This document shows, in pieces, positions 1-64,000 of a DNA stretch of 64,000 nt. The notes beneath the pieces are model-generated. The model had not been told where the DNA came from, searched no databases, and saw nothing but the letters and a program-made list of their open reading frames with translations. The translations under genes were made by a program, and so were the position numbers. The stretch is taken from assembly GCA_963716725.1 (NCBI GenBank), contig CAVQUB010000015.1, forward strand, positions 448,001 through 512,000. Direction: 5' to 3'. Origin of the DNA: an uncultured delta proteobacterium. GTDB taxonomy: Bacteria; Myxococcota_A; Polyangia; Polyangiales; Polyangiaceae. Position 1 is the stretch's first letter. Every line of letters starts with the position of its first letter.

Positions 1-550
1 GCACGATGGCGGCGAGCATGTTGTTGAAGTTGTGGGCGACGCCGGCCGAGAGCTGCCCGAGCGCCTCCAGCTTCTGGGTCTGCCGCATTTGCTCCTCGAG
101 GACTCGCAGGCCGGTGACCTCGAGGACTCCGCCCATGAGGCCTGTGATGCGGCCTTCGGGGGTGCGCGTTGGGAAGCCTCGGACGACGAACCAGCGTTTC
201 GACGGGGCGACGCCTACGGCCAACTCGAAATCGGGGTAGTCGCCGGTTTCGAGGGCGGCGTCGATCTGCGCGTCCATTTGCTCGCGATAGCCCGGGGGCA
301 CTATCGCCATCCAGTCCGCGCGGCGCCGGGGTGCGTGGGCGGGTTCGAGGCCAAACATGGCGCAGAGGTGGTCGTGCCAATCGATGGAGTCTGCCGCGGC
401 GTCCCAGCGCCAGAGCCCGAGGCGGCCCGCATCGAGGGCGACCTCGAGTCGAGCCCGGCTCTCCAGCAGCTCAGCGCGGGCGGCGGCGAGCTCGAACTCG
501 AGCCTGGCCACCTTGGCGTTCGGGTGTTCGTTGTCGTCGTGTGTCCCCAT
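1..550 (-). CDS. PAS-domain sensor histidine kinase, N-terminal part (runs off the window start)
   Basis: Minus-strand frame from ATG at 550 (absent from the ORF track) reads ...LEVALDAGRLGLWRWD...(PAS)...LEEQMRQTQKLEALGQLSAGVAHNFNNMLAAIV, an HisKA H-box. Confidence 0.88.
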   Translation of the reverse strand, partial: MGTHDDNEHPNAKVARLEFELAAARAELLESRARLEVALDAGRLGLWRWDAAADSIDWHDHLCAMFGLEPAHAPRRRADWMAIVPPGYREQMDAQIDAALETGDYPDFELAVGVAPSKRWFVVRGFPTRTPEGRITGLMGGVLEVTGLRVLEEQMRQTQKLEALGQLSAGVAHNFNNMLAAIV

Positions 551-604
551 GATCTCGTCGCCCGCCCGGAGCACCTGGGCTCGCTCTTTACGAGCTCGCC
601 GCCC

Positions 605-970
605 TCACTGAATCACGATCTTGCTCTTGTACATGCCCATGCCGCACTCGAAGCCCAGCGTCTTTGCTTCTTTGGTGTCGATGGCCACTTCGATCGGCTG
701 ATCGAGGGGCAGATCTTTGGTGATCTTCAGGTCGGGGAACACGACCTTGTCCGCGCAGGTGTCCGCTGTCGTGCGCTTGAAGCGCAAGGTCGCGCTCTCA
801 CCCTTCTTGAGCGTGATGGTGCTCGGGGTGAAACCGTTCTCGTCGGCCTTGACGTCGATGGTGCCGGAAGCGGGAGCAGAAGCCGAGGCGGCCCCGGCGG
901 TGCCTGGCTTCTCGGACTTGTTGCAGGCGACGGCGGCAAGCAGCAGCGCGAGCGCAAAAATCTTCTTCAT
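605..970 (-). CDS. Cupredoxin-domain lipoprotein
   Basis: MKKIFALALLLAAVAC lipobox; ENGFTPSTITLKKG...TCADKVVFP...FECGMGMYKSKIVIQ matches the cupredoxin_1/CupA pattern. Confidence 0.8.
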   Translation of the reverse strand: MKKIFALALLLAAVACNKSEKPGTAGAASASAPASGTIDVKADENGFTPSTITLKKGESATLRFKRTTADTCADKVVFPDLKITKDLPLDQPIEVAIDTKEAKTLGFECGMGMYKSKIVIQ

Positions 971-2538
971 CGGGGCGGGATCTTGGTGCCCGCCTGCGGC
1001 GATGTAAAGCGGCGCGTCGCCACCTGCAATTCGGCGTCGAAGCCGCCCAAATCCACCGGCGCGTGGCGCTCGACCTCGAGGCCATGAGTCGCGAGTTTTT
1101 GGGCGGTTTTTTCGGGAAATGGCGAGAGCCACACCAGCCGACCGCCCGCCGCGAGGCGAGGCGCGGCGCTGTCGATGAAGCGATCGAGAAGGTTCGCGAC
1201 ATCAGCGTCCCGCGCGATGCGCCGGCCCATGGGGGGATTGGTGATGATCAGGGTGACGCCGCTCGGCGTGTGGCCGGTCGCGTCACCTCGGATCAGGTCG
1301 ACGGACAGCCCGGCACGGCTGGCGTTCTCGCGGGCAGCGCGCAGCGCGTTGTCGGAGGTGTCGGTGCCGATCAGCTTGGCGAACGGGCCAAGCAGTCCGC
1401 GCTCGCACAGCTCGAGACCGCTGCCGACGAAGGGATCCCACACCACGTCGTCGGCGCGCACACCGGCCACGCGCGCGAGGCTCGCGGCGATGGTGGGATG
1501 AGACGCCGCGGGCACGTCTCGCCCGCGGTAGGCAAAACGCAGGTCGTCGTCCGGTCGGACCACCACGACCACGCGCCGGTTTGGTTCGTCGATTTGGGCT
1601 TCGAAAGGCGCAGCCCTCGGGTCGTTGATCAGTCGCGTGGGGTCGAGCCCCTCGGCGATGCGAAAGCTGCGCGCGCGCTGGTGACCCTTCGGCCACGAGA
1701 GGCGGAAGCGCGGCACCCCCGACGAGAGCGCCGCGAGCAGCGGCGCCAGCCCCGTGAGCGCGGCCACGATGCCGTCGTCCCCGGGCGACTCCAGCTTCGC
1801 TTCGAAGCCGACCGAGAGCGCGGTGCGCAACTCGAGCAGAGGGCGAAGTGCACCCGACCAGGTGGTCACGACTTCGTGACCCGAAGGCGCACGGAAGTCG
1901 CCGCGGGCGCGGGCCTCGTCGAGCAGCACCCACGCGAGGCCGCGCCGACAGGCGAGCACCAATGTGGCGGGTGAGGGCAGGGGGCGATCGATGTCGATGG
2001 TGGCGCTCAGGTCCCGGGTGGCGCTGCGCTCGAGCATCAGGAGGGCACGCGTCCGGCGTCGCTCGAGCTCGGGATCGTCCGACGACGCGCCCTTCAGAAA
2101 CTCGTGGCTCGCGGCGCCGCCGATCTTGCCCAGCGCCTCCACCAGCGCCCGCCGCTCCGGCAGAGCGGCGCCTTCGAAGGCCGCGAGCAGCGCGAGCTCG
2201 ACCCCGTCACCGCCGATCTTTCCGAGCCCCGTGACGGCTGCCCGCAAGACCCGGGGCTGGTCGTGGGAAAGCAGTGCGAGCAGGCGCGGTCGAAGCCGGT
2301 CGGCGTGATCCGTCGCGACGCGGGAGACGACGCGAGCGAGGTGGCTCTGGGCACCCGGATCGGCCTGCTCGAGGGCAGCGATGGCGGCCTCGGCCCCGGC
2401 GAGCCCTGCCCGGGCGAGGGCGCGCTCCGCCGCGTCGGCCGCGTCCCCGCCGCAGCGAGCGCAGAGCTCACGGAAATGCGCGGCGCCCGGGGTGAAGGCC
2501 GCGCTTTGCCAGTTGGCGGGCAGATCGGCGGTGCTCAG
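967..2538 (-). CDS. HEAT-repeat plus class I SAM-dependent (RNA) methyltransferase, RlmL/Trm14-like; start uncertain
   Basis: VWDPFVGSGLELCE SAM motif, ITNPPMG motif, PAASHPTIAASL; HEAT-like ALVEALGKIGG. The frame stays open upstream of TTG 2247 to a CTG at 2538. Confidence 0.7.
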   Translation of the reverse strand: MSTADLPANWQSAAFTPGAAHFRELCARCGGDAADAAERALARAGLAGAEAAIAALEQADPGAQSHLARVVSRVATDHADRLRPRLLALLSHDQPRVLRAAVTGLGKIGGDGVELALLAAFEGAALPERRALVEALGKIGGAASHEFLKGASSDDPELERRRTRALLMLERSATRDLSATIDIDRPLPSPATLVLACRRGLAWVLLDEARARGDFRAPSGHEVVTTWSGALRPLLELRTALSVGFEAKLESPGDDGIVAALTGLAPLLAALSSGVPRFRLSWPKGHQRARSFRIAEGLDPTRLINDPRAAPFEAQIDEPNRRVVVVVRPDDDLRFAYRGRDVPAASHPTIAASLARVAGVRADDVVWDPFVGSGLELCERGLLGPFAKLIGTDTSDNALRAARENASRAGLSVDLIRGDATGHTPSGVTLIITNPPMGRRIARDADVANLLDRFIDSAAPRLAAGGRLVWLSPFPEKTAQKLATHGLEVERHAPVDLGGFDAELQVATRRFTSPQAGTKIPPR

Positions 2539-2672
2539 GCGGGCCCCTCGGTCTTGCAGGCCGCGCTGCAGCCGTCCCCGCTCTTCTTGCCGTCACCTCC
2601 GCAGCTGGTCGGCAGTGCGCTGCTGAGCAGGAGCAGGCTCAGACCCGTGGCAATCGACGCACTTCGCACCAT
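2535..2672 (-). CDS. 45-aa small lipoprotein or truncated lipoprotein remnant
   Basis: MVRSASIATGLSLLLLSSALPTSCGGDGKK signal/lipobox-like start; TATGCT -10 element 6 nt upstream of the ATG. Confidence 0.45.
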   Translation of the reverse strand: MVRSASIATGLSLLLLSSALPTSCGGDGKKSGDGCSAACKTEGPA

Positions 2673-2695
2673 GCTCACAGCATAGCGGAGGCGCA

Positions 2696-3703
2696 TCAGC
2701 GCAGCGAGCCAAACAGGCCGATCTGCGCGCCGCCCGAGCTGGGCCACAGCGCGAAGCCCGTCTTTGGTGCGCGCTTTCGCTCCGGGGTCGAGAGCAGCAT
2801 CACCACGCCCACGCCCGCTGCGAGCACGCCCGCACCCACGCCGACGTAGCTGGCGGTTCGCGCTGATTTCCAGGAGGCGATGGAGTCCACCTCGGACTGC
2901 GCGGCCTCTCTCTTGCCGGGTTTCGCCGCGGCGCAGGTGTCGTCGTGGGATGAAACGGCGCAGAGATCCGCCAGCCGATCGCGGTGGGTCGAGACGTTGC
3001 TGAACGAGAGGCCCAGGGTCGCGCTGCTCAAGATGGTCAGGCCGGCGCCGCCAATGGTGAGCGTCCACGCCAGCGTGCTATCGGGCGGTGCGGCCGTGGT
3101 CGGCGGACGATCGGGCCCCGGCGCCAGGGTGTCTGCCGTCGGGGGGAGGGGCCGACGTACTCGAGTGAAGTCCACCAGCGCGGGCTGGCCAGCGCTGACT
3201 GCGAGCCTCTGTTCGTCGCGATCACCCCCGAAGCGCAGCTCGAAGCGGCGCTTGCCGGCGAAAACCACCAGCGGTCGGTCGAGCGGCAAGGTGCCGCGCC
3301 AGCGCGCAGCGAGCCAGATTTCGGCTCCGGCGGCGCCGCGCACTTCCACGCGTGCCATGGCCTTCGCGTGCTCGTCTACGAAGGCCCGAGCCTTGTCGGC
3401 GGCCGGACCCGTGAGTCCGAGGGCCAGCGCGGCCTCGAAGGCTTCGACCGCGACGTCATCTTGTTTCAGCCGCGCTGCGGCCGAGCCGAGCTCGTATTTG
3501 CTCTCCTTGGTCGAGCGAATGCGATTGGCTTCGATGAACAAGTCGACCGCGGCCTGCCAGCTCGCCGGGTCGTTGGTGTCGAGCGCTCGCTCCTTGGCAG
3601 CGATGGCGCGGGTGAAAGCGGCGTCGTACTCGTCCGCGCGCGCCGGTGCGCTCCGGACGGCAATCGCGACCAGCAACGACAACGCGCAGAATCGCGAGGT
3701 CAC
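2696..3703 (-). CDS. Secreted TPR/PEGA-like protein with C-terminal membrane segments
   Basis: Signal peptide (ARA-D), helical TPR-like N-terminus, PEGA-like beta domain, Pro linker and C-terminal hydrophobic segments; GTG overlaps the kinase stop. Confidence 0.7.
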   Translation of the reverse strand: MTSRFCALSLLVAIAVRSAPARADEYDAAFTRAIAAKERALDTNDPASWQAAVDLFIEANRIRSTKESKYELGSAAARLKQDDVAVEAFEAALALGLTGPAADKARAFVDEHAKAMARVEVRGAAGAEIWLAARWRGTLPLDRPLVVFAGKRRFELRFGGDRDEQRLAVSAGQPALVDFTRVRRPLPPTADTLAPGPDRPPTTAAPPDSTLAWTLTIGGAGLTILSSATLGLSFSNVSTHRDRLADLCAVSSHDDTCAAAKPGKREAAQSEVDSIASWKSARTASYVGVGAGVLAAGVGVVMLLSTPERKRAPKTGFALWPSSGGAQIGLFGSLR

Positions 3704-5031
3704 TGGCAGGTTTCCGCGGCGCATACCATGCTGGCGCACTCGCTGGAGCGAGTGCAGGGCGCACCCTTGGGCTTGCCGCGTGGGGGCGGGGGTCGCTCGG
3801 AGCTCGACGGGGCTGCAGACGCCGGCGCGGGCGCGGCGGTGGACTTGCTTCGGGGCAACGTGAGCGCCATCGGCGCGCTCGGCGCCGTAGCCGCCGGCTC
3901 GGGCGGGGCTTCACGCGGGGCTTCGAGCGTCGCCACGGGAGCGGCGGCGAGCTCCGGGACGGGGGGAAGACTCGCGCTGGACGTCGGCGCGGGCCCAGGG
4001 TTCACCCGAGCCAAGAAGACCGCCGCTGCGCCCACTGCTACGAGCGCGACGGCCGCGATGCCCCACAACCCTCGCGAGCGGCCCACCGACTTGGGGCCGT
4101 CGCGCCGGCTCTCGATGACCTGGGCGTCTTCGCTGAGCTGCGCCATCATCGGCGGCGGCGGGGCGCTGACGCTGGTCGCGGCAGTGACGCGGCCGGTGGT
4201 CGCGCCGGTCCGCACGCTGTCGCGCACGCTCCGGAGAAACTCGGGCACACCCGGCGGGCGGCGTTCGGGCCGCGTCGAGAGCGCTTCCATCACGGTGCTC
4301 GACAGTGCTTCCGGGATCGCGGCCCCCGCTTCGCCCGGTGGCAGCGGGTTGAGCCGCGCCTGCACGTTGGTCACGTCGTTCCACGGCAGGCGCCCCACCA
4401 GCATCGCGTAGAAGACCACCGCCAACTCGTAGACGTCGGTGCTCTTGCTGGCGGGCGCTCCGAAAAAACGTTCGGGCGCCATGGTCGCGGGCGTTCCGCG
4501 GGCGATGCCGGCCTGAGTCGTGGTCGACGCCGGCGCGTCGATCTCTTTGGCGATGCCGAAGTCCAGCAGCTTGAGCGCGCGGCCGCCGTCGACCAGAAGC
4601 AGGTTCTCGGGCTTGAGATCGCGGTGCAACAGCCCCGCGTCGTGCAGCGTCTCGACGGCGCTCGCCAGCTGCTCGAAGAGATCGAGCGCGTGCGCGACGG
4701 TCAAGGCGCCTTCGGCCGCCAGGTGCGCGGCGAGGGTCTGCCCTTCGTAGCGGCGCATGACCAGATAGGGCAGGCCGTCGGGCAACCGACCGGAGCCGAG
4801 GACTTCGACCACGGCGCGATGTCGCACGCGTTCGAGCATCTTGGCTTCTTCCAGGAATCTCTCTTGATCCTTGGCCGTCAGCTCGCGCTCCCGCGGTACC
4901 TTCAGGGCGACCGATTCACCGTCCCAGATCGCGTGGTACACGATGGCGCTGCCGCCTTCACCGAGGACGCCCCGGATGGCGAAGGCGCCCAGCGTCGTTG
5001 GGATCACCGCGGTGGGTTCGGAGGCCGCCAC
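3700..5031 (-). CDS. Membrane Ser/Thr protein kinase with C-terminal Cys motif
   Basis: LGEGGSAIVY, VALK, HRDLKPEN, DFG, GTPATMAPE; TM helix; C-terminal CTRSSECASMVCAAETC. Confidence 0.93.
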   Translation of the reverse strand: MAASEPTAVIPTTLGAFAIRGVLGEGGSAIVYHAIWDGESVALKVPRERELTAKDQERFLEEAKMLERVRHRAVVEVLGSGRLPDGLPYLVMRRYEGQTLAAHLAAEGALTVAHALDLFEQLASAVETLHDAGLLHRDLKPENLLLVDGGRALKLLDFGIAKEIDAPASTTTQAGIARGTPATMAPERFFGAPASKSTDVYELAVVFYAMLVGRLPWNDVTNVQARLNPLPPGEAGAAIPEALSSTVMEALSTRPERRPPGVPEFLRSVRDSVRTGATTGRVTAATSVSAPPPPMMAQLSEDAQVIESRRDGPKSVGRSRGLWGIAAVALVAVGAAAVFLARVNPGPAPTSSASLPPVPELAAAPVATLEAPREAPPEPAATAPSAPMALTLPRSKSTAAPAPASAAPSSSERPPPPRGKPKGAPCTRSSECASMVCAAETCQ

Positions 5032-5077
5032 TGGCCCGAGAATAGTGCATCTCGGCCTTCGGGCAACGCGAGGGGGG

Positions 5078-5554
5078 TCAGCGCTGGGCCAGCTCGGTGC
5101 ATCCCCCGCGGATTTCGATCTCACGGGTGTTGTCCTTCACCTCGACGCTGGCGAGGCCGTTCTCGCCCTGGTCCACGATCCAGAACAGGTCGCCGGGCCG
5201 GAAACTGTGGCTCTGCACCGAGTTGCTGCTCGCGGTGGAGTAGGTCCCGCTCCCGTACTTCGGCTTCGTTCCGTAGAAGACCTTCACGTTCTTGCCACAG
5301 GTATTGCGGATGTTGACGCTCACGCTGCTCGGGCTGGCTGGCTTCGAGTCCACCGCGCTCGCGGTGGGGGCCGAGGCGGTCGTTGGAGCTGGCGTCGTGG
5401 GGCTGCCTGCCGCCGGGGCGCCTGCCGCCGGAGCGCCTGCCGCTGGCGCGCCCGCCACACCGGGCTGGGCCATCATGGCGCCGTAGGCACCGAGGCTGCC
5501 GCAGCCAGCGAACACGGCGAGGAACAAGGGAGCGAGGCAATGCACGAGCTTCAT
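5078..5554 (-). CDS. Hypothetical lipoprotein
   Basis: MKLVHCLAPLFLAVFAGC lipobox, AGAPA repeats, small beta-rich C-terminal domain; GGAG SD. Confidence 0.75.
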   Translation of the reverse strand: MKLVHCLAPLFLAVFAGCGSLGAYGAMMAQPGVAGAPAAGAPAAGAPAAGSPTTPAPTTASAPTASAVDSKPASPSSVSVNIRNTCGKNVKVFYGTKPKYGSGTYSTASSNSVQSHSFRPGDLFWIVDQGENGLASVEVKDNTREIEIRGGCTELAQR

Positions 5555-5589
5555 TTGGGATCTCCGTTCGAATGAGTCGACCGCCGCAG

Positions 5590-5605
5590 AGCAACGCGCA
5601 TGCCA
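5590..5605 (-). promoter_or_regulatory. sigma54 (-24/-12) promoter for the 5554 lipoprotein
   Basis: Minus strand reads TGGCATG-CGCG-TTGCT versus consensus TGGCACG-N4-TTGCW; divergent from an FHA sigma54 activator. Confidence 0.75.
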
Positions 5606-5716
5606 GGCGGAACGGCCGTGATCTACGGCTGCGCTCCCACGGATGCGCGGCGGGCAGCCCGCAGTCCGGCCTCGGATTGGGGCGCTGGCGCCACAGCCGC
5701 GATATGCTCGCGGGCC

Positions 5717-7055
5717 ATGCGCATGACCCGGACCACCAACCGCATCCCCGTGACGGCCGGGGCGCGGCCGGCGAGGCTCTCGGTCCTGCACGGGCCCGAC
5801 GCCGGACTCGAGGTCGCGGTGCCGGCCATCGGGGTCGTGATCGGTGCCGATCCCTCCGCTGACGTGGTGCTCGCGGATGAGGCCGTGTCCCGCCGACACT
5901 GCTCGCTGGTGCCCAAGGGCGAGGGCTTCGAGGTGATGGACCTCGGTTCGCGCAACGGCACGCTGCTCGACGGCGTCTCGATTCAAAAGGCCGTGGTCCC
6001 GGTGGGCGCCGTGCTGCGCGTCGGCAGCAGCTTGATCCAGCTCGTGCCGGGCGACGAGGCGGTGCTCATCCCGCCCAGCGCCAGAGCGAGCTTCGGTGCG
6101 CTGGTGGGCGGCAGCCTCGCCATGCGCCAGGTCTACGCCGTGCTCGAGCGCGCGAGCTCGTCGAACGCCCCGATTTTGCTGCTCGGCGAGAGCGGAACGG
6201 GCAAGGAGCTCGCTGCCCGGGCGGTGCACGATCACAGCCCGCGTCGCGGTGGCCCCTTCGTGGTCTTCGACTGCGGGGCCTCCACCGAGTCGCTGATCGA
6301 GAGCGACTTGTTCGGACACATGAAGGGCGCGTTCACCGGGGCCCAGAGCGATCGCCCCGGCGCCTTCGAGCTGGCCCACGGCGGAACGCTCTTCCTGGAC
6401 GAGATCGGCGACCTGCCCATCAACCTCCAGCCCAAGCTGCTGCGCATGCTCGAGAGCGGCGAGGTGACGCCACTGGGCGGGAGAAAGCCGACGCGCTACG
6501 ACGTGCGCGTCGTCGCCGCGACCCACCGTGATCTCTCCGAAGAGGTCAGCCGTGGCGGCTTCCGCGGGGATCTCTACTACCGCCTGGCGGTGGTCGAGGT
6601 GCACCTGCCGCCTCTCCGACAGCGCCTGGAAGACGTCGAGGATTCTGGTGAAGGTTCTGCTGGCGCGAGAGGGGCGCCCGGAGGTCGAAGTGCGCTCGGA
6701 GAATCTCGATCGCCTGCTCGCCTACCACTTTCCGGGCAACGTACGGGAGCTGAGGAACATCGTGACCCGAGCCGTCGCGCTGTCGCCGCCGGAAACACGC
6801 TTTTCCGCCATGCCCATTCTGCTGGCGGGCTCGACGGCCAAGCGCGACACCGAGTGGGTGGCCCGGGCCGATCGGCCCTTCTCGGAGGCGAAGGCCGAGC
6901 TCGTCGCGCGCTTCGAGCGCGACTACCTCAAAGATCTGCTGCTTCGAGCCGGCAACAACATCTCCCAGGCCGCCCGCATCTCGGGGATCGATCGCAAGCA
7001 CCTGTACCGACTGCTCGAGTCGGCGGGGCTGCACCAGCCCGGCGCCAAAGCGTGA
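5717..7055 (+). CDS. FHA-domain sigma54-dependent enhancer-binding protein (one frameshift near 6640)
   Basis: FHA (VSRRHC...DLGSRNGT), [21 protein letters not shown]; continues in another frame as HFPGNVREL...[19 protein letters not shown] (Fis HTH). Confidence 0.92.
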
Positions 7056-7687
7056 CGGAGCGGATCGGCGCCGCGCTGGTCTGCTTCGTGATCAGCGGCG
7101 CGGCCGCGGCCGGTGAGCCTCTCCCGAGCGTCGACCTGCGAGAGGTCGGACCCGACGCGGAGACCTTCGACGATCGTCGCCGCCCCGAGGCGCGTCTGTG
7201 GGCCCAGCGCCCCATCGCGGTCGAGGCCCAGGTCGGACTCGGCGCGCCGCTCGGGCTGGCAGGGTTGGCCCTCGATTTGAGCCCGAGCGCCGGCTTCTCG
7301 TGGAACGTGGGCGCTGGGGTGGGCGGCAGCACCAAGACGCTGCAGCTTGGAACGGCGGTGCGCCTGCGCTTGATCCCGGTCCATGGCTTCGCGGTCGGCG
7401 CCGAAGGAGGGCTCGCCTTCGGTCGCTACGAGGAGCGGTCGGAGTGTGCGACGGGGCGGTGCCCGCCGGCCTATTCGTGGGACCAGGCGGTCTGGGGGCA
7501 CATCGGATTGGTGCTCGAGCGGCGCAGCGAGTCCGGCGTCACGCTGCGCTGGAGCTTTGGTGCTGCGGGGATCTTCAACGTGACGAGCGCCGACTGCGAG
7601 CGCTGCGACGCCACCGACGAGCCGACCCTGTGGCAGACGACGGTGCCGTACACGCTGGTGGCCGCGGGATGGGCGTTCGGCTCATGA
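7052..7687 (+). CDS. Hypothetical secreted/outer-membrane beta-barrel-like protein
   Basis: GTG overlaps the upstream TGA; signal peptide, amphipathic beta strands, C-terminal GWAF. Confidence 0.6.
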   Translation: MTERIGAALVCFVISGAAAAGEPLPSVDLREVGPDAETFDDRRRPEARLWAQRPIAVEAQVGLGAPLGLAGLALDLSPSAGFSWNVGAGVGGSTKTLQLGTAVRLRLIPVHGFAVGAEGGLAFGRYEERSECATGRCPPAYSWDQAVWGHIGLVLERRSESGVTLRWSFGAAGIFNVTSADCERCDATDEPTLWQTTVPYTLVAAGWAFGS

Positions 7688-9153
7688 AACGCGCGCTCTT
7701 CGCCTTGCTCTGCTGCACCGCGCCGGCCCTCGCCGACGGCCCCCTCGGGCCCAATGGTTCGCCGATCCGGACCAGCAGCTACGCGGTGGATTTGGCCGGG
7801 GGCCCCGTGCTCGCCGGATCCCGCGCCCTCGGCCTCGCCGGCGCCTACGTGGCCATCGCCGAAGGCGTGGACGGCAACCTGCACAACCCCGCGGCGCCCG
7901 CCGTGCGTGCGGCGTGGTCGGCGACTCACGTCGACTACGACGCGAGCTTGGGCCTGCTGTTCCCAGGAACGCTGGCGAGCACCGACTTCTACAACACGGG
8001 GCGCGGTCGCACCGATCTGAGGCGCAGCGATCCTCGAGAGTTTGCCCTGCTCGCTCCGGCGGCCAACCTGCAGATCGGACCCTGGGGGGTGGGCGTTGGC
8101 CTCGAGGTCTTCCGCTACGGCCTGCTGCGCCAACCCGATCCGACTCTGGGCGGCGAAGAGGAGGTGATCCGCGCGCAATTCAGCACCTTTCGTGCCTTTC
8201 TTGCCCGGGCGGTGGACGACGGGCAGATCGTGGGCGGCATCGGACTTCAGGTGACGGCGCTCGACGTCACCACGAAGGACGAGATCATCTCGCGGAGCGG
8301 GAACGTGTTCACGACCCGCGGCGTGAGCTTCGAGGGCGGTCTGCTCTGGCGACCGACGGGCGAGCGCTTTCGCCTCGGCGTCGCGCTGCGCGCGCCGGTC
8401 ACCACCGACGTGGACTCTCGGGGCCGCGCGGTGGGCGGCGACCTCGTGCTGCGAGACCCCCAGAGCCCCGACGCGATCTGGCTGCCACGGCGGGTCAAAC
8501 GCCCCTGGAGCAGCGACTTCGGCGCGGCGGTGCAGCTCGGCCCGCGACCCCTCAATGTCGGCTGGCTCGATCCGATCGTGGTCATGCGCCGCGTCGACAC
8601 TTACCTCGAGGCACGCGAGCGCCTGCGTGAGCGCCGACTCGAGCGTGCCGCGCGCCTGGGCTCGGACGCCAGGGAGGCCGCCGAGGACGAGCTCGAGCGG
8701 GAGGCGGACGCGGACCGGCGCTACCGTGGCACCCAACGGGAACGCGTGACCGAGCTGCTCCGTGAGCGATACGACCGAGTGCCGCGGCGCTACGTCTTGC
8801 TGAGCGCCGCGCTGCACGCCGACGGCGACGTGGCCAATGGCGTCGGCGTCGAGTCCTTCCTCCAGGGCTACGTCGATCGATCCGGCCAGCGCGTGAGCCT
8901 CACGCCCCGATTCGGCGTCGAGACCGAGGCCATCTCGAACTGGCTCAAGCTGCGCGCCGGGACGTACCTCGAGCCAACCCGCTTCCGAGGCAGCTCCCCG
9001 CGTATGCACGGCACCTTCGGCTTCGACACGCGGCTCTTCGAGTGGAGCCTATTTGGCCTGTTGCACGAGGACGAGAAGCTCGCGCTCGGCGGCGCCATCG
9101 ACGGCGCGCGCCAGTACTTTGGTTGGGCGGTCTCGGTGGGGATCTGGCGCTGA
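7684..9153 (+). CDS. Outer-membrane protein, FadL/OmpP1-like N-terminal motif
   Basis: SRALGLAGAYVAIAEGVDGNLHNPAA motif; beta strands; C-terminal GIWR; charged helical insertion. Confidence 0.6.
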   Translation: MKRALFALLCCTAPALADGPLGPNGSPIRTSSYAVDLAGGPVLAGSRALGLAGAYVAIAEGVDGNLHNPAAPAVRAAWSATHVDYDASLGLLFPGTLASTDFYNTGRGRTDLRRSDPREFALLAPAANLQIGPWGVGVGLEVFRYGLLRQPDPTLGGEEEVIRAQFSTFRAFLARAVDDGQIVGGIGLQVTALDVTTKDEIISRSGNVFTTRGVSFEGGLLWRPTGERFRLGVALRAPVTTDVDSRGRAVGGDLVLRDPQSPDAIWLPRRVKRPWSSDFGAAVQLGPRPLNVGWLDPIVVMRRVDTYLEARERLRERRLERAARLGSDAREAAEDELEREADADRRYRGTQRERVTELLRERYDRVPRRYVLLSAALHADGDVANGVGVESFLQGYVDRSGQRVSLTPRFGVETEAISNWLKLRAGTYLEPTRFRGSSPRMHGTFGFDTRLFEWSLFGLLHEDEKLALGGAIDGARQYFGWAVSVGIWR

Positions 9154-9154
9154 T

Positions 9155-9310
9155 TCAGGGCGCAGCGAGGCCAGTACGGTAGGTGCGGAAGACCTTCGGC
9201 GGGGTCTCGATGCTGAGCGCCGAGACGGCGTAGCCCATGGCGGGCGCGCCTTCGGCGACGCTGCACGCGCCCGTGAAGCGTTGGTCCGGCGTGTCGATCA
9301 CCCGATGCAC
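9155..9310 (-). CDS. 51-aa small ORF or gene remnant (absent from the ORF track)
   Basis: GTG...VHRVIDTPDQRFTGACSVAEGAPAMGYAVSALSIETPPKVFRTYRTGLAAP-TGA with strong GC3 bias; fills the intergenic gap. Confidence 0.4.
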   Translation of the reverse strand: MHRVIDTPDQRFTGACSVAEGAPAMGYAVSALSIETPPKVFRTYRTGLAAP

Positions 9311-9343
9311 CAGGGGCGCGACAGGCCGTGATACCGTGCAGGG

Positions 9344-9832
9344 GTGATTCGCGGAGCCGGTCTCGCGCTAATGCTCGCTGCCTGCGCTCGCACCGCCGAG
9401 CCCACGATTGCAGAGCCCGCGATTGCGGAGCCCGCAACCGTCGCCGAGGCGCCGGCGACGACGCCCGAAGCGCTCGCCGCCCCGCCAGCACCGAGCGATT
9501 CAACCACCGCGCCAACGCCGGAGGCGCCCGCGCCCCCGGTCCCCGAGCCGCCCAAGGTCTCGACCGCCAGGAGCGCGCGATGCACCAGTGATTTCGACTG
9601 TGCCTTGAAGGTGACTCATCACTGCTGCGGGGAGTGCCCGGTGACGCCCATCACCGCGATCAGCGCGGCGGCAGCGGCGACCGCACAGAAGCGCGAGAGC
9701 GCACACTGCGCAGCCGAAGATCACGACTGCAGTCAGTTCAGGTGTCCGCCGGTCCCACCGAAGTGCCAGATCCGCGCGGTGTGCAGCAAGGGTTTCTGCG
9801 CTCCGGCGCTGTCCAAAGCCTGCGAGGGCTGA
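9344..9832 (+). CDS. Cys-rich lipoprotein
   Basis: LMLAAC lipobox, Pro/Ala linker, C-terminal domain CTSDFDC...CCGEC...CSKGFC. Confidence 0.75.
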   Translation: MIRGAGLALMLAACARTAEPTIAEPAIAEPATVAEAPATTPEALAAPPAPSDSTTAPTPEAPAPPVPEPPKVSTARSARCTSDFDCALKVTHHCCGECPVTPITAISAAAAATAQKRESAHCAAEDHDCSQFRCPPVPPKCQIRAVCSKGFCAPALSKACEG

Positions 9833-9862
9833 GGGCGGGACCTCGCTGCCGGGGCGGGGGAC

Positions 9863-13657
<3,795 letters not shown>

Positions 13658-13698
13658 GCGCGCCCAGGATAGCGCGGTGGGGGGCCGAGGCGGGGGAT

Positions 13699-14865
13699 CT
13701 AGTCGCGCATTGCGTCGATGGGCGACACGGAAGCGGCTCGCAGTGCCGGAAAGAAGCCGCCGACCACCCCCATGACGCCGCCAAAGACCAAGCTGGCCCC
13801 GATGATCTGGGGCGTGGGCGTGAATCGAAACACGATCTCGCTCCAAGTCGCGAAGTTCATCATCGAGAAGCTGACGAACCCCATGGCCAGCGAGGCGACC
13901 GCGCCCACCGCGCCTCCGATGCCCGCGATCAGCAGCGATTCGAACAAGAAGCTCATCACGATGTTCAGCCGCGAGAAGCCGAGCGCCCGGAGCACGCCCA
14001 CTTCGCGCCTGCGGTTGGCTACGGCGGCGTACATGGTGATCATCGCTCCGATCATCGCGCCCACGCTGAAGAACACCGCGATGAGCACGCCCATTGCCGT
14101 GATGAAGAGCGTCGTGCCTTCGCTCTGCTTCTCGTAGAACTCGCGCTCGGGCATGGCGTCGAGCCCCAGGCGCTTGTCGCTCTCGATGGCCGCCTCGAAG
14201 CCCTCGAAACGGCTCGGTGAATCGAGTCGGACGCGGACGCTCGAGACGACGCCGCGGCGCCCGAAGGCCTCGCGCAGGATCTCGAGATCTGCCCAAACCT
14301 CGCTCTCGAAGGAGGTGCCTCCAGCCTCGAACACACCCACCACCTTGACCGGGCGATTCTTCCGGAGCTCGAAGGAGTCACCGAGACGCAAGTTCTTGAA
14401 GCGCCCGCTGATGGCTCGTCCGACCATCACCTCGTCGGTGCCCGGCTTGAGCGGGCGCCCCTCGATCACGCGTACGTCGGGGCGGAAGTCCGTCACGTCG
14501 CTCGGAACGCCGCGGAGTTGCACGTTGGTGCGCCCCTTGCCGTCGGAAGTCTCCATGAAAGCGACGACCATCAGCTCGCCGACCGCCATCGGGGTACCAT
14601 CGCTCTTGGCCTTCACCCCTGGCGCGCTCCGCACGATGCTCACGGTCGGATCGTCGATGGTGCTCGAGAGCTCGGCGTTGTTGCCCTTGCGGAGCACGAT
14701 GGCGGTGTCGGCGCGCCCCGAGCTGGCCAGCGTGCGTCGCAGGCCCTCCGAGAGCATGAGCGACGAGGCCAGCACGAACACCACCAGCGCGATGCCGCCC
14801 GCGGACGCCACCGTGGTGGCCTTGCGCACCGCGAGGTTTCGCACGTTGTACGAGACCGGGATCAT
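13699..14865 (-). CDS. ABC transporter permease (MacB/FtsX family)
   Basis: MIPVSYNVRNLAVRK..., RRREVGVLRALGFSR, ALRAASVSPIDAMR. Confidence 0.92.
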   Translation of the reverse strand: MIPVSYNVRNLAVRKATTVASAGGIALVVFVLASSLMLSEGLRRTLASSGRADTAIVLRKGNNAELSSTIDDPTVSIVRSAPGVKAKSDGTPMAVGELMVVAFMETSDGKGRTNVQLRGVPSDVTDFRPDVRVIEGRPLKPGTDEVMVGRAISGRFKNLRLGDSFELRKNRPVKVVGVFEAGGTSFESEVWADLEILREAFGRRGVVSSVRVRLDSPSRFEGFEAAIESDKRLGLDAMPEREFYEKQSEGTTLFITAMGVLIAVFFSVGAMIGAMITMYAAVANRRREVGVLRALGFSRLNIVMSFLFESLLIAGIGGAVGAVASLAMGFVSFSMMNFATWSEIVFRFTPTPQIIGASLVFGGVMGVVGGFFPALRAASVSPIDAMRD

Positions 14866-16028
14866 CCAAGCCTCCTGAGTGCTTCGACCGCGTCGAGCTT
14901 GGAGGCGCGCCAAGCCGGGATCAGCGCGGCGACCAAGCCGAGCACGATGGCGATGACGACCGCGCTTGCGGCGACCGTGACCGGGATACGGAAGTAGGGG
15001 AACCAAGAGCCCATGTTCTCTTCGAGCCAACGCCCCATGGCCTGCTGCACGATCGGGTAGCTGAGCGCGATGCCGGCCAGCCCGCCGAGCAGCCCTACCG
15101 CCACGCTCTCGCCGATCACGAAGCTGACGATGTGTCCCGGTCGAAACCCGAGCGCCAGCAAGACGCCGTACTCGCGTGTGCGCTCGCGAACGCCCATGGC
15201 GATGGTGTTGCCCAAGATCAGCATCATGATCGCCAAGATCACGATGCTGACCACGTTCAGCGCGCCCAGGATGGCCGAAGCGGCTCCAATGAACTGCGCG
15301 TTGAGCGCCCGCTCGCTCATGGTCTGGGTCTGGACGTCGCGTTCGTCGAAGGCTTTGTCGATGGCCGTGCCGATGGCGCCGCCTCGCGACACACTGTCGA
15401 TGGTGCTGGCGATCCAGCCGATCTGATCTTTGCGTCCCTGTGGCAGCGACTCGTTCATGTAGTCCCAGTGGAACAAGAACTGCGATTGATCCACCGAGCG
15501 CCTGGCCGCGCTGTAGACCCCGGAAATGCGGAACTTCCAGTCGCCGGGGTAGATGGTGCCGGTGAGCGTGACTTCGTCCCCGACCTTCCAGCCGAACTGC
15601 TTGGCGAGCGAGGAGCCGATGATGGCGCCTTGGCGGTCCTGCTTCCACGCCGAGAGCTGTTCCGGCGGCACCAGCATGTCGTCGTAGACGTCGAAGAAGG
15701 TCTGCGGATCGACGGCCATGTTGGCGAAGAACTCCCGATCACGCGTCGGGTGCTTGGCGCCGAACCAGTTGAGATAGGTCGCCTTCTTGACGCCGGGAAC
15801 CTGGCGTACCTCTTCGAAGTAGCGTTTCGGCAGCGGCATCACGAAGGTCACCTTGTGCCAGGTGGCCAGGCGATCCTGAGCCGCGTGTTCGGCGCCCGTG
15901 TTCCAAGCATCGAGCACGGTTCGAAGCAGCACGAAGGACACGATGGCGACTGCAACGCCGAGCACGGTCAGGGCCGTGCGCAGCCGGTTTCGGCGGATGT
16001 TCTTCAGCGCCAACGTGCCCAGATTCAT
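14862..16028 (-). CDS. ABC transporter permease (MacB/FtsX family)
   Basis: KNIRRNRLRTALT, ERTREYGVLLALGF, PAWRASKLDAVEALR. Confidence 0.92.
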   Translation of the reverse strand: MNLGTLALKNIRRNRLRTALTVLGVAVAIVSFVLLRTVLDAWNTGAEHAAQDRLATWHKVTFVMPLPKRYFEEVRQVPGVKKATYLNWFGAKHPTRDREFFANMAVDPQTFFDVYDDMLVPPEQLSAWKQDRQGAIIGSSLAKQFGWKVGDEVTLTGTIYPGDWKFRISGVYSAARRSVDQSQFLFHWDYMNESLPQGRKDQIGWIASTIDSVSRGGAIGTAIDKAFDERDVQTQTMSERALNAQFIGAASAILGALNVVSIVILAIMMLILGNTIAMGVRERTREYGVLLALGFRPGHIVSFVIGESVAVGLLGGLAGIALSYPIVQQAMGRWLEENMGSWFPYFRIPVTVAASAVVIAIVLGLVAALIPAWRASKLDAVEALRRLG

Positions 16029-16705
16029 ACGAGCTGACCTTTGTCGAGCTTGCGAATGATGCTGGCCCGCTCAGCGGCGGCCGGATCGTGCGTGACCATC
16101 AAGATGGTCTTGTCGAATTCCTTGTTGAGCCTGGTCAAGAGCGTGAGAATTTCGTCTGCGCTCTGGCGATCGAGCTCGCCGGTCGGCTCGTCGGCGACCA
16201 AGATGGTGGGGTCGTGCACGATCGCACGAGCGATGCCGACCCGTTGCTCTTGACCGCCCGAGAGCTGGTTCGGGCGATGCCCCATCCGATCTTCGAGCCC
16301 GACGACGCGCAGGGCCGTGGCCGCACGCTTCTTGCGTTCCGGGCCCGGCAGCTTGGTCAGGAGCAGCGGAAGTTCGACGTTCTCGAGGGCCGTCAGCACC
16401 GGGATCAGGTTGAAGTTCTGGAAGATGAAGCCGATGTGCTGGGCGCGCCAGCGCGACAGCGCGGCGTCCCCGAGCTTGGCGATGTCTTTGCCGGCGACCT
16501 CGACGCTGCCCTTGCTGGGGCGATCGAGCCCCGCGATCAGGTTGAGCAGCGTGGTCTTGCCCGAGCCGCTCGGGCCCATCAACGCCTCGAAGGAGCCCTT
16601 GGCGATGTCGAGGTCGAGGTCGTTCAGGACCTCGAGCCGCTCCTTGCCGCGCATGAATGTCTTGTTCACGCCCCGGAGGGCGATCAGCGATTGTTGATCA
16701 CTCAC
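16025..16705 (-). CDS. ABC transporter ATP-binding protein (LolD/MacB-like)
   Basis: GPSGSGKTT, LSGGQEQRV, ADEPTGELD, VTHD. Confidence 0.95.
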   Translation of the reverse strand: MSDQQSLIALRGVNKTFMRGKERLEVLNDLDLDIAKGSFEALMGPSGSGKTTLLNLIAGLDRPSKGSVEVAGKDIAKLGDAALSRWRAQHIGFIFQNFNLIPVLTALENVELPLLLTKLPGPERKKRAATALRVVGLEDRMGHRPNQLSGGQEQRVGIARAIVHDPTILVADEPTGELDRQSADEILTLLTRLNKEFDKTILMVTHDPAAAERASIIRKLDKGQLV

Positions 16706-17925
16706 GGCGTCTCTTTCTCCTTGACGTCTCTCCCGTCGGCGAGGTCGGCCGGAGGATCTTTGACCAGTCGCGTTCCACTCGGAGGGCCGTCGAGCAGCTC
16801 GAAGCCAGTGGCGATGGAAGCGCCGAGGGTGACGGCACGCATACGGACCTTGCCGTCGTCGATCACGAACACGACCTTGGCTCCCGCGCGATCCGTGACG
16901 GCGGCGCCGGGCACCAGGACCTTGGGCGGGTCTTGCATGCTCTTTGCGTCGAGCTTTTCTTCGAGGAAGTTCACCCGGGCGGCCATGTCCGGCAGCACTC
17001 CAGGGATGGCGTCGACGAACTTCACCTTGACCGTGACGGTGGCCTTGGCGCGGTCCACGCGCGGCCCCACCTGCGCGACCTCGCCCCGCAGGCGCTTGCC
17101 GGGAAAGGCGTCGAGCAGGACCTCGGTGGGCGCCCGGGGGCCCAGCAAGTGCACGCGGCCTTCTGGCACGTCGGTCTCGACCATGATCGACTCGAGATCG
17201 ACCAGCTTGGCCAGCGCGCCGGTGAAGGGTCCCACCATGGCGCCGACTCCCACGGGCTTGCCCACGACCGTGCCGCGGATGGGAGCCTTCACGGTCATGT
17301 AGTCGAGCCCCACTTGCACGTTGCGCACCTCGGCCCGGGCGGCCTTGGTCTGCGCGTCGGCGGCTTCGACCACCTTCTGCTGGGCCGCGAGCTGCGCGTC
17401 CAAATCGTCGGCGATGGCCGGCGCAGACACGCCCTCGCTGGCCATCGAGCGTTCGCGCTTGGCCTTGATCTCCAGCGCTGCCAGATCGGCACGAGAAACC
17501 TGAGCGCGGGCCTCCGAGCTGCTGACGACCGATCGGGCCGAGGCGATGGCCGCCTTGCGATCGGAGCTCTCGAGCGTCGCGATGATCTGGCCCACCTCGA
17601 CCAGATCGCCTTCTTTGATCGAAATGGTCTTCACGCGGCCGGCGACGACCGGCCCCACGTCGCTGGAGACCTGCGCCACGACGTAGCCGCTGGAGGTGAG
17701 CGTGACCGACGCTTGGGCGGGCGTGATGGTCGTGATCTCGGTGACGGCGACTTCCGGCTTGAAGAGGCGTGCCTCGACCTGGGGCAACGCGACGAAGTAC
17801 CCCGCGCCCAGGGTTCCCACTGCGACCGCGACCCACACCCCACGCCGGAGCCAGCCGGAACCCGCCGGGACCGCGGCGCGGTCGAGCTTGAGCGACGCGA
17901 GATCGTCCGAGAGGCGGTCCGCCAT
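16702..17925 (-). CDS. Efflux periplasmic adaptor (MacA/HlyD family)
   Basis: N-terminal TM, lipoyl halves (GRVKTISIKEGDLVEVGQ; VKAPIRGTV), coiled-coil hairpin. Confidence 0.92.
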   Translation of the reverse strand: MADRLSDDLASLKLDRAAVPAGSGWLRRGVWVAVAVGTLGAGYFVALPQVEARLFKPEVAVTEITTITPAQASVTLTSSGYVVAQVSSDVGPVVAGRVKTISIKEGDLVEVGQIIATLESSDRKAAIASARSVVSSSEARAQVSRADLAALEIKAKRERSMASEGVSAPAIADDLDAQLAAQQKVVEAADAQTKAARAEVRNVQVGLDYMTVKAPIRGTVVGKPVGVGAMVGPFTGALAKLVDLESIMVETDVPEGRVHLLGPRAPTEVLLDAFPGKRLRGEVAQVGPRVDRAKATVTVKVKFVDAIPGVLPDMAARVNFLEEKLDAKSMQDPPKVLVPGAAVTDRAGAKVVFVIDDGKVRMRAVTLGASIATGFELLDGPPSGTRLVKDPPADLADGRDVKEKETP

Positions 17926-18015
17926 GCCGGCCGTTGCTTAAGGCAGTGGGGGCGCAGATGGAACTGGCCCCGAGCGCCGACGGGCATGGCTGGTCGGAAG
18001 CTCAGAGGTTTGCGG

Positions 18016-18087
18016 TGACCCCAACGAGACTCGAACTCGTGTTACCGGCGTGAGAGGCCGATGTCCTAACCGCTAGACGATGGGGCC
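18016..18087 (-). tRNA. tRNA-Glu(CTC)
   Basis: GGCCCCATCGTCTAGCGGTTAGGACATCGGC-CTCTCAC-GCCGGTAACACGAGTTCGAGTCTCGTTGGGGTCA; CCA not encoded. Confidence 0.95.
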
Positions 18088-18093
18088 GATGGG

Positions 18094-18164
18094 TTGGGGG
18101 ACCAGGATTCGAACCTAGATAACAAGGACCAGAGCCTTGTGTCCTGCCTTTAGACGATCCCCCA
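18094..18164 (-). tRNA. tRNA-Gln(CTG)
   Basis: TGGGGGATCGTCTAAAGGCAGGACACAAGG-CTCTGGT-CCTTGTTATCTAGGTTCGAATCCTGGTCCCCCAA; CCA not encoded. Confidence 0.95.
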
Positions 18165-18353
18165 AGACCTAGCCGGGGAAGGCTACCCCCGCCGTGCCGG
18201 GGTACGGCAGGGTGTAGGGGCCGGCTTCGTAGCGCCACTTTTGGGTTCAAGCAAGACAAACCGCACGCTAGTCCCTTACTTGACCCTTCACGCCGGGGCG
18301 CTGAGCGCCTAGAGATGCCGCGCCGCCCGCCGCGGCCACAAGGAGTCCCCAGC

Positions 18354-20069
<1,716 letters not shown>

Positions 20070-20223
20070 GCGGCGCGCCGCGCACTTCGAGACGCGAGAC
20101 CCACCGACGCGCGAGACCTGCCGACGCGGCAGCAGCGGCGGGCTCGCGTGTTGACGTTCGAAGGCGGAGCCCCCATGAAAGCGCCGCAGCCGATGCCGGA
20201 TCCCCGAATGGTTCAGGGGGGTT

Positions 20224-20253
20224 TTGACCCCCGTGCGCGCGGCGAGATACACT
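20224..20253 (+). promoter_or_regulatory. sigma70-like promoter of the phosphodiesterase gene
   Basis: TTGACC-N18-TACACT, then a GGAG SD before ATG 20276. Confidence 0.55.
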
Positions 20254-20275
20254 CGGCCTTCTGTTTCGGAGCCTC

Positions 20276-21043
20276 ATGGAGCTTCGCGTAGTCGGCTGCC
20301 ACGGCGGGGAAACGCCGAAGCATCGCACCAGCGCCTTCGTTCTGGATGAACGAATGGCGCTCGATGCGGGCTCGCTCACGAGCGGCCTCGATCTCAAGCT
20401 GCAGTTTCGACTGCAAGCGGTGTTGATCAGCCACGCGCACCTGGATCACGTGAGGGATCTGGCAACCATTGCGGACAACCGCTGCCAGGCCGAGTGCGAG
20501 CCGCTGCTGGTGGCGGCCACGCCCTGGACCATCCGGGTGCTGAAGAAGCACTTCTTCAATAACTTGCTGTGGCCGGATTTCCCGGAGATCCCGAACAAAT
20601 CGCGGCCGACCATCCAGTTTGTGCCGCTGATGCCGGAAAAACCGCGCATCATCGCCGGCTATTCCGTGCGCAGCGTGATGGTGAATCACACCATCGAGTC
20701 CGCCGGTTTCATCGTGGAAACGCCTGAAACCGCCATCGCATACAGCGGTGATACGGGACCGACCGACCGCTTCTGGGAGCTCTTGCGCGAGACAGAGAAC
20801 CTGAAGGCGCTACTCATGGAGGTGAGCTTCCCAAATCGGGAGCAGAAGCTAGCCACCGTGAGCGGTCACCACACGCCGCGAACGCTGCACAAGGATCTGA
20901 AGAAGTTCGGGCGCCCCAAGGACTTGCCGACGCTGCTCTACCATATCAAGCCCGTGTTCCAGGGCGAGGTCGAGCAGGAGTGCGCCAGGCTCAAAGGCGT
21001 GAACCTCGGTGTCATGGGCATCGGGGATCACTACGTGCTCTGA
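20276..21043 (+). CDS. 3',5'-cyclic-nucleotide phosphodiesterase (class II, metallo-beta-lactamase fold)
   Basis: [55 protein letters not shown]. Confidence 0.88.
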
Positions 21044-21169
21044 CCGCCGACCAGCGCTCGAGCGATCGGGCTCAGGCACGGGGTCGACCTCCGGGGCCAA
21101 CGCACGGGCACGGGCACGGGGTCGAGGTCTGGGGTCGAGTTGGAGCCGCGCGATTCACCGTTCCTGAAA

Positions 21170-21197
21170 AGTTAACATAATCTATCTTATGCGATCT
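21170..21197 (-). other. dif: dif site (XerC/XerD chromosome dimer resolution site)
   Basis: Minus strand AGATCGCATAA-GATAGA-TTATGTTAACT, an 11-6-11 arrangement versus E. coli GGTGCGCATAA-TGTATA-TTATGTTAAAT; conspicuous AT-rich island between convergent genes. Confidence 0.9.
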
Positions 21198-21245
21198 TTT
21201 AATTGGGGGTCGGGAGGGCCGATCTTGGCCGCAGCTGGAAATCGC

Positions 21246-21289
21246 GCGCAGTTCCAACCGGGCCCCGGCGCAATTCCAACCGGGCCCCG
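21246..21289. repeat. 22-bp tandem duplication GCGCARTTCCAACCGGGCCCCG x2
   Basis: 21246-21267 and 21268-21289 differ by one mismatch. Confidence 0.85.
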
Positions 21290-21328
21290 TGGGCCGCCAA
21301 TGCCACCAATGCCACGAGGTCGCGTGGC

Positions 21329-21423
21329 GCGACGGGTTCAGCGCCCCAGCGGAGTCGCGCGCTGCGACGGGTTCAGCGCCCCAGCGGAGTCGCGCGCTGC
21401 GACGGGTTCAGCGCCCCAGCGGA
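21329..21423. repeat. 35-bp tandem repeat x2.7 containing the stop codon of the bamB-like gene
   Basis: GCGACGGGTTCAGCGCCCCAGCGGAGTCGCGCGCT at 21329 and 21364, partial copy at 21399. Confidence 0.9.
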
Positions 21424-22670
21424 CCGGCGACGTGCAGACTCAGCAGATCGCCGTGGTTGGAGACCACGAACGCGCGGCTGCCGTGAGCCGCCGGCGTGTG
21501 CGACGACCCGTCGACCATGTGGATGCCGTCGATGACGCTGCCGTCCAGCGGCGACAGCAGAAACACGCCCAGCTTGCTGGTGTTGACCAGGAGCGCGCCG
21601 CGGATCGGAACCGGTGCGGAGATGCCGCCGTCCGGCAGCGACCGACGCCACTCGTCACGGCCCGTCTCGGGATCCAGCGCCCACAGTCCGGTGGTCCCGG
21701 TCGCCGCGAGCAGCAGCTTCTTCTCCGGCACTTTTGGGCCACCGTCCCGGGCTGCGTGCGCCGGCTCGGTCCAGAGCGTGAGCTCGCTGACGCCCTCGAC
21801 CGCGGGATTCGACCAAATGGGCGTCCCACTGTCGGCGTCGAGGGCCCAGACGCCTCCCGCGTAGCTGCCGACGTAGACCACGGCGCCCGCTTCGATGGTG
21901 TCGGCGACCGGGGTCGTGTCCACGTCCAGGTAGGTCGGGATCTCTCCCTGACGTTGCTCGGCTTCCGCGGCGAGATCCACGGGTTGCCAGATCTCATCGC
22001 CGGTCTTGGTGTCGAAAGCCGTGACCGTCCCGTCGCTGAAGCCCGCGAAGACCTTGCCGCGCCAGACCAGCGGTCCCGAGTAGCCGGCGACCTCCATGCC
22101 GAGTGCCGGCGTCCGGTGCTGGCTCCAGACCAGCTTGCCGGTCTTGGATTCGAGGGCGACGACCGTGTCGTTGGCGTTGACCGCGTAGATCACGCCGCGA
22201 TCGAGGACCGGGCGGCGGGCAACCTCGGCGTTGGTCGAGAAGCGCCAGAGCAGCTCTCCTGTCGCCGCTTTGACCTTGTAGAGTGCGCCGTCGTTCGAGC
22301 CGAAATACACGACGTCTTCGACAGAGTCGTAGAGCGGCGCGCACTGCACGAATCCCAGAGTCTCGAAGCGCCAGAGCACCTCACCGGTCACGGCGCGAAT
22401 CGCGTACAGCCCGCGATCGCTCGAGCCGACGAAGAGCCGGCGGCCCTTCGGATCGATCTCCGGCTGGCCGCGTTCGTAGGGCTCGCCCACCCGGCGGCTC
22501 TCGGCGACGATCTGCCGCTTGTAGACCAAGCTCAGCGATCCGCTCGGCCGGTACTTCCATAAGGGCAGCTCGGGGTTCGCTCCGGCCCGCAGCGACTCAC
22601 AGCCCGCCACAGCCGTCGCCAGCGTGACCGCGGCCAAGCCTGCGCTGATCGCTTGCCGGAGCAACCTCAC
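21408..22670 (-). CDS. PQQ-like beta-propeller lipoprotein (BamB-like)
   Basis: AVAGC lipobox; repeated A.TGE.LWRF / GKLVW / GDEIW blades; follows a YfgM-like TPR gene. Confidence 0.85.
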   Translation of the reverse strand: MRLLRQAISAGLAAVTLATAVAGCESLRAGANPELPLWKYRPSGSLSLVYKRQIVAESRRVGEPYERGQPEIDPKGRRLFVGSSDRGLYAIRAVTGEVLWRFETLGFVQCAPLYDSVEDVVYFGSNDGALYKVKAATGELLWRFSTNAEVARRPVLDRGVIYAVNANDTVVALESKTGKLVWSQHRTPALGMEVAGYSGPLVWRGKVFAGFSDGTVTAFDTKTGDEIWQPVDLAAEAEQRQGEIPTYLDVDTTPVADTIEAGAVVYVGSYAGGVWALDADSGTPIWSNPAVEGVSELTLWTEPAHAARDGGPKVPEKKLLLAATGTTGLWALDPETGRDEWRRSLPDGGISAPVPIRGALLVNTSKLGVFLLSPLDGSVIDGIHMVDGSSHTPAAHGSRAFVVSNHGDLLSLHVAGPLGR

Positions 22671-23950
22671 GGCGCTCCGCTACCCGGCGGCGCGGGCATC
22701 GGCTCGGGCAGCGGCACCGGCGCACCGCCGGGATCGCCAGTCGGAGGCATGCCGGGCACCTTCATCTTGCCCATGTCCTCCAGCATCTTCTTGAGCTTGG
22801 CCGGATCCTTCAAGATCTGGTCCCGCATCTGGTCCATCTGCTCTGGTGAGTAGCTCGATCCGCCCGCGGGTGCGGTGGAAGGATCGATGATGGCCAACAG
22901 GTCGCGGGAGGCTTTCTCGACATAGCCCTCGGTCATGTAGGGCGACTTCTCTTTGTCGAGCTTCTCTTTGACCTGGGTCAAGAGTTCTTTGGCCTTGGCC
23001 TTGTCGCCGCGTGTGAAGTGCACGCGGGCTTGATGATAGAGCCCCAGCGGCGAAAACCCGGGTTCGTCGGACTTCTCGAGCTCCTGGAAGATCTTGAGCG
23101 CTCCGTCTGCGTCGCTCTTGGCCTCGAGGCAGAGCCCCACGCCCTCGAGGGCGCGCAGCCGGACGTCGGCGTCGTGCTTGGCCAGATCCGAGCCTTGGAC
23201 CTTCTCGTAGAGGCTCTTGGCGTCGTCGTATTTGCCCTGATCGTAGAGCACACCGGCCTGACCGAGCATGCCCAGGATGGCGGCGCCCGATCCCGCCTTC
23301 GCCTTTTGCGTGGCGACGAAGGCCTTTTCGGCCGCCTCGAGCCGAGCCTGGTCAGTGGCAAAGGTCGGTCGCGAGCTGAGGGCGGCTTCGTCGGGCGTCT
23401 CGCTCTCCGTCCCCACTCGCCCCAGCTCTGCCTCCACGCCGGCCATCAGCCCGTCCGCGGTCGCGCCCGCGGATTTCTTCGCGTTCCACGAATAGACCTG
23501 GAAGCCGATCCCGCCGACCACCGCCAGCACGACCAGCCACTGCAGCGCGCTCGAGTGCTTGCGGACGAACTGCGTCGCCGCGTGGGAGCTGCGAGCGAAC
23601 GCGTCGTCCATCATCTCGGAGGCGTCGAGCCCTCGCGCGACGGCTGCGTGGCGTTCACGTTCGCGCTTGCTGCCGCGCTTCTCGGCGCCCTGGGCGCGCA
23701 GGCGCTTGTTGCGATCGCGCACCGCTCCGGTCGCGCTCTTCTCCTCCTGCCGGACGCGCTTCTTCTCGGACTTGCTCAGCTTCTGGGGCGCGTCGTCGTC
23801 CGGAGCCGCCTCGCCGGTCGTCTCGATGACCTCGGTGTCGCGCTCCACGGCCTCGGCGCTCGTGTCGTCCGTTTCGGGTTCTCCCTCGTCGGCCTCGGCG
23901 CGCCGACGCGCCCGCCGTGAGAGCCGTTTTTCGTCGTCTTGCTCAGCCAC
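22667..23950 (-). CDS. Membrane-anchored TPR protein (YfgM-like)
   Basis: Charged N-terminus, single TM (WLVVLAVVGGIGFQVY), TPRs (AGVLYDQGKYDDAKSLYEK); GTG preceded by TGG-TATAGA. Confidence 0.75.
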   Translation of the reverse strand: MAEQDDEKRLSRRARRRAEADEGEPETDDTSAEAVERDTEVIETTGEAAPDDDAPQKLSKSEKKRVRQEEKSATGAVRDRNKRLRAQGAEKRGSKRERERHAAVARGLDASEMMDDAFARSSHAATQFVRKHSSALQWLVVLAVVGGIGFQVYSWNAKKSAGATADGLMAGVEAELGRVGTESETPDEAALSSRPTFATDQARLEAAEKAFVATQKAKAGSGAAILGMLGQAGVLYDQGKYDDAKSLYEKVQGSDLAKHDADVRLRALEGVGLCLEAKSDADGALKIFQELEKSDEPGFSPLGLYHQARVHFTRGDKAKAKELLTQVKEKLDKEKSPYMTEGYVEKASRDLLAIIDPSTAPAGGSSYSPEQMDQMRDQILKDPAKLKKMLEDMGKMKVPGMPPTGDPGGAPVPLPEPMPAPPGSGAP

Positions 23951-23996
23951 CGGCGCCTCTATACCACCCTCGGTGGGTCCCGCGAGGGCTCTTCCT

Positions 23997-26900
23997 TCAG
24001 TCCGAGTCGCCGGGCTTCCAGGGCTTCGGGGCGGGCGGAGGAAGCTCGTCCGCCAGCGGGACCACGACCACCGCCTCCACCGCGACGTGCTCTTCGGCGA
24101 AGACAACCAGAGTGAGCGGTCGGCCGGCCCTGGCGCCGAGGCCCCCGGGCAACGTCGCGTGCACCTCCGTCGAGGCCCCCGCCGGAAGCTGGAGGGTCAC
24201 TCGGTCAGTCGGGTGAATTTGCGGTAACTTTCGGTCCTTTATCGGTGCACCTTTACGGTCGTACTTGATGGGTTCCAGGGCGCTCCCGATGTGCACCGCG
24301 CCGCTCCGGCCATGCGCGCCGCCGCGCACCAGGACTCGTACGCCTCTGCCGTTCCCGCCCCTCGGGACCACCAGCTGAAGCTTGACGCCCACCGCGCTCT
24401 GTTTGGTCAGGCGGGCGAGATCGCGCGCATCGGGTCCGCCGATGTTCGGCAGGATGCCGGCCCGCCGCGCCAGATCGACGCCGCCGGGCAGCGGGTCGGG
24501 CACACCCAAGAAACGCACCAGCGGCTCGGCCATCTCGGCCTCGGCGCCCAGCTCCACGAGCGCAGTCGCGATGGCGACGCGCGCGCCCTGGTACCGCTCG
24601 CCCGCCAGGGCCCGCGCCAAGGGTACCCGCGCCGCGTCGTCGCCTATCCGCGCGAGCGCTTCGGCGATGAAGGGACGCAGGCGGACGTCGCCCAGGCTCT
24701 GGGTCAGGGGCCAGACCGCGTCCTTGCTCCGGATCTTGGCCAGCGCCGCCAGAAGCTCGCGAGACCGGACGAAGTCCCGTGCCGGCGCGTCGCGCCACCA
24801 CGCGACCAGCGCCGCCTCCCCGCGCCGGTCACCGGCCTCGGCGAGCGCCAGCGACGCGAGGCGCTTCCAGCGAAGGTCGTCGGAGCGTACGAGCTCGAAC
24901 ACCAGCGGCGCGCCTTGATCGAGGCGCGTCAGACCGAGCGCCGCCCAGCGCTTCACCTCGAGGTCTTCGTCGCGACCGAGGGCCAGGCGCAGGCTCTCCG
25001 CGGTCTCCGGCCGCCGCAGCTCGAACAGGAGCTCCGTGGCCTTTCGGCGGATGACCACGTCCGCGTCATCGAGCAGCGGCACCAGCTCGTCGGCGGCGTC
25101 GCCATCTCCCGAGATGCCTCGGAGAATGGCCTCGGGCCAGCCCTTGCCTTCGGCGCGGAGCCCCTTCACCTCGTAGCGACCGTGGGAGGCGCCCAGGTCG
25201 CGCAGTCGGGCGCGCAGCTCTCGAAAACGTCCGGCCTCGTGGCCCGATCGATCCGCGGTTTGCCGCGGGTCGCTGTCGACATCGAAGAGCTGGCAGGCGC
25301 CGAGTTTGCGCTGGCAGACCAGCCGCCAGGGGCCTTCGGCCAAGAGCGCCTGCTCTTCGGTCTCGGCCAGGGCGAGCCCGGGACCGCTCTCCCGTGAGCC
25401 ACTCAAGAGCGGCCCGAGATCTCGCCCGCGGATCCGCGGCGGCCGCGGGATGTCGAGGGCGGACAGGACCGTGGGCAGGAGATCGATGGTCTGCACGACC
25501 TCGGTGATCTTGCGCGGCGCGATGGCGTTCGGGGCGGATATGACCAGTGGCACCCGCAGCTGCTCTTCGTAGACGGTGGTGCCGTGATAGCGCCCGCCGT
25601 GGTCGCCGAACTCCTCGCCGTGATCGGCCGTGACGATCACCGCGCCGTCCGGGCGGTGCTGGCGGAACACGCGCACCAGCGCGCCGACGGTCTCGTCGGC
25701 GGCGCGGATCTCCGAGTCGTAGCGGTCCACGTCGCGGTTGCCGAAGTCGTGTCCTGCGTGGGCCTCGTAGGGCTCATGGGGACCGAAGAGGTGCACCCAG
25801 ACGAACAAGCGCCCGTCGGGGCCGACCTGGCCCAGATAGCTCGAGACCTGGTCGACGCGCCCCTGCCCCTCCATGAACTCCACCTTTCGGTACTCGAAGC
25901 CGAGAAAGGAGTCTCTGAAGGGCGCGAAGCGATCGGTGTCGATGAAGAAGACCGCCGGCGGGTAGAAAGCTGCGGTTTTCCGCGAGTATGTGCGCATCAG
26001 CGACGCCCACGTGTCCGAGTCCGAGCCGGCGCCCTGCAAGATCAGCGGACGCATGTACTTGCCCGTCATCAGCGAGGCGATGGAGTAGCTGGTGTGCGGC
26101 GTCGCCGCGTAGGCGTGGGTGAAGCGCGCGCCCGAGGCCGCCAGCTCGTCGATGTTGGGCGTGGTCTTCCGACTGTAGCCGTAGGCCCCGACGTGATCGG
26201 CGCGCAGGGCGTCCACGGTGACCAGCAGCAGATCACGATCACGGAGGTCGATGCTGCGGGAGCCCGCCGGGACGGTCGCCTCCGACTCTCCGGATCCGCC
26301 TTCGGCGAGGGGCGCGGGCGGAGAGAGCCAGGCCGCCAGCCGCACGGCTTGGCCGCCGATGGGCGCTTGGTCGATCACCACCACCCGAAAGTTGTCGAAG
26401 CCCGCGAGACGCGCCGCCGCCGGTCGAGCCAACACTCCCAAGGCGGCCAGCAGCACCAGAGCGACGACTGCCCCGAGCGGACCGCGGCGCCGCTGCCCCG
26501 GGGGCACCGCGGCCGCCAAGGCGGGAGCCAACGCCAGGCACGCGGCGGCGAGGGCGAGGTGCAGCGCGGGGTACAGCCTCACCAGCACGAAGCGGTTGGC
26601 GAGCTCGAGGGCGGCGATGAACGCGAAGGCGCCGAGGGCCGAGGTCGTCGGTCGGTGCCGGATCAGGCGGGCCAGTCGCGGCGCCGATACGTGGGCGGCG
26701 AAGGCCAGCGAAAACGCCACGGCGAGGACGAAGGTTGCGCGGCGCGGGAGGGGCGCGAGCAGACGCCCGCCGCTGACGGAGTGGGCGACCACTCCAGCCA
26801 AGACGCCGACCACGAGAGCGAGCGCGATGCGCGCTTCGCGCTCGGTCCCGCGCTCGAGCAGGGCGACGAGGGCTGCACCGACCAGGCCGCAGGCCGCTGC

Positions 26901-27086
26901 GAACAGCAGCAGCGTCGGCGCGAGGTACACGATCCCGAGCTGCACCTCCCACACTCCGGCCAAGTCGCGCCGTCGCAGGGCGAGCACCAGCCCGAGTTCG
27001 AACAACGCCACCAGCGCCGCTGCGCCGACCGCAGCCGTGACGCGAGCGCTTGGGCCGCGGCGCTCAGCGGAATTCGACGCTGACAA
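23997..27086 (-). CDS. Membrane-bound alkaline-phosphatase/sulfatase-superfamily protein with C-terminal HEAT repeats
   Basis: About 7 N-terminal TMs; [57 protein letters not shown] repeats. Confidence 0.85.
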
Positions 27087-27537
27087 GCTCGTAGTGACGG
27101 GCGCCCCCAGGGAGCTCGACCTTGACCTCGTCCCCCGCCTCCTTGCCGAGCAGGGCGCGGGCCAGCGGCGCGGAAATGGAGATGGTGCCTTGTTTCAGAT
27201 CGGACTCGTCGGCCCCGACAATCTGGTAGGTCGACTCTTCGTCGGTCTCGACGTTGAGCAGGCTGACGGTAGCGCCGAAGCGCACCTTGTCCCCGCTCAG
27301 CGAGGCCGGATCGATGACCTCCGACCGGGAGATCTTGTCGGACAGATCCTTGATCCGGGCCTCGACCATGCCCTGTCGCTCCTTCGCCGCGTGGTACTCG
27401 GCGTTCTCGCTGAGATCACCGTGCTCTCGCGCCACGCCGATCTCTCGCGAGATCTTGGGCCGCTCCTCTTTGAGGCGGGCGAGCTCCTCTTTGAGCTTCT
27501 CCGCCCCCCGGGGCGTCATTGGGACCTTCTCGACCAT
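27064..27537 (-). CDS. greA: Transcription elongation factor GreA
   Basis: AREHGDLSENAEYHAAKE, YQIVGADE, ISAPLARALLGK. Confidence 0.97.
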   Translation of the reverse strand: MVEKVPMTPRGAEKLKEELARLKEERPKISREIGVAREHGDLSENAEYHAAKERQGMVEARIKDLSDKISRSEVIDPASLSGDKVRFGATVSLLNVETDEESTYQIVGADESDLKQGTISISAPLARALLGKEAGDEVKVELPGGARHYELVSVEFR

Positions 27538-27646
27538 GGGCCCCCCCGATCTACCTGAGGCGCGGGGCTAATCAAGCGAGAACGGCCTGACCCCGGCGCT
27601 GGAGCTTGCCCTCGCTCCAGCGAGCCGCTACTCAAGCGTCCGCGTC

Positions 27647-28463
27647 ATGCGGCTGGTCGGCAAAATTGCGGTGCTCTTCGCCCTCGGCGCCGTGGCGCCC
27701 GCCTGCGGCGCCACCAAGCCGGCGGCGAGCCCGCTGGCGTACTCCGAGAACGCCAAGATCGAGTACGACGGGCGCTCAAGGCGTTCTTCGACAAGGACTG
27801 GGAAGAGGCCGCCCTGCTGTTTCGGGAGGTCAAGCGCAAGTACGGCTACAGCCGCTACGCGCGCCTGGCGGACCTGCGCCTCGCGGACATCGAGTTCCAG
27901 CAGGACAAGTTCGCCGAGTCGATCAGCGCGTACAAGGCGTTCGTTCACGACTACCCGAACGATCCGGACGTGCCCTACGCGCGTTATCGAGTCTCCAAGG
28001 CGCTCTTCGAGCAATCCGCGCCGACCATGCTCTTGCCGCCCCTCGAAGAGCGCGGACCTGGCCAACGTGCTACGACGCGTACGACACCATCCGTGCGTTC
28101 CTGGGAGATTTCCCCCACTACAAGCGGGCGCGAGAGCTCGAGTACATGCTCGAGATGGTGGCTGGGCTCTTGGCGCGCCACGAGCTCTACGTCGCGCGCT
28201 TCTACCTGGCCCGCGGCAACTTCCCAGCTGCCGTCGCCCGCTGCCAATACGCGCTCCGCACCTACGAGGGGTCGGGCCTGGAAGCCGAGGCAATGCTGCT
28301 GCTCGGCGAGACCTACATGAAGATGCACAAGCGGAAGCAAGGCCCGGACGGTCCTCCGCCAGCTGCTCTCGCTCTACCCAGAGAGCCCGTTCGGCATTCC
28401 CGCCGGGTTTCCTGCGCTTGATGCAGGACGACGCGGTCGTACCGCCCGCCCCGACTGAAGTGA
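27647..28463 (+). CDS. bamD: Outer membrane assembly lipoprotein BamD (several indels; end approximate)
   Basis: VAPAC lipobox; frame pieces [49 protein letters not shown]. Confidence 0.85.
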
Positions 28464-28465
28464 CC

Positions 28466-29905
<1,440 letters not shown>

Positions 29906-29931
<26 letters not shown>

Positions 29932-30712
29932 TCAGAGCCGTGGTCGCCTGATCGGCCCCGGCGACCCTTCTGCCATCTTCGTGGAGGGATCGGCGCCGGC
30001 GATCCTCGGCATTCACGGCTTCGGCGGCACGCCCCTCGAGGTAGGTCTGGTCGCCGACGTGGCGCGGACTCTCGGTCGCCGCGCGCACCTGCCGCTCTTG
30101 CCGGGCCACGGCACCCACGCCGACGACCTGTCCCGCGCGCGTTGGGAGGACTGGACCGCCGCGGTCGAGGCCGCCCTCGATAGCATTAGTGCCCCCGGAG
30201 AGCCCTGCGTCGTCGTGGGGCTGTCGCTCGGCTCGCTGCTCGCGACCCACCTGGCGGTCACGCATCCCGAGCGCGTGAGCGCCCTGGTGCTCTTGTCCAA
30301 TGCGTTCTGGCTGACCGCGCCCTTCCCGGCTTGGGCCCTGCGGGCGGTCGATGCCCTCGGCCTGCCGGACTTCCGCCTGCCCAAGGTGGCCGCGGACATC
30401 GCCGATCCGAACGCCCGGCGCACGCACCTCACCTATGGCGAGCATCCGGTGCACGCCGCGGTGGCCGTCGAGCGGGCCGGTGCTCGCATGCGGTCCCGGC
30501 TGCCGGACGTGCAAGCCCCGACGCTGATCGTGCACGGCGCCCGCGATCGCGTCTGCCCCGTGGCCAACGCGGATCGCGTCGCCGCGCGGCTCGGCACCCG
30601 CGACGTGCGCGTGGTGGTGCTGCCGCAATCTCGCCACATCGTGACCCGCGATCTCGAGCGCGCGGCCGTGGCTGCGGAGCTTTCGCGCTTCATCGAGCGC
30701 TTCCCCAGCTAA
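29906..30712 (+). CDS. Alpha/beta hydrolase (carboxylesterase, YvaK-like); start uncertain
   Basis: IHGFGG, LPGHG, GLSLG nucleophile elbow, HGARD, SRH. Confidence 0.85.
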
Positions 30713-30717
30713 CCTGC

Positions 30718-31239
30718 CTACAGGCAATACAGGAAGAAATCCGGGCAACAGTCCAGGTTCGCGATGCACACCACGTCGCAATAACACCCGGCGCCCTGCG
30801 GCTCGGGGGATCCACAGTTGCCGCCGCACTGTCCGCTCGGTGGCGGGGTGCCGCCGGCTCCCCCGCCCCCGCTGCTTCCACCGGCGCCGCTCCCCGCGCT
30901 CCCGCCAGCGCCTCCGCCGCCCGCCGGCGGACCGCAACAGTCGGTGCAGGTCATGGGGTGACAGAACTTGTCGTCGCAGCACGACTCGTCGCTGGCGCAG
31001 GTCTTGGTGCCGCACTGCGGACCGGTCTCCGCGCCTTCGTCCCCGTTGTCGCCCTTGGCGGGATCCGTGTTGCTCGCCCCGCCGCTGGCGGGGTTCTGCG
31101 CGGGCTCCTCTTCTTGTCCCGAACCCGACCCCACGGACGAGACGGGCGTGGTCTCGGGCAGCCGATCGGTGTCGGTCTCTTCGCCGGTGCCGGCGGCGCA
31201 GCCCAGGGTCACGACAGCGATCAACAGTAGGCGCCTCAT
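30718..31239 (-). CDS. Cys-rich lipoprotein with C-terminal somatomedin-B-like domain
   Basis: TLGC lipobox; CGGNC-x9-CYCDVVCIANLDCCPDFFLYC fits SMB Cys spacing. Confidence 0.75.
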   Translation of the reverse strand: MRRLLLIAVVTLGCAAGTGEETDTDRLPETTPVSSVGSGSGQEEEPAQNPASGGASNTDPAKGDNGDEGAETGPQCGTKTCASDESCCDDKFCHPMTCTDCCGPPAGGGGAGGSAGSGAGGSSGGGGAGGTPPPSGQCGGNCGSPEPQGAGCYCDVVCIANLDCCPDFFLYCL

Positions 31240-32297
31240 CACTCGCACTCGACTCGGGTGTAGGTGACGCCCTGCTCGGTCCGGTGCGCGACGAGCACGC
31301 CGCCGTCGGGCAAGGCGGCCAGATCCCGAAACGACTCCTCGGGCAAGGTGTTGGCGGCCACGCTGGCGGTTCCCGTGGGCGCTCCGCCCAAGGGCTCGAG
31401 GCAGACGATCTTGATCTCGGTCTGGGTCTCGCTCTGGCCGGGCTGCACCTCGGCCGCGAAGTAGATCGTGCCCGCGCGGTCGCTATCGAGCAGGAGGATC
31501 TGGCGGACCGGGGCCTCGAGGCGGAGCTCCCGGGTGAAGCGGTGCTGGAGCGGCGCGCGATCGGTGACGGTCACGTAGGCTCTGCCGGAGGCAGCTTCGA
31601 TGATGCCCGACGCCAGAAAAGCCGTACCGTCGCGGCTCGGTCGCCCGGGGATCTCGCTCCGATCGGCGGCCGGCACGCCGGAGAGCGAGCCCAGCTTCAC
31701 CATTGGGCCGTGGGCGCGCTCGGCGTAGACGTCGTTGCCGTCGACCGCGATGCTGGTGATGCTGCCCGTGTCGGGCACGCCTGGGCCCTCCAGTGGGAGT
31801 TTGCCGAGGGGTCGCCCCGAAGCGTCGAAGAGCGAGACCGAACGATCGCGGAAGCGATCGAGCACGGCCATCGATCCGTCGTCTGCCCAGGCGACGTCCT
31901 CGGGGTAGCCGCCGACCGGGATCAACGTGTTCGCCGAGCCGTCGGCGTTGCGACGCACCAGTCGGTCGTTGACGTTGTCGAGCACCAGCAGCCCACCCTT
32001 GGGGTCGACCGCGAAGCTCATGGGGCCGACCGGGCTGCCCTCGGGCGGGCGATCACGACCGAGCTGATCGGGCCCGCCGCCCCAACTCGCGGCGAACACG
32101 GGGCCTGGCTTGGCAGGCGCTGGCGCCGGGGCCGCGGCCACCGGCGGGGTCACCCTGGCTCTGGGAGCGGCGGTGACGCGCTCCGCCGCCGTGACGCGGG
32201 GCAGCGGCGCGTTGGCTCGAGCCGTTGGGCGACCCCACCACAGCGCTGCGCAGAGCCCGACGACCAGCGTGACGATGACGGTTCGAGGGCGGACCAT
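31239..32297 (-). CDS. Exported beta-propeller (NHL/WD-like) protein
   Basis: N-terminal hydrophobic anchor; GPMSFAVDPKGGLLVLDNVNDRL, PEDVAWADDGSMAVLD blades. Confidence 0.65.
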   Translation of the reverse strand: MVRPRTVIVTLVVGLCAALWWGRPTARANAPLPRVTAAERVTAAPRARVTPPVAAAPAPAPAKPGPVFAASWGGGPDQLGRDRPPEGSPVGPMSFAVDPKGGLLVLDNVNDRLVRRNADGSANTLIPVGGYPEDVAWADDGSMAVLDRFRDRSVSLFDASGRPLGKLPLEGPGVPDTGSITSIAVDGNDVYAERAHGPMVKLGSLSGVPAADRSEIPGRPSRDGTAFLASGIIEAASGRAYVTVTDRAPLQHRFTRELRLEAPVRQILLLDSDRAGTIYFAAEVQPGQSETQTEIKIVCLEPLGGAPTGTASVAANTLPEESFRDLAALPDGGVLVAHRTEQGVTYTRVECE

Positions 32298-32304
32298 GTC
32301 GCCC

Positions 32305-33408
32305 TCAGTATCCCGCCCGCCGGATCGCCTTGTAGGCGCTGCCCGCGGTACGGTATCCCTTCACGCATCCGCCCTTGCAGCTCTTGCACTCGTAAGCGTA
32401 GATGGATCCCCACGGGTCGCCGCTCGAGTAGATGAAGACGTGCCCGGAGCCGTTCGAGCGATAGTTGAGCGCGTCGGCCTTCTTGATGTTGCTCCGCGAG
32501 ATGACTGACCACTCGCTGGTGCTGCTGTTGAAGTCGGCGGTCGTGTACGGGTGGTTGTCGATGCTCATGCTGCTGTTGCTCGACGGCACCTGCCAGACCT
32601 TGGCGACGAAGCCCGAACAGTCCCCACCGTAGCTTCCGCTGTGGGAGCAGCTGGGGCACGAGCCTGAGCAGGACCCGCCCTGATTTCCCGGGCCGTTGCT
32701 GAGAAACCGCCCGTGGCCCCACCAGTACGAGTGTCCAGGCCCAGCCTCGGCGCGCTGCATCGCCGCCTCGATCTTGCCCGTGGGCTGGCCCCCGGTCGGC
32801 GGGTTGCCCCCGGTCGGCGGGTTGCCTCCGCCCCCTTCGTCGCCGCCGGCGACCTTGCTCACCGAGTAGTACTTGCTGGAGCTCCACCCCGAGCTGCCCG
32901 CGTACTGCACGTTGTAAAACCCGTTGTTCGGCTGGGGCGACAGCAGGGTGACCTGCGCATCTCCGGGCACGACCTTGATCACGGAATACGAGGTCGAGGC
33001 GCCGCTGCGCAGGTTCACGTCGCTGATGGCGATGAGCGTGCTGCCCGCGGGCAGCGAACCCGAGGTGCTGCCGATGGGCTCGAGGTAGTTGCCGTAGCTG
33101 AAGCCCGAGGTCCCATCGTGGTCGATCTCGTAGAATCCATTGGTCGGCTGAGACGCGACCACGGTGACCAGCGCGCCCTTCGGCACGACTCGGAGGATGC
33201 TCTTGTTCGACGATGGGCCGGAGCGCAGGTTGAGGTTGCCGGTGGTTCGGAGCTGGCTGCCGATGGGCATCGGACCCGTCAGCCCTTCGCCGGCGGAGTC
33301 GGTGTCCTCGGTGAGCTCCTCGGACTCCACCGGCGGCGCGGTCGCCGGCGCGCAGCCCACGGATCCGGAAGCGATCAGGATGACGACAGCCCAGGCTCGT
33401 TCGCTCAT
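32305..33408 (-). CDS. Lipoprotein with two SH3b domains and an NlpC/P60-like peptidoglycan hydrolase domain
   Basis: SVGC lipobox; LNLRSGPS and VNLRSGAS SH3b; YWWG...DCSGFV...GHVFIY...AYE. Confidence 0.82.
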   Translation of the reverse strand: MSERAWAVVILIASGSVGCAPATAPPVESEELTEDTDSAGEGLTGPMPIGSQLRTTGNLNLRSGPSSNKSILRVVPKGALVTVVASQPTNGFYEIDHDGTSGFSYGNYLEPIGSTSGSLPAGSTLIAISDVNLRSGASTSYSVIKVVPGDAQVTLLSPQPNNGFYNVQYAGSSGWSSSKYYSVSKVAGGDEGGGGNPPTGGNPPTGGQPTGKIEAAMQRAEAGPGHSYWWGHGRFLSNGPGNQGGSCSGSCPSCSHSGSYGGDCSGFVAKVWQVPSSNSSMSIDNHPYTTADFNSSTSEWSVISRSNIKKADALNYRSNGSGHVFIYSSGDPWGSIYAYECKSCKGGCVKGYRTAGSAYKAIRRAGY

Positions 33409-33420
33409 GCCCAGACGAAT

Positions 33421-33436
33421 TGCAACGCACGTGCCG
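33421..33436 (-). promoter_or_regulatory. sigma54 promoter of the SH3-NlpC/P60 operon
   Basis: Minus strand CGGCACG-TGCG-TTGCA. Confidence 0.7.
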
Positions 33437-33565
33437 CCAGGCTTTGGCGCCACAGACGACATTTTCCAGCAAGATCAAGCGGGTAGGAGGATGTAGGCGC
33501 GGCTGCATCGTCCGGATTTCGTCCGGACGGGCGCGGGACTCGCGTCCTGCGCGACGCCAGCTGCG

Positions 33566-34009
33566 TTACCCGCCGGTGGAGCCAAAACCGCCGGAGCCAC
33601 GAGCGGTCAGGTCCAACCCCTCGGCCCACTCGACCGTGGCCCGAGAGACCGGGGCGATCACCAGCTGCGCGATGCGTGCAAGCGGCTCCACGGTGAAGGG
33701 CTCGGCCCCATGGTTGACGAGGATCACGCCGACCTCGCCGCGGTAGTCCGCGTCGATGGTGCCCGGCGCGTTGACCATCCCGACCCCGTGGCGCAGCGCG
33801 AGCCCCGATCGGGGCCGAACTTGACCCTCGAAGCCGGGCGGAATGGCCAGCGCCAGTCCGGTCGGGATCAGGCGACGCTCCCCCGGCGCGAGCACCACCG
33901 ACGAGGCCAGCGCCGCCATCAAGTCGAGCCCGGCAGAGTCCGGCGTCTGGTACCGCGGAAGCGGCACTTCGACGGCGCCCACCCGCATCGCCCGGACGAC
34001 CGGGCTCAC
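33566..34009 (-). CDS. dut: dUTP diphosphatase
   Basis: [41 protein letters not shown]. Confidence 0.96.
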
Positions 34010-35169
34010 AGCTGAGCGAACCTTCCGCTCTTGAGCGAGGCGTCGAGCAACTGTCGCACGCGCTGTTCGAGGGCCCGGGCTTGTTGATCGGGGATCTGCG
34101 CCAGCGCCGTCTTGATCTCGCCGAGCGCCTTGAGCTGACTGAAGAGCTGAAGATCGCTGGGCGGAGCCGCCCCGGTGAGTACCTGCCGGATGCGTTCGAT
34201 CTCGGCCGAGAGCGCCTCGACGCCGACTCCGAGGGCGCCCACCCGGCGCCGATCGGGGTGCTCGCGGTAGAACGACTCGAGCACTGGCTGCACGATTTGA
34301 TCGAGGATCGGCGCCTGATCTTCCGCGTTCCACACGTGCTTGAGCACGAACAGGTCGCTGGTATCGGCCTCACTCCGACCGTCGATGTAAGCGCTGGCGG
34401 CGAAGAGCTTGAGCATCTTGACCACCCGGCGATCACTGATGGTGATGCCCTCGGCGCGGATCTGGAAAATCAGCCCTTTGTAGCTGGAGAGGAAGGACTC
34501 GGAGAACGACAGCCGCCTCGCGAGCTCCTCGGTCATGGCGTGGATGTGGGCCGCCGAGAGCAGCGGCTGGGGCTTGGCCCGGCGCAGCTTCTTCACCTCT
34601 TGTTGGACGCCGAGCTGGAGCAGCTCGTTGAAGTGATAGGCGTCGAGGTGATCGGAGCGGATGCGCAGCAGGAAGCGATCGAACATGGCCGACAGCGAGT
34701 CGTCGCTGGGGACCTCGTTGCTGGCTCCGAAGGCGCTGATCAGCGGGCATTCGATGATCTGGCTGCCCGAGGTGTAGCGTCGCTCGTTGAGCAGGCTCAA
34801 GAGCGCGTTGAGGATCGCGCTGTTCGCCTTGAAGACCTCGTCGAGGAACACGATCTCGCTCACCGGCAGCATGCCCTCGATCCGCCGGCGGTAGTGCCCT
34901 TCCCGGAACGCGGCGATGTCGACGGGGCCGAAGATCTCGTTGGGCTCGGTGAAGCGGGTCAGCAGGTACTCGAAGTACTGAGCTTGAATCAGCTCGGCCA
35001 GCGTGCGGATCAGCGCGCTCTTGGCCGTGCCCGGTGGCCCGATCAGCACGGCGTGCTCCCGAGCCACCACCGCGATCAGCAACAGGCGAATCACCTCGCT
35101 CTTGCCCAAGAACTGGGAGTCGAGCGTCTCGGCGACGCGCTGCAGGCGGGAAGACAGGTCGTTGGACAT
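34006..35169 (-). CDS. MoxR-family AAA+ ATPase (RavA-like)
   Basis: [48 protein letters not shown]. Confidence 0.9.
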
Positions 35170-35226
35170 GAGAAGATCGCCTGGTCCGAGTTGTAGCCGG
35201 TCGAGCGTCGGGCCTCAACGCCCGGA

Positions 35227-37869
35227 TCAGGCGTGCTTGGCCGCGGCCTGCCGGTGTTTCTCGAAGACCTCGTCGGCCATGCCCTTGAGCTTCTGGGCTT
35301 CGCGCTGGATATCCGCGTTGTTCATGTAGTGCTCGCTGCCCATCACGTAGGCCGAGAAGGCGTAGTAGCTGCGAGCGACCTCGATCTCGTTGCCGATCTC
35401 CTTCGAGAGCGCCACCGAGCGCATGAAGTAGTCGATGGCCTTGCCCTCGTGTCCGGGCCCCCAGGCCCCGGCGGCGGTGACCTCACCCAAGGTGCGCAGC
35501 GCCACCGCCAAATGCGACTTGCTGCGGACCTGACCGAAGAGATCGACCGCGTGCTTGATGGCCTCCCGGGCCATGCGAAGCTCATTCTGCATCAGATACG
35601 CCTTGGCTAGCCCGCGCTTGGCTTCGGCGAGGTGCAGGTTGTCGCCCAGCTCATCGCACAGCTCCTCCGCCTGCTTGAGCACCCGAATGGCCTCGGTGGT
35701 GTCGCCGAGGCGATAGTGGGTCTCACCGATGTTGGTGAGCACGACGGCGAGGCGATTGCGCTCGCCGATTTCCCGGGCCACCTCGTAGGCCTCGCGGAAG
35801 AGCTGCAGCGCTTCGGGGTTGTCGTTGCGATCTTGGGCGAGCTTGCCCAAGTTGTTCAGGCTCTGCACGATGCCCAAGGGGTCGTTGATCTCGCGCCGGA
35901 GCTTGAGCGAGGCCTCCAGGGCCTCGGCGGCACTCTCGGGTTTGCCGTGGTCCATCCAGACCAGGCCAATGTTGTTGAACGAGAGGGCGATGCTGCGAAG
36001 ATCCTGGAGTTCTTTGCGGATTTCGAGGCCGATCTTCAGCTCGATCAGCGAGTCGTCGTACTCGCCCTTCATCCACAAACACTTGCCGATGTCGTCGTGA
36101 CAGGCGGCGATGCCTCGGCGATCGGCCGCGAGCTCGAAGAGCGCGAGGGCGGTCGTCAGATGCTGCTGCGCCACGCTCAACATGCCCGTGTCGCGGTGGA
36201 GCCGACCGATGCGGTTGTGAGCGGCACCGCCCTTGGCGCGCAGCGCCAGGCGATAGGCCAGTGAGAGCATCTCGCGGAAAGCGCTGAGCGCGTCGTCGGT
36301 CTTGCCCAGCAACGTGAGCACGTCGCCGTGATCGTGCAGCGCATCGATGCGCCGCCGCGCGTCGGAGTCTCCCAGCAGATCGAGCCCCTTGCTGTAGTAC
36401 TCGTTGGCTTTCTTCGCGGCGTAGCTGGCGCGGGCCAGATCCGCCGCTTCGAGGTAGGTGAGTCCGGCGCGAGCGAGCGCGCCGCCCTTCTCGAGGTGTT
36501 GCGCGAGCATGGCGCAGTACTCTTCCTGGGAGCGCACGCCGTCTTTCTGGGCCAGCCAGTCCGCCGTGGTCTGATGATAGCGGCGGGCAGCGGCGCCGCT
36601 GGTCAGCTGGGCGATCCGCTCGCGCTCCAGGTTGTGCTTGAAGACGTACTCGACCTCGCCCGAAAACGACGAGTCCGGGAGCTTCAGCACGTAGTCGCGG
36701 ACCACCAGACCGTCGAGCAGCGCTCGGCGTTCGTCCCAGTCCTTCATGTCCGCCTTGGTCCACAGCTCGGGCGCGGGTTTGTCCATGCGCATGAGCGCCA
36801 CCAGCGCGCCCAACCAGAACACGCTGCCCACCGCCGCGGCGTGCTCGAGCAGCATGCGCTCGTCGGCAGACAAGGCCGCGATGCGCGCCGAGACCGCGTC
36901 GGCGATGTTGAGCGGCAGCCGCGCGCCTGCCAGTTTCTCGAGGTTGACTTTCCACGACGGCTCCCGGGCAAGCGCGTCGCGTTCGTCGAGCACGCCGGTG
37001 TCGTGGTAGATGCGGACCATCTGCTCGAGCAGTCCGGGGTTGCCGCCGGCCATGCCCAGCGCGGCCTCGACCAGGGCGTCGGGAGGACCGCCTTGGCAAG
37101 GGGCGAGCAGGGCCTTCGCGAGGGCCTGCGCCTGCTCCTCGGGCAGCGCCGTCAGATCCACGCGCTGGTGACGCTCCCGACCGAAGGAGAACCAGTCCTC
37201 GTGCCTGGCGGAGATGTCTGGGCGCGTGGCGCAGAGCAGCAAGATGGGACCGGTGAGGTTTTCCATCAGGTACCGGAGCAGCTCGATGGAGTCGTCGTCG
37301 GCGAGGTGGAGATCTTCGAACACCAGGCAGATCGGGCCCTGCGCCGCGTCCCCCTCGACGAAGGCCTTGACGATGGATCGCCGCAGCAGCCGCGCCTGCA
37401 CCGGGTCGTCGGCCACGGCCTTGGTGAGCGGGCTGCCCAAGAAATCCAGGTCGATGAGCTGACCGAGGAAGTAGCAGACGTCGCCGACCTTGCGGTCTTC
37501 GAGCACGGTCGCGACTTGAGAGCGGACTTGGGCCTTTGCGGCCTCGGCGTCCATGCCCTCGACCAGCCCGAAGCGCGCCCTGAGGAGCCGGGCGAACACG
37601 CCGTAGGAGTTCTGGAGGCTGCGCGCGGAGCCCCGGTAGACCCGGGGGACCCGCCCGCCGGCCTCGCGCAGTTCGAGCAAAAACTCGTGGATCAGTCGGC
37701 TCTTGCCGATGCCGCTGGGCCCGCACAAGGTCACGATGCGAGCTTCCCCCGCCGTGCGCGCGGCGTCCGCGGCGCTTCGGAGGCTGGCCTTTTCCGCCTC
37801 GCGGCCCAGGAGCGGCGCCCGCAAGTCACTCACCCCGAATACGATTTCCGTCGCAGGCGCCTCATTCAT
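35227..37869 (-). CDS. AAA ATPase-TPR protein (STAND-like, no N-terminal effector)
   Basis: LLGREAE, GPSGIGKSRL, VFEDLHLAD, AGGNP, YVFKH; multiple TPRs (SLNNLGKL, VLTNIGETH). Confidence 0.88.
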   Translation of the reverse strand: MNEAPATEIVFGVSDLRAPLLGREAEKASLRSAADAARTAGEARIVTLCGPSGIGKSRLIHEFLLELREAGGRVPRVYRGSARSLQNSYGVFARLLRARFGLVEGMDAEAAKAQVRSQVATVLEDRKVGDVCYFLGQLIDLDFLGSPLTKAVADDPVQARLLRRSIVKAFVEGDAAQGPICLVFEDLHLADDDSIELLRYLMENLTGPILLLCATRPDISARHEDWFSFGRERHQRVDLTALPEEQAQALAKALLAPCQGGPPDALVEAALGMAGGNPGLLEQMVRIYHDTGVLDERDALAREPSWKVNLEKLAGARLPLNIADAVSARIAALSADERMLLEHAAAVGSVFWLGALVALMRMDKPAPELWTKADMKDWDERRALLDGLVVRDYVLKLPDSSFSGEVEYVFKHNLERERIAQLTSGAAARRYHQTTADWLAQKDGVRSQEEYCAMLAQHLEKGGALARAGLTYLEAADLARASYAAKKANEYYSKGLDLLGDSDARRRIDALHDHGDVLTLLGKTDDALSAFREMLSLAYRLALRAKGGAAHNRIGRLHRDTGMLSVAQQHLTTALALFELAADRRGIAACHDDIGKCLWMKGEYDDSLIELKIGLEIRKELQDLRSIALSFNNIGLVWMDHGKPESAAEALEASLKLRREINDPLGIVQSLNNLGKLAQDRNDNPEALQLFREAYEVAREIGERNRLAVVLTNIGETHYRLGDTTEAIRVLKQAEELCDELGDNLHLAEAKRGLAKAYLMQNELRMAREAIKHAVDLFGQVRSKSHLAVALRTLGEVTAAGAWGPGHEGKAIDYFMRSVALSKEIGNEIEVARSYYAFSAYVMGSEHYMNNADIQREAQKLKGMADEVFEKHRQAAAKHA

Positions 37870-38717
37870 CGCCGCGTAGTCTCGCGCCCTTTGTTCGGCT
37901 TCACAAGGGCGCGAGGGGCCGGGCTCGGGCGCGTGAGCGACGCCGGCTTCGTCGGCGGCTGCCCACGGGTCGGCGCCGGGATGCAGGTGCGTCCCTGCCG
38001 CGCCGGACAGGCGATCCGCACGTGGAAGTGGTCGTCGTGGACCTGACCGGCGCTGGGCTGCTTCATCGCCATGGCGGCCCGGTGCAGGACCGGCAGGTAG
38101 GTGCCTTTGGAGCGGGCGTGGGCGAGCAGCCGGGCCTTCACGCCGCTGGCGACGAAGATGTGCTCGACGCGCGCTCCAGGATCGGTGACCCACGCCTCGA
38201 CCAAGGCCCAGTTCCGCGCATCGTCGAAGCGATATTTCCGGTTTTCCAGCGCGATGCCCTTGGGATCCACCGTCATGAACTCCGACGGTGAGACGCTCTC
38301 CCCCTCGGGCCCAACGAACAGGAACGCCACGTCGGCGTCCCGGCCGCTCTCGTGGCTGCGATGCCCGGAGATCTCGCCGCCTTCGCGGCGGGAGAGGTCG
38401 CCGACGTGGACGGTCGCGCCCGCGAAGCGAGAGGCGATCCGCTTGGCCGATCGCTCGAGCATGCCGACCAGGGCGGGCAGTCCGTAGTTCGCCCCGTTGG
38501 GGTGGCGCAGCCGAATTTCCGGGCCGCTTTCCAGCGCGACCGCTCCCTCCAGCTTGCCGTCGGTGGGCGAGCCGATGCTGCGCGCGTCAACCACGACCGC
38601 GCGGCGCCCCGAGGCCGCACGTTTCGGAGCCGGCGCGATCGCGCTCTCGCGCGCGACCGAACCGGTCGAAATGCTCACGGCCGCCAAGAGCAGGAGCGTC
38701 GGCAATTCCCGGCGCAT
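37866..38717 (-). CDS. mepA: Penicillin-insensitive murein endopeptidase (MepA family)
   Basis: SIGSPTDGKL, VGDLSRREGG, HRSHESGRDAD, HDDHFHVRI. Confidence 0.85.
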   Translation of the reverse strand: MRRELPTLLLLAAVSISTGSVARESAIAPAPKRAASGRRAVVVDARSIGSPTDGKLEGAVALESGPEIRLRHPNGANYGLPALVGMLERSAKRIASRFAGATVHVGDLSRREGGEISGHRSHESGRDADVAFLFVGPEGESVSPSEFMTVDPKGIALENRKYRFDDARNWALVEAWVTDPGARVEHIFVASGVKARLLAHARSKGTYLPVLHRAAMAMKQPSAGQVHDDHFHVRIACPARQGRTCIPAPTRGQPPTKPASLTRPSPAPRALVKPNKGRETTRR

Positions 38718-38895
38718 GGCCCCTTAGCTAGTGGGACGGCGGGCATTGGGCCAAAATCCGAGGCCTCCGCCCGGAGCGCTGCGGCACGCAAAAAACCCCG
38801 GTTGCACGCTGGGGGCGCCTGTACGACGCTGCTGCCCACCAGATCCGCAGGGCATTCGGCCCGGCCACGCTGGTCTGATAGATTAACGCGCTCTC

Positions 38896-39747
38896 GTGTC
38901 CAGCCTCCCCGACAAGACTCCGGCCCAGGGCTTCTCCAACGAGAAGCGCTCCCTCGGCAAGGGCGTGTTCAAGAAATGCGGTGGGTGCTCGACGGTGCTC
39001 ACCGCCGAAGCGCTGTCCGAGTCCTGGCACGTCTGTTCGAGCTGCGGGTACCACCACCCAATGGCCCCGGCCGACTGGCGCCGGCTGCTGCTCGATGAGG
39101 CGGCGCTCGAACGTTGGGACGATCACGTGGCTCCCACCGACCCCCTGCGCTTCGACGACGGGAAGAAATACAGCGATCGCCTGGAGCGGGCGAAAAAACA
39201 AAGCGGGCAGACCGAGGCCATCGAGGTCGGGCGGGCTCGGATCGACGGACGGGTCATCGCCTACGGCTGCTACGTTTTCTCTTTCATGGGCGGCAGCATG
39301 GGCTCGGTCGTCGGCGAGCGAGTGACTCGGATGTTCGAGCGCGCTACGCAAGATCGCCTGCCCGTGGTGTTGCTGCACGCCTCCGGCGGCGCGCGCATGC
39401 AAGAGGGCATCCTCAGCTTGATGCAAATGGCGAAGTCCGTAGCCGCACTGGCTCGTTTCCGTAGCGTGAGGCAGCCTTACATCAGCCTTTGCCTGCACCC
39501 CACCACCGGCGGCGTCGCTGCGAGCACTGCGCTGCTCGGCGACGTCAACATCGTGGAGCCGAACGCGCTGATTGGATTCGCCGGCCCCCGGGTGATCGAG
39601 AGCACGCTTCGGACCACGCTGCCCGAAGGCTTCCAACGCTCCGAGTTCCTGCGAGACCATGGCATGGTGGACTCCATCGTTCCGCGATCTGAAATGAAAT
39701 CCACATTGAGCGTAGTGCTCCGACACTTGTCAGGAGGGCGCGCGTGA
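38896..39747 (+). CDS. accD: Acetyl-CoA carboxylase carboxyltransferase beta subunit
   Basis: C4 zinc finger, FMGGSMG, SGGARMQEG, PTTGGV, GFAGPRVIE, GFQRSEFL. Confidence 0.96.
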   Translation: MSSLPDKTPAQGFSNEKRSLGKGVFKKCGGCSTVLTAEALSESWHVCSSCGYHHPMAPADWRRLLLDEAALERWDDHVAPTDPLRFDDGKKYSDRLERAKKQSGQTEAIEVGRARIDGRVIAYGCYVFSFMGGSMGSVVGERVTRMFERATQDRLPVVLLHASGGARMQEGILSLMQMAKSVAALARFRSVRQPYISLCLHPTTGGVAASTALLGDVNIVEPNALIGFAGPRVIESTLRTTLPEGFQRSEFLRDHGMVDSIVPRSEMKSTLSVVLRHLSGGRA

Positions 39748-40982
39748 GCAGCACTCTCGCCGAGGTTCTTCCGCGTCTGTACGCCCTGGTGCCCAGGGGC
39801 AAGTCCCTGGGCCTCGAACGCATGGAAGCCGCCTGCGCGCGCTTCGGAAATCCCGAGCGCTCGTTCTCAGCCGTGCACGTCGCCGGGACCAACGGCAAGG
39901 GCACCGTCTCGGCCTTTGTCGCGTCCATCGCCCGCGCGTCGGGCAAGCGCGTCGGCCTCTACACCTCCCCTCACCTCGTTCGCTTCGCCGAGCGCATTCA
40001 GATCGACGGCGCGCTCATCGACGACGAGACGCTGGCGCGCGTGCTCGAGCGGGTCATGGACGAGGCGCCTGAACTCACCTTCTTCGAAGTCACGACGCTG
40101 GCCGCCTTTGTCGCTTTTCAGCAGGCTCAGGTCGAGATCGCGGTGATCGAGGTCGGGCTCGGCGGTCGCTTGGACGCCACCAACGTGATCCCGCCGCCAC
40201 GCGTGGCGGTGATCACGCGAGTGGCCTTCGATCACATCGAGGAGCTCGGTGACTCGTTGGCCAAGATCGCGACGGAGAAGGCCGGGATCATCAAGAAGGG
40301 CTCCACCGTGGTGGTCGGCAAGCTGCACCCAGACGCCCGCGACGTGGTGGAGCGGCGGGTCGCGCAGGTGGGCGCTCACCTGGTGGCGCTCAGCAACCCG
40401 GAGCCCATTCCCGGCGCGGCGTTGGCCTACCCGCGCTTCGCGATGTTCGGATCGAACCTGGCGGTGGCCGTCACGGCCGGGCAGGAGCTCGGGATCCCGC
40501 CTCGGACCATCGCCGACGGCATCGAAGCCGCGCAGTGGCCTGCGCGGAACGAACTCTTGCACCGCAATGGCCAGGAGCTGACCCTGCTCGATTGCGCCCA
40601 CAACCCCGACGGCACCGTGGCGCTGTCCCACGTGCTCGACCCGTCGACCCTTGGCGAGATCGAGAGCCGCCGGGACGTGGCGCTGGTCTTCGGCACGTTG
40701 AAGAAGAAGAGCTGGCGAGCGATGCTGCGCAGGCTCGAACAGTCCGCCGCCCACAAGTTCTTCGTCGCTCCTCCGCTGTCCGCGGACAAGGTCGCCGATC
40801 CCCACGAGATGGCCGCGGCCTTCGGCGGCACGGTCGCGCCCAACGTCGCCGAGGCGCTCAGTCTGGCTCGCGCCAAGGTCGGCCAGTCGGGGCTCGTGGT
40901 GGTGACCGGGTCCATCTACCTGGTGGGTGCAGCTCGCGCCCAACTCTTGAGCGTTCCATCGGATCCTCCCGTGGACATGTGA
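39744..40982 (+). CDS. folC: Folylpolyglutamate synthase/dihydrofolate synthase
   Basis: HVAGTNGKG, YTSPHL, EVGLGGRLDATN, DCAHNPDG, TGSIYLVG. Confidence 0.95.
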   Translation: MSSTLAEVLPRLYALVPRGKSLGLERMEAACARFGNPERSFSAVHVAGTNGKGTVSAFVASIARASGKRVGLYTSPHLVRFAERIQIDGALIDDETLARVLERVMDEAPELTFFEVTTLAAFVAFQQAQVEIAVIEVGLGGRLDATNVIPPPRVAVITRVAFDHIEELGDSLAKIATEKAGIIKKGSTVVVGKLHPDARDVVERRVAQVGAHLVALSNPEPIPGAALAYPRFAMFGSNLAVAVTAGQELGIPPRTIADGIEAAQWPARNELLHRNGQELTLLDCAHNPDGTVALSHVLDPSTLGEIESRRDVALVFGTLKKKSWRAMLRRLEQSAAHKFFVAPPLSADKVADPHEMAAAFGGTVAPNVAEALSLARAKVGQSGLVVVTGSIYLVGAARAQLLSVPSDPPVDM

Positions 40983-40989
40983 GGTCGCC

Positions 40990-41475
40990 ATGCCGTCGTT
41001 CGACGTCGTTTCCAAGGTGGCCTGGGCCGAAGTGATGAATGCCCTCGACCAAGCGTCGCGGGAAGTGGCCCAGCGCTTCGATTTCAAGGACACCGAGACC
41101 AGCCTCGAGAAGACCGACGAGGGCATCGTGGTCCGCGCCAACAGCGACGACCGCGCCCGCGCGGCCATCGGGGTATTGCAAGAGAAGCTGATCCGCCGAA
41201 AAGTGAGCCTCAAGCACCTCGACGTCGGTGAGCCCACTCCCGGCCCCAAGGGCTCTGCCCGCATCTTGGCGAAGGTCAAAGAAGGCATCGAGCAAGAGAA
41301 GTCGAAGCAGATCATCAAGCTCATCAAGGACAAGAAGCTCAAAGTCCAGGCCTCGATTCAAGGTGACGCCGTGCGCGTCAGCGGCAAGAAGCGGGACGAT
41401 CTGCAGGAGGTGATCGCGGTCCTCCGGGCCGAAGACTTCGGCATAGAGCTCAGCTACGAGAACTTCAGGGATTGA
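40990..41475 (+). CDS. yajQ: YajQ family nucleotide/c-di-GMP-binding protein
   Basis: [40 protein letters not shown]. Confidence 0.95.
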
Positions 41476-41477
41476 GC

Positions 41478-42845
41478 ATGAATCCCCGCAAGCTCTTCGG
41501 GACCGACGGCATCCGTGGCAAGGCCAACCTGCCGCCCATGACCCCAGAGTTGGTGATCCGCCTCGGTCGCGCCATCACCTTGGTGGCGCGGCGTGACGCT
41601 GGGCGGGCACCCCGCATCGTGATCGGCAAGGATACGCGCCTCTCGGGCTACATGCTCGAGACCGCGCTCGAGGCTGGCATCTGCGCCATGGGCGGGCGCG
41701 TGCTGCTCACCGGCCCCATGCCCACCCCCGCTGTGGCGAACCTCACCCAGAGCATGCGCGCGGACGCGGGTGTGGTCATCAGCGCCAGCCACAACCCCTA
41801 CGACGACAACGGGATCAAGATCTTCGGCCCCGACGGCTTCAAGCTCGCCGACGAGCGAGAGGCCGAGATCGAGCGGCTGCTCGACGATCCGGCGCTGGAT
41901 CAGCGCCCCTGTACGGGGGAACGCATCGGGCGCGCCGAACGCATCGACGACGCCACCGGTCGCTACATCGTCTACGCCAAGAACGCCTTCCCCAAGGAGC
42001 TCACGCTCAACGGCCTCAAGGTCGTGATCGACGCCGCCCACGGCGCGGCGTACCGGGTGGCGCCGTTGGTGTTCAGTGAGCTTGGCGCCGAGGTCAGCGC
42101 CATTGGGGTGACCCCGAACGGCCGAAACATCAACAAGGCCTGCGGCGCCATGCACACGGCCGCGATGGTGCGGGAGGTCCTGAAGCGCGGCGCGCAGATC
42201 GGGATCGCCCTCGATGGCGACGCCGATCGCGTGATCATCGCCGACGAGCGGGGCCGGATCGTCGACGGCGACGCCATCATGGCTCTCTGCGCCACGCGCA
42301 TGCTCTCCGCCGGCAAGCTCGCGCAGCAGACCGTGGTGGCCACGGTGATGAGCAACATGGGCCTCGATCGGGCGCTGGCGCCCCTGGGAGGTCGGGTCGA
42401 GCGGACCGCGGTCGGCGATCGCTACGTGGTCGAGCGCATGCGCCAGAAGGGCTTCAACTTTGGCGGCGAGCAGAGCGGGCACCTGGTGTTTCTCGAGCAC
42501 GCGACCACCGGTGACGGCGTGATCGGCGCGTTGCAGGTCTTGGCCATCATGGTGGCCGAGGGCCGGCCGCTCTCGGAGCTCGCCCACGTGATGGAGCGCG
42601 TGCCGCAGGTCTTGGAGAACGTGGACTTGCCGGGGCGCCGCCCGATCGCGGAGATGCCGGGGCTCAGCCGCGAGATCCAGCGGGTCGAGGCCGAGCTCGG
42701 CCGAGAGGGACGCGTGCTCGTGCGCTGGAGCGGGACCGAAGCCAAGCTCCGGTTGATGGTCGAAGGACCCGACATGGGCCGCCTCGAGGCCGTGGTTCGA
42801 ACCATGGCCGACGCGGCGCGCTCGGACATGGGCGTCGGCGAGTGA
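41478..42845 (+). CDS. glmM: Phosphoglucosamine mutase
   Basis: [44 protein letters not shown]. Confidence 0.96.
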
Positions 42846-43525
42846 GCCTGATCGTCGCCAAGGACCTGACACGTTCCTTCGGTGTCGGCGAAGCGGAGCG
42901 CCGGGCGGTGGACGGCGTGTCACTCGAGGTCGACACGGGGGAGATCTTGCTCATCTTTGGCCCCAGTGGCTGCGGCAAGAGCACTCTCTTGTCGATCGTG
43001 GGCGGGCTCGACCGCAGCTTTGCGGGGACCCTCTCGCTCTTCGGGCGGGACGTGGCGGCGCTGCCGGACGCGGAGCTGTCGCGCCTGCGGGGTGAGAAGA
43101 TCGGCTTCGTGTTCCAGGCCTTTCATCTGCTTGGGCACCTCTCGGTGCTCGAGAACGTGATGGCGCCGGCGCTGTTCTCCCGAGAGGCAGAGGGCGAGGC
43201 GCGGGTGAAGGAGCGCGCCGAGACGGTCCTCGAACGCGTCGGGCTCGCCGATCGCCTGGCCTCGCTCCCCGGGTCGCTCTCGGGTGGGCAACGCCAGCGG
43301 GTGGCCATCGCGCGTTCGCTCTTGCACGAGCCCGAGTTGCTGCTCTGCGACGAGCCGACGGGCAACCTCGATCGGGCCACCGGGGAGCAGATCATCGAGC
43401 TGTTTTCGGCGTTGCACGCCGAACTGCGGACGACCATGGTGATCGTCACCCACGAAGAGCGGCTGTCGCGCTTGGCCCACCGCACCCTCGACATGGTCGA
43501 CGGCAGGCTCGAGGTCGAAGCATGA
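42842..43525 (+). CDS. ABC transporter ATP-binding protein
   Basis: [27 protein letters not shown]. Confidence 0.93.
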
Positions 43526-44904
43526 GGGCGGCGTCCCTCGCCAAGATCGTGCGCGGGGAGCTCCGGCGTACGCGCGGGCCGCTGGTCACTGCGGGCTTCG
43601 GCATCGCCGTGGGTGTGGCTTCGCTGGTGTTCTTCCTGTCCCTCGGGCTCGGGGCGCGCAAGGTGCTGCTCGGCGACGTCTTCCCCATCGACCAGATCGA
43701 GCTCGAGCCGAAGAAGACCAGCGCCGGGTTGATCTCGCTCCTGGGCGGGCCCCACGAGCCGGCGGGCATCGACGCCCAGAGCGTTGAGCGGCTGAAGGCC
43801 CAGCCGGGCGTGAAGGAGGTCTTCCCCAAGCTCCGCTTTCGCTTCCCGAGCATGGCCCGAGGGGGCAAAGAGCTCCTGGGCAAGGAGATCGGGACCCACG
43901 AGATGGTCGGTGATGGCATCGATCCTGCCCTGGTCGCCGGCACGATCCCTGACTTTCAGGATCCCCTCGAGACGCCGGGGGCAGAGTGCACCACCGACGA
44001 CGACTGCAAGGCGCCGCAGTACTGCGAGCGGCCGAGCGGGACTCCCCGTGGACAGTGCTCGGCTCCGGTCCCCGCCCTGGTCAGCCGCTACCTGGTCGAG
44101 CTCTTCGACCACGCGGTCGCGCCGGCTCACGGGCTGCCGCCGGTTGCGGAGACCCTGATCGGCCGGGCGCAGGGCGTGGCCTTCGAGATGACCCTCGGCA
44201 ATTCGCTCCTGGGCGTGGCGCGGCACGGTGAGCAGCGCAAGGTCCGTGTGAAGGTCGTCGGCATCTCGCCGAAGGCCATCGATCTGGGCGTGACGCTGCC
44301 GGTCGAGGTCGTGCGGCGCTGGAACCGCGAGTACGCCGGCGAGGCCGCGGCGTCGCGCTACTCGAGCCTGGTCGTCCGCGTGAGCGGCGCCGGGGACACT
44401 GGGCACGTGATTGACGCTGCGGCGGGGCTGGGTCTGGTTCCCCACGACACGCGTGCCCGCGACGTGAGCGTGCTCATCTCCGGGGTGCTCGCGATCTTGG
44501 TGCTCGTGGCCTCGGTGATCTTGGCGGTGGCCGCCGCGAACATCACGCACACCTTCCGCATGTTGGTCGGCGAACGCCAACACGAGATTGGCCTCTACCG
44601 GGCGCTGGGCGCCAGCGCCCGCGACATCCGGATCTGGTTTGCGTCGTTGGCGTTGGTGATCGGCACTCTGGCCGGCCTCGGCGGGGCCGTGGTGGCGCGA
44701 GCGGGCGCCGCCCTCGCCGACTGGCGGGCGGCCAAGGATCTTCCCGACTTTCCCTTCAAGCCCGACTCGTTCTTCGTGTTCCCGTGGTGGTTCTGGCTGC
44801 TCGCCGTCGCCTTTGCGTCGGTCTTCGCGCTGCTCGGTGCCTTGGGGCCGGCTCGCCGGGCGTCGAACACCGATCCGGCCGAGGCCTTGAGTCGCGACCG
44901 CTGA
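43522..44904 (+). CDS. ABC transporter permease (MacB/FtsX family) with a periplasmic Cys-rich insert
   Basis: ERQHEIGLYRALGAS, PARRASNTDPAEAL; insert CTTDDDC...YC...QC. Confidence 0.88.
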   Translation: MRAASLAKIVRGELRRTRGPLVTAGFGIAVGVASLVFFLSLGLGARKVLLGDVFPIDQIELEPKKTSAGLISLLGGPHEPAGIDAQSVERLKAQPGVKEVFPKLRFRFPSMARGGKELLGKEIGTHEMVGDGIDPALVAGTIPDFQDPLETPGAECTTDDDCKAPQYCERPSGTPRGQCSAPVPALVSRYLVELFDHAVAPAHGLPPVAETLIGRAQGVAFEMTLGNSLLGVARHGEQRKVRVKVVGISPKAIDLGVTLPVEVVRRWNREYAGEAAASRYSSLVVRVSGAGDTGHVIDAAAGLGLVPHDTRARDVSVLISGVLAILVLVASVILAVAAANITHTFRMLVGERQHEIGLYRALGASARDIRIWFASLALVIGTLAGLGGAVVARAGAALADWRAAKDLPDFPFKPDSFFVFPWWFWLLAVAFASVFALLGALGPARRASNTDPAEALSRDR

Positions 44905-44949
44905 TTCTGGGCCCATCGGCCCGGCATCGCGTAAGGCCTGTTGCGTCCC

Positions 44950-46044
44950 ATGCCTGATGCGCTCTCTCTGCCCCGCCTCTGCGGCCAGCTCCTGGTCGTC
45001 GGATTCTCGGGGACGAGCTTGCCGTCGGAGGTTCACGCTTGGCTGGCGGACGGTCGACTGGGCGGCATCATCGTGTTCAAGCGCAACCTGCCCAGCCTGG
45101 AGGTCGCACACGCCCTCAATCACGAGACGGTCGCGGTCTCGCAGCCCGATCTGCCGCCCTTCATCGCCGTGGACCAGGAAGGCGGACGCGTGGCTCGCCT
45201 GCCCTCGCCGTTCCTGAAGCTGCCGCCCATGCGACAGCTCGGAGCGCTGGGCGACGACGCGCTGGTGCGTCGGATCGGCGCCGTGCTCGGCAGCGAGCTC
45301 GGCAAGCTCGGCTACAACCTCGACTTTGCGCCGGTCCTCGACGTCGATTCGAATCCCGACAACCCGGTGATCGGCGATCGCGCCTTTTCGGCCGATCCCG
45401 CCGAGGTCGCTCGGCTCGCCGGCGCGCTGATCGACGGCCTTCAGGCCGAAGGCGTGATGGCCTGCGGCAAGCACTTCCCTGGCCACGGCGACACTCACCT
45501 CGACAGCCACCTGGATCTTCCCTACGTGCGCCACAGCGAAGAGCGACTGCGCAGCGTGGAGCTTCCGCCCTTCCGCGAGGCCGCGGCCCGCGGAGTCGCG
45601 ACGCTGATGACCGCCCACGTGGTCTACGAAGCGCTGGACCCAGATCGCACCGCGACCCAGAGCCCGCGCATCTCGACCGCACTGCTCCGAGACGAACTCG
45701 GCTTCGACGGCGTGCTCTTCAGCGACGATCTCGAGATGCGCGCTCTGGCCGATCGCATGAGCGTCGAGGACAGCTCGGTGGGCGCGATCCGCGCGGGTTG
45801 CGACGTGCTCTTGGTGTGCAGCGATCTCGCTCTCGCGGAGCGTGCGCACGTTGCGCTGGTGCGCGAGGCCGAGCGCGACGCTGGCTTTCGTGCGCGCTGT
45901 CTCCAGGCCGCGAGGCGCGGACTCGCCGCGCGCCGGCGGTTCCCGCCGCGGCCCGCCGCGGACCTCTCGGATGTGGGCAGCGCCCTGGCGAGGGAGCTGG
46001 AGGCGTCGATCGCCAAGAGGCTTCAGACCGTGACCCGCGCGTGA
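44950..46044 (+). CDS. nagZ: Beta-N-acetylhexosaminidase (GH3)
   Basis: AVDQEGGRV, FAPVLD, IGDRAF, KHFPGHGDTHLDSH, MTAHV, SDDLEM. Confidence 0.95.
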   Translation: MPDALSLPRLCGQLLVVGFSGTSLPSEVHAWLADGRLGGIIVFKRNLPSLEVAHALNHETVAVSQPDLPPFIAVDQEGGRVARLPSPFLKLPPMRQLGALGDDALVRRIGAVLGSELGKLGYNLDFAPVLDVDSNPDNPVIGDRAFSADPAEVARLAGALIDGLQAEGVMACGKHFPGHGDTHLDSHLDLPYVRHSEERLRSVELPPFREAAARGVATLMTAHVVYEALDPDRTATQSPRISTALLRDELGFDGVLFSDDLEMRALADRMSVEDSSVGAIRAGCDVLLVCSDLALAERAHVALVREAERDAGFRARCLQAARRGLAARRRFPPRPAADLSDVGSALARELEASIAKRLQTVTRA

Positions 46045-46053
46045 CAGTCGCGG

Positions 46054-46434
46054 TCAGGCGCGAACCAGCTCCACGTGTCGTCCGGACGCTCTGGCGAGTG
46101 GCTCGATGTCATCGAGATCGGCCGTCACGATTTGATCGCCGTCTTGGGCGAGAATCACCAGCGCCGCGTCGATCACGTCGCTCTTCTTCGCGGTCGCCAG
46201 CAGCTCGCCGGCCGCGCGTCCCAAGCCATCGTCGAGAGGGCGCACCTCGATGCCGCCGAGCGCTCTTGCGAGGAGCGCTTGTCTGGGTCCGCCGGCGCGC
46301 CAAACCTGGCCAATCACACCTCCGTGAGAGATGGGGATCTCCGCGCGCTCCAGCGCGACCTTGAGTCGGCGCCACATCCCACGATCGTTGCGTTCGAGCG
46401 CGATCAACGCCCCGCTATCCAGAATCAGGGTCAC
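46054..46434 (-). CDS. vapC: PIN-domain toxin (VapC-like)
   Basis: LILDSGALIA, DVIDAALV, IVTADLDD; GTG overlaps the antitoxin stop. Confidence 0.85.
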   Translation of the reverse strand: MTLILDSGALIALERNDRGMWRRLKVALERAEIPISHGGVIGQVWRAGGPRQALLARALGGIEVRPLDDGLGRAAGELLATAKKSDVIDAALVILAQDGDQIVTADLDDIEPLARASGRHVELVRA

Positions 46435-46739
46435 CGGGCTCCGCGGGGTGCGTTGGCCGCCAGTTTGCGCGGTTTTCCGCGCACTACGACCGACGAGCGA
46501 CGGTCGGCACGCTCTTGGGCAACCAGCTCCGCCGCAGAGATCACTCCGAATTCGTGCTCGTAGAGCGCGAGCGCCTCCGACAAAGCCAATAGCCGGCGCT
46601 CCTTCGCGGCGCGCTCTGCCAGCGCGAGATTGACCCACCCGCTGAGCGATTCGGCTCGCCCCGAGCGAACGGCTTCGTTGCCAGCGCGGATGAGATCGGG
46701 ATCGACGGTCACCGTGAGGCGGCCTTTGCGAACGCTCAT
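46431..46739 (-). CDS. vapB: Ribbon-helix-helix antitoxin (VapB-like)
   Basis: KGRLTVTVDPDLI...SLSGWVNLAL; YEHEFGVIS; directly upstream of the PIN gene. Confidence 0.75.
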   Translation of the reverse strand: MSVRKGRLTVTVDPDLIRAGNEAVRSGRAESLSGWVNLALAERAAKERRLLALSEALALYEHEFGVISAAELVAQERADRRSSVVVRGKPRKLAANAPRGAR

Positions 46740-46745
46740 ACTTCT

Positions 46746-46774
46746 GTTCTAACTCCGATAATACCTTCGTTCAA
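46746..46774 (-). promoter_or_regulatory. sigma70-like promoter giving a leaderless TA transcript
   Basis: TTGAAC-N17-TAGAAC-N6-ATG. Confidence 0.65.
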
Positions 46775-46876
46775 GCCGTCCGACGGTCCCAGGGGATCTC
46801 GGTTCGCTCCGCTCGAGAGGGTCTCCTCTTGGTGGGACTTGCGCTCGCAAGACCGCGCCCGTGCCGGGCGCCCCAA

Positions 46877-46916
46877 ATGACAAAGGCCCCGCGCTTTCGC
46901 GCAGGGCCCTCGTCAT
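46877..46916 (-). terminator. 18-bp stem-loop after the Cys-ladder lipoprotein gene
   Basis: On the minus strand all 18 pairs close (3 G-U wobbles) around a GAAA tetraloop; short U-tract. Confidence 0.75.
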
Positions 46917-46931
46917 CCGATGGGTCTCGGA

Positions 46932-48226
46932 TCAGCCAGCGCCGGCCGAGCCGCTCGCCGAAGCGCTCGCGCTCACCGACACGTTCAGGCTGACCGAAGC
47001 GTCCGCCTGAGCCTTGAGCGACGCCACGAGGCAGCCGCCGACCTTGAGAGCAGCCTGGCCGCCGCCCTTGACCGCCGCCTGAACGCCCTCGATCGACGCC
47101 TTCACGTTGGCGATCGCGCCTTCGATGCGACCCTTCATGCCGAGGGTCACCTTGAGCAGCGCCGGGAGGTTCTTCTCGAGCGCGCCCTTGAGCTTGGCCG
47201 ACGCTTCCGCGTCCGCCGCGCCGGAGAAGTTCACGCTGACCGAGGCCGGGGTGCACTCGAGCTTCGCGCTGACCTCAGCGTCGCAGTTCGCCTTGCACTC
47301 GGCGCTCATCTTCGGCGGGACGATCTCACCGGAGCACTTCGGCTCCTTGATCTCCACCGAGCAGCCACCCGAGCAGGAGCCTTCGCACTTGGCCGCGCCC
47401 TTGATCTCGCAGGAAGCCGAGCAGGAGCCCGAGCACTTGCCCTTGCAGCTGCCCTTGGCGCTCGCCGAGCACTTGCCTTCGCACTTGCCCTTGCAGGCGC
47501 CCTTGTTCTTGTCGCTGCCGGTCGAGGCTTGGCCGTCGCACTTGCCTTCGCAAGCGCCGCCGCAGGTGCCGCTGAAGTCAGCCTCGCAGCTGCCCTCGCA
47601 GGTGCCGCCGCAGCTGCCTTCGCACTTGGCGCCGGCTTCGACGGTGCAACCGCCCTTGCATTCGCCTTCGCATTTGCCGCTGATCTCGCCGCCCTCGCAC
47701 TTGACCTCGGCTTTGCCGCCCGAGACGCTCGCGTCGCAGGAGCCAGCGCAGTCGGCCATCGCGTTCATCGACGCGGAGCACTTCGGGGGAACGACCTTGA
47801 CGTCGAGCTTGCCGCTGATCTTCGCCTTGGCCTTGACGTCGCCCATGAACTTGACGGCGGCCGTGGCACGCGGCTTCCGCCTTCTTGCCCGGGCCCTCTT
47901 CCTTCGGGGTGATGTCCTCGTCCGACGCGCCCAGGTCCTTCGCCAGCTGGCCACAGGCGCCAGCGACGTCAGCCTCGACCGCGACCGCGAGGTTCTTGCA
48001 GGTTCGCGCCCGCAGCGAGCGCGCCCTTGATCTTGCCTTCCATCTCGCCCTGGAGGCCGAAGTTGGCCTTCATGATCGCGCTCGGATCATTGATGTCCGC
48101 CGGGCAGGACCCGGGCAGACCAGGCAGACCCGGCAGGCCACCACAGTTCATGAGCAGCGGCGCTGCAATCAGGGCCGCGGCGCCGAGCACCGGACCACCC
48201 ATCATCCGCCAACGATTTCCGACCAT
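46932..48226 (-). CDS. Cys-rich lipoprotein with a mirror-symmetric 28-Cys ladder (indels near 47870-48000)
   Basis: GAGGAGG SD, MVGNRWRMM...LLMNC lipobox; CxxxC repeats; helical C-terminus; strongly biased codon use. Confidence 0.85.
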
Positions 48227-48487
48227 CTTAAATTCCTCCTCAGGAAGCACTGCATTCCAAAGTCGCGGGGGACGCTACACCCAGAGGGCTGCGCTTTGGA
48301 AGCGCAGTCTTGTGGGCTTTGGTGTCGCCCGCCGGGGTCTTGTCACGAGCCCTCGCCGAGTACCGGCGCGAGCCCCGTTCTCTGACGCTCGCCGGGGCCA
48401 TCCCGGCTCACGTCGCCGGGCATATCGCCGCTTTTCTGTGCAAAGTAAAGCCTTTTGTTCAGTGTTGGGGGCCCAGCTGGGCGCGAT

Positions 48488-48880
48488 CTACCCAGAACGC
48501 TGGCCCGAGTTGCCTCGGCCCCGGGCCCGGCCGGCCCGCAGGGTCGCCGGCGAAGGATCCGCAAAAGGCAGCTCGACTTGGCTGGGATTGTGGGGCGCCG
48601 AGGGCCGCGCCCCGGTCCGCTCGAGCATCTGCCGCTCCTGTTCCATGTCCGCTTCCATCACCTCGAGGTTGTCGAGGGCGAAGGCCAGGGCGTCGAAGAC
48701 CTTGGCCGGTTCGATCTGCGGGTACCGTTTGAAGATGGTCTCGATGCGCGTGCCGCTCTTGTAGAAGGCGAACAGCCGCCGGACCGGGATCCGCGTGCCT
48801 GCCACATGCGGGCTTCCCCCCAGCACCTTCGCCTCGATCCGCACGTGGGGGTGCGGCACGAGCACGATCGGCAGGCTCAC
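48488..48880 (-). CDS. DUF433-domain protein
   Basis: [15 protein letters not shown]...YPQI...[11 protein letters not shown] overlaps the tkt stop. Confidence 0.85.
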
Positions 48881-50859
48881 CGAGGCCCTCCGGCGAAGTG
48901 AGCGCGGATGGCTGCCGCGACTCTCGCCGGAGTGAGCCCGAGCTCCTCCGCGATGCGCTCGGCGGGCGCCGAGGCGCCGAAGCGATCGATGCCGATGCTG
49001 AGGCCCGCCTCGCCGGTCACGCCGCGCCAGAGCGAGGTGCGCCCCGCCTCGAGAGTGACGCGGGGGATGCCGCTGCCGAGCACCGCGCTCTGATCGGACT
49101 GGGGCAGGCGCGTGAAGGCTTCCCAACACGGCGCGCTCACGACGCGCACGCGGAAGGCGTCGGACAGGAGTCGCTTGGCTTCGACAGCCACGCCGACCTC
49201 GCTGCCCGTGGCGATCAGCACGAGATCCGCGTCGGGTGCGTCGTCGAGCACGTAGGCACCTCGAAGCAGCAGCTTTTCGTCGAAGCCGCTCGGGCGCGAG
49301 AGCGTGGGCGTCTTCTGGCGGGTGAGCACCAAGGCGGTCGGCGCGTCTCGCCGCGACATGGCGTGGGCCCAGGCCGCCGCGCATTCCAGGCCATCCGCCG
49401 GGCGAACCACGTCGAGGTTCGGGATCAGGCGTAGCGCGGCGACGTGCTCGACGGGCTGGTGGGTCGGACCGTCTTCGCCCAGCAACACCGAATCGTGCGT
49501 GTAGATCCAGAGCGCGGGCTGCCCCATCAGGGCCGAGAGGCGCACGCTCGGTCGCATGTAGTCGCTGAAGACCAAGAACGTCGAGCCGAAGGGCACGAAG
49601 AAGCCAGAGAGCGCGAGGCCGTTGGAGATGGCGCCCATGGCGTGCTCGCGGATCCCGAAGGCCAGGTTCCTCCCGGCAAACTCTCCGCGCTTCACCTCGC
49701 CGCTGCCCTTGATGCCGGTCTTGCAGCTCTCGGCCAGATCGGCCGAGCCTCCGACGAGCGACGGCACCAGCTCCGCGACCTTCTGTTCGAGCTTGGCGCT
49801 GAGCGAGCGGGTGGCGTCCGCCTTTCCATCGATCAGCTTGGTCAGCTCGGTGAGCAAGTGCTCGGGCACCTGGCGAGTGGTGAGCTTCTGCCAGAGCTCG
49901 GCCCGGGGACCGCCGAGCTTCGCCACTTTGGCCTTCCACGCTGACAGGAGCTTCTGGTTGTCGGCGACCTGAGCGCGGAACAGATCCGTCGCGCCGGCCG
50001 GAACGTGGAAGGGATCCGCCGGCCAATCGGCCTTCTGCTTGGCCCCGGCGACCTCGTCCTTGCCGAGGGGCGCACCGTGGGCTCCCGAGGTGTCTTGTTT
50101 GGTCGGCGCGCCGATGGCGATGTGGGTCCGCGCCGCGATCAAGCTCGGGCGGCTGCTCTCCGCGGTGGCCGCGTCGAGGGCGGCGCGCACCGCGGCCGGG
50201 TCGTGGCCGTCGACCTGCTGCACGAACCAGCCGTAGGCCTCGAAGCGCTTGCCCACGTCTTCGCTGAAACTCAGGCTGGTCGGGCCGTCGATCGTGATCT
50301 TGTTGTCGTCGTAGACGAGCACCAGGTTGTCGAGGCCGAGGTGCCCGGCGAGGCTGGCGGCCTCGCTGGCGACGCCCTCCATCAGATCGCCGTCGCCGGC
50401 GATGGCGAACACGCGATAGTCGATGATGGCGTCTCCGGGTTCGTTGACCCGCGCCCCCATCATCTTGCCGGCGAGCGCGAGCCCGACCGCGTTGCCCACG
50501 CCTTGGCCCAGAGGGCCAGTGGTGGTCTCGACGCCCGGCGTGTGGCCCACCTCCGGATGTCCCGGTGTCCTGCTCCCCCACTGGCGGAACGCCTTCAGAT
50601 CATCGAGCGAGAGATCGTAACCTGCCAGGTGCAAGAGGGAGTAGAGCAGCATCGAGGCGTGGCCCGCCGAGAGCACGAAGCGATCGCGATTGGGCCAGCC
50701 CGGCTCGGTCGGCACGTAGCGCAGATGATGCGTAAACAGCTCGACGCCGATCCCCGCCAGCGCCATCGGGGTGCCCGGGTGTCCCGAGTTCGCCTGCTCG
50801 ACACCGTCCACGGACAAAAATCGCACGGTCTTGACCGCGGTCTCGAAGGCATTCGACAT
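48877..50859 (-). CDS. tkt: Transketolase
   Basis: [58 protein letters not shown]. Confidence 0.97.
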
Positions 50860-50998
50860 AGTCTGCTCCCGTAGTCCAGCGGCGCGGACCCGCCAAGGGG
50901 GCGAGCTCGCGCCCCGATTTTGCCGCAATGGGTCAGGCCGTCGCGCCAGAGAAACCGGTTGTGCCCCGCGCCGCCTCGGGCGATGTGCTGCCCGTCGA

Positions 50999-53467
50999 GT
51001 GAGACACCATCAACGAATCCTCGTCCGGTTGTTCGCCGTTGTGCTGTGGTTGGCCGGGCTCGCGCTGCCGTGCCGAGCTCAAGCTCAGGAGGGCGTGGTC
51101 GCGCCACGACTCGAGCGAGATGGCGGAGCGGCGTACCCGCTCCGCGCGCTCGCCGAGCGACACTACCAGCGCGTCGAGGTGGGGCTGGTCCTCGAAATCG
51201 ACGCCCGCGGCAGGGTGGTGCGCGCTAGCGTCGATCGCGCCCGGGGCCATGGATTCGACGAGGCTGCGCTCGAGGCGGCCAAGCAACTCGAATTCTCACC
51301 GGCGACCCGCAACGGCACGCCGGTGGCGGCGCGCATTCGCTTTCGATACGTCTTCGAGCCGCCCCCCGCGGCGCTCAGGGTCCAAGCCGTGGACGCGACA
51401 ACGGGAACGCCGCTGGGCGGCGCGCGCGTCACCCTCGAGGCCGCGAAGGGTAGTCCGCGGACGCTGCCGGGCGCGGGCGGAGGGAGCTTCACTGCCGCGG
51501 ACTTGCCCCACGGCCGCGTGCGTGTCCGGGTCGAAGCAGACGGGCACGCCGCACAGTCCTCGGACGTGACGCTCATTCCCGGTGACGACACCGAGATCGT
51601 CTTCCGCCTGTTGCCCGTCGCGGCGCCCACCGGCTCGACCCCCGAGCAGATCGAGGTCGTGGTACACGGCGAGAAGCCCGCGCCGGCGGTGAAGACCTTC
51701 AGTCGCGAGGAAGTGCGGCTGATCCCCGGAGCCTTCGGTGATCCCTTCCGGGCCATCGAGGCCATGCCGGGCGTGGTCCCCGTGGCCTCGGGGTTGCCCT
51801 TTTTCTACGTGCGAGGCGCACCTCCGGGCAACGTCGGCTACTTCCTGGACGGCGTCCGCGTCCCCTACCTCTATCACGTCATGTTCGGCCCTTCGGTCGT
51901 GCACCCCGGCCTCATCGAGCGGGTCGATCTGCATTCAGGCGGCTACCCGGCGAGCTTCGGGCGCTTCGCCGGCGGCATCGTGGCCGCAGAGACCAACCCG
52001 CCGCGTCCCGAGCTTCACGGCGAAGGCAACGTCCGCCTCTTCGACGCCGGAGCGTTGGTCGAGAGCGGCTTCGCCGACGGCCGCGGCACCGCCCTGGTGG
52101 GCGCGCGCTACTCCTACACGGCCGCGCTCGTGTCGCTGGTCGCCCCCGAGATCGAGCTCGCCTACCGGGACTACCAGGTCCGCCTGTCCTACGATCTTTC
52201 GCCGCGCGATCGGCTCACGCTGCTGTCCTTCGGCGCCTACGATCTGCTCGGTCGCGAGCGCAACGGAGACCTCACGGTGCTGTTCGGTACCGAGTTCTAC
52301 CGCCTCGATCTGCGCCACGATCACGACACGGGGCGCGGCTCCCTGCGCACCGCGTTCACTCTGGGGCTCGATCGCACCGCCAACGCCTTCCTCGCCGGCG
52401 AGCAGCGCACGATCACCACGCAGATCCTCGGCGCTCGCACTGCCCTCGATCATCGCCTGAGCGGCCAGACCCGGTTTCGCGCCGGGACCGACGGAACCGT
52501 GGAGCGCTACGCCGCCAGCGCGGCGAAGTACGCCGACCCGGACAGCCCGGAAACCCAGGCGTTCAGCCAGAGCTTTCCCCCACGCACCGATCTGACCTTC
52601 GGCGTCTGGGCCGATCTGGTGCTCGATGTCACGCCCGATATCGAGGTCATCCCCGGCGCACGGGTAGACCTGTACCGCTCGCAGTCCGCCAGCGCCGTCG
52701 GCGTCGATCCGCGCATCTCCGCCCGCTTCGCCGTATCCGACGACGTGCGCATCACCCACGCCTACGGCATCGCCCACCAGCCACCCTCGTTCGTGCTGCC
52801 GATCCCGGGCCTCACGCCGGCCACCCTGGAAGGGGGTCTCCAGCGCAGCTTGCAGACCGGCGCCGGGGTCGAGGTCGACGTGGCCGACGCCACGACGGCG
52901 AGCCTGACCTTGTTCTACAATGTCTTCTTGGGCATGACGGACGCGCTCGGCTCTGAATCCCGCACCCAGGACGGGCCGCCGACCCAGGAGGTCGACGAGC
53001 GATCCATGGGCTCGGCGGTGGGCGCAGAGGTCTTCTTGAAGCGCAAGCTGACCAAGCGCCTCGGCGGCTTCGTTTCGTACACGCTCTCGCGCTCGACCCG
53101 CAGCCTCGGCAGCGAGGAGTTCCCCAGCAACTTCGATCGCACGCACGTGCTCAACGCTGCTCTCGGCTACGACCTTGGACGTGGCTGGCGTCCGGGCGGT
53201 CGCGTGGTGTTCTACACCGGCACGCCGGTCCAGGCCTCGCAGAACGAGGACGCGAGCTCGCCGCCCCGCACCACCGACGACGTCGACCGCTCGCCGGCGT
53301 TTTTCCGCCTCGATCTGCGGCTGGAGAAGCGTTGGGCCTTGGGCGGCTCAACCTGGCTCTCTTTCGTGGCCGAGGTGCTCAACGCCACGCTCAGCAAGGA
53401 GACCTTCGGCGACCAAGAGATCGGCCCCATCACCATCCCGAGCGTCGGCTTGGAGGGAGGGTTCTAG
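50999..53467 (+). CDS. TonB-dependent receptor with N-terminal TonB_C and carboxypeptidase-regulatory-like domains; start approximate
   Basis: YP...EIDARGRV...[20 protein letters not shown] (TonB_C); [17 protein letters not shown] plug; C-terminal GLEGGF. Confidence 0.88.
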
Positions 53468-53469
53468 AC

Positions 53470-54348
53470 ATGCGACGGACCGCTGCCGTGCTTTGCATGA
53501 CGTCACTTGCGGCGATGGGCTGTCTGCCCGACGACACGCGCAAGCCGCCCGGACGCCTGAACGTGACCGTCACCAGTGACTACCCGCGCGATCCAGCGGG
53601 CTTCGACACCGCGGACGGCTGGCACATCGAGTACGACCGCTTCTTGATCGCGCTCGGCGAGGTCGCTCTCCGGGGCGACGACTGCACCTCCTACAACGAT
53701 ACCGACTATTTGCGAGTGCTCGACGCCCGCTCTGGTGCGCCCGAGAAGATCAGCACGCCCTACGCGCTCGGCGCCTGCGATCTGCGCTTCCGCATGCGAC
53801 CTCCGCCCGAGGACGCCGTCCTCGGGCAGGGCGTGAGCGCCGCCGACCTCGCCTTCCTGCGCCTTCCGGGCAGCGACGACTTCGCGAAGGACACCGGGAG
53901 CGCGGTCTACGTCTCCGGTTCGGCGCGGAGCGGTGGCATCGAGAAGCGCTTCGCGTGGTCGTTTCGACTCAGTGCCCAGTACGACGACTGCGAGATCCCC
54001 GCCGAGTCCGGCGTGCACCTCGCCAGCGACGTCGAGCAGACCCTCGACATCGCGATCGGCAGCAAGTCGTTCTTCCAGCACGTACCGAACGAACCCTTGG
54101 CCGAGCTCCGCTTCGCTCCCTTCGCCGAGGCGGACGACGTGCACGGCGACGCCGACGGGAACGTGACCCTGGACGAGCTCACCCTGGTGCCCTTGGCCAG
54201 CAACGCCAGCTTCGACCGCTGGGATAACTTCGCCGACTACCTCTACACGGGCCTGGCGCCGCAGTTGCCGCGCTATCGCGGCAGCGGCACGTGCACCATC
54301 GGACCCATCGACGAGGGCGGGCACGGGCCGGGTGGCGGGGGTCACTGA
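53470..54348 (+). CDS. Lipoprotein partner of the TBDR
   Basis: AAMGC lipobox; TADGWHIEYDRFL; EF-hand-like DADGNVTLDEL; 2 nt after the TBDR stop. Confidence 0.75.
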   Translation: MRRTAAVLCMTSLAAMGCLPDDTRKPPGRLNVTVTSDYPRDPAGFDTADGWHIEYDRFLIALGEVALRGDDCTSYNDTDYLRVLDARSGAPEKISTPYALGACDLRFRMRPPPEDAVLGQGVSAADLAFLRLPGSDDFAKDTGSAVYVSGSARSGGIEKRFAWSFRLSAQYDDCEIPAESGVHLASDVEQTLDIAIGSKSFFQHVPNEPLAELRFAPFAEADDVHGDADGNVTLDELTLVPLASNASFDRWDNFADYLYTGLAPQLPRYRGSGTCTIGPIDEGGHGPGGGGH

Positions 54349-55951
54349 GACACGATGTCGCCGCAGACGCGACGAAGCAGGCCGGCGCTCTGCGGGGGCA
54401 CGTCCTCGACGGCCACCTGGAGGCCAGCGATTCGAGCGTCATCGATCACCGCCTTCACCGCCAGCGCCCCGGTGTAGTCGATCCGGCCGAGGCCACCGAG
54501 ATCGAGCACGAGTCGCTGCGCATCGGGATGGGCGGCGAGCGCAGCGTTGAATTGCTCCTCGACGAAGGGCGCCGAGGCGAACCAGAGCACGCCGTTCAAT
54601 CTCAGCGTCAGCGAGAGCCCCTCGTGTTCTGCCTCCACGGTCACCGACAGTTCGCGCCACACGTGGACCGCAAGCGAGAGCCCGACGCCCGCGAGCACCG
54701 CGTACTCGACATGCGGCGAGAGCAGCAGCGTCAGCGCAAAGGTCACCAAGCCGATTGCCGCTTGCGGTCTCGAGGCCCGCCACAGCGGGAGCAGATTCGG
54801 GCCCGGCCGAGGAGCGAGAGGATGCTCGCGATCACGATGGCGGCCAGCACCGCCTTCGGCAGCGGCGCGAGCACCCATGCGACGGGGATGAAGAGCAGCA
54901 CGGCGATCCCGGTCACCGCGCCGCTCCAACGCGTTTGCGTGCCGGCGAGCCGGCTGAGCGCGCTGCGCGAGAACGAAGCCCCGACGGGAAAGCCGCCGCT
55001 GAGCCCCGCGGCGACATTGGCCACTCCTTGGCTCAGCATGGCTCGGTTGGCGTCCCAGCGCGTGCGATCCATGGACGCGAAGGTGCGCGCGATGGCGGCG
55101 GGCTCGGCGAACCCGACGAGGGCGATCAGCCCGGCAGGCACGAGCAGGGACGGCGTCGACGCCCACGGGATGTCGAAGGAAGGCAGCGCGGGCGGTGGAA
55201 CCGCCCCGATCGTCGAGCCGTCGAAATCTGTCGCCACGCTGTAGGCGAGCCCTCCGAGCGCGGCGACCATCACGGCGGGAAAGCGCGGGTGGATGCGACG
55301 CCCCCCAAAGAAGACCACGATGCTCGCCGCCGTGATCCCGACCGCCCGGAGATCCCACGCGCCGGGGGCGGTGAGCGCGGCCCAGGCGCGGCTGCCCACG
55401 CCCCCCGCCCCGGCCGACGCTCCGAGAGCCGTCGGTAGCTGGCTGGCGAAGATGAGCAGCGCGGCGGCGACGGTGAAACCAACGATCACGGGCTGCGAGA
55501 GGAAGTTGGCGGCCGAGCCCCCCCGCACCAGGCCGATGAGAATGCGAATCACGCCCACGAGCAGCGCGAGCAGCACCGCCAGGCCCACGTACTCGGTGCC
55601 GCCCGGTAGCGCGAGCGGAGTGAGTGCGCCGAGGGTGAGCAGGCTGGTCATGGCCGTTGGCCCGGTCTGGAGGTAGCGCGACGAAGCGAAAGGAGCGGCC
55701 AGAATCGGCGCCGCCGCCGAGGCGTAGAGCCCGAGGTGTGCCGGGACACCAGCCAGCTCCGCGTACGCGAGGGACTGGGGCACGAGCACGAGGGCCACGG
55801 ACAGGCCGGCCATCACATCACCGCCCACGAGGCCCAGGCGCGGAGCCGCGGAGGATCCTCGGGCGCTCCGCGCCGACCCCTCGTGCTGCTTCGTAGGCCC
55901 TTCGTCGTCTTTCAAGGTGAACCAACCCGAGCCTACTCCGGCGGGGGCCAT
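54342..55951 (-). CDS. SulP family anion transporter with STAS domain (frameshift near 54800; start uncertain)
   Basis: GDVMAGLSVALVLVPQSLAYAELAG, GASFSRSAL; second frame LRLNGVLWFAS...VLDLGGLGRIDYTG (STAS). Confidence 0.9.
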
Positions 55952-55979
55952 CCCCAGAAGAACAGGAAGCGGGCTGAGG

Positions 55980-57230
55980 CTAGCTCAAGACGCCCGGCGC
56001 CAGGATGAAGAACAACCCGAAGATGACGAGCAGCACGCCGCTCACGCCCTTCAGCACCTTGGCGCCGCGCTCGGAGAGCGCAAATCGGTGCAGCGTCGCG
56101 GCGTAGACCAGGACGATCACCGCGAGCGGGATCACATAGGCGACGTTGTACAAGGCCAAGTAGCCGTAGCGCGCGAGCGGGGACAGGTCGCTCCGCAGCG
56201 TCAGGATGCGCGTGAACACCGCTGGCAGGCCCAGCGTGCAACCGAGCTCGATCAGGTTCACGAAGAACGCCAGCGCGGTGATTCCCAAGAACGCGGTGGG
56301 CAGGCTGGCGGCCCCGGCTATCCCGCGCATGCGCCGGAACAGGCCGGGCTTGGCTTTGTCTGGGATCATCAGCGACACGCCCTGCTTGAACCACACCAGC
56401 TCCTTCAGGTTGACCAGCCCCATGCCCAGCACGACGAGTCCCAGGGCGATGGTCACCGGACGCGACAGGCCGACCAGTGAAAACACGCCGATCCAAGCCG
56501 TCATGAACCCGAAGTAGACGATCCCAGAGACGAGCACGAAGGTGCCGCCGAAGAGCAAGAGCCGCCGCCGGGACTTCACGCGGGTGAGGATGCCGAGCAG
56601 CACCAAGAGCACCCACATGGCGCAGGGATTGATGCCGTCCACCAGGCCGATGAGCAGCGTGAACACCGGCAGCGACACCGCCGTGGGATCGACGCTGCCG
56701 ATCATCGGCAGCTCGACGGCGCGCGGCGATTCGGAGGGCTGCTTCCCGGAGAGCAGCGCGCGGACCTCCTTCTCGGTGCCCGCTCCGCTGAAGCCCACCA
56801 CGTAGGCGTCGCCGATCACGAAGGTCGGGACGCCGACGGCACCCGCACCCAGGTGGCGCACGGTCTCCATGAAGCGCTCGCGACCGGCGGCGTCTTGCCG
56901 CACCTCCACGCGCTCGACCGCGACGCCTTCTTGCTCCAGCCCGCTCAAGAAGGGCTTGGCGTCTTCGCAGTGCGGGCAGCCAATGCCCCAGAAGAACAGC
57001 AGCCGCTTTCCCGCGAGCTCGGGTGCGGCGGGCGACGGTGCCGGCTCCGCAGGCAGGCTCGCGTCCGGCTCGTCCTCGAGCCCTTCGAGGTCGATGGGAC
57101 AGGCCCCCACGTCCCTCGCACAGTCCTCGTCGGCGTCCTGGACGGAGCCGTCCGTCGGGGCGGCGAAGGCCGGGCGAGCCAGCATCGCCCACAGCGTGAG
57201 CATCAGCACGAGCCAGCGTCTCGGAGACAT
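55980..57230 (-). CDS. Thioredoxin/glutaredoxin (CPHC) fused to a CcdA/DsbD-like membrane domain
   Basis: Signal peptide, FWGIGCPHC, GVPTFVIG, GLVDGINPCAMWVL, ELGCTLGLP, multiple TMs. Confidence 0.8.
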   Translation of the reverse strand: MSPRRWLVLMLTLWAMLARPAFAAPTDGSVQDADEDCARDVGACPIDLEGLEDEPDASLPAEPAPSPAAPELAGKRLLFFWGIGCPHCEDAKPFLSGLEQEGVAVERVEVRQDAAGRERFMETVRHLGAGAVGVPTFVIGDAYVVGFSGAGTEKEVRALLSGKQPSESPRAVELPMIGSVDPTAVSLPVFTLLIGLVDGINPCAMWVLLVLLGILTRVKSRRRLLLFGGTFVLVSGIVYFGFMTAWIGVFSLVGLSRPVTIALGLVVLGMGLVNLKELVWFKQGVSLMIPDKAKPGLFRRMRGIAGAASLPTAFLGITALAFFVNLIELGCTLGLPAVFTRILTLRSDLSPLARYGYLALYNVAYVIPLAVIVLVYAATLHRFALSERGAKVLKGVSGVLLVIFGLFFILAPGVLS

Positions 57231-57610
57231 CAGGGCTTCCTGGAGCGGGCGATCATCCGACGGACCGAGCGCTCCGTCTCGGCGCCGAGCCAGCCCATGA
57301 CGTATTGCTCCTTGAAGACGAAGAGCGGCACGCCCGGACTACAAATATTCAGCCGCTTCACCTCTTTTGCGAAGCGACGGCGGCCATCTCGATCCTTCTT
57401 CACCTCCCACGACTCGAAGCGCAGGTGCGGGTACTGTTTCTCGAGCTTGGCCACGAAGGGCTTGGCCTTCTCGCAGTGCGGGCAGTCGAAGGCGTGGAAG
57501 AACAGGAACAGCGGGCGCTCGGCGTCCGCCCGCGCCGCACCCGCTGACCCCGCTGCGAGAGCGAAGGCCAGCGCCCCGAGGAGCTTCCGCCTCGACAGGT
57601 GGACCGGCAT
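57230..57610 (-). CDS. Small exported thioredoxin-like protein with Tat-like signal
   Basis: MPVHLSRRKLL...ARA signal; DCPHCEKAKPF, GVPLF. Confidence 0.75.
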   Translation of the reverse strand: MPVHLSRRKLLGALAFALAAGSAGAARADAERPLFLFFHAFDCPHCEKAKPFVAKLEKQYPHLRFESWEVKKDRDGRRRFAKEVKRLNICSPGVPLFVFKEQYVMGWLGAETERSVRRMIARSRKP

Positions 57611-57622
57611 CGTCGCCGGGGT

Positions 57623-57638
57623 TGCACCCTGCGTGCCA
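57623..57638 (-). promoter_or_regulatory. sigma54 promoter of the thioredoxin/SulP operon
   Basis: Minus strand TGGCACG-CAGG-GTGCA (GG-N10-GC conserved). Confidence 0.65.
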
Positions 57639-57792
57639 GCGCTTCTCCGCCTGATCGACGCCGTTGCCCGGCAGTGGGTGCGCGGCCCCTGCCGCGGGCC
57701 GCAGGCTCTGCGCGACGGCGATCGGCCGCGCTCCCACTCTCCCCAAGTGCGGGCGTTGCGCTGATACAGTGCCCTGACCAGGAGGTACGCCC

Positions 57793-59475
57793 TTGCGAGA
57801 AGCGCTGGAAAGACCCCACGCACTACGGAACCAGCACCCGCTCCGAAGGAGGTCACTCCGCTCGATACGTCCGGGCTGGCCGATTGCTGCGTTGGCGTTG
57901 GTGATCGCTTCCGGCTGCGGAGACGAAAACACGGACACGCGCGGCGGAAGCGGCGGGGCCAGCGGGGCGAACGACAGCGGTGTCGATGGGGCTGCGGCGT
58001 CCGGCGCGCTAGGCGGCTCGGCAGGCATGGGGGCATTGGGGGGATCCGCCGGAGTTGGGGGCTCGGGTGGTGCTGCTGGAGGTGCAGACGGCTCCGCCGG
58101 GAGCGCAGGCCAACAGAGCCGGACGTACGCGGCCGACGACACGACGACGCTGCTCAACCCAGAGCGCGGTTGGATGCTTCGAGGAAGCCAAAGCATCTTT
58201 GCCAACGCGCGAGCCGGAGACAGCGACCACCCAGAGGGGTATTCGGTCATCTGGTCTGACATGGGGTCTGCACCCTGGGACGGTTCGAAAGGCAGCCCGT
58301 TCCGCCTCGACAACTACAAGGAAAAGGCGCTCCCCGCGTCGCTGCTGAACGAACTGGCAAGCGTCTTCGACGCCGCGCGCTCCGCGGGCATCAAAGTCAA
58401 GGTGCGCTTTGCCTACAACTACTCAGGGAGCGGCGCCGACACCACGAAAGCGTGGATGGTGAGCCACATCGGCCAACTCGGCCCGGTGTTGACCGGGAAC
58501 GCCGAGGCGATCGCGTCAATGGACCTGGGGTTCATCGGCCTCTGGGGCGAGCTTCACGGCAGCACGAGCCTGGTGAACAGTACACAGCCGTGGTGGTTAG
58601 AACCGTGGATCAGTGCCAGAAACGAGGTTTTGAACGCGTTGCTTGGGGCCACACCCAAGTGGCTCAGCATTGGCAATCGCTACCCGCTCTTCGTTCGACA
58701 ACGATTCGGGGACCCGGGCTATGCGATGAACGTTTCCGGCGCGTTCTCCGGCTCGGATCAATCCCGTGTGGGCTGGTACAACGACTGCTTGTGGACGGAC
58801 AAATCCAACACCGGCACCTATTCCTACGATGTCAGTACCCAGCGAGGTGATCTGGACCGCGACACATTCGAAAAAATCGGTCGTTATGCAGCGACGTCGG
58901 GTGAATCCTGCAGCAGTGCGGGTCTGACTTCGTACAGCACTTGCAGTGCGGTTCTCGCGGACATGGCCTTGCTCAACGGTCCGGACACGCTGTTCAGGAA
59001 GTACTGGACCGGCATCTACGACCGATGGACAAAGGACGGATGCTACGACGAGATCAGTCGTCGCTTGGGCTACCGCTTGCAGTTGGTGTCTGCCACCCTG
59101 CCGACGAAGATCAACGCAGGGTCGCCGCTGTCGGTTACCCTGGACGTTCGGAACACGGGCTTCGGCAAGGTCTACAATCCGCGCCCCATCGATCTCGTGT
59201 TCGTTGGCCCGGGCGGCTCGTTCACGGCGCGTCTCAGCGACGACGCACGCAAGCACCTTCCGCTAGGCGGTCAAACCATCAAGCACGAGTGGAGCGCCAC
59301 AGCTCCGGCAGGTCTTCAGCCAGGACAGAGCTACGCGCTCTTTCTCCGACTACCCGACCCCTCCAGCAAGCTGAGCCCAGATAGCAGGTACGCGATCCGA
59401 CTGGCGAACGCGGGTGGCATTTGGAACGTACAAACCGCCCGGCACGATCTGGGCGCCAGCGTTGACGTCAACTGA
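57793..59475 (+). CDS. DUF4874/DUF4832-like lipoprotein (glycoside-hydrolase-like), lower GC
   Basis: AGGAGG SD plus TTG; IASGC lipobox, Gly linker; NPERGW, VRFAYNY, GFIGLWGELH, RLGYRL, NTGFGKVYNPRP. Confidence 0.75.
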   Translation: MREALERPHALRNQHPLRRRSLRSIRPGWPIAALALVIASGCGDENTDTRGGSGGASGANDSGVDGAAASGALGGSAGMGALGGSAGVGGSGGAAGGADGSAGSAGQQSRTYAADDTTTLLNPERGWMLRGSQSIFANARAGDSDHPEGYSVIWSDMGSAPWDGSKGSPFRLDNYKEKALPASLLNELASVFDAARSAGIKVKVRFAYNYSGSGADTTKAWMVSHIGQLGPVLTGNAEAIASMDLGFIGLWGELHGSTSLVNSTQPWWLEPWISARNEVLNALLGATPKWLSIGNRYPLFVRQRFGDPGYAMNVSGAFSGSDQSRVGWYNDCLWTDKSNTGTYSYDVSTQRGDLDRDTFEKIGRYAATSGESCSSAGLTSYSTCSAVLADMALLNGPDTLFRKYWTGIYDRWTKDGCYDEISRRLGYRLQLVSATLPTKINAGSPLSVTLDVRNTGFGKVYNPRPIDLVFVGPGGSFTARLSDDARKHLPLGGQTIKHEWSATAPAGLQPGQSYALFLRLPDPSSKLSPDSRYAIRLANAGGIWNVQTARHDLGASVDVN

Positions 59476-59502
59476 CCAGGGCGCGAGCCTGACCCGCTTC
59501 GA

Positions 59503-60615
59503 CTACCGCGCCTCTTCGATGGCGCGGTTGTGGTCGTCGAAGCTTCGGCTGAAGCGGTGGCGTCCAGCGCCCGCGGCCACGAAGAACAGGTAGTCGGTCT
59601 TGGCCGGCGCCAGCACGGCCCGCAGCGAGGCTTCGCCCGGGCTGGCGATGGGGCCCGGCGGCAGACCCGGGTGTTTGTAGGTGTTGTAGCGGTTCTTCGG
59701 ATCGCGCAGGAGCGCGGGCGTCACCTTGCCCTGGAAGGTCGAGCAGCTCGGCGCAACTTCCGGTTCGACGACGCAGCCGTAGGCCGCGGTGGGATCGGCC
59801 TGGAGCATCTTGGCTGGCTTGTGCTCGGCGTCGTCGAGCCGATTCAGGTACACGCTGGCGATGATGGGCCGCTCCTCGTCCACCACCGCCTCCCGTTCGA
59901 CGATGGACGCCAAGGTCACGATCTCGTGCTCGGTCCAGTCCCGCTGCTCGCCGAGCGAGCTCAGGGCCCCGGGGTGCTTCGCGGCGAGGGACTCGAAGCG
60001 CTTCCGAAAGGTGTTGACCAAGGTGCGGATCACCTCCGACGGCGCCGAGTTCACGGCCAGATCGTAGGTCGCGGGAAAGAGCAGGCCCTCGACGCTCTCG
60101 CCGCGCACGCCGAGCTCGCGGCGCAGTCCTTCGTCGCGGGCCGCTCGAATGAAGGCGCTCTGTGAGCAGATCTCCTGCTCTTCCAGGCGCCGCGCGAGCT
60201 GCACGTGGTGGAGCCCTTCGGGGACCGCGAGCTTGCGGCGTGGTCGCAGGCGCGAACGCGCCAGGCGCTGGGCGATCTGCCGGGCGCTCAGCGAGTCGTT
60301 CAAGAGATGTGTTCCCGGCTCGAACTCCGAGGCGCTCGAGAACACGCTCGAGTACCAGCCGAAGAGCCGGGGGCTGGTGACCAGGCCGGCTCGCGCGAGC
60401 CGATCCCCGGCCCCGCGTGCGTCCGCGTCGCGAGGCCATTCGACGACGAAGCGCTTGCCCGCGCCGCCGCCGGGCAACATCGCCCATCCGAAGAGCGCGA
60501 CCAGCGGCAAGAGCAGGACGCCGGCTCCGATCGCGATGCCGACCACCAGCGTTCGTCGCGACTTCGCGGGGCGCTTGCGAGGCTTGGCCCGGCGCCGTGG
60601 TCGGCGCGCGCTCAC
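59503..60615 (-). CDS. mltG: Endolytic transglycosylase MltG
   Basis: EGLLFPATY, LASIVEREA, IASVYLNRL, LQADPT, YNTYKHPGLPPGPIASPG, YLFFVA. Confidence 0.95.
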   Translation of the reverse strand: MSARRPRRRAKPRKRPAKSRRTLVVGIAIGAGVLLLPLVALFGWAMLPGGGAGKRFVVEWPRDADARGAGDRLARAGLVTSPRLFGWYSSVFSSASEFEPGTHLLNDSLSARQIAQRLARSRLRPRRKLAVPEGLHHVQLARRLEEQEICSQSAFIRAARDEGLRRELGVRGESVEGLLFPATYDLAVNSAPSEVIRTLVNTFRKRFESLAAKHPGALSSLGEQRDWTEHEIVTLASIVEREAVVDEERPIIASVYLNRLDDAEHKPAKMLQADPTAAYGCVVEPEVAPSCSTFQGKVTPALLRDPKNRYNTYKHPGLPPGPIASPGEASLRAVLAPAKTDYLFFVAAGAGRHRFSRSFDDHNRAIEEAR

Positions 60616-61031
60616 GGCCGGTCCTTGCTCCCATCGAGCCAGCCCTGGAGGATGACTGCGGCGGCCTCGCTGTCCACCAGCGCCCTGGCCTCTTTGGCCT
60701 TGATGCCTCGCTCTCGCAGGCGTGCCGTTGCCTCTTTGGTGCTGAGCCACTCGTCCAGGAGCTCCGTGGCGACGCCGGTCGACGCCGCGAGCTTCTCGGC
60801 GAAGCGCCGGGCTCGCGTGGCCTCGGGTCCCTCTCGGCCGTCGAGCCGCCGGGGCAGCCCGACGATGAAGCGATCGATGCCTTCCTCCTGGGCCAGTCGG
60901 CCCAGGTCCTTGATCAGCTTGCCGAGATCCTTGCCGCTCAAATGGGGGCGCGGGTGCGCGAGCAGGCCGAGGTCGTCGGCCACCGCCAGCCCCACCCGCA
61001 CCGTGCCCAGATCGATGGCGGCTGCCCGCAT
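60612..61031 (-). CDS. ruvX: Holliday junction resolvase-like RuvX/YqgF
   Basis: AIDLGTVRVGLAVAD, IVGLP, DEWLST, VDSEAAAVILQ. Confidence 0.95.
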   Translation of the reverse strand: MRAAAIDLGTVRVGLAVADDLGLLAHPRPHLSGKDLGKLIKDLGRLAQEEGIDRFIVGLPRRLDGREGPEATRARRFAEKLAASTGVATELLDEWLSTKEATARLRERGIKAKEARALVDSEAAAVILQGWLDGSKDRP

Positions 61032-61151
61032 CGGCCGGCTTCTACCACGCGGCGGGCCATGTGCCCGATTTCGCTCAGAGTCCTTGACCGTCCCCCCTCA
61101 CCCGAGCATAAGCGCGGAGCCAATTCGACCCGGTCCCCCGGGAATTCCTTC

Positions 61152-62411
61152 ATGAGCTACCGCGCCGTCAAGGGGATGAACGACATCCTACCGGACGAAG
61201 TGGCCCGCTGGCACGCTCTCGAGCGGGCCTTCCGGGAGACGGCGGAGCTCCATGGCTACGCCGAGATCCGCACTCCCGTGGTCGAAGGCACCGAGCTCTT
61301 CGTCCGCAGTATTGGCGAGGCCACCGACGTCGTCGAGAAGGAGATGTACACCTTCTCGCGCCACAGCGAGTCGCTCACGCTGCGCCCCGAAGGCACCGCC
61401 GGCGCCGCCCGCGCGTACGTCGAGCACAAGACCCACGCGAAAGAGCCGGTGTCGCGCTGGTACTACCTGGGGCCGATGTTCCGGGCCGAGCGCCCCCAAC
61501 GTGGACGCTATCGACAATTCTACCAGGCCGGCTGCGAGATCTTCGGTGATCCCGGCCCCGCCTGCGACGCCGAGATGATCGACATGCTGGTGGGCATGTT
61601 CCGACGGCTCGGGATCCCGGACGTGGTCGCCAGCGTCGGCAGCATCGGCGGCGCCGCGACTCGCGAGCGCTACCGCGAGACCTTGCGCGCCTTCTTGCAG
61701 CCCAAGGCCGGCGAGCTCTCGGAGCACGCGCGGACCCGACTCGAGCAGAACCCGCTCCGCATCCTCGACTCCAAAGATCCCAAGGATCAGGCCGCTTGTC
61801 AGGGTGCTCCGAACATCCTCGAGGTCCTCGACGACGCGGATCGCGCCCACTGGGACGCGCTGCGGGCCCACCTCGACGCCCTCGGGACGCCCTACGTCGT
61901 CGATCCGCTGCTGGTGCGCGGGCTCGACTACTACACTCGCACGCTCTTCGAGCTGAAGAGCAGCGCTGGCGAGCTCGGCGCGCAGAACACCCTCTGCGGC
62001 GGCGGTCGCTACGACGACATGATCCGCGAACTCGGGGGACCGGCGGTGCCGGCCATTGGCTTCGCCATGGGCCTGGAGCGCATCCTGCTCGCGCTGGGCC
62101 CGATGGAACTTCCGAAGCGTCCGCCGTGCTCGGTGGCGCCCCTCGGTGCTCGAGCCGTCAGCAAGGCCCTGGAGCTGGGGCGGGCGCTGCGCGATGCTGG
62201 CGTGACGGCCGACGTCGACGGCCGCGGTAACTCGCTCAAGAGCATGCTGCGGCGGGCCGACGGCCTCGGGGCGCGGTACTGCATCGTGATCGGCGACGCG
62301 GAGCTGGACCGGGGCGTCGTGCAGCTGAAGGATCTCGCGGGCCACTCCCAAGAAGAGCTGCCGCTCGGAGACGTCGTGGCGCGGGTCGCGCACTCGGGCG
62401 GTGCGGCATGA
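61152..62411 (+). CDS. hisS: Histidine--tRNA ligase
   Basis: KGMNDILP, KEMYTF, LRPEGTA, FRAERPQRGRYRQFYQ, VRGLDYY, GGGRYD, GFAMGLER. Confidence 0.97.
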   Translation: MSYRAVKGMNDILPDEVARWHALERAFRETAELHGYAEIRTPVVEGTELFVRSIGEATDVVEKEMYTFSRHSESLTLRPEGTAGAARAYVEHKTHAKEPVSRWYYLGPMFRAERPQRGRYRQFYQAGCEIFGDPGPACDAEMIDMLVGMFRRLGIPDVVASVGSIGGAATRERYRETLRAFLQPKAGELSEHARTRLEQNPLRILDSKDPKDQAACQGAPNILEVLDDADRAHWDALRAHLDALGTPYVVDPLLVRGLDYYTRTLFELKSSAGELGAQNTLCGGGRYDDMIRELGGPAVPAIGFAMGLERILLALGPMELPKRPPCSVAPLGARAVSKALELGRALRDAGVTADVDGRGNSLKSMLRRADGLGARYCIVIGDAELDRGVVQLKDLAGHSQEELPLGDVVARVAHSGGAA

Positions 62412-64000
62412 GACGGCTCCTCGCCTGCCTGATGCTCGTGCTCGGGGTCCTCAGCGCTTCGCCCACCGCCTGGGCGCAGGACCCCTTCGGACCCGGCATC
62501 GCACCGATGGGTGGTCAGCAAGACCCCAAGGCGAAGGCGAAGGCGAAGGCGAAGGCCCCCCCGCCGGGAACGCCCGAGCTTCACGCCGCGGGTGGCGGTG
62601 AGTCGCTCTTGCCGGCCGGCAGTGAGCCCAGCTTGCCCAAGATCCGCTGAAGCTCGGCAAGAAGCTCCAGCTGCGGCTCGGCACCAGCACCCAGCTCGAC
62701 GATCTGTCGCAAGGTCAGACCGGCGAGACCCAGCGCGAGTTCTACGGGCTCTACTACTCCGAGAAGAACGGCGGCTATCGCTTCCGCGTCGCCTTCCCGG
62801 TCTGGGCCGAGCGCACCCAACCCTCGCGCACCCAGCCCAAGGTCGAGGACCGCGCGTCGCTCTTCGGCGGCCTCTACTACAACCGCCGCAGCGCCGAGCG
62901 CGCCGACGACGTGCTGTTCCCGCTGGTCTGGAACATGCGGGATCTCACCGACGGCAGCCGCACCACGGTGGTCGGCCCGTTGGTGAATCGGGTCGCCCCC
63001 GGCGAGCGCGACAACTGGCTCGCGCCGCTCTACTTCACCGGCAAGCGCAAGCACGGCGGCTACACCATCATCCCGCCGCTCTTCACGTATACCCGCACCG
63101 ACGCCGACGGCCAGGGCGGCTTCAACCTGGTCGGCCCGATGTTCTGCTCGTGGAAGGGCGGACAGAACTGCGACACGCGCACCGCCCACGACATCGACTT
63201 CGGCGTCGCGCCCTTCTACTTCTACGGGCAGAACTGAGCAGAGCAAGTACGAGCTCATCCCGCCGCTGCTCCACTACTACAGCTACGACGACCGCGACCG
63301 AGACTTACGTGAACCTGTGGGGCCCGTACTACCGGGAGCACACCCAGGAACGCGAGATCCTCCACTTGTTGCCGCTGTACTGGAGCATCTGGGGGCCAGA
63401 ACGAGCGCCACACCACGCGTGCTGCCCGTTCTTCCACTACGGTCACAAGGGCAACGCGTGCGCTCTTCGTCAACCCGTTGTACCTGCTGCGCCACGGGCG
63501 ACGAGGGCGAGAAGACCTTCGTGACCTGGGGCTACGCGCGCCACCGCGGGCGCACGGAGCTCGACATGATCACGCCGCTGTACTGGCACTACCGAGATCC
63601 AGACATCGGCCTGGACCAGAAGCTGTTCTTCCCGTTCCTCTACTCACGGACCAGCCCCCGGGAGTCCAACCAGGTCTTCTTCCCGTTCTGGGGTCACTTC
63701 GAGCGCTACGGCGTCAGCGAGACCACCTGGATCACGCCCTTCTTCCAGCACACCACCGATCTGCGGGGCTGGGAGACCAACATCCACCCGATCTTGTACC
63801 TCGGCCGCAGCGGCCAGAGCTCGCACACGGTCGTGGCGCCCTTCTTCTGGGACTTCGTCGACCGGGATTCCCGCGCCACGGTCGGCTTCCCGGTCTACTG
63901 GCGCTTCAGCGATCGCGACAGCGTCAACCAGCTGGTGGGCAACGTGTACTATCGCGAGAAGAAGCTCTCGAGCGGCCTCGACTGGGAGATCCACGTCTTC
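62408..64000 (+). CDS. Large exported protein with Pro-aromatic beta-repeats (indels; runs off the window end)
   Basis: Signal peptide MRRLLACLMLVLGVLSASPTAWAQ; repeated (L/F/V)xP(L/F)(Y/F)W motifs across several frames. Confidence 0.7.

Follow-up and report, generated by a model that had tools for sequence, protein, structure and literature searches.

Mirror-symmetric cysteine spacing in a Polyangiaceae protein family points to a candidate disulfide-laddered beta hairpin of the cell envelope

The arthropod hairpin peptides have a C-x3-C ... C-x3-C spacing that recurs in the protein described here. In tachyplesin, polyphemusin, gomesin, protegrin and the theta-defensins with their "cystine ladder", an antiparallel strand pair is crossed by parallel, nested disulfides (PMC13001179), and the same arrangement of a single antiparallel pair with nested rungs is presumed for this protein. 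The two have no sequence relationship: the hairpin peptides are 16 to 18 residues long, cationic, carry two to three rungs and act on membranes, whereas the present protein has a near-neutral charge and a core of 176 residues with 14 presumed rungs, set in a putative lipoprotein of 430 residues. In the twin CX3C/CX9C proteins (small Tims, Cox17/Cox19), the inner disulfide joins C2 to C3 and the outer one C1 to C4, according to sections of PMC3759932. These proteins likewise place cysteine motifs as mirror images on the two arms of a hairpin, but their arms are alpha-helices with two rungs, while those of the present protein are Gly-rich CxGxC predicted beta strands with many rungs. A third relative in kind is Myxococcus TraA, a myxobacterial secreted envelope protein with a cysteine-rich region, which is proposed in a portion of PMC3325183 to be oxidised and to form a rigid stalk. 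TraA is built of direct tandem repeats (TIGR04201), in contrast to the mirror hairpin predicted here, and the present protein has no PA14 head and a putative anchor at its N-terminal end; when two homologs (P0001 and P0041) were scanned against NCBIfam, TIGR04201 did not appear at E <= 1. A smaller ladder protein of this genome (the paralog-like C12, L007 1270-2190) has a tail resembling that of TraA; its TIGR03901 score (18.3 bits, E = 0.0022, residues 272-304) lies near the cut-off of 20, so this tail is MYXO-CTERM-like at most. Two further systems share single traits. Braun's lipoprotein Lpp, a 58-residue helical trimer that is cysteine-free and linked to peptidoglycan, forms an abundant rod, is lipidated at its N-terminus and serves as a spacer in the envelope; it may serve as a working analogy for the putative spacer role considered below, and no Pfam LPP match was found at E <= 1. 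Copper storage proteins (Csp) and the metallothioneins have many regularly spaced cysteines, which in Csp line a four-helix bundle, in contrast to the predicted beta ribbon of the ladder region.

The gene lies on the minus strand of the window, by which we mean the whole 64,000-nucleotide stretch of DNA that was analysed, and is laid out as follows.

48235..48240, minus strand: Shine-Dalgarno sequence AGGAGG, with the ATG 8 nt downstream, from direct sequence reading
48143..48226, minus strand: ATG (48226-48224), signal peptide and lipobox-like LLMNC, with Cys28 (48145-48143) presumed to be lipidated
47820..48142, minus strand: Pro/Gly tether (GGLPGLPGLPGS) and N-terminal helical region with three invariant Cys, running through three frames
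47991..47998, minus strand: first frame break, one base in excess compared with relatives
47865..47866, minus strand: second frame break, an extra C following a Cys codon
47217..47819, minus strand: collar-plus-ladder domain of 201 aa, comprising beta-beta-alpha, a long two-armed beta hairpin and alpha-beta-beta
47253..47780, minus strand: 176-aa core with 28 mirror-spaced Cys and 14 presumed rungs, from Cys spacing and homologs
47496..47537, minus strand: 14-aa tip loop DGQASTGSDKNKGA, from Cys spacing
46935..47216, minus strand: C-terminal helical hairpin, containing one invariant Cys and ending in a Ser/Ala-rich tail that is conserved
46932..46934, minus strand: stop codon TGA, from the sequence
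46875..46919, minus strand: perfect stem-loop of about 21 bp just past the stop, then a U-rich stretch

The open reading frame at 46932-47954 (minus strand) contains 29 cysteines, the first 28 of which make up a core that starts at codon 47780 and ends at codon 47255-47253. Their spacers read 9,3,12,8,3,3,7,3,3,3,7,3,3,[14],3,3,7,3,3,3,7,3,3,8,12,3,9. The original prediction had described this spacing as an exact mirror, and all 27 spacers were indeed found to be mirrored about the central loop. With the spacer set of one arm held fixed, a mirror is 1 of 77,220 possible orders (13!/(8!*2!), by hand arithmetic). The residues between the cysteines form no palindrome, again as predicted, except that Gly lies opposite Gly within the CxGxC blocks. 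The charge is near neutral (21 K+R against 25 D+E), and the protein has 32 cysteines among its 402 mature residues. Such a mirror indicates that facing positions are jointly constrained, not that the cysteines are oxidised.

The mirror is a property of the family. Among the 120 closest homologs listed, 114 keep it, and only the tip spacer changes, from 8 to 14. For a more divergent set, we took 150 cluster representatives, 133 of which have both outer anchors and hence both arms. The number of core cysteines is even in 129 of these 133 (range 6-38) and odd in 4; exact mirrors occur in 73, in 41 distinct arm patterns, and are missing in the other 60, 56 representatives having an even count with small spacer mismatches. 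The even counts and the 41 mirrored arm patterns indicate that whenever cysteines are gained, lost or shifted, the two arms change jointly. The same behavior is seen within this genome, whose three clear paralogs have 10, 14 and 14 presumed rungs: paralog C20 is four cysteines shorter in each arm and perfectly mirrored, and paralog C2 has the arm pattern 9,3,5,8,8,3,9,... at unchanged arm length, its second arm mirroring the first apart from one spacer (7 vs 8). In P0207 and in P0136, matching cysteines are missing from both arms, while P0131 has two tandem modules, each of them mirrored. Symmetric gain and loss in homologs had been set beforehand as the test of the proposed architecture, and it is what the paralogs and the 133 representatives display. 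Most family members have 10-19 presumed rungs. Counted over the whole protein, the cysteines that follow the lipobox Cys are even in number in 193 of the 228 homologs of full length. The family is large (774 clusters) and for the most part restricted to the class Polyangia. Its members, usually present in multiple copies, were found in 20 of the 23 genomes sampled from the Polyangiaceae and also in Sorangium and Nannocystis, both of which can be cultured.

Covariation between the arms and structure prediction both point to an antiparallel hairpin. Averaged between the arms, the APC-corrected mutual information is highest at mirror offset 0 (0.047), has dropped to about 0.01 at offsets of +-12 to 20 and is about 0 along the parallel diagonals; the peak is broad, still reaching 0.038 at +-2, and the effective number of sequences is only 49. 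Of the top ten inter-arm pairs, seven deviate from the mirror by no more than 4 residues, against an expectation of about one. AlphaFold gave a pLDDT of 78.3 and a pTM of 0.71 for the full-length protein, and AlphaFold2 gave 90.7 and 0.75 for the 201-aa domain alone (alignment A2, 146 rows). The predicted secondary structure of the domain is symmetric about i + j = 203, and the model shows a beta hairpin with mirror symmetry that sits on a small collar of alpha/beta type, flanked by the N- and C-terminal helices; both domain ends co-align in VIA-align with compact alpha/beta domains some 50-59 aa long. The predicted strands and the covariation at the mirror offset thus agree on two antiparallel strands in register. 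The hairpin on a helical base that had been proposed is in keeping with this confident monomer model, which is closed at its base, helix-flanked and matched by antiparallel covariation of the arms.

A different picture emerged for the tip, which had been put forward as a possible binding site, with hypervariability as a point to check. The loop ranges in length from 8 to 17 residues and varies in sequence, with a conserved Asp-Gly start. Among 117 homologs with the same cysteine pattern, its length is 8 (75 homologs), 9 (29), 14 (9), 10 (2) or 11 (2), and 76 distinct loop sequences occur, in which the D-G start is largely conserved. The dN/dS of the whole ladder is 0.07-0.35, and that of the 12 closest ortholog pairs 0.08-0.29; the family evolves under purifying selection. 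Given the conserved Asp-Gly start and the ladder-wide purifying selection, the tip is not marked as a hypervariable binding site, and this part of the original prediction was not supported.

At the 5' end, the strong Shine-Dalgarno sequence that had been noted lies at 48240-48235, 8 nt ahead of the ATG at 48226. The proposed lipobox fared less simply. A hydrophobic N-terminus is followed by LLMNC-GG, and all of 81 homologs compared keep Cys28 and Gly29. The usual lipobox rule calls for G, A or S at position -1, and this position holds one of them in 86 of 228 homologs but D or N in 113 of 228, with Asn in the window. The residue at -1 is non-canonical and makes lipidation less than certain; two paralogs in the same genome (C2 and C20) have the canonical lipoboxes MSGC and SMSC. 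For Myxococcus xanthus lipoproteins, the part of PMC3222651 that deals with sorting gives Lys at +2 as an inner-membrane signal and Ala at +7 as a matrix signal; with Gly at +2 and Leu at +7, the present protein has neither of these two signals. In the numbering of the intact homolog, helices were predicted at 60-97 and 114-134 on the N-terminal side and at 339-387 and 390-428 on the C-terminal side. These regions have four invariant cysteines in addition to those of the core, consistent with the helical ends with extra cysteines that were expected. The 3' stem-loop reported earlier was substantiated by its folding energy (46875-46919, -50.3 kcal/mol, z = -5.1, none of 200 shuffles as stable) and likely serves as a transcript end or stabiliser. 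A scan for consensus promoters and terminators returned none of either and did not call the stem-loop, and the sole match of an Rfam scan was at chance level (the sRNA BjrC68, at 19.6 bits where the gathering score is 39). The neighbors in the window encode a transketolase, a GlmM-like mutase, an ABC/FtsX transporter and NagZ, and this neighborhood gives no hint on function. Two small ORFs downstream (46054-46739) looked by eye like a toxin-antitoxin pair, an impression left unsupported by the lack of any Pfam match at E <= 1.

The very biased codon usage noted earlier was also recovered. The effective codon number of 26.9 is the fourth lowest of the 3764 ORFs in the genome (median 37.7), although it could stem partly from the repetitive composition; in this ranking the gene stands beside EF-Ts, RRF, an RpoC fragment and DnaK, and when codon preference is scored against these as reference set, it takes place 49 of 3764. 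Codon usage thus suggests an abundant, highly expressed protein. Contigs from two metatranscriptome libraries cover a gene of about 95% identity, a weak hint of expression. For oxidising machinery, the genome encodes 14 DsbA-like Thioredoxin_4 domains, two VKOR and one DsbD_TM.

Searches for a characterised relative came back without a true match in Pfam, NCBIfam, the PDB, Foldseek, VIA-align or BFVD, in line with the earlier supposition that no described family has this architecture. For the ladder domain, the best Foldseek hit against the PDB had E = 1.1 with TM <= 0.20, VIA-align against 48,161 chains gave nothing at Z >= 5 (best Z = 4.5, over only about 50 collar residues), and the best match among viral structures in BFVD had E = 0.7. 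With the full model, Foldseek returned only rows at E >= 0.62, of flagellin, FlgL or VSG-like topology, and the helical-bundle matches of VIA-align (best Z = 8.5) were set aside as lying within its stated helical noise. A single-protein sequence search of the PDB gave no matches, and the three from a profile search were spurious and of low complexity. Bactofilin (PF04519) was rejected, its matches scoring 23.3, 21.3, 21.6, 13.5 and 16.3 bits against a cut-off of 27.9; these were partial, lying over the C-terminal region (the one of 23.3 bits) or the Cys core. The ESM Atlas cluster names "FliK family" and "polymer-forming cytoskeletal" were likewise discarded as minority or compositional hits. 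Literature searches on disulfide ladders, cysteine-rich lipoproteins and palindromic cysteine spacing found no description of the family.

Whether the gene is intact bears on how the window is to be read, since its copy is spread over three frames, with breaks near 47991-47998 and at 47865/6. The original prediction had called for repair of indels here; they are most likely errors of the assembly. If instead they were true one-base insertions, the gene would be a pseudogene here and the window would hold only a relic of the family; the need for three frames fits this, as does the finding that the contigs of DNA run X1 stop at the first break and leave it unbridged. Against it, the extra base at 47865 is absent from the contigs of all four runs (DNA runs X1 and X5, RNA-library runs X13 and X15), and the relatives of about 95% identity in the RNA-library contigs (X13, X15) have one base fewer at 47993. 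Places that the contigs of X5, X13 and X15 leave uncovered carry no weight either way. An intact homolog of 430 aa (P0001), recorded on 13 contigs, is 99% identical over the 309-aa stretch compared, two genomes of the same genus (G125 and G275) have uninterrupted matches across residues 1-430, and comparison of the window with L008 gives a dN/dS of 0.16. The essential dnaK is also frameshifted in the same assembly, which indicates that indel errors occur in it. Both frameshifts are thus probably assembly errors rather than gene decay, and we regard a pseudogene as improbable. Far less credible still, to the point of being negligible, is that the protein is a Cxxx-repeat target of a radical-SAM maturase (PF27846 / TIGR04114) and so a modified-peptide precursor. 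All 120 listed homologs have a precomputed PF27846.1 (tSAM_targ_Cxxx_rpt) match, and weak TIGR04114 matches occur, but the likeness consists of Cxxx periodicity and rests on the repeat only: with a cut-off of 20 bits, TIGR04114 reached 12.7 for P0001 and 16.9 for P0041, and the best match in the genome to the maturase model TIGR04115, on contig C30, reached 61.6 bits against 350. No radical-SAM gene was present among the scanned window neighbors or in the eight commonest neighbor clusters of 53 related loci, and a folded lipoprotein of 430 aa is not a short peptide. No paper was found in a literature search on PF27846 / tSAM_targ_Cxxx.

Two other explanations accept the mirror and read it differently. 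The facing cysteines could stay reduced and bind Cu(I), Zn or Cd, making the protein a periplasmic metal store or sponge, or a redox buffer; shared ligation by facing cysteines would also yield a mirror constraint, and 32 cysteines among 402 mature residues would suit such a role. The twin CX3C motif of the small Tims binds Zn when reduced and forms disulfides when oxidised, as stated in part of PMC3759932, so one motif can do both. We nevertheless think a metal-thiolate ladder unlikely, as the protein would be exported into a compartment with many DsbA-like, VKOR and DsbD proteins, the invariant pairs of opposed Gly between rungs suggest that the strands pack very closely, and His, Met and CxxC/CxC metal motifs are absent, as are conserved metal-related neighbors; the housekeeping synteny and extreme codon bias better suit a structural protein. 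Alternatively, arm 1 of one molecule could pair with arm 2 of another, to give disulfide-linked dimers or a covalent envelope lattice, for which the cysteine-rich outer-membrane complex of Chlamydia offers a comparison. By logic, palindromic spacing would serve an antiparallel homodimer equally well, the protein looks abundant, and the conserved Ser/Ala-rich C-terminal tail could mediate assembly. However, AlphaFold predicts with high confidence a closed intramolecular hairpin with its ends packed together, and the tip is a short Gly/Asp/Lys-rich turn whose conserved D-G start fits a reversal of the chain, so that a swapped ladder of this kind also seems improbable to us. On balance we consider it reasonably probable that this is an expressed envelope protein in which nested disulfides staple an intramolecular mirror hairpin.

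In the scheme that we infer for this stapled hairpin, in its disulfides, lipidation, dimensions and location as in its role, the product would be an exported protein of 430 aa that is probably lipid-anchored, with a Pro/Gly tether after the lipidated Cys and a base formed by two N-terminal and two C-terminal helices. A small collar would be built from beta-beta-alpha elements of both chain ends, and an antiparallel beta ribbon of two strands (about 2 x 55-80 residues) may project from it, with Cys i opposite Cys 29-i and Gly opposite Gly in each CxGxC block. In an oxidising envelope, the facing cysteines would form about 14 nested disulfide rungs, and the four invariant cysteines of the base probably two further disulfides. 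The outcome would be a covalently stapled, hydrophilic and stiff rod, very roughly 17-25 nm long if each residue adds 3.3 A, and in evolution its length would be altered by gain or loss of rungs in both arms at once.

As to function, we tentatively propose that this rod is an abundant structural strut or spacer of the cell envelope, lipid-anchored, with its tip pointing away from the membrane. After this would come a surface-exposed spike, possible but doubtful. With similarly guarded expectations, we raise the idea of a new envelope element of the Polyangia, a laddered beta-ribbon rod on a lipid-anchored foot that acts as a ruler or strut to fix an envelope distance. Such a ruler would change length in discrete rung steps, and paralogs with different rung numbers might set different spacings, whether between outer membrane and wall, between outer and inner membranes, or between cell surface and matrix.

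If the ladder is true, it would be the longest regular nested-disulfide stack in a natural protein, as far as our searches reach, in a fold without a solved relative. It would also pose a folding problem, in that the cysteine emerging first from the translocon has no partner until the last one follows: nested pairing would be awkward for vectorial oxidation by DsbA and would need isomerisation, which makes the Dsb/VKOR route puzzling. The symmetric-rung rule leads to directly testable predictions, and for protein design the family would offer a template from nature for rods that are stiff, resistant to proteases and tunable in length. For the Polyangia, an ecologically and biotechnologically important class of soil bacteria, the ladder proteins, if the reading holds, would be a major envelope component that has gone unrecognised in most sampled Polyangiaceae, in Sorangium and in Nannocystis.

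We examined the ladder lipoprotein gene, for which the original prediction had claimed a palindromic Cys spacing, by reading the following features directly from the sequence.

46932-48226, minus strand: ladder lipoprotein gene, with frame breaks at 47865/6 and 47991-47998
46932-47954, minus strand: ORF encoding 29 Cys
47780 to 47255-47253, minus strand: codons bounding the core, 28 Cys in 176 residues
47496-47537, minus strand: tip loop, DGQASTGSDKNKGA
48226, minus strand: ATG start codon, with the Shine-Dalgarno sequence AGGAGG 8 nt 5' of it

The observation on the Cys spacing is confirmed. The core spacers, in residues, are 9,3,12,8,3,3,7,3,3,3,7,3,3,[14],3,3,7,3,3,3,7,3,3,8,12,3,9, and all 27 mirror exactly around the loop at the centre. 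If the spacer set of one arm is fixed, 77,220 orders are possible by hand arithmetic, and only one of them is the mirror.

Judged from the homologous sequences, the mirror is a trait of a large family. A word-indexed search returned 3028 relatives at E <= 0.001, and an exhaustive search gave 774 clusters (50% identity), of which 172 reached E <= 1e-30. All 27 spacers were kept in 114 of the 120 nearest relatives, the tip spacer alone varying (8-14), and the remaining six had one spacer off by one residue. Both outer anchors were present in 133 of the 150 listed cluster representatives; the other 17, left out of the count, comprised 13 partial proteins (one anchor or arm missing), one tandem protein, and the homologs P0136, P0207, and P0220, whose outer anchor spacing was changed in both arms, with the corresponding Cys missing from each arm in P0136 and P0207. 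The core Cys count was even in 129 of the 133 (range 6-38) and odd in 4. Exact mirrors were found in 73 representatives, with 41 distinct arm patterns, while 56 had an even count with slightly mismatched spacers, the difference being a single residue in 21 of these. Since the sequences are related, these counts are not independent events; even so, to reach 41 distinct exact patterns, many separate symmetric changes are needed.

The paralogs in the same genome (G000) behaved similarly. In one (C2), Cys positions are relocated at the same arm length, and the second arm repeats the shift in mirror image except for one spacer; another is a perfect mirror with each arm four Cys shorter. A third, on contig C12 (L007:1270-2190 (+), ~262670-263590), is a secreted protein of 306 aa that lacks the helical foot and carries 37 Cys, in a 2 x 17 ladder whose arms mirror each other approximately around a tip spacer of 5. 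Its C-terminal tail scored near threshold for MYXO-CTERM (18.3 bits versus a cut-off of 20), and the protein could represent the ladder idea in surface-anchored form. When Cys gain or loss was compared between the arms, as originally proposed, the changes were symmetric, which supports a joint constraint on each arm position and its mirror position. We also noted a natural tandem of 831 aa (P0131) with two complete foot-plus-ladder modules, each mirrored; the arms have 16 spacers and 17 Cys in one module, and 14 spacers and 15 Cys in the other.

To examine the register of the arms, we used 117 distinct homologs with the window's spacing (effective number 49), an alignment that is gap-free because the spacing is identical in all of them. 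Corrected mutual information between the two arms had its highest mean at the exact mirror anti-diagonal (0.047), fell to ~0.01 for offsets between ±12 and ±20, and was ~0 on parallel diagonals; seven of the ten top inter-arm pairs fell within four residues of the mirror, where about one was expected. The peak is broad, so the register is fixed only to within a few residues. The central Gly of each CxGxC block is nearly invariant and lies opposite a Gly, which would imply very tight packing of the strands on the Cys face. AlphaFold2 predicted helices at 60-97 and 114-134, a beta-rich middle, and helices at 339-387 and 390-428 for the full protein (pLDDT 78.3). Modelled by itself from 146 aligned sequences, the 201-aa middle gave pLDDT 90.7 and pTM 0.75, and its secondary structure was symmetric about i + j = 203, in the order beta-beta-alpha, long interrupted strands, tip, long strands, alpha-beta-beta. 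With VIA-align, model residues ~13-30 and 173-190 mapped together to single compact domains 50-59 residues long; in the model, the base of the hairpin is therefore closed by a small collar. The original interpretation has, in its structural core, indirect but strong support.

As assembled, the gene is spread over three frames, as a truly decayed pseudogene might be. An intact homolog, P0001, is uninterrupted over 430 aa, occurs on 13 contigs, and is 99% identical to the window protein over the compared stretch; two same-genus genomes gave full 1-430 matches without stops. When contigs of two DNA runs and two RNA-library runs were aligned to the locus, one base was absent at 47865 in all four, and one at 47993 in both RNA-library runs, whose relatives are ~95% identical to the window; the contigs of the best DNA run end exactly at the 47993 break and do not bridge it. 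Moreover, dN/dS against the closest locus was 0.16, and the essential dnaK is likewise frameshifted in this assembly, which seems to carry frequent indel errors. These lines of evidence suggest that the breaks are assembly errors, and we regard true decay in this genome as very unlikely. The dnaK split lies outside the window at G000:C15:226950-227300 (loci L070/L079), with HSP70 1-214 and 251-589 in separate ORFs; in the low-Nc list, RpoC, Peptidase_M2, OPT, and MlaE are also present only as fragments.

The remaining gene features claimed earlier (a strong Shine-Dalgarno sequence, a lipobox, very biased codons, a 3' stem-loop of its own, and helical terminal regions with extra Cys) were all recovered. 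LLMNC closes a hydrophobic N-terminus, a stem-loop directly follows the stop codon (-50.3 kcal/mol, z = -5.1), and the terminal regions, helical in the AlphaFold2 model, hold four more invariant Cys. The effective codon number, 26.9, is the fourth lowest of 3764 ORFs called in the genome, with EF-Ts, RRF, an RpoC fragment, and DnaK at adjacent ranks; against this reference set, the codon-preference score ranked 49th of 3764. Between transketolase and the ladder gene lies an intergenic region of ~625 bp (48251-48876), in which we found no Rfam family and, by a simple scan, no sigma-70-like promoter; RNA-library contigs of a relative reach ~100 nt 5' of the ATG.

All 53 related loci came from species genomes titled Polyangiaceae, Polyangiales, Polyangia, Sorangium, Nannocystis, Nannocystaceae, Myxococcales, Myxococcota, or unclassified (delta)proteobacterial/bacterial MAGs. 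In an even phylum sample (E <= 1e-10), 38 of 301 genomes had matches, usually several per genome; these cover 20 of the 23 genomes from the window's family and the majority of families sampled in its order and class, with only two matches, both weak, outside the class. By Pfam, the window has transketolase on the upstream side of the ladder gene and, downstream, a GlmM-type mutase, an ABC/FtsX transporter, and NagZ; transketolase, GlmM-like, HisS-like, and MltG-like genes recur in 13-17 of the 53 loci (clustering and inspection by eye). The ortholog neighbourhood is conserved housekeeping, with no obvious operon partner in the window or related loci. Two small minus-strand ORFs of 102 aa and at most 194 aa overlap at 46054-46739, between the ladder gene and nagZ; Pfam gave nothing for them at E <= 1, and they had no evident counterpart in the conserved neighbour clusters. 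They may be a small inserted cassette. At 50771-53467 (+) is a TonB-dependent receptor with TonB_C and CarboxypepD_reg N-terminal to plug and barrel, an unusual fusion order. The 12 closest ortholog pairs had dN/dS of 0.08-0.29 overall and 0.07-0.35 in the ladder. The tip loop, originally proposed as a possible binding site, had 76 distinct sequences among the 117 homologs, but its D-G start is largely conserved and its composition is Lys/Asp/Ser/Gly; it resembles a turn, with no sign of a diversifying binding site.

Searches against known proteins gave no match to the family by sequence in the PDB, and none for the ladder domain with Foldseek against the PDB (best E = 1.1), VIA-align against 48,161 chains (no Z >= 5), or a viral structure library (best E = 0.7); the full-protein model matched generic helical bundles only. 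All listed homologs carry the precomputed Pfam label PF27846 'tSAM_targ_Cxxx_rpt', a repeat model for radical-SAM maturase targets. We rejected this identity, since the NCBIfam equivalent scored under its cut-off, the partner maturase family is missing from the genome (best 61.6 bits versus a cut-off of 350), and no maturase gene was seen in the window or related-locus neighbourhoods inspected; the label reflects Cxxx periodicity, not membership. Bactofilin matches were likewise under threshold.

The protein is exported. On the simplest reading, it would hold a presumed ~14 nested intramolecular disulfides, plus two in the base, and the laddered domain would form a stiff hydrophilic rod upon a lipid-anchored helical foot. 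Downstream of the lipobox Cys, 193 of 228 full-length homologs have an even number of Cys. Rival readings are a metal-thiolate ladder and a swapped inter-chain lattice. An Mrp/NUBPL-type iron-sulfur cluster carrier ATPase gene (L002:2775-3746 (+); Pfam ParA/NUBPL, E = 1e-99) lies directly downstream of the C2 paralog, which is relevant to metal binding but probably coincidental. For oxidative folding, the genome carries 14 DsbA-like domains, two VKOR proteins, and one DsbD. Outside the window, DsbA-like Thioredoxin_4 domains form tandem arrays at G000:C10:74047-77843 (six domains over two long frames of 800 aa and 669 aa) and G000:C8:352034-353746 (three in one 1022-aa frame), and one adjoins VKOR at C22:54764-55720; such an expansion of the oxidative-folding set is unusual and may be relevant to many-disulfide proteins.

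The lipobox -1 residue is Asn in the window, Asp/Asn in 113 of 228 homologs, and G/A/S in 86 of 228 and two paralogs, so that lipidation is likely, not certain. In Myxococcus xanthus, a member of another class of the phylum than the window's, +2 Lys directs lipoproteins to the inner membrane and +7 Ala to the matrix (PMC3222651); by these rules, a protein with +2 Gly and +7 Leu would stay in the outer membrane. We tentatively favour an envelope strut or spacer, with a surface spike somewhat less likely, on the grounds of high predicted expression, purifying selection, housekeeping synteny, and a length varying by whole rungs (facing Cys pairs).

Disulfide-braced beta-hairpin peptides share a principle with the ladder protein (PMC13001179), twin CX3C proteins show it in helical form with inner and outer disulfides (PMC3759932), and the Cys-rich repeats of myxobacterial TraA are proposed as a rigid stalk (PMC3325183); the ladder protein is homologous to none of these. 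As far as literature searches show, 10-19 rungs in most members, a class-wide mirror rule, and a helical lipoprotein foot are new. The ladder family is real and unusual, and it merits experimental work.
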